Below are positions 1 to 32,000 of a stretch of 32,000 nt of DNA, piece by piece. Under the pieces are notes generated by a model. It did not search any database, had not been told where the DNA came from, and saw only the letters and a program-made list of their open reading frames with translations. Numbering within the stretch: position 1 is the first letter of the stretch; the number at the start of each line of letters is the position of its first letter. Both the position numbers and the translations under genes were made by a program. Source of the stretch: Candidatus Thorarchaeota archaeon (GTDB lineage: Archaea > Asgardarchaeota > Thorarchaeia > Thorarchaeales > Thorarchaeaceae); the NCBI GenBank assembly GCA_008080745.1, contig SHMX01000001.1, positions 510,001-542,000 on the forward strand, read 5' to 3'.

Positions 1-193
1 TCGTATGTTATAGCCTCATTATACTCTGTGATTTCAGACATGCGTACCACTTCAATATTCAAAGAATTCGCTGTAGGTACAGCACCTTGATGAATATACT
101 AATTGGATAAAAGACTTATCGGTCAAGTAGAAAACTCAAAATTTCGTCAGAAATCAGAATAATATTAGAAAAAATAAGCATCTCTATATCAAG

Positions 194-898
194 ATGGTTG
201 TATATGACACTATGGCACCAGAGTATGCAGAGAAATTTGTCGAAGACCTACAGAGTAGAGGTTCAGCAGAAACGGCTAAACACATTGCCCGATACCTAAA
301 AACAAGCCAGCTTGAATTCTATGGACTCCACCTTCCAGTTATTCACAAAATAACGACGAAGTATACCAAAAAAATGATACTATCAGATCTGAAGGAACTG
401 ATGCTTGATCTTTGGAAAAAACCAATATTTGAAGTGAGAAGAGCAGCTATCAATATCTTGGAAAAGTATGCCAAGGCAGGGGCGGTCTATCCAACACTAA
501 AGATTGCTTCCGACTGGATTAGAGAAATCGATACCTGGGCGTTGCTTGATCCTCTAGCAACACCTTGTCTAGGGATTCTCCTTCTTCGAGATTGGGCTGT
601 CGAGAAGACTTTGATATCATGGCAAGAAAGTGATAACTTCTGGAGAAGAAGAGCGTCCGTACTACCATATCACCATCTCTGCCGAACGAAAATCTACAAG
701 GAGGAATACACTGAGAAGATTGTTAGCGCAGTCCTACCTCATATCACAGATAAAGAGTTCTTTGTTGGTAAGGCAGCAGGATGGGGTTTACGAGAGCTAA
801 GCAAGAAAAATCCTACAGCGGTTCGAGAATTCATAGAGCAGTATGGGAATAAAATGACTGCCTTGGTCAGACGTGAGGGAAGCAAAAAATTGGAATAG
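194..898 (+). CDS. DNA alkylation repair protein, AlkD-like HEAT-repeat family
   Basis: 234 aa; motifs 'IDTWALLD', 'W..SDNFWRRR', 'DKEFFVGKAAGWGLRE.SK' typical of AlkD-like (DNA_alkylation) proteins. Confidence 0.8.
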   Translation: MVVYDTMAPEYAEKFVEDLQSRGSAETAKHIARYLKTSQLEFYGLHLPVIHKITTKYTKKMILSDLKELMLDLWKKPIFEVRRAAINILEKYAKAGAVYPTLKIASDWIREIDTWALLDPLATPCLGILLLRDWAVEKTLISWQESDNFWRRRASVLPYHHLCRTKIYKEEYTEKIVSAVLPHITDKEFFVGKAAGWGLRELSKKNPTAVREFIEQYGNKMTALVRREGSKKLE

Positions 899-945
899 TT
901 TCGGTAATCTGTTTTACTTTTATTATTGTTTTGAGAGCATAAGAT

Positions 946-1287
946 ATGATGGATATGCTAGCATACTGCGGCCTCGACTGCAAGGAGTGTCCCGCATATC
1001 GCGCAAAACGCAGTGAGGACAAGTACCTACAGGAGAAGACCGCAAAGGAGTGGTCAACAGCGGAATGGACTGTTGAGCCTGAAGAGGTTAGCTGCGATGG
1101 TTGCAAATCTGATGGGGACTTATTCAAGCATTGTGCAGTCTGTAGAGTCAAATCTTGTGCCAAAACCAGAAACGTAACAACCTGTGCCCACTGTGAGGAT
1201 TACAAGTGTGATAAACTAGAAACTCTATTAGACGTACTTGGAAAAAACGCACGAACTAGATTAGATAAAATAAGATCAACTCTCTGA
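946..1287 (+). CDS. DUF3795-family Cys-rich small protein
   Basis: 113 aa; 'AYCGLDCKECPAY', 'SCDGCKS', 'C..C.VKSCA', 'TCAHCEDYKC' Cys pattern. Confidence 0.75.
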   Translation: MMDMLAYCGLDCKECPAYRAKRSEDKYLQEKTAKEWSTAEWTVEPEEVSCDGCKSDGDLFKHCAVCRVKSCAKTRNVTTCAHCEDYKCDKLETLLDVLGKNARTRLDKIRSTL

Positions 1288-1313
1288 AAACTTTAAGGAG
1301 TAACCGAGATATA

Positions 1314-2441
1314 ATGAGACGCGGAGGAGTAGCAGATCTCAAACTGCATCCGGGTAAAGCACCCCATTGGTTAGTCAAACGAATGATACCCATGGCTAGT
1401 GCAATCTGCGCATTCATTGTTGATGAATACGGTCCAAAAGAACTACTCAATCGATTATCAGATCCTGTATGGTTTCAAGCTCTTTCTAACGCTCTGGGAT
1501 ACGATTGGGATTCATCCGGTTCAACTACTGTCACTTGTGGAGTGCTAAAGACCGCACTGAATTTTGAAACTCACAGGATGGTGGGAGTTGGTGGGAAGGG
1601 CTTGGTCTCTCGTAAAGTTCCAGATAGATTGATTGCTCTGGAGGACTTTGGACTGGATGGTGCGAGACTTGCATCAATAAGTAGAGCGGTTGCTAAGGTG
1701 GATAATGCAGCTATTCAAGATGGTTATCAACTCTATCAACATGTGTTCTTCGTTGATGAAGAGGAGAATTGGACCGTTGTCCAACAGGGGATGGACCAAG
1801 ATTCAAATGATGCTAGAAGATATCACTGGACCTCCTCAGAATTTCAGGACTTTATTGATGAGCCGCATTCCGGAATGATTTCTGGACAAGTGAAACGGGC
1901 AACACTTGACCTTACATCTAAAGTCTCGGATGATTGTCGAAAAACATCATTGGATGTTGTGAAAGAAAAACCCATTCGCATTCGGAGAATGTTTGAAGAC
2001 ATTAAACCCTATGGAGAATCTTCGCTTATCCCATGGCTCGAAGGGTTTGAACCAAATTATGAACTGCCTGCATACAAGGTCATTCCTAAAAGGATGGAAT
2101 GGAGGGCAGTAAGAAAAGCGTATGAGACCCAACCATCTAATTTTGAAGAGCTTCTCTTTATTCAGGGTATGGGGCCTGCTACAATTAGAGGGCTCTCTCT
2201 TATCTCAGAGCTAATTTACGGGTCCACACCATCCTGGGTTGACCCAGTAAGGATGTGTTTCGCGTTCGGTGGTAAAGATGGAGTACCCTTTCCGGTTCCA
2301 AGAAAAGCATATGATTCTGCAATTCAGTTCATGGAAGAGGCGCTGAACGAAGCAAGAATTGGAAGACGAGAGAAAGTATTGGGATTGAAAAGACTAAAGA
2401 AATTTAGTCCACCAATAATTCATAATCCGCCACTGAGTTAG
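1314..2441 (+). CDS. DUF763-family protein
   Basis: 375 aa; 'GVADLKLHPGKAP.WL', 'RLSDP.WFQAL', 'DWDSSGSTT', 'QDGYQLY.H', 'FAFGGKDGVPFPV' signatures. Confidence 0.85.
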   Translation: MRRGGVADLKLHPGKAPHWLVKRMIPMASAICAFIVDEYGPKELLNRLSDPVWFQALSNALGYDWDSSGSTTVTCGVLKTALNFETHRMVGVGGKGLVSRKVPDRLIALEDFGLDGARLASISRAVAKVDNAAIQDGYQLYQHVFFVDEEENWTVVQQGMDQDSNDARRYHWTSSEFQDFIDEPHSGMISGQVKRATLDLTSKVSDDCRKTSLDVVKEKPIRIRRMFEDIKPYGESSLIPWLEGFEPNYELPAYKVIPKRMEWRAVRKAYETQPSNFEELLFIQGMGPATIRGLSLISELIYGSTPSWVDPVRMCFAFGGKDGVPFPVPRKAYDSAIQFMEEALNEARIGRREKVLGLKRLKKFSPPIIHNPPLS

Positions 2442-2451
2442 TTCGTGTTTG

Positions 2452-3894
2452 CTAATCTAATTCCGTATTAGCAGGATCACTAGAGTCTAGGGCATCAAGA
2501 TGCCCCGAATCTGGACCGTATTCATTCTCGAGTTCCTCAACACTTACTGTGGGTTCGATAGTCTTAGCAATAAGAATACCGAGTATGAATATGTTCAGGA
2601 GTAGAACAATGTAGAGTAGAGGGAGACCTTCCCAGAGGGTGTAGATATAGCCAGCTGGAATTGGCCCAAAAGATATGAATGCTAGAACAATGACACTGGT
2701 CAGACTGAGCATCTTTCCAAGATCTGGACGTGGAAGTGACTTGAGAATGTAAGTGCCCAATACGGAGAACCATAGAATATCGTTCGTTCTTTTAATTGCT
2801 GTGGCCAGGAAGGCGAGAGAGAAAATAACCCTGAAACCAGGATATATCTGATCTGCGGCGCTAAGCCATTCTACAGGAGCGATATAAGGCACACTCTGAG
2901 CCAAGATAAGCAAAAATACTGCAAGGGGCATGATAGAGTAAACAGCAATTGTAAGCCTACGACCACCTTGTTTGTCAAAGACACGGCCTAAAAGCAAAGT
3001 AAGAGGAACGGAAAATATCAGCGTGATGAGCTGCATGAGATTAATTTCAGGAATTCCAAAATTTAGTGTTTCATTCACATAATAAAGGCTTGCGAAGTTG
3101 TAAAAACTATCACTGAAAGCATCAAGAGCAATGATACCCACAAATACGGGGAAAACACGTAACAAAAGTTTGAGTCCACGAATATTCTCTTCAAAGAAAT
3201 CTCTGATTCCTACTGTGCGTTTCTGACCATTGGCATGTACTGGGAGGGACTCTAAAACAGTGGCCCTGATTAATGCGGAAATCCAATAGAGTATCGCGGC
3301 ACCAACGAGCATAAATCTCATTATCTCGACAAATCCAAATCCGATATCCAGCATTAGTGTAATTACAAAGAGAGGAACAAGACCGAAAGTAGTGCCCAGC
3401 GTGAAAAGACTATTAGCAACACCACCGAATTTTCTCTCGACTTGCTGCATTGAATATGCCTGACCTGCAGCGCCTGTGAAAGAGGATAGACCAGCAACCG
3501 TCATGGCAAGAGTAATCAGAAGCAGATTTGCTCCATCTACGAAGGCTAAAAGAAAGAAGGATATACCATTTACAATCATGGTGATTACTGACAGTTTTCT
3601 ACGGTCGAAATTATCAGCAAGATACCCGGCTGCAAATGAGCCAATCACATTGACAGCAAACATCAACGAGATGAAGACACCAACCATTACATAGGTAACA
3701 CCAATATCCCGAAAGTAGAGTGTGAAGTACTGTTGCAATACAGACATACTACTGTAAATCCACACCGTGAACAGGTAAATAGTCCAATTGCGATTGCTAG
3801 TGACTCGCTTTACAGATTCAAACCAAGATAATTCATGGGGAGACGCCTTCTCTGTCCGTTCAGCGTCTTGCTGGGGTGATGTTTGGGAATCCAT
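2452..3894 (-). CDS. Major facilitator superfamily transporter
   Basis: 480 aa, ~12 hydrophobic segments; MFS motif A 'GYLADNFDRR' and its repeat 'GRVFDKQGGRR'. Confidence 0.9.
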   Translation of the reverse strand: MDSQTSPQQDAERTEKASPHELSWFESVKRVTSNRNWTIYLFTVWIYSSMSVLQQYFTLYFRDIGVTYVMVGVFISLMFAVNVIGSFAAGYLADNFDRRKLSVITMIVNGISFFLLAFVDGANLLLITLAMTVAGLSSFTGAAGQAYSMQQVERKFGGVANSLFTLGTTFGLVPLFVITLMLDIGFGFVEIMRFMLVGAAILYWISALIRATVLESLPVHANGQKRTVGIRDFFEENIRGLKLLLRVFPVFVGIIALDAFSDSFYNFASLYYVNETLNFGIPEINLMQLITLIFSVPLTLLLGRVFDKQGGRRLTIAVYSIMPLAVFLLILAQSVPYIAPVEWLSAADQIYPGFRVIFSLAFLATAIKRTNDILWFSVLGTYILKSLPRPDLGKMLSLTSVIVLAFISFGPIPAGYIYTLWEGLPLLYIVLLLNIFILGILIAKTIEPTVSVEELENEYGPDSGHLDALDSSDPANTELD

Positions 3895-3965
3895 GAGGTC
3901 TTACATCCAGAATTAGGTATTGACAAGATGAAGAATTATTGTCAATTAAAGTTGCGAACAAGGCA

Positions 3966-4841
3966 TTATTCCCGTGGCATTCTACTGGCAGCCAATCGTT
4001 CCTTCTCAGAGATGCCTGTTCCAGTCACATCAATTCGTCCCACCGCTCGTAAACGAACCAATGCATGAGGATACGGGTCAAGGTATTCCTCCTCAACATT
4101 ATTCCGTATTGTTGGTTGGATATCACTAAGCCGCTGATAGATGATATTCTTCTCCTCTTCAGAGGTGAAACGTTGATCAATTACCACTGCTACATGAAAT
4201 GAAACTTCTGCATCCCATAGATATTCAACAGCCCGAAATGGAAGATCCATAAATTCCGGCGAACAACCAGTCTTTGCAGTGAACGCTTCAGGAATACCGC
4301 CCCGAATAGACAGTCGAACATGTCCTACAGTATCACCTCTACGAGAGGCATATTGAAATAAACGCTCTGCTAATTCTGGTTCTTGAGAGAGTACAAATCC
4401 ATTGGTTTCAATTACGAAGAGGTCAAACGCGTACCTGTCCCGATGTACCAACTCAAGAATACTACAGAGGTGATCCGTACATAAAGTAGGTTCAGCACCG
4501 CTAATGCGAGCTCTACGGAAATTTCTCTCAGCCATGATAGCTCGAAGTTTAGAATACACTTCTTCTGGCGAGTAGAACTGGCCATATCGCTCTGGCCAAT
4601 CACGACTCCAATCAACCCAGCAAAAAACGCAACGAATGTTGCACCCTACAGAATAGGCAGTAGCAATGCCACCATATACACCTACACCATAGAAGCTCGT
4701 GTATTTTCGTAATGGAATTCCATCAACATTCTTGCAAACCAGTTCACGGGTTCTATTTGTCAGTTGTATTGGATTGATAGGGAATGGAGGAACAAGTCCA
4801 CCGTCAAGGTCTATGGTCGCAAAGCGAATCTCATCGGTCAT
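3966..4841 (-). CDS. Radical SAM protein (archaeal uncharacterised family)
   Basis: CxxxCxxC 'CNIRCVFC', 'ISGAEPTL', 'IETNG'. Confidence 0.85.
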   Translation of the reverse strand: MTDEIRFATIDLDGGLVPPFPINPIQLTNRTRELVCKNVDGIPLRKYTSFYGVGVYGGIATAYSVGCNIRCVFCWVDWSRDWPERYGQFYSPEEVYSKLRAIMAERNFRRARISGAEPTLCTDHLCSILELVHRDRYAFDLFVIETNGFVLSQEPELAERLFQYASRRGDTVGHVRLSIRGGIPEAFTAKTGCSPEFMDLPFRAVEYLWDAEVSFHVAVVIDQRFTSEEEKNIIYQRLSDIQPTIRNNVEEEYLDPYPHALVRLRAVGRIDVTGTGISEKERLAASRMPRE

Positions 4842-4902
4842 ATATTGTTATATGAGCTTAAACGCCCTTCAAGCTTCCTAATGACCGAATAATACAATTA
4901 GA

Positions 4903-5721
4903 ATGCATACAAAGAGGATTATGATGATAGAGCTTGAATATTTCGATGATATTACTTGCATAAAGACTGCAACCGAACAGGGAGGGCAAGCAATCATGTG
5001 GGTCTATGCCTACCGAATTGGAAACCTCCTGTTTGACACAGGATGTGGAAATGCAAGAGAGGAGGTCCAAAAATGCAAAGAATTAGAGGGGATAAAGAGG
5101 GTAATTCTGAGTCACTATCATGAGGACCATATTGGTTGTGCAGGAGTGTTTGATAATGCACAGATATTTGCACATGAGCCTAGTATTGAGATGATTAAAA
5201 ACCCTGAACAACTCGGTGAGTTCTTCCAGTATGTTTGGGGACAACCTCATCAAATCAAGAGAGTATTGCCGCTCCCCGAGATGCTGAAAGAATCAGAGTT
5301 CAAGTTTGAAATAGTTTCATTGCCGGGGCATTGTGAAGATATGATAGGCCTCTATGAACCAAACAAGAAATGGCTATTTTCAGCTGATGCGGTACCCCTT
5401 CCATCCAAAAAGAAAATTGCTATGCCCGAAGAAAATGTACCACAAATTATTCAGACTCTGGAAGAAATTCAGAGGATGCCTATTGATGTCATATTCGATG
5501 GACACAGAGGTCCTATTGAAAATCCGCATGAACACATCCAGACTCGAATTGATTTCCTGAAAGGTATTCGAGAAGATATATTGAGATATCACCGGGATGG
5601 AAAATCAATACAGGAAATCCAGACATTGTTAGACATTGAAGGACCATGGTATATGGATATGACCGAGGGGAGATTTGGAATAGACCATTTCATCTCATCG
5701 ATGATTAAACATTCGATATAA
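4903..5721 (+). CDS. Metallo-beta-lactamase-fold hydrolase
   Basis: 'LFDTG', HxHxDH 'HYHEDH', 'LPGHC', 'SADA', 'GHRG'; true start may be one of the ATGs at 4921/4924. Confidence 0.85.
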   Translation: MHTKRIMMIELEYFDDITCIKTATEQGGQAIMWVYAYRIGNLLFDTGCGNAREEVQKCKELEGIKRVILSHYHEDHIGCAGVFDNAQIFAHEPSIEMIKNPEQLGEFFQYVWGQPHQIKRVLPLPEMLKESEFKFEIVSLPGHCEDMIGLYEPNKKWLFSADAVPLPSKKKIAMPEENVPQIIQTLEEIQRMPIDVIFDGHRGPIENPHEHIQTRIDFLKGIREDILRYHRDGKSIQEIQTLLDIEGPWYMDMTEGRFGIDHFISSMIKHSI

Positions 5722-5744
5722 CTGATGCGTCTCATATTACCAAG

Positions 5745-6887
5745 TTAGTTTCCTTTTCGACGCCGTGAAAGAGCATCCCGAAGGCTTCTTGTTGTCTTCT
5801 CATGTTTGCGTTGAGCTTTTTCAGCCTTCTTCTGCCGCGAACAGTTTACTCTAGCAGCTCGAGCAAGTTTTTGCACACGATCTGATTCCTGCTTCTCGCC
5901 ACTACTATAGAAGAGCTTTCTTGCTCGTTCCCATGCCTTTTGAGCAGTACAAAAATCATCCAGATGTGCTGAACAAAATCCTAGTGCATCAAATGCTTCT
6001 GGCTCATCTCCCTTGATCTTGGTATATCGTTTCCAAGCGTCAACTGCTCTTTTCCAATCCTCTAACTCCATATAGATGAAACCCAAATTCCGAAGAGCAT
6101 CACTATGGGAATTATCCACTCTAAGAGCGTGTTCAAATTGTTTTGCTGCATCTTTCAGATGGCCAGCCTTGAAAGCGACCATTCCCATTGTGTTCCTAAT
6201 CGATGGATCCCTGGGATCTAGTTTGATTGCCTCTCTTAATGCTTTCATAGCAGTCTTGTATTTTTCAGCTCTAAAGCATACATCGCCCAGAATACGCCAC
6301 GTTTCTTTATCTTCAGGTGCCAGCTTTGTAGCTTTCCTTGCAGATTTGATAGCAGACTTCCATTTTTCCAACATGGAAAATGCAATTGCTCGATGGACAA
6401 AAGCAGAGGGCAACTCAGATTCGAGCTCAAGTGCTTTGTTGTAGAAATTCAGGGCTTCTCTGTATTTGCCAATCTCAAGATGTAGGTCCCCAATACGTAA
6501 CCAGAGTTTCCAATCATCTGCTACTTTCTCAACAATTTCAAGGAGGCAGGCCAGCTCTTCATTAGGTCTATCAAGTAGTCGAAGAGCAAGGGCCTTATCT
6601 CGCAATGCATCAAGATTTCCAGGGGAGAGCGCAAGAGCCTTGTCAAATGACTTCAAAGCTTGATGAATATTGTCAGGGCCTAGGGCCATCAATATTCTAC
6701 CACGATTGGTGTAGGCAGCGGCAAGTTCTGGTTCTATTCGGATGGCAGTCTCAAGGCAACGAAGAGCAGCACCAAAATCCTCTACACTTGCTAAAAGAAC
6801 AGCCTTCATGTTCCATGCATTTGCATCATTAGGATGTTCTTTCAGATGCGCTTCTACCATTTCCAAGGTTATTTGTTCAGATGCCAT
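5745..6887 (-). CDS. Tetratricopeptide repeat protein with basic C-terminal tail
   Basis: ~9 TPR units (e.g. 'AYTNRGRIL..LG', 'ALRNLGFIYMELEDW'); Lys/Arg-rich C-terminus. Confidence 0.9.
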   Translation of the reverse strand: MASEQITLEMVEAHLKEHPNDANAWNMKAVLLASVEDFGAALRCLETAIRIEPELAAAYTNRGRILMALGPDNIHQALKSFDKALALSPGNLDALRDKALALRLLDRPNEELACLLEIVEKVADDWKLWLRIGDLHLEIGKYREALNFYNKALELESELPSAFVHRAIAFSMLEKWKSAIKSARKATKLAPEDKETWRILGDVCFRAEKYKTAMKALREAIKLDPRDPSIRNTMGMVAFKAGHLKDAAKQFEHALRVDNSHSDALRNLGFIYMELEDWKRAVDAWKRYTKIKGDEPEAFDALGFCSAHLDDFCTAQKAWERARKLFYSSGEKQESDRVQKLARAARVNCSRQKKAEKAQRKHEKTTRSLRDALSRRRKGN

Positions 6888-7235
6888 CCTTCATCATATG
6901 TTTCTCATATAGTTCATTGAAAAGCATTGAGTTTAGCACAAATGTATATCAAAATTGAGTAGAAAGTTTCGCAAATTGTTGTTTTAATGAGTGTTCAATA
7001 TCTCAATCATTTTCTAATTATATGACATCTCAATGAAAAATATTTGAAGCTGGCTGATGCTGCAAAGGCGGATTGAGTAAAATGAGCATTCTGAGTTTTG
7101 ATGCCAATTCTTGTTAGTACCTGTATTTCAAATCAACAAGAATCCGCGTTCAAAATGGGATTACTGGTAAAAAAACAGAGATGTCCAAAACCGTTTGCTA
7201 CAATGATTTATCAGAAATGATGTAAATCAGAGAGT

Positions 7236-8039
7236 ATGCGTTCCAAAATCCGAGCTGGGATGATTGTGGTAATCATACTATCACCTATGCTGAATCTAAT
7301 TTCAGCTCAGCCAAACCACTCGCTAGAATGGGGTGTTGATGTAGGAGACGAGTTTCTCTACTATCTCCAAAAGAAAACAATTGATGAGTCTCTAGCAGGG
7401 TATTTTCAGGGAAATATGAGCATGCCATTCATAACTGATATCGAAGTGGGACAGAGGGCTATAGCACAAGTTACAGGATTGGAAGTCATCCCAGAAACCG
7501 TCAACACCACTAGTCCGGCCTATATTCCACAAGCAAATTGCACGATAATTCGTGAGAACGACTCTCAAATTCTGATGGAAGAAATGCCCCTGATAATAAT
7601 GCCTATTGGTGACTGGGACCTCTTGGAGGAAATGAACAACTTCACAGGAATGGAGGGATGGACAATAATCGATAGTGAGGAAACGTGGGGAAGTAAATTC
7701 GAACAAAGTTTTACCTTCGCCATTTTTGTTGTTAGTATCTACTTGGAGATGATATATGAGAAAGTAGATGGATCCATGTCGAGAATGCACATTCGTGTGA
7801 CATTGACAGGTAGTGAGCTGGTCGATTTGATATTTATCAAGTGGCACCCAGGCCTGACACCACTCTATTCTGTAAATATCTGGCTAATAATAATCATCGC
7901 AATAATAGCTATGGTGATATTGGTGTGGTTCATTCGTCGAAGAAGAAGATTACTTCGAGAAGACGCAATACTAAAAGAATATGTAGAATATCAAGATCAA
8001 GAAGCATACACTCATGTACCAGAAAATACTGGAGAATAA
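7236..8039 (+). CDS. Hypothetical membrane-anchored surface protein (paralog 1)
   Basis: N-terminal signal peptide, 'NHSLEWGV..GD.F.Y.LQKK', C-terminal TM helix followed by RRRRR stop-transfer. Confidence 0.75.
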   Translation: MRSKIRAGMIVVIILSPMLNLISAQPNHSLEWGVDVGDEFLYYLQKKTIDESLAGYFQGNMSMPFITDIEVGQRAIAQVTGLEVIPETVNTTSPAYIPQANCTIIRENDSQILMEEMPLIIMPIGDWDLLEEMNNFTGMEGWTIIDSEETWGSKFEQSFTFAIFVVSIYLEMIYEKVDGSMSRMHIRVTLTGSELVDLIFIKWHPGLTPLYSVNIWLIIIIAIIAMVILVWFIRRRRRLLREDAILKEYVEYQDQEAYTHVPENTGE

Positions 8040-8064
8040 TATCATCAACAGGCAGGTCGAATGC

Positions 8065-8823
8065 ATGAAGAAAGGAATGCTCTCGTCAATCACATTGGTC
8101 ATCATTATTGGCTGTTCGATAGTTCCACTGATATCAGCTCAGACAAATCACACACTTGAGTGGGGAATTGAAGAAGGTGAAACATTCACCTATGTGCTCC
8201 AGAGAAAATTTGTAGCAAATCCCAACCAGCTTGAGTTTGTCGAGGCTGAAATACCCTTCATTCGTGGATTTGAGGAAGGCCAAAAAGCAACTGCATTGGT
8301 TGAGGAATTGGAAGAAGTTCCTGAAGAGGTCATTAGTTCATCAGATGTTCCTGTTGCAAAAATCACTCTGAAACGCCAGAATGACTCTGCTACCATCATT
8401 AACAACTGGACGGCAGCTGCGGTCCCAATAAATGACTGGGAAAAACTGGAAGATTTGGGAGGCTTTCTAGATGTCGAGGGTGTGACCATAGTAGATTCTG
8501 AGGATGAATGGGGTACCATCTCCCAAGGCACCTACGTAAGTGGTAGCACCAATATTGGATATTATTTTGAGTTTCGTTTTGAAAAAGAGAATGGCACTCT
8601 AAGTTACATGAGAATCAGATACACGTCCTTGGGGAATGATCTTATTGACGTCATACTAGCACATTGGTATGAGGGGATGCCCACTGTTGTCACAGGTGAC
8701 ATACCACTCACAACGATTCTAGGGGTTAGTCTGGGGTTAGTAGTAGCAGCGATAGTCGGATTTATGGTCTATAGGTCCTACAAATCCAAACGAAGTCCAA
8801 TTGAAGAACTTGGGAGGAAATAG
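8065..8823 (+). CDS. Hypothetical membrane-anchored surface protein (paralog 2)
   Basis: Start re-called at ATG 8065 (MKKGMLSSITLVIII signal peptide); 'NHTLEWGI..GE.F.Y.LQRK' aligns with upstream gene; C-terminal TM. Confidence 0.75.
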   Translation: MKKGMLSSITLVIIIGCSIVPLISAQTNHTLEWGIEEGETFTYVLQRKFVANPNQLEFVEAEIPFIRGFEEGQKATALVEELEEVPEEVISSSDVPVAKITLKRQNDSATIINNWTAAAVPINDWEKLEDLGGFLDVEGVTIVDSEDEWGTISQGTYVSGSTNIGYYFEFRFEKENGTLSYMRIRYTSLGNDLIDVILAHWYEGMPTVVTGDIPLTTILGVSLGLVVAAIVGFMVYRSYKSKRSPIEELGRK

Positions 8824-8825
8824 AG

Positions 8826-9167
8826 ATGAAACCACCTACAGAGCTAATCGATGTGGAATGGAAAACAGAATCAGAGAGAGAATTTAGAGTTGGGGATGTA
8901 TTTCGCCTCCGATTTCATCGTCACGGATCTGTCGGAGAAGATGCAGAGGTCGAAGTTTCGGATACAGAAGTCATTTCTCACGAACAGACTGAAACAAAAT
9001 ATCTCCATCCTGAAAGAATGAAGCCAGGTTGGTCTGGAGGTGATGCTGAACGCGGTTACTGGACTTTTAAAGCAAAAAAGCCGGGAACCGCCACAATAAC
9101 AGTTCGCGTCTTATTCCGATTTGAGGTGGAAAGTGAGCACCAAGTAGAGATTACAGTAGTAGAATAG
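8826..9167 (+). CDS. Chagasin/I42 protease-inhibitor-like Ig-fold protein
   Basis: 113 aa beta-rich; 'GDVFRLRF', 'GGD...WTFKAKKPGTATITV' resemble I42 domain; canonical NPTTGY loop absent. Confidence 0.5.
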   Translation: MKPPTELIDVEWKTESEREFRVGDVFRLRFHRHGSVGEDAEVEVSDTEVISHEQTETKYLHPERMKPGWSGGDAERGYWTFKAKKPGTATITVRVLFRFEVESEHQVEITVVE

Positions 9168-9266
9168 AACCATATGCTGTATTGGAAAGAGAGTAAAGAC
9201 GCCAATTCATTATGCTTGGGAATGAACTTAAATTAGGCATCGTGATTTTCATATTGAGTTGTAGTC

Positions 9267-10664
9267 ATGGATTATGAGCATATCCAAACCACATTGGATG
9301 GAAAAACTTCTGAAAATAAGTTTCTCAGTTTGCTCAAGGGGGTGAAGAGCTTCAGTGAGTCATTAGATGCCCTTGATCACATAGATTGGGATTTCAGTGG
9401 TTTTACAACGCAGTATTTGACACACAAGTTCCACTCGTATCCTGCTCGTTTCATTCCACAGATTCCCTTGTCATTTATTAGGTTATTCACCAAACCAAAT
9501 GACTCTATCCTTGACCCTTTTTGTGGATGTGGTACCTCATTGGTGGAAGCATTTCTTCATGAAAGAAATAGCATTGGTAATGATTTCAATCCTCTTGCAG
9601 CTCTCATATCCAAAGTAAAAGTGACACTAGTTCCTCAGAAGGAACTGAAATATCTTCAAAAAAAAGTGAAAACTATCGACAAGATGGAAATTTCTCCTAC
9701 TGAAATTGATCATATATCTGAAAGACTTCCTAGTAGAAAAATAAGTAGTATATTTTCCGAGTCAGTAATATACGAACTCTCCAAAATAAAAGAAATGATA
9801 CAATCGCTCAGAGAGAATCATAGAGATATCTTTGATATTGGACGTATTGCTTTATCATCTACAATCTGGTCGATTGTAGAGAACAATGGAGTTAAGGATA
9901 TTGGAAACCTTTTTAGAAAACGAATTGATATGATTATGGAAGAACTTCGTTCAATGGATAGACTTGTTTCATCACCCCCAGACTGTCTGATACTTAGCGG
10001 AGATGCTAGAAAACTCGAAGTTCCTGATGATGTAGTTAAATTAGTGATCACATCCCCCCCGTATGTAAATGCACTTGATTACTATAGAATCCATATGTAC
10101 AATATGTTCTGGTTAGATATGGATTTTGGATTATTTAGGAAACACGAAATAGGCGCACATTCGCATTATGTCGCAAATAGATTTCGTTTACTAACAGAAT
10201 ATCTTGCAGATATGTTACGTGCCATGATTGAGATGAACCGAGTCATGAAAATTGAGGGTATTTGTGCAATTGTTGTCGGCAATTCAAGCTTGGAGTATGA
10301 ACTAATTGAAAGCTACAAGCACTTTTCTTCATTTGCACCAGAAATTGGTTTCAAAATTCAAAAGACGATATATAGGAATATAGATACAAAACGAAAATAT
10401 ACCAGTACAGATATTGGAAATATAGATGATGAATATATACTAGTACTTCAAAAAAAGAGTTCATGCCCAATCCCCTCAACAGATAACGAATTTGTGACCC
10501 AAATAGTATCAAAGGAAATGGAAAAATTTCAGAAGCAAGTTAACAGTGTACAGGGCACATCAATAACTGGAAGAAAACCTACAAAGGAACGACTTAGAGA
10601 AAATATCGAAAGAATTGCTGAAGCCATCACACACCTCCCTAAAGATATTAAAATGAAGAAATAA
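9267..10664 (+). CDS. Type II DNA methyltransferase, probably N4-cytosine, alpha class
   Basis: Motif X 'THKFHSYPARFIPQ', motif I 'DPFCGCGT', then TRD, then motif IV 'TSPPY'. Confidence 0.9.
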   Translation: MDYEHIQTTLDGKTSENKFLSLLKGVKSFSESLDALDHIDWDFSGFTTQYLTHKFHSYPARFIPQIPLSFIRLFTKPNDSILDPFCGCGTSLVEAFLHERNSIGNDFNPLAALISKVKVTLVPQKELKYLQKKVKTIDKMEISPTEIDHISERLPSRKISSIFSESVIYELSKIKEMIQSLRENHRDIFDIGRIALSSTIWSIVENNGVKDIGNLFRKRIDMIMEELRSMDRLVSSPPDCLILSGDARKLEVPDDVVKLVITSPPYVNALDYYRIHMYNMFWLDMDFGLFRKHEIGAHSHYVANRFRLLTEYLADMLRAMIEMNRVMKIEGICAIVVGNSSLEYELIESYKHFSSFAPEIGFKIQKTIYRNIDTKRKYTSTDIGNIDDEYILVLQKKSSCPIPSTDNEFVTQIVSKEMEKFQKQVNSVQGTSITGRKPTKERLRENIERIAEAITHLPKDIKMKK

Positions 10665-10675
10665 TCAAAGAGAAT

Positions 10676-11593
10676 ATGAAAAATCTGGTAGGAAAAATTG
10701 TCGGCCTGGTCCTTTCTGGAGAAGACTATAGGCCCGAAGTATTAGCAACCATTAGTATGAGATTCCTAACTAAAATTCAGGAGATGGTTTCTGAAGTATT
10801 CTTAATTAAGGAAAGTGGGAAAACCATTAGAGACTTGTTATTTCAAACTTATAAAAAAAAGGGCAAGGAAAACAAATTCAAACTATTATGGTATTCTGGT
10901 TTGAATAATAAGACTGTTAGAAATATGGAGGGAACTACAAAGAAGGAAGTATGTTTGAAACTGGGATTGGAAAACATTCAAGCATTCATAGGGATATTTA
11001 CTCAGGATTGTTCCGAAATGGAGTACAAAATCAGTTTGAGGTTAAAACGGGACGATACCACCATAGAACTTAATGAAATAGAAAGTACATGGTTTCTGAA
11101 TGCAATAGCTTCTATGAAGATGAGTATTCAAGGTGGAGCATGGAGCGAAGTCGGCAAATTGGTTGAATCATCGTTATTGTATTCGATATTCAATATTCTT
11201 GAGATACCAGAAACAAACTACATTATTGATATTGAGGATATAAAAAAAAGATGTGATATCAAAACACGTGAAATTGATGGAGTCTTAATTGATAAGGAGG
11301 ATAAATGTCTAACAATAGAAGTAAAACTACTAGGAATTGGAAATCCTGAAATTGGCGATGAAGCCATAGCAAGAGAGGTTGACTTATTTTTAACAGATAG
11401 AATGACAGAAATGATGATTAGTGAGGGTGAGAAAAAGGGAATTAAGACTGTAGAATTTCGTCAGGAAGATGCCATTGATAAAATATTTGAATTTCTTTCT
11501 TCAAGTAATATTCCCTGCAGTAAACCATCATCTGAATCAAAAGAAGAACGAAAGCTTAGAATTGAAAAACTGGTCAGTAAATATTTGGAGTAA
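10676..11593 (+). CDS. Type II restriction endonuclease, CfrBI family
   Basis: 'G.DYR.EV', 'SGLN.KT..NM', 'GGAWS..GK..E', PD-(D/E)xK-type 'REID...IEVKL.G.GNPE' recalled from RE_CfrBI family; directly downstream of MTase. Confidence 0.75.
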   Translation: MKNLVGKIVGLVLSGEDYRPEVLATISMRFLTKIQEMVSEVFLIKESGKTIRDLLFQTYKKKGKENKFKLLWYSGLNNKTVRNMEGTTKKEVCLKLGLENIQAFIGIFTQDCSEMEYKISLRLKRDDTTIELNEIESTWFLNAIASMKMSIQGGAWSEVGKLVESSLLYSIFNILEIPETNYIIDIEDIKKRCDIKTREIDGVLIDKEDKCLTIEVKLLGIGNPEIGDEAIAREVDLFLTDRMTEMMISEGEKKGIKTVEFRQEDAIDKIFEFLSSSNIPCSKPSSESKEERKLRIEKLVSKYLE

Positions 11594-11843
11594 TAGTAAC
11601 AAAAATCGTACTTGATATACACCCTAATTTTAGATTAAATGTGTGTAGGATGGATAATACCATCTCGCTTAAGTGAAAAACCTGTAGTATACTATTCTAA
11701 TCACAGTATATATCATTGTAGTTTATTCTTAGACAATATTTCACACAGGATGTTGTTTCTGAAAATAATTCAATATTGTATTCTCTTGGGGCTCCAGCAC
11801 TACACAATATCAGCCGCTAACAATTTAATTTTCTTAATCAGTC

Positions 11844-12740
11844 TTAATTTCTTTTGTTATTTAACCGTTTTAATATAGTAACCATCACCAATGCCATTAT
11901 AGTTACTATTATTCCAATGCCAATAACAGGGATTATCCATTGATTAAGAGTAACATCTCGCTCTATACCAATAATTGGATCATATACCAGAGTATTGTTC
12001 CCAAAATTTTCAAATGCGGTATAGAGTGCTATACCCGCACCACTTGAATTGCCATAAGAACAAAGTGAAGAAATCCGTTCAATAGAGTTGTTCAGTATGT
12101 TTGCTTCCACCGCATTCTGCATGAAGCCATTTCTAAAATTGAAGTCATTTTCATTTTTGGTAAACTCAAGGGGTGCATGTTGACCAAAGTGGTGATGCAT
12201 CTCACTTGAGGAGAGTGACATCCCTAGGACCAATAGAGAGTCTGATTGATTCCAAGTCCAATTGGATATAATCACGTCATATTTCATTTGGTGCTGATAA
12301 GAGAGATACATGTGCATTCTAAGTTGAATGTAAACGGCACCTTTGTGAGTGAAGTTGAAGTGAACCTCTGTAGTAATATCATTATCCTTAACAGTTCTGA
12401 ATTCACTGGTTTCCCATCCCTCTGATGGAATAGTATACCTTGAACCAATTATGACATCTTCTTCTGGAGTATAGATCCCATCACCATTTCCATCTTCGAC
12501 TTCAAAAAGTGAATGAAAAGATAAGTGGTATTTCGTACCATGCAAGGTCTGATTTGCATCCCACCACTGAAAATGAGGTGCCTCATGATGAGATGTCATT
12601 AAAATATCAACTTGCTCAGTTTCCATATAGAAATGTCCTTCAGAGTGGCCATGAGAGATTCCTCCTCCATGCATTTGAGCACTGACAACTGGCAAGATAC
12701 TGAGGAGAACAAACAAAGACAAAGCATACCATTTCTTCAT
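11844..12740 (-). CDS. Hypothetical His-rich secreted, membrane-anchored protein
   Basis: Start re-called at ATG 12740 (MKKWYALSLFVLL signal peptide); His clusters; DxNGDG motif; C-terminal TM. Confidence 0.7.
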   Translation of the reverse strand: MKKWYALSLFVLLSILPVVSAQMHGGGISHGHSEGHFYMETEQVDILMTSHHEAPHFQWWDANQTLHGTKYHLSFHSLFEVEDGNGDGIYTPEEDVIIGSRYTIPSEGWETSEFRTVKDNDITTEVHFNFTHKGAVYIQLRMHMYLSYQHQMKYDVIISNWTWNQSDSLLVLGMSLSSSEMHHHFGQHAPLEFTKNENDFNFRNGFMQNAVEANILNNSIERISSLCSYGNSSGAGIALYTAFENFGNNTLVYDPIIGIERDVTLNQWIIPVIGIGIIVTIMALVMVTILKRLNNKRN

Positions 12741-12795
12741 AATTTCACTATAGTTAATATATGATGGTGTATCATTTATAGCTAATGGTATAACA

Positions 12796-12818
12796 CCGCC
12801 CGCAACCGCCCGCAACCC
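12796..12818. repeat. Short GC-rich tandem repeat (CCGCCCGCAA x2 + CCC)
   Basis: Read directly at 12796-12818 in otherwise AT-rich intergenic DNA. Confidence 0.6.
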
Positions 12819-12939
12819 CTAAAACACAAATGTGTTCTATTTGACAGCTTATCATAATCCTTCAAACCGATACTCCACTTTGCAAATCCCAAATTTATCC
12901 AGATATAGAATGCAAAAGTATGAGCTGACTTGTATCAGC

Positions 12940-14310
12940 TCATCTTGCAAAGAATTGCCTATGCACGGACTCTATGGCAGATCGCATCTGATTCTTCTTA
13001 ACAATGAAGTAGTAAGCTACCTCTGATGCACCAGCTGAGAACATCTCAACATTGATTCCTTCAGCTGCAACTGCTGAAAAAACCTTGGCTGCAAGCCCTT
13101 TTGTCGAGAGAAGGCCCTCACCAACTACTGCAATCAATGCAACATCAATTCTAAGTTCAAGTTTTTCTATTACACCTCCAACTAGTGGTTGGAGAGAAGT
13201 CTTGCTTCTAGATGCATCTTTTGCATCGATAATCAGATTGATGCAGGTCTGGGAGGTGATGACGGAATAGATGTTAATTCGCTCTGCAGAGAGATGATCA
13301 CCGATATCACCTATTATACCAGGTTTATGACCAACACCAGCACCATGGATCTTGAGCACTGCAATATCCAAGTTATAGGTGACACTCTTAATCACATCAT
13401 GGTGTTCATGACCATCACATTGAATTAAAGTCCCACGAGAGGAGGGATTATGCACGTTTCGCACAAAGACCTCCGTAAATGTTCCAATTAGTGGTTCGAC
13501 AGTACGGGGATGCAAAACCCTTGCACCAAAATATGACAGTTCGGCTGCTTCCCTATAGGAGAGGGTTTCAATGGGAACAGAGTGTGATACCAATCGTGGA
13601 TCTGCGGTCATAAAGCCATCAACATCTTTCCAGATGTCTATTGTTTTAGCGCCAAGAGCATGAGCAATTACAGATGTGCTATAATCAGACCCATTCCTAC
13701 CAAATGAGGTGACTCTACCTGTTTCTGTACATCCAAAAAAGCCAGTGATAACTGGAATACATCCCTGTTCAAGATATGCAGGAATGCATTCCAGCAAGTT
13801 CATCTTTATAGCTGAGAGATTGGCAGTTGCATTATCATAGCAAGCATCAGTCACAAGCCCAATCTGCTCCGACTCAAGAGATACGGATAGATTTCCATAT
13901 GATCTCAATATTCCTGCCAGAAGAACCGAAGAGAGCCGTTCACCTTGACTTAGTAGGAGAATGCGTATAGGTTCGAATATCTCACCAATATACGCCAGGC
14001 CGTACAATAGCCGTTCAATCTTGTCAAATATCCTATCCAGCTGCTGCGAAGTGTTGTGGTATTCTTCAGGGTCCTGAATTTCACTTGCCGCAATCTCAAA
14101 ATGCTGGTCGCGTAAATCAGTTATGATGGGAGAGATAGCTTCTTCCGAATCAAGTGCTGACTGAGCAGCTGATTCTAGTTTATTGGTCACACCATACACA
14201 GCAGAAACTACCACTATAATGGGGTCTGTGAAGGATTCCAATATGTTTGAAACTCTTCTAAAATCACTGGGCGATCTCAAGCATCCGCCACCAAATTTCA
14301 TAACTCTCAA
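12940..14310 (-). CDS. lysC: Aspartokinase with two C-terminal ACT domains
   Basis: 'MKFGG', 'VVVVSA..G.T', 'GERLSS', 'GR.GSDYS', 'DVDG..TADPR', 'ELSYFGA.VLHP'; TTG start overlaps asd stop. Confidence 0.95.
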   Translation of the reverse strand: MRVMKFGGGCLRSPSDFRRVSNILESFTDPIIVVVSAVYGVTNKLESAAQSALDSEEAISPIITDLRDQHFEIAASEIQDPEEYHNTSQQLDRIFDKIERLLYGLAYIGEIFEPIRILLLSQGERLSSVLLAGILRSYGNLSVSLESEQIGLVTDACYDNATANLSAIKMNLLECIPAYLEQGCIPVITGFFGCTETGRVTSFGRNGSDYSTSVIAHALGAKTIDIWKDVDGFMTADPRLVSHSVPIETLSYREAAELSYFGARVLHPRTVEPLIGTFTEVFVRNVHNPSSRGTLIQCDGHEHHDVIKSVTYNLDIAVLKIHGAGVGHKPGIIGDIGDHLSAERINIYSVITSQTCINLIIDAKDASRSKTSLQPLVGGVIEKLELRIDVALIAVVGEGLLSTKGLAAKVFSAVAAEGINVEMFSAGASEVAYYFIVKKNQMRSAIESVHRQFFAR

Positions 14311-15383
14311 GATTCCACCTCCGATTTTGTAAGATAACCATGAGCAAGAGCGAACTCAGCATTAAGAACGGACGCACCAGCAGCACCTCGAAGGGTGTTA
14401 TGAACAAGGAGAAAGAATGATACTTTTGATCCTCGGACTCTCACACGACCAATTTTAACCCTCATACCCAAATCATCCAAGTCATATGTGAGGTCTCGAC
14501 GAGGTTGGGGACGGTCTTTCTCCGAGAGAAGAAGAATGGGATTTTGTGGAGCAGTGGGTAGATTGATTTCTGAAGTATTCAGCCCCCAAGAATATTCTTT
14601 GAATAGATTCATAGCGGCTTCAGTAGAGATAGATTCGCGTAGGTCTACGACAATGCTCTCAAGATGACCGTCAATAACTGGCACTCGTGCACAGCTGGCG
14701 TGAACTTCAAAGTCACTTGAGAGAATCTTGTTTTCTCTCATTTGGCCAAGAATCTTTCTGGACTCCCATTCCATCTTTTCCTCCTCATTTTCGATATAAG
14801 GAATCACATTTCCTGAAATGTCTAGTGAACTCACTCCATGACGTCCAGCTCCAGAAACTGCCTGATAAGTCGTTACAATAACCTGTTCGATTCCAAAAGT
14901 TAGTAGAGGTTTGAGACCAAAAACTAAACCGGATGTTGAACAGTTGGAATTTGTCACGATGAACCCAGCATAATCCTGATGTTCTATCAAACCAATGTGT
15001 TCAGGATTTATCTCAGGGATAAGAATCGGAACATGAGGGTCTCGTCTGTGAGCGCCAGCATTTGAAAAAACTGGCAATCCATATTGTGCAAGGGTTGTTT
15101 CAAGGGGCCCAGCTATATCACTGGGAAGAGCACTGAATACCAAGTCTAAATTCTGATCTCGTATCCAACCAGGTGTTGATTCGGTGACAATTATATTTCG
15201 GGCGGATTTGGGAATGGACCTTGAAACGACCCAATCCACTGCTGCACTGTATTCTCTACCAGCTGACCGGGAGGATCCTGTTAGTGAGGCCAGATGGAAG
15301 TAAGGATGGTCACCAAGTAGACGAACAAATTGCTGTCCAACCATTCCAGTGGCTCCTAATACTCCAACACGTAACTTATCCAA
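14307..15383 (-). CDS. asd: Aspartate-semialdehyde dehydrogenase (archaeal type)
   Basis: 'VGVLGATGMVGQ', catalytic 'NSNCST', 'QAVSGAG', 'RVPVIDGH', 'HNTLRGAAGA'. Confidence 0.95.
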   Translation of the reverse strand: MDKLRVGVLGATGMVGQQFVRLLGDHPYFHLASLTGSSRSAGREYSAAVDWVVSRSIPKSARNIIVTESTPGWIRDQNLDLVFSALPSDIAGPLETTLAQYGLPVFSNAGAHRRDPHVPILIPEINPEHIGLIEHQDYAGFIVTNSNCSTSGLVFGLKPLLTFGIEQVIVTTYQAVSGAGRHGVSSLDISGNVIPYIENEEEKMEWESRKILGQMRENKILSSDFEVHASCARVPVIDGHLESIVVDLRESISTEAAMNLFKEYSWGLNTSEINLPTAPQNPILLLSEKDRPQPRRDLTYDLDDLGMRVKIGRVRVRGSKVSFFLLVHNTLRGAAGASVLNAEFALAHGYLTKSEVES

Positions 15384-16109
15384 TCATACCACCTCCATAC
15401 CTTGAGAGATGAGAGCATAATCCACATCTGCTCGAACAATGTCTGGTAAATTCCCAGCAGTGCCCACAAGTTCGTCAACAACCACCATTGCACCCTCTAC
15501 TCCACATTCCATAATTGTCCTTAGAGATTGGTTGATGGATTCCCTCATTGGAACACTAACGAGGTTCCCAAGATAGGTTGCAGCGGCATCTGCTAGAGTA
15601 ACATCATCGGAGACCACTATTGATGCATCGCTGATTCCCAGACTAACTGAGTGACCAACTGTTGCTGAAGAGGTACAGATACCAAGAATTGTGTTAGTCA
15701 CAGCGACTTGGAATCCATATTTCGAGGTTATCTGAGATCCAGTATATATTCCAACAATTACGGGTTCTTGAAGATACAATGCAATGTCGCCCCCATTATC
15801 AAATACAATATGATTTGCACCTGCTTCCACCAGAGTATTTACCACTTCATAGGCTATAGCACCAGCTACTGCTGCCATGGGGCCAACTTGTGTCTTCATA
15901 CTCGCCGCTATCATGTGTTTCACAATGGGAGGAGCTGATTCATCCATGGCGATTGGTTGCATAGATGTACGAAACGAGGGATGTTTTTCGATATACTCAG
16001 TAAGAGCAATTCTTGCACTTCGAATTGTCTTTTCAGCAAGAGGGACAAAATCCTTCGCTGTGATGAGTGTGGCATAGGTCTCACCTATACTGATTCGGTA
16101 ACGTTCCAT
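15384..16109 (-). CDS. UPF0280/ApbE-like protein (MA1715-like sulfide assimilation)
   Basis: 'GPMAAVAGAIA', 'DNGGDIA', 'GICTSSATVGHSVSLG.SDA', 'ADAAAT..GN'. Confidence 0.85.
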   Translation of the reverse strand: MERYRISIGETYATLITAKDFVPLAEKTIRSARIALTEYIEKHPSFRTSMQPIAMDESAPPIVKHMIAASMKTQVGPMAAVAGAIAYEVVNTLVEAGANHIVFDNGGDIALYLQEPVIVGIYTGSQITSKYGFQVAVTNTILGICTSSATVGHSVSLGISDASIVVSDDVTLADAAATYLGNLVSVPMRESINQSLRTIMECGVEGAMVVVDELVGTAGNLPDIVRADVDYALISQGMEVV

Positions 16110-16120
16110 TAGACATCACC

Positions 16121-17479
16121 TCAACTCCGAAGATGAATTGCCCCATGAGGACATACATCACCACAGACCCCACATTCCTGACAAAGGGTAGGGTCATAAT
16201 TAACTCGCCATTCTGTATCCCTTCGAAAAACTCCTGCCTCGCAATAAGCAACACATAGACCACACTGAATACAAGCTTCCTCATCTCTATAGACACTCTG
16301 TCCCTCGGGTATGTGGACTACTGATGGTATCGATTCAGAGCCATTTGGTTCTCGTTGTCCCATAGATTTAGCAGAACCATGTGCACAGAGTTTTTGAGCT
16401 GGTTCTGTGAGGAAAAACCTCCCAGTAGCAATCTGTCTCTTTAGCAAACTTGCAATTCGGGATGCCATCCTGAAACTGGATATAGGTGAGGTCTTAACAT
16501 CACGACCGTTCAGTTCAATACATCCTGATTTTAGCTCCTCGTATGTTACCCTTTTTAGGAGTGGACGATTACGTGAGGGGACGCCATAATCAAAGACATT
16601 AGTAACAATATCAACATCAGACACCCCTGTGCTTTTTGCAATATCTTCGTTAAGAATGGGAATTGGAACCCCCACGCCAACAAATAGACTTGTGCCATAG
16701 TTGGTCAGGGATATACCTCTGATGAACTCTGGAGACATTTTCTTAAGGTCTCCTTGAACCATAAGAGTTCCAAACCCACCATCAGGACTGTGTTGTGTGC
16801 CATTTCCAATGATGTAGCTCTCAGTCCCACCCAGAAGTATCCGAGTTCCTATGCCAATAGCACGATAGGATGGGTCATTGATGATGGGGGATAACTCTCC
16901 CGCACCCGAAAAAGTGGCATTGCCCATCTCAGGAAGAAGTTTACCCATATAGGTATAGAGAGTTTTCTCAGTGGAGTTTGTAGCAACACCATATCGTTCG
17001 TAACAATTTCGCGGATTGGATAGAACCGCCTGATTTAGATCATCAAGGGTTATCTCAGTAGAGAGTTCTCTTCGAGGATAGCAATCTGTACCATATGCCT
17101 CTGCCCTAAGTTGGATAGCCTTCCCCTTCAACAAATCTTCAATGACATGACCCCCGCCATATGCCATTCCACGCGATTCAGAAAGTTGTGTAGCACCCAG
17201 ATATGCATCTACCGCAGCAACCCCCGCATATGCTTCAACATCATTCAGCCAGACCTTTGACATTTTCATTGGAGGTTCAGAATGGCCGAAATTCATCCAC
17301 ATTCCCGACGAGCACATAGCACCAAAGGTGCCTGTAGTCACCACATCGACCTCATGAACAGCGCCCTTAGGTCCTAGTTCAGCAACGAGGTCGGACATCT
17401 CAGCAGCTGTGACAACCATCACACTGCCATCTTCTATTCGCTCGTTAATCTCTTGTACTGTCTTTTCGTAACGACTCAT
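16121..17479 (-). CDS. Homocysteine biosynthesis enzyme (DUF39, L-aspartate semialdehyde sulfurtransferase) fused to 2x[4Fe-4S] ferredoxin
   Basis: 'VDVVTTGTFGAMCSSG', 'AAVDAYLGAT', 'GGGHVIEDL', 'NPRN.Y', 'GAGELSP..NDP'; C-terminal CxxCxxCxxxC twice; start re-called at ATG 17479 behind GGAGG. Confidence 0.9.
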   Translation of the reverse strand: MSRYEKTVQEINERIEDGSVMVVTAAEMSDLVAELGPKGAVHEVDVVTTGTFGAMCSSGMWMNFGHSEPPMKMSKVWLNDVEAYAGVAAVDAYLGATQLSESRGMAYGGGHVIEDLLKGKAIQLRAEAYGTDCYPRRELSTEITLDDLNQAVLSNPRNCYERYGVATNSTEKTLYTYMGKLLPEMGNATFSGAGELSPIINDPSYRAIGIGTRILLGGTESYIIGNGTQHSPDGGFGTLMVQGDLKKMSPEFIRGISLTNYGTSLFVGVGVPIPILNEDIAKSTGVSDVDIVTNVFDYGVPSRNRPLLKRVTYEELKSGCIELNGRDVKTSPISSFRMASRIASLLKRQIATGRFFLTEPAQKLCAHGSAKSMGQREPNGSESIPSVVHIPEGQSVYRDEEACIQCGLCVAYCEAGVFRRDTEWRVNYDPTLCQECGVCGDVCPHGAIHLRS

Positions 17480-17482
17480 TTT

Positions 17483-17655
17483 GAGACCTCCACCTCTCAA
17501 GTCAAGAAATACAGAAAGAATACATGCAGAGAAGTCACACCAATCAAGTCAGAAGAGGAAAACTATGCAACGAGATTACCAACTAGGCAATCATTCCCGT
17601 TGATAGACCGTTATGAGGTCTCTGTATGTTTCATTTTCTGTATTCTTTGACTTAA
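17483..17655 (-). promoter_or_regulatory. Structured 5' leader (long imperfect inverted repeat, inner hairpin, anti-RBS segment, 7-codon uORF)
   Basis: Arms 17499-17532 / 17619-17653 pair at ~27 of 34 positions; GAGACCTC 17483-17490 vs GAGGTCTC 17615-17622; function inferred. Confidence 0.55.
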
Positions 17656-17850
17656 TTGGCAAGTGATGGCGAGAAACTTCCCCTTATCAATAATTCCCGA
17701 TGACTCAGAGTATGAGAAGGAGGAATTGAGGTCACAGTTTATAGTCTTTCAAATTATAGAAAATATAATGCACAAATTGCTGTCCTATATGATGGTTTTC
17801 CTATCAGGAGCATAAAACCCAACGAGTGACTTAGTGAGGGAGTCTGAAAA

Positions 17851-18441
17851 TTGAATGAACCTATTCCTCCAGAGGATTTAGAGGAGATAAACAAAGAACT
17901 GGAATATATTCTTGGTACGAATAAATACCAGCTCAGACAAAATATCAAAGATAATGTTCTTGGAGTGTATTTGAATAATCAGCGATCCACATTGATCGAT
18001 GAGATTCCCATTGAGATTTGGGATACATTGAATCGTGAGGAACTAATCACATACATCCTTCAAGTAGCTAATAATCACATCATAGCTCTAAAAACTATGA
18101 GGAGGACTGTTGGAATACCCTTACTAATGATGATTCCAGCTATTCTATTATTCATATTAATATATGATTTATTTCCCGAACCATTCAGGAGGATTGCGGC
18201 ATCTTTGATATCTGTTGCAGTTTGGGGAGTAGCATTCATTCCATTTCTGTATAGAGATTTCATAATCACACAATTCCAAGCAGATAAACTAACTATTTCT
18301 CAGAGGTCTAATCTCATAGAGGTCTATCGAAAGATGGAGGAGCTAACCAAATCCAAGAACAAAGTAGTAAGCTATCGAAGTAGAGTAGGTCGACTAGAAA
18401 AATATCTTCAAACACAGATAGAAATGGAACATGGCATTTGA
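17851..18441 (+). CDS. Hypothetical 2-TM protein, degenerate M48 peptidase-like (paralog 1)
   Basis: TTG start; 'LNREELITYILQVANNH', two TM segments, 'FQAD'. Confidence 0.65.
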   Translation: MNEPIPPEDLEEINKELEYILGTNKYQLRQNIKDNVLGVYLNNQRSTLIDEIPIEIWDTLNREELITYILQVANNHIIALKTMRRTVGIPLLMMIPAILLFILIYDLFPEPFRRIAASLISVAVWGVAFIPFLYRDFIITQFQADKLTISQRSNLIEVYRKMEELTKSKNKVVSYRSRVGRLEKYLQTQIEMEHGI

Positions 18442-18541
18442 TCTCTGGAAATTAATCATCATAAGTAGGAGAAGTGGATACTGAAGTCAGAGAATATTTA
18501 ACTCGCTCCGTCCCTAAAATGTAGAAAAGGTGTAAGGGATA

Positions 18542-19102
18542 ATGGAATCAGGAGATGAGAAAGAAAAGAGAGCTTCATGGTTAGACAAGGAATTAGAAAG
18601 AGTCTTGGAAACAAATCGATTTACCATTGATTATAGACCTCAAAGAAGAGGATACGTATTCTCTACAACTACAGACAAGGGCTATCAATGGAGAAAATTC
18701 ATCGAAGAAGAAACCCTGGATATATTTAACGATGAAGAAGCCTTAACCTACGTAGTTCAAATTGCCACTAGATTTACTGCACCAGGAGAAATAGGGCTCT
18801 CTATGAAACGGTTCGCAACCGCCATGATAGGTTTCTTTGTCTTTGCATCAATAACCTATATTCTTACTCCAGTACTAATACCTCGACAAATCTCGGTTTA
18901 TTTTTCTGTAGTTGGGTATCTCCCAGTTTTTGCTTTGTTGATAGCCAAAGATAGAAGGAGAAGAAGATATGAAGCGGACATCGAAGCACATCGTTTCAGA
19001 AAAGATCTCCCTCAAGTGCTCCTAAAGTTAATAATTCATACAGATTCACCGAGAGAAAAAGCTAACTTGGAAAGAAGGTTGGACAAGCTAAGAGAACGGT
19101 GA
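18542..19102 (+). CDS. Hypothetical 2-TM protein, degenerate M48 peptidase-like (paralog 2)
   Basis: 'KELERVLETNRF' vs 'KELEYILGTNKY' upstream; 'FNDEEALTYVVQIA', two TM, 'RRYEAD..A...DL..VL.KL'. Confidence 0.65.
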   Translation: MESGDEKEKRASWLDKELERVLETNRFTIDYRPQRRGYVFSTTTDKGYQWRKFIEEETLDIFNDEEALTYVVQIATRFTAPGEIGLSMKRFATAMIGFFVFASITYILTPVLIPRQISVYFSVVGYLPVFALLIAKDRRRRRYEADIEAHRFRKDLPQVLLKLIIHTDSPREKANLERRLDKLRER

Positions 19103-19262
19103 AATCATTTCTCCTAAATTACTCATTTTTTTTAGCTCAAGAAGTCTTCATAAGATTAGCGCGTTTTTAATTAAAAGTAGAGGAAAAATTGGTTTGGTCA
19201 TGTAACAGTTAATAGTCAGGGAGCATCAAATATGTAATACTAAATATGTGGGGCTGAATATT

Positions 19263-19772
19263 TTGGGACAAACACAGTATAAGAAACTCGTCCTCGTTGG
19301 GACCGGGGGCGTTGGAAAGAGCTGTATCTCTGCCAGACTAGTTACTGGTGAATTCATCGACCAATCTATGACAGTAGGCATGAATGTAGATTCATGGACG
19401 ATAGTGGAAGAGGATGATAATGCAGTTATTAGAACATCGATTTTTGACATGGGTGGTCAAGATAGATTCCGTTCATTCCAAAATGGATTGGTGAGTGGAG
19501 CGGATGCTCTTCTTGTGGTATTCAGTGTCAATTCTTTTGAATCATTTCTTCAAATCGATGATTGGTTGGAACTTGTTAGGGAGATTCCACGAGAAAGGTG
19601 GGTTCTGGTTGGTAACAAGATCGATGAGGAGTCTTCAGTGCCGGATGCAGAGATAGAAAGAAGAGCCTCGGAATTGGGTGTTAAATCAATCAAAATAAGT
19701 GCTAAGACAGGCGAAAATTTTGACCAGCTGGAGGCTATGCTTGAGGGTATTCTAAACATATCTCTTGACTGA
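19263..19772 (+). CDS. Ras-superfamily small GTPase 1
   Basis: G1 GTGGVGKS, G2 MTVG, G3 DMGGQ, G4 NKID, G5 SAK; start TTG 19263 chosen by alignment to paralogs (GTG 19248 alternative). Confidence 0.95.
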   Translation: MGQTQYKKLVLVGTGGVGKSCISARLVTGEFIDQSMTVGMNVDSWTIVEEDDNAVIRTSIFDMGGQDRFRSFQNGLVSGADALLVVFSVNSFESFLQIDDWLELVREIPRERWVLVGNKIDEESSVPDAEIERRASELGVKSIKISAKTGENFDQLEAMLEGILNISLD

Positions 19773-19874
19773 TAAATCTCCATTCAATGGAGTATATTTC
19801 TAAAATCTGAAAACAGATAGTGTTAATCATCTTGCAACTGCTTGAGACCTTATTCCTGAAATAGTCAAAGGTGT

Positions 19875-19918
19875 TTCTTAGAAGATTTAATTGTTACAAG
19901 GAATTGTTATTAGTTAGA
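19875..19918 (+). repeat. Duplicated upstream (promoter) block of GTPase 2; second copy at 20659-20702
   Basis: 39/44 identical; AGGATTATC and CATGGGAGCT also shared closer to both starts. Confidence 0.9.
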
Positions 19919-19969
19919 TTAACGCCTGCCACTACGAGGATTATCCGGAAAACATGGGAGCTATGCCTG

Positions 19970-32000: not shown

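Follow-up and report, generated by a model that had tools for sequence, protein, structure and literature searches.

A conserved folded leader with two mutually exclusive, co-varying helices precedes the homocysteine operon of Thorarchaeota

Gene Organization of the Locus

The window analysed in this work, a 32,000-nt stretch of DNA from a marine-sediment Thorarchaeota metagenome-assembled genome (MAG), carries on its minus strand a four-gene operon (12940-17479) whose gene order, assigned by Pfam and NCBIfam searches, is HcyBio-Fd, COG2122 (UPF0280), asd and ACT-domain aspartate kinase. Among sequencing runs, the locus occurs in two DNA runs of one marine-sediment study and in no listed RNA run. 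The first gene (16121-17479, minus strand; Pfam and NCBIfam) encodes a HcyBio (DUF39)-ferredoxin fusion consisting of the HcyBio domain (DUF39, PF01837) and two 4Fe-4S motifs, with no CBS domain. A preliminary description of this DNA had remarked that the enzyme lacks the CBS domains of its methanogen homologues, and both the domain search and the comparison with Methanococcoides agreed with that remark: the Methanococcoides homologue contains HcyBio and two CBS domains, while its ferredoxin is encoded by a separate gene. The operon encodes a sulfide-dependent route from aspartate semialdehyde to homocysteine, which is known from methanogens and Desulfovibrio (PMC5764234).

The gene order of the HcyBio-Fd operon is kept in every orthologous locus and the upstream neighbour gene varies among genomes; an extended gap precedes the operon in all loci. 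The gene was detected in 15 of the 86 species genomes of the family, which effectively represents the whole class, and one of the 15 has two copies; in this genome (G085) each operon copy has its own leader (L033 and L034). The distribution of the operon within the family is patchy, and a search of the only other genome from the genus of the window did not detect it. Outside Thorarchaeota, the nearest homologues bearing the same fusion are mostly bacterial (Aminicenantes, Planctomycetota and Clostridia), with one Heimdallarchaeote. The overall pattern suggests a lateral transfer of the fusion operon.

An intergenic gap of 371 bp separates the start of the HcyBio-Fd gene at 17479 from a divergent plus-strand ORF at 17851. 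This ORF (17851-18441, plus strand, 196 aa) and the following one (18542-19102, plus strand, 186 aa) returned no Pfam or NCBIfam match, and neither was found beside the operon in any orthologous locus. The region investigated here lies within the gap, directly upstream of the operon.

Promoter and Predicted Transcription Start

The upstream regions of the orthologous loci share a promoter with a fixed layout, namely TCATACTCGGAAAC-TTCGGGAA, a spacer of 3-5 nt, TTATATA, about 22 nt and TTGCCAA. The upstream element, whose family consensus is TCATACTCGGAAAC-TTCGGGAA, was aligned in 14 of the 16 orthologous loci; in the window it reads TCATACTCTGAGTCATCGGGAA (17694-17715, minus strand), contains two TCGGRAA half-sites and, from its sequence, looks like a transcription-factor site. 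A TATA-like box follows (TTGATAA, 17684-17690, minus strand; TTATATA in most orthologues). As the usual archaeal distance between TATA box and start points to the G of the conserved TTGCCAA, the transcription start was predicted by promoter alignment at 17660 (minus strand), 27 nt from the centre of the box, and the spacing from the box to the predicted start is 22-23 nt in all loci. The resulting leader would be 181 nt long. Since the promoter is located 180-250 nt before the ATG in 14 of the 16 species-level orthologous loci, a long leader is a trait of the family. The preliminary description had made its reading depend on a start not lying downstream of 17600, and the predicted start lies upstream of that position. 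We predict that the region forms the 181-nt leader at the 5' end of the HcyBio-Fd/COG2122/asd/aspartate-kinase mRNA in Thorarchaeota.

The 22-nt promoter element (TCATACTCKGAAACWTCGGRNA) together with the TATA box is present in about two copies per genome. The second copy of the element precedes the gene of the radical-SAM tetraether lipid synthase Tes (NCBIfam NF045702, 638 bits) and is located at G000:C1:310015-310036 (minus strand), corresponding to positions 4516-4537 of L123, with counterparts in L124, L125, L130, L131 and L133. The pairing of Tes and HcyBio promoters was seen in the window genome and in all five relatives searched. On this sequence evidence the HcyBio operon and Tes look like a two-promoter regulon of one transcription factor, and the shared element suggests a common factor acting on top of control at the RNA level. 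The Tes leaders, about 75 nt in length, contain a near-invariant hairpin, GAAUACCACCCUGUUCAGUGGUGGU, which begins at about the predicted transcription start (L123, about 4440-4490, minus strand; also L124, L125, L130, L131 and L133); this 5'-proximal hairpin may represent a second conserved leader element of the lineage.

Fold of the Leader in the Window

The sense RNA of the region (201 nt) folded with a minimum energy of -65.6 kcal/mol, compared with -44.5 ± 3.9 kcal/mol for dinucleotide shuffles (z = -5.46), none of the 200 shuffles being as good, while the opposite strand of the same 201 nt folded more weakly (-51.4 kcal/mol, z = -2.96). The full window leader returned a value of -65.9 kcal/mol with a z-score of -5.13.

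Three strands define the architecture of the leader. Strand S (leader nt 1-43; 17618-17660, minus strand) is A-rich and provides the 5' strand common to both alternative helices; at the sequence level, conservation is seen in its first 10 nt (GCCA-n-GAA). Strand X (…GUUUUCCUCUUCUGACUUGAUUGGUG; 17539-17563, minus strand; repeats I5 and D5) is an internal complement of nt 1-28 of S. Strand Y (nt 128-169; 17492-17533, minus strand) is the second complement of S, with which it forms a rod of 36 bp that ends at the Shine-Dalgarno sequence (SD). The latter, GGAGG (17487-17491, minus strand), is located 7 nt 5' of the ATG and is kept in all orthologues in the form (U)AGGAGG(U). The relationship between the two complements is apparent from direct repeat D5, composed of CACCAATCAAGTCA (17538-17551) and CACCTCTCAAGTCA (17491-17504), both of which are complementary to the 5' end of the leader (I5).

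The individual elements drawn in the preliminary description were all retrieved. The outer stem, proposed between 17653-17619 and 17532-17499, is present, also as inverted repeats I1 and I2, and can be extended to 17660/17492, resulting in 36 pairs and about -40 kcal/mol (RNAduplex). The inner hairpin GAUUGCC/GGUAAUC, stacked on CAACGG/UCGUUG and CUAU/AUAG, corresponds to the minimum-energy fold; the whole apical hairpin, CAACGGG-AAUG-AUUGC CUAGU UGGUAAU-CUCGUUG (17568-17602, minus strand), occurs in both alternative folds, and its sequence is not conserved in orthologues. The third hairpin, AGACC/GGUCU, was found as a small GACCU...GGUC hairpin (17605-17621, minus strand) in the fold of a 127-nt truncated transcript, and it forms only with S paired to X. 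The octamer GAGACCUC (17616-17623, minus strand; repeat I3), a candidate anti-SD specific to the window, is indeed the exact complement of GAGGUCUC (17483-17490), which overlaps the GGAGG ribosome-binding site; it is unpaired in the X state and overlaps the top of the rod and the small hairpin. The upstream ORF MKHTETS* (17611-17634, minus strand) exists as well, lacks an SD and is not conserved.

A Co-Varying Rod between the 5' End and the Shine-Dalgarno Sequence

Leaders were compared across the 16 species-level orthologous loci and two metagenome loci (n = 18). Class-level and metagenome searches returned such leaders in one family only, plus the near-duplicates L035 and L036. Apart from the GCCA-n-GAA 5' end and the SD, the leaders are unalignable across genera, and MAFFT combined with RNAalifold gave no consensus structure for the whole set. 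Because the sequences are too divergent for that approach, alignment-free comparisons of cognate versus swapped duplex energies were used, so that covariation refers here to our own permutation tests and not to R-scape on a curated structural alignment.

In the family, strand S comprises nt 1-45 (41% A) and strand Y 40-55 nt (41% U), Y ending 1-4 nt before the SD. The S:Y rod was found in 18 of 18 leaders with 22-36 pairs: 26-36 in 16 of them and 22-23 in L010 and L013, which fit poorly and have uncertain anchors. Thirteen of the 18 rods begin at nt 1-2 and adjoin the SD, despite their unrelated sequences. For 10 lineage representatives, the cognate S:Y energies summed to -293.9 kcal/mol, against -190.3 ± 16.1 kcal/mol for permuted partners, and none of 200,000 permutations in which partners were swapped between lineages attained the observed energy. 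This test, which answers the covariation check proposed in the preliminary description, identifies the outer stem in the window as the local version of a family-wide co-varying helix. The window rod is the most perfect of the family, the whole-leader z-scores of the other members ranging from +0.2 to -3.9.

A preference of the G-U pairs for the mRNA strand had also been proposed. Throughout the family the rods are stronger in the sense orientation (energy sums of -503 kcal/mol sense versus -422 kcal/mol antisense), with 63 of 560 pairs being G-U, and in 14 of 16 leaders the sense strand, folded as a whole, also reaches a lower minimum energy than the antisense strand. Together, the G-U pairs and the stronger sense-strand rods indicate selection on the mRNA strand. 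For the window rod alone the two orientations gave -39.3 (sense) and -38.5 kcal/mol (antisense).

Pairing between the pre-SD segment and upstream sequence was also scanned at other DUF39 loci, and this crude scan, which has low power owing to the A-rich/U-rich composition and serves only as a loose control, gave mean z-scores of -1.4 for Thorarchaeota, +0.6 for methanogens and -0.5 for bacteria. Two Planctomycetota loci (L152 and L154) showed pre-SD/upstream pairing of -51 and -53 kcal/mol, with z about -4, in the 330 nt upstream of DUF39-Fd; they have no Rfam match and may carry an unrelated structured leader.

A Second Co-Varying Helix Competing for Strand S

When the window transcript was cut before Y (127 nt), nt 1-17 and 23-28 paired with X (-39.0 kcal/mol, z = -4.56). 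Truncation before Y had the same outcome in the family, with nt 1-14 pairing an internal segment near the 3' end in 15 of 18 leaders; this segment lies 6-25 nt upstream of Y in most lineages. The cognate S:X energies summed to -155.0 kcal/mol, against -121.3 ± 8.1 kcal/mol for derangements, and 1 of 36,625 derangements attained the cognate value. A compensatory pair was identified in S:X, with U10:A in L025 and C10:G in L026 and L030, and RNAalifold applied to one clade independently selected an S:X-type helix.

Since X and Y are tandem, U-rich complements of the same strand, pairing of S with one excludes pairing with the other. The two states lie close in energy: rod and X state differ by -12 to +10 kcal/mol, depending on the leader. 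The window value is -10.8 kcal/mol, in favour of the rod, and in 6 of the 18 leaders the X state equals or exceeds the rod in stability. In L010 the minimum-energy fold is the S:X state. As both helices co-vary and are mutually exclusive, the leader is a three-strand system in which S pairs either X or Y. The preliminary description had anticipated mutually exclusive folds, and alternatives do exist; the conserved pair, however, is S:X versus S:Y and not GAGACCUC versus the ribosome-binding site. A U•A-U triple helix of S, X and Y was excluded by geometry, X and Y being direct and not mirror repeats.

Neither state hides the SD consistently, its accessibility varying among the full-length folds, and free Y occludes the SD no more than shuffled Y (mean unpaired 0.32 versus 0.31). 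The sequence thus gives no indication of the functional output.

Comparison with Known RNA Elements

The leader of the window has no Rfam match at E ≤ 10, and the orthologous loci returned nothing at gathering score (17 loci) or at E ≤ 1 (9 loci). No match at gathering score was obtained for the nearest bacterial, Heimdall and other DUF39-Fd loci. The families covered by these searches include SAM-I to SAM-VI, SAM/SAH, lysine and T-box; the preliminary description had itself been unable to match the element to SAM-I, lysine or T-box consensus. A T-box leader was discarded specifically: there was no RF00230 match, and neither the conserved 14-nt T-box sequence nor a terminator was seen in the leaders.

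The interior between S and X ranges, according to lineage, from one hairpin (window, 86 nt) to five, with a length of 80-140 nt retained in every lineage. Interior 8-mers with up to 1 mismatch were no more common to the lineages than in shuffles. Of the features expected of a riboswitch, mutually exclusive alternative pairings are present (S:X versus S:Y, within about ±10 kcal/mol), while neither the 8-mers nor the architecture revealed a conserved ligand-binding core. The absence of such a core and the variation from one to five hairpins argue against a classical aptamer, and the suggestion that the RNA senses SAM, methionine, threonine or lysine found no support.

The proposed switch of GAGACCUC against the ribosome-binding site turned out to be specific to this genome, most orthologous leaders having no CCUC/CUCC anti-SD; such a motif occurs in the corresponding part of S in 4 of about 11 lineages only. 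Its suggested reader, the uORF, is conserved among lineages neither in position nor in sequence nor in SD: no uORF with an SD was found, window included, except for two frames, which belong to leaders of uncertain anchoring (L010 and L013). A leader-peptide attenuator or Met-codon leader peptide was excluded, the uORFs being different in every lineage.

Further candidates were considered and rejected. An intron of the archaeal splicing endonuclease in the 5' UTR is not supported, as the bulge-helix-bulge motif (3-nt bulge/4-bp helix/3-nt bulge) occurs in the rod as often as in shuffles. Intrinsic termination at the U-tracts of Y was dismissed because runs of at least five U occur in few leaders and are absent from the window. 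Inspection by eye for C/D-box or k-turn motifs revealed AUGA/CUGA-like words scattered at non-conserved positions, and no conserved antisense ORF runs across the leader. Finally, the preliminary description had noted that an element occurring at many unrelated loci would be a MITE. The element is single-copy in the 3.16-Mb genome, the next-best match being 17 nt long (E 0.14), and is hence not a repeat of this kind. We conclude that it is a genuine, conserved, folded cis-leader of the homocysteine operon.

An RNase III-Domain Protein in the Lineage

RNase III is uncommon in archaea. One protein of the window genome, 224 aa long, carries an RNase III catalytic domain in its C-terminal part (PF14622 and PF00636, both above cut-off; G000:C10:67032-67334, minus strand; L135, 1501-2172), the N-terminal half having no assignment; no dsRNA-binding domain was detected in this protein. 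A search of 24 family genomes returned RNase III-domain matches at E ≤ 1e-5 in 21, and elsewhere in the phylum few genomes have homologues. The domain scored above the Pfam cut-off in 20 of 41 relatives searched. Duplexes of 26-36 bp, more than two helical turns, belong to the size class of RNase III substrates. Two features of RNase III-processed leaders thus coincide here, a duplex of at least about 20 bp (the 36-pair rod of the window) and an RNase III-domain gene in the host, and the rod is a candidate substrate for this lineage-wide enzyme.

Discussion

The reading that we prefer, to which we attach roughly even confidence, is that the leader acts in cis as a three-strand folding switch and thereby controls translation and/or the fate of the mRNA. 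In the nascent RNA, S would pair X first and close a compact domain around the variable apical hairpins, leaving about 45 nt before the ribosome-binding site single-stranded. Once transcribed, Y would invade from the part of S that is free of X and zip into a rod of 26-36 bp spanning the transcript from its 5' end to the base adjoining the SD; Y can displace X because, being longer, it also matches the stretch of S not covered by X. The state that wins would determine the fate of the message, through ribosome access beside a long duplex, an exposed U-rich single strand and/or cutting by the RNase III-domain nuclease. Candidates for the trigger, should there be one, are folding kinetics, a protein or a ligand.

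X might, on the other hand, play no part in switching and be no more than an intermediate of folding or a duplicate of Y in decay. This would be its place if S:Y alone were functional, the rod acting constitutively, either to stabilise the 5' end beside a strong SD or to offer the RNase III-domain protein a processing site, with X assisting folding transiently or being left over from a duplication. We consider this explanation unlikely on balance, though it deserves serious attention. It accounts well for a strongly co-varying helix that, in almost every leader, extends from nt 1 as far as the base preceding the SD and falls, at 26-36 bp, in the size class of RNase III substrates, for the advantage of about 11 kcal/mol of the window rod over the X state, and for the inconsistent effect of both states on the SD; the co-regulated Tes leader likewise opens with a 5'-proximal hairpin. 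The presence of an RNase III-domain gene in the lineage makes it more plausible, but the encoded protein has no recognisable dsRNA-binding domain. What tells most against it is X itself: a relic would have decayed, yet X co-varies with S (1/36,625), and the X state is at least equally stable in 6 of 18 leaders. Nor does a stabiliser need an interior of 80-140 nt, which all lineages retain.

The same interior weighs against a classical metabolite riboswitch, in which SAM, SAH, methionine, homocysteine or a compound related to these would bind an aptamer formed by the domain that S:X closes, locking S:X and blocking Y. A P1-like closing helix sharing its strand with a competing downstream helix, in front of a methionine-pathway gene without the CBS domains of the methanogen homologues, is what such a riboswitch would look like. 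The cores of known riboswitches, however, are near-invariant at comparable divergence, and a near-invariant core would be expected at the 61-71% protein identity of this family, where no interior 8-mer is common to the lineages above shuffles, the hairpins number one to five and Rfam gave no match (E ≤ 10 in the window, E ≤ 1 in nine orthologous loci); we regard this explanation as improbable. Still less can be said for the model in which GAGACCUC in S pairs GAGGUCUC over the ribosome-binding site when the outer stem is open, with translation of the MKHTETS uORF choosing the fold. The exact 8-nt complementarity, the overlap with the rod top and the small hairpin, and the unpaired state of the octamer in the X state, from which it could reach the SD in this genome, are in its favour; most orthologous leaders lack CCUC/CUCC (4 of about 11 lineages have one), the uORFs differ by lineage and an SD accompanies only the two L010/L013 frames. 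The model is contradicted as a family feature and is very improbable for the leader. An origin at the DNA level, as a MITE or foldback element, a palindrome maintained by arm-to-arm conversion or a set of transcription-factor operators with no RNA function, we find hardly credible. S does begin at the promoter, where the conserved GCCA-n-GAA could overlap an operator, and the window rod is nearly equal on the antisense strand (-38.5 versus -39.3 kcal/mol), but the element is present once in 3.16 Mb and always at the same gene with differing upstream neighbours, its arms are wholly different among lineages and yet complementary to two partners, and the G-U content and sense-strand bias point to RNA.

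The three-strand arrangement resembles that of riboswitch platforms and attenuators such as the purine and SAM-I riboswitches, in which one strand has two exclusive partners, the one made first closing a multi-hairpin domain and the later, longer one adjoining the ribosome-binding site; here S co-varies with both. The Thorarchaeota leader differs in having no ligand core, Rfam match, terminator or consistent sequestration of the SD, in that the shared strand is the extreme 5' end and in that the competing helix is a rod of 26-36 bp. Long 5'-UTR hairpins processed by RNase III are known from the S. aureus cspA leader and the E. coli rnc and pnp leaders. They share with the rod a long imperfect duplex of more than two turns directly upstream of the ribosome-binding site, in lineages that, like the Thorarchaeota, encode an RNase III-domain protein, and in one bacterial case, the S. 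aureus met T-box leader, RNase III cleaves the leader of a methionine-pathway operon (PMC7913692). The bacterial leaders have no second partner strand, whereas the Thorarchaeota system has an archaeal host and a nuclease without a recognisable dsRNA-binding domain, for which the rod is a candidate substrate.

Among archaea, the large 5'-UTR leaders of Methanosarcina mazei mtaA1 and mtaC1B1 stabilise their mRNAs. They are similar in being unusually long (about 200 nt or more), structured and post-transcriptional in action, but no three-strand architecture or covariation has been described for them, and they belong to other genes in another phylum. The hok-type fold-back (fbi/tac) offers a parallel in which the 5' end pairs a near element and later a distal one, the co-transcriptional order setting the state; hok, however, is a bacterial toxin-antitoxin system with 5'-3' pairing over the whole mRNA and 3' processing, and there is no homology.

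To our knowledge, cis-regulatory RNAs are barely known in archaea, and a literature search and Rfam returned none described for Asgard archaea, so that a three-strand archaeal regulatory leader is apparently undescribed so far. The boldest interpretation, which we put forward tentatively and consider rather unlikely, is that the S/X/Y leader is the first Asgard regulatory RNA switch, responding to a methionine- or sulfur-related signal and controlling the sulfide-dependent homocysteine pathway; sensing would be direct or would occur via a protein or an RNase III-type nuclease, and the sensor would be a shape and not a sequence core.

In this methionine-precursor operon the CBS domains have been lost, and a long leader with two co-evolving exclusive helices is present instead. 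Because the leader is defined by its architecture and has no conserved sequence, screens based on motifs or covariance models miss it, which suggests that other shape-only leaders could be detectable by alignment-free partner-swap tests. For the study of post-transcriptional control, the leader offers a concrete case, open to testing, in the prokaryotes most closely related to eukaryotes.
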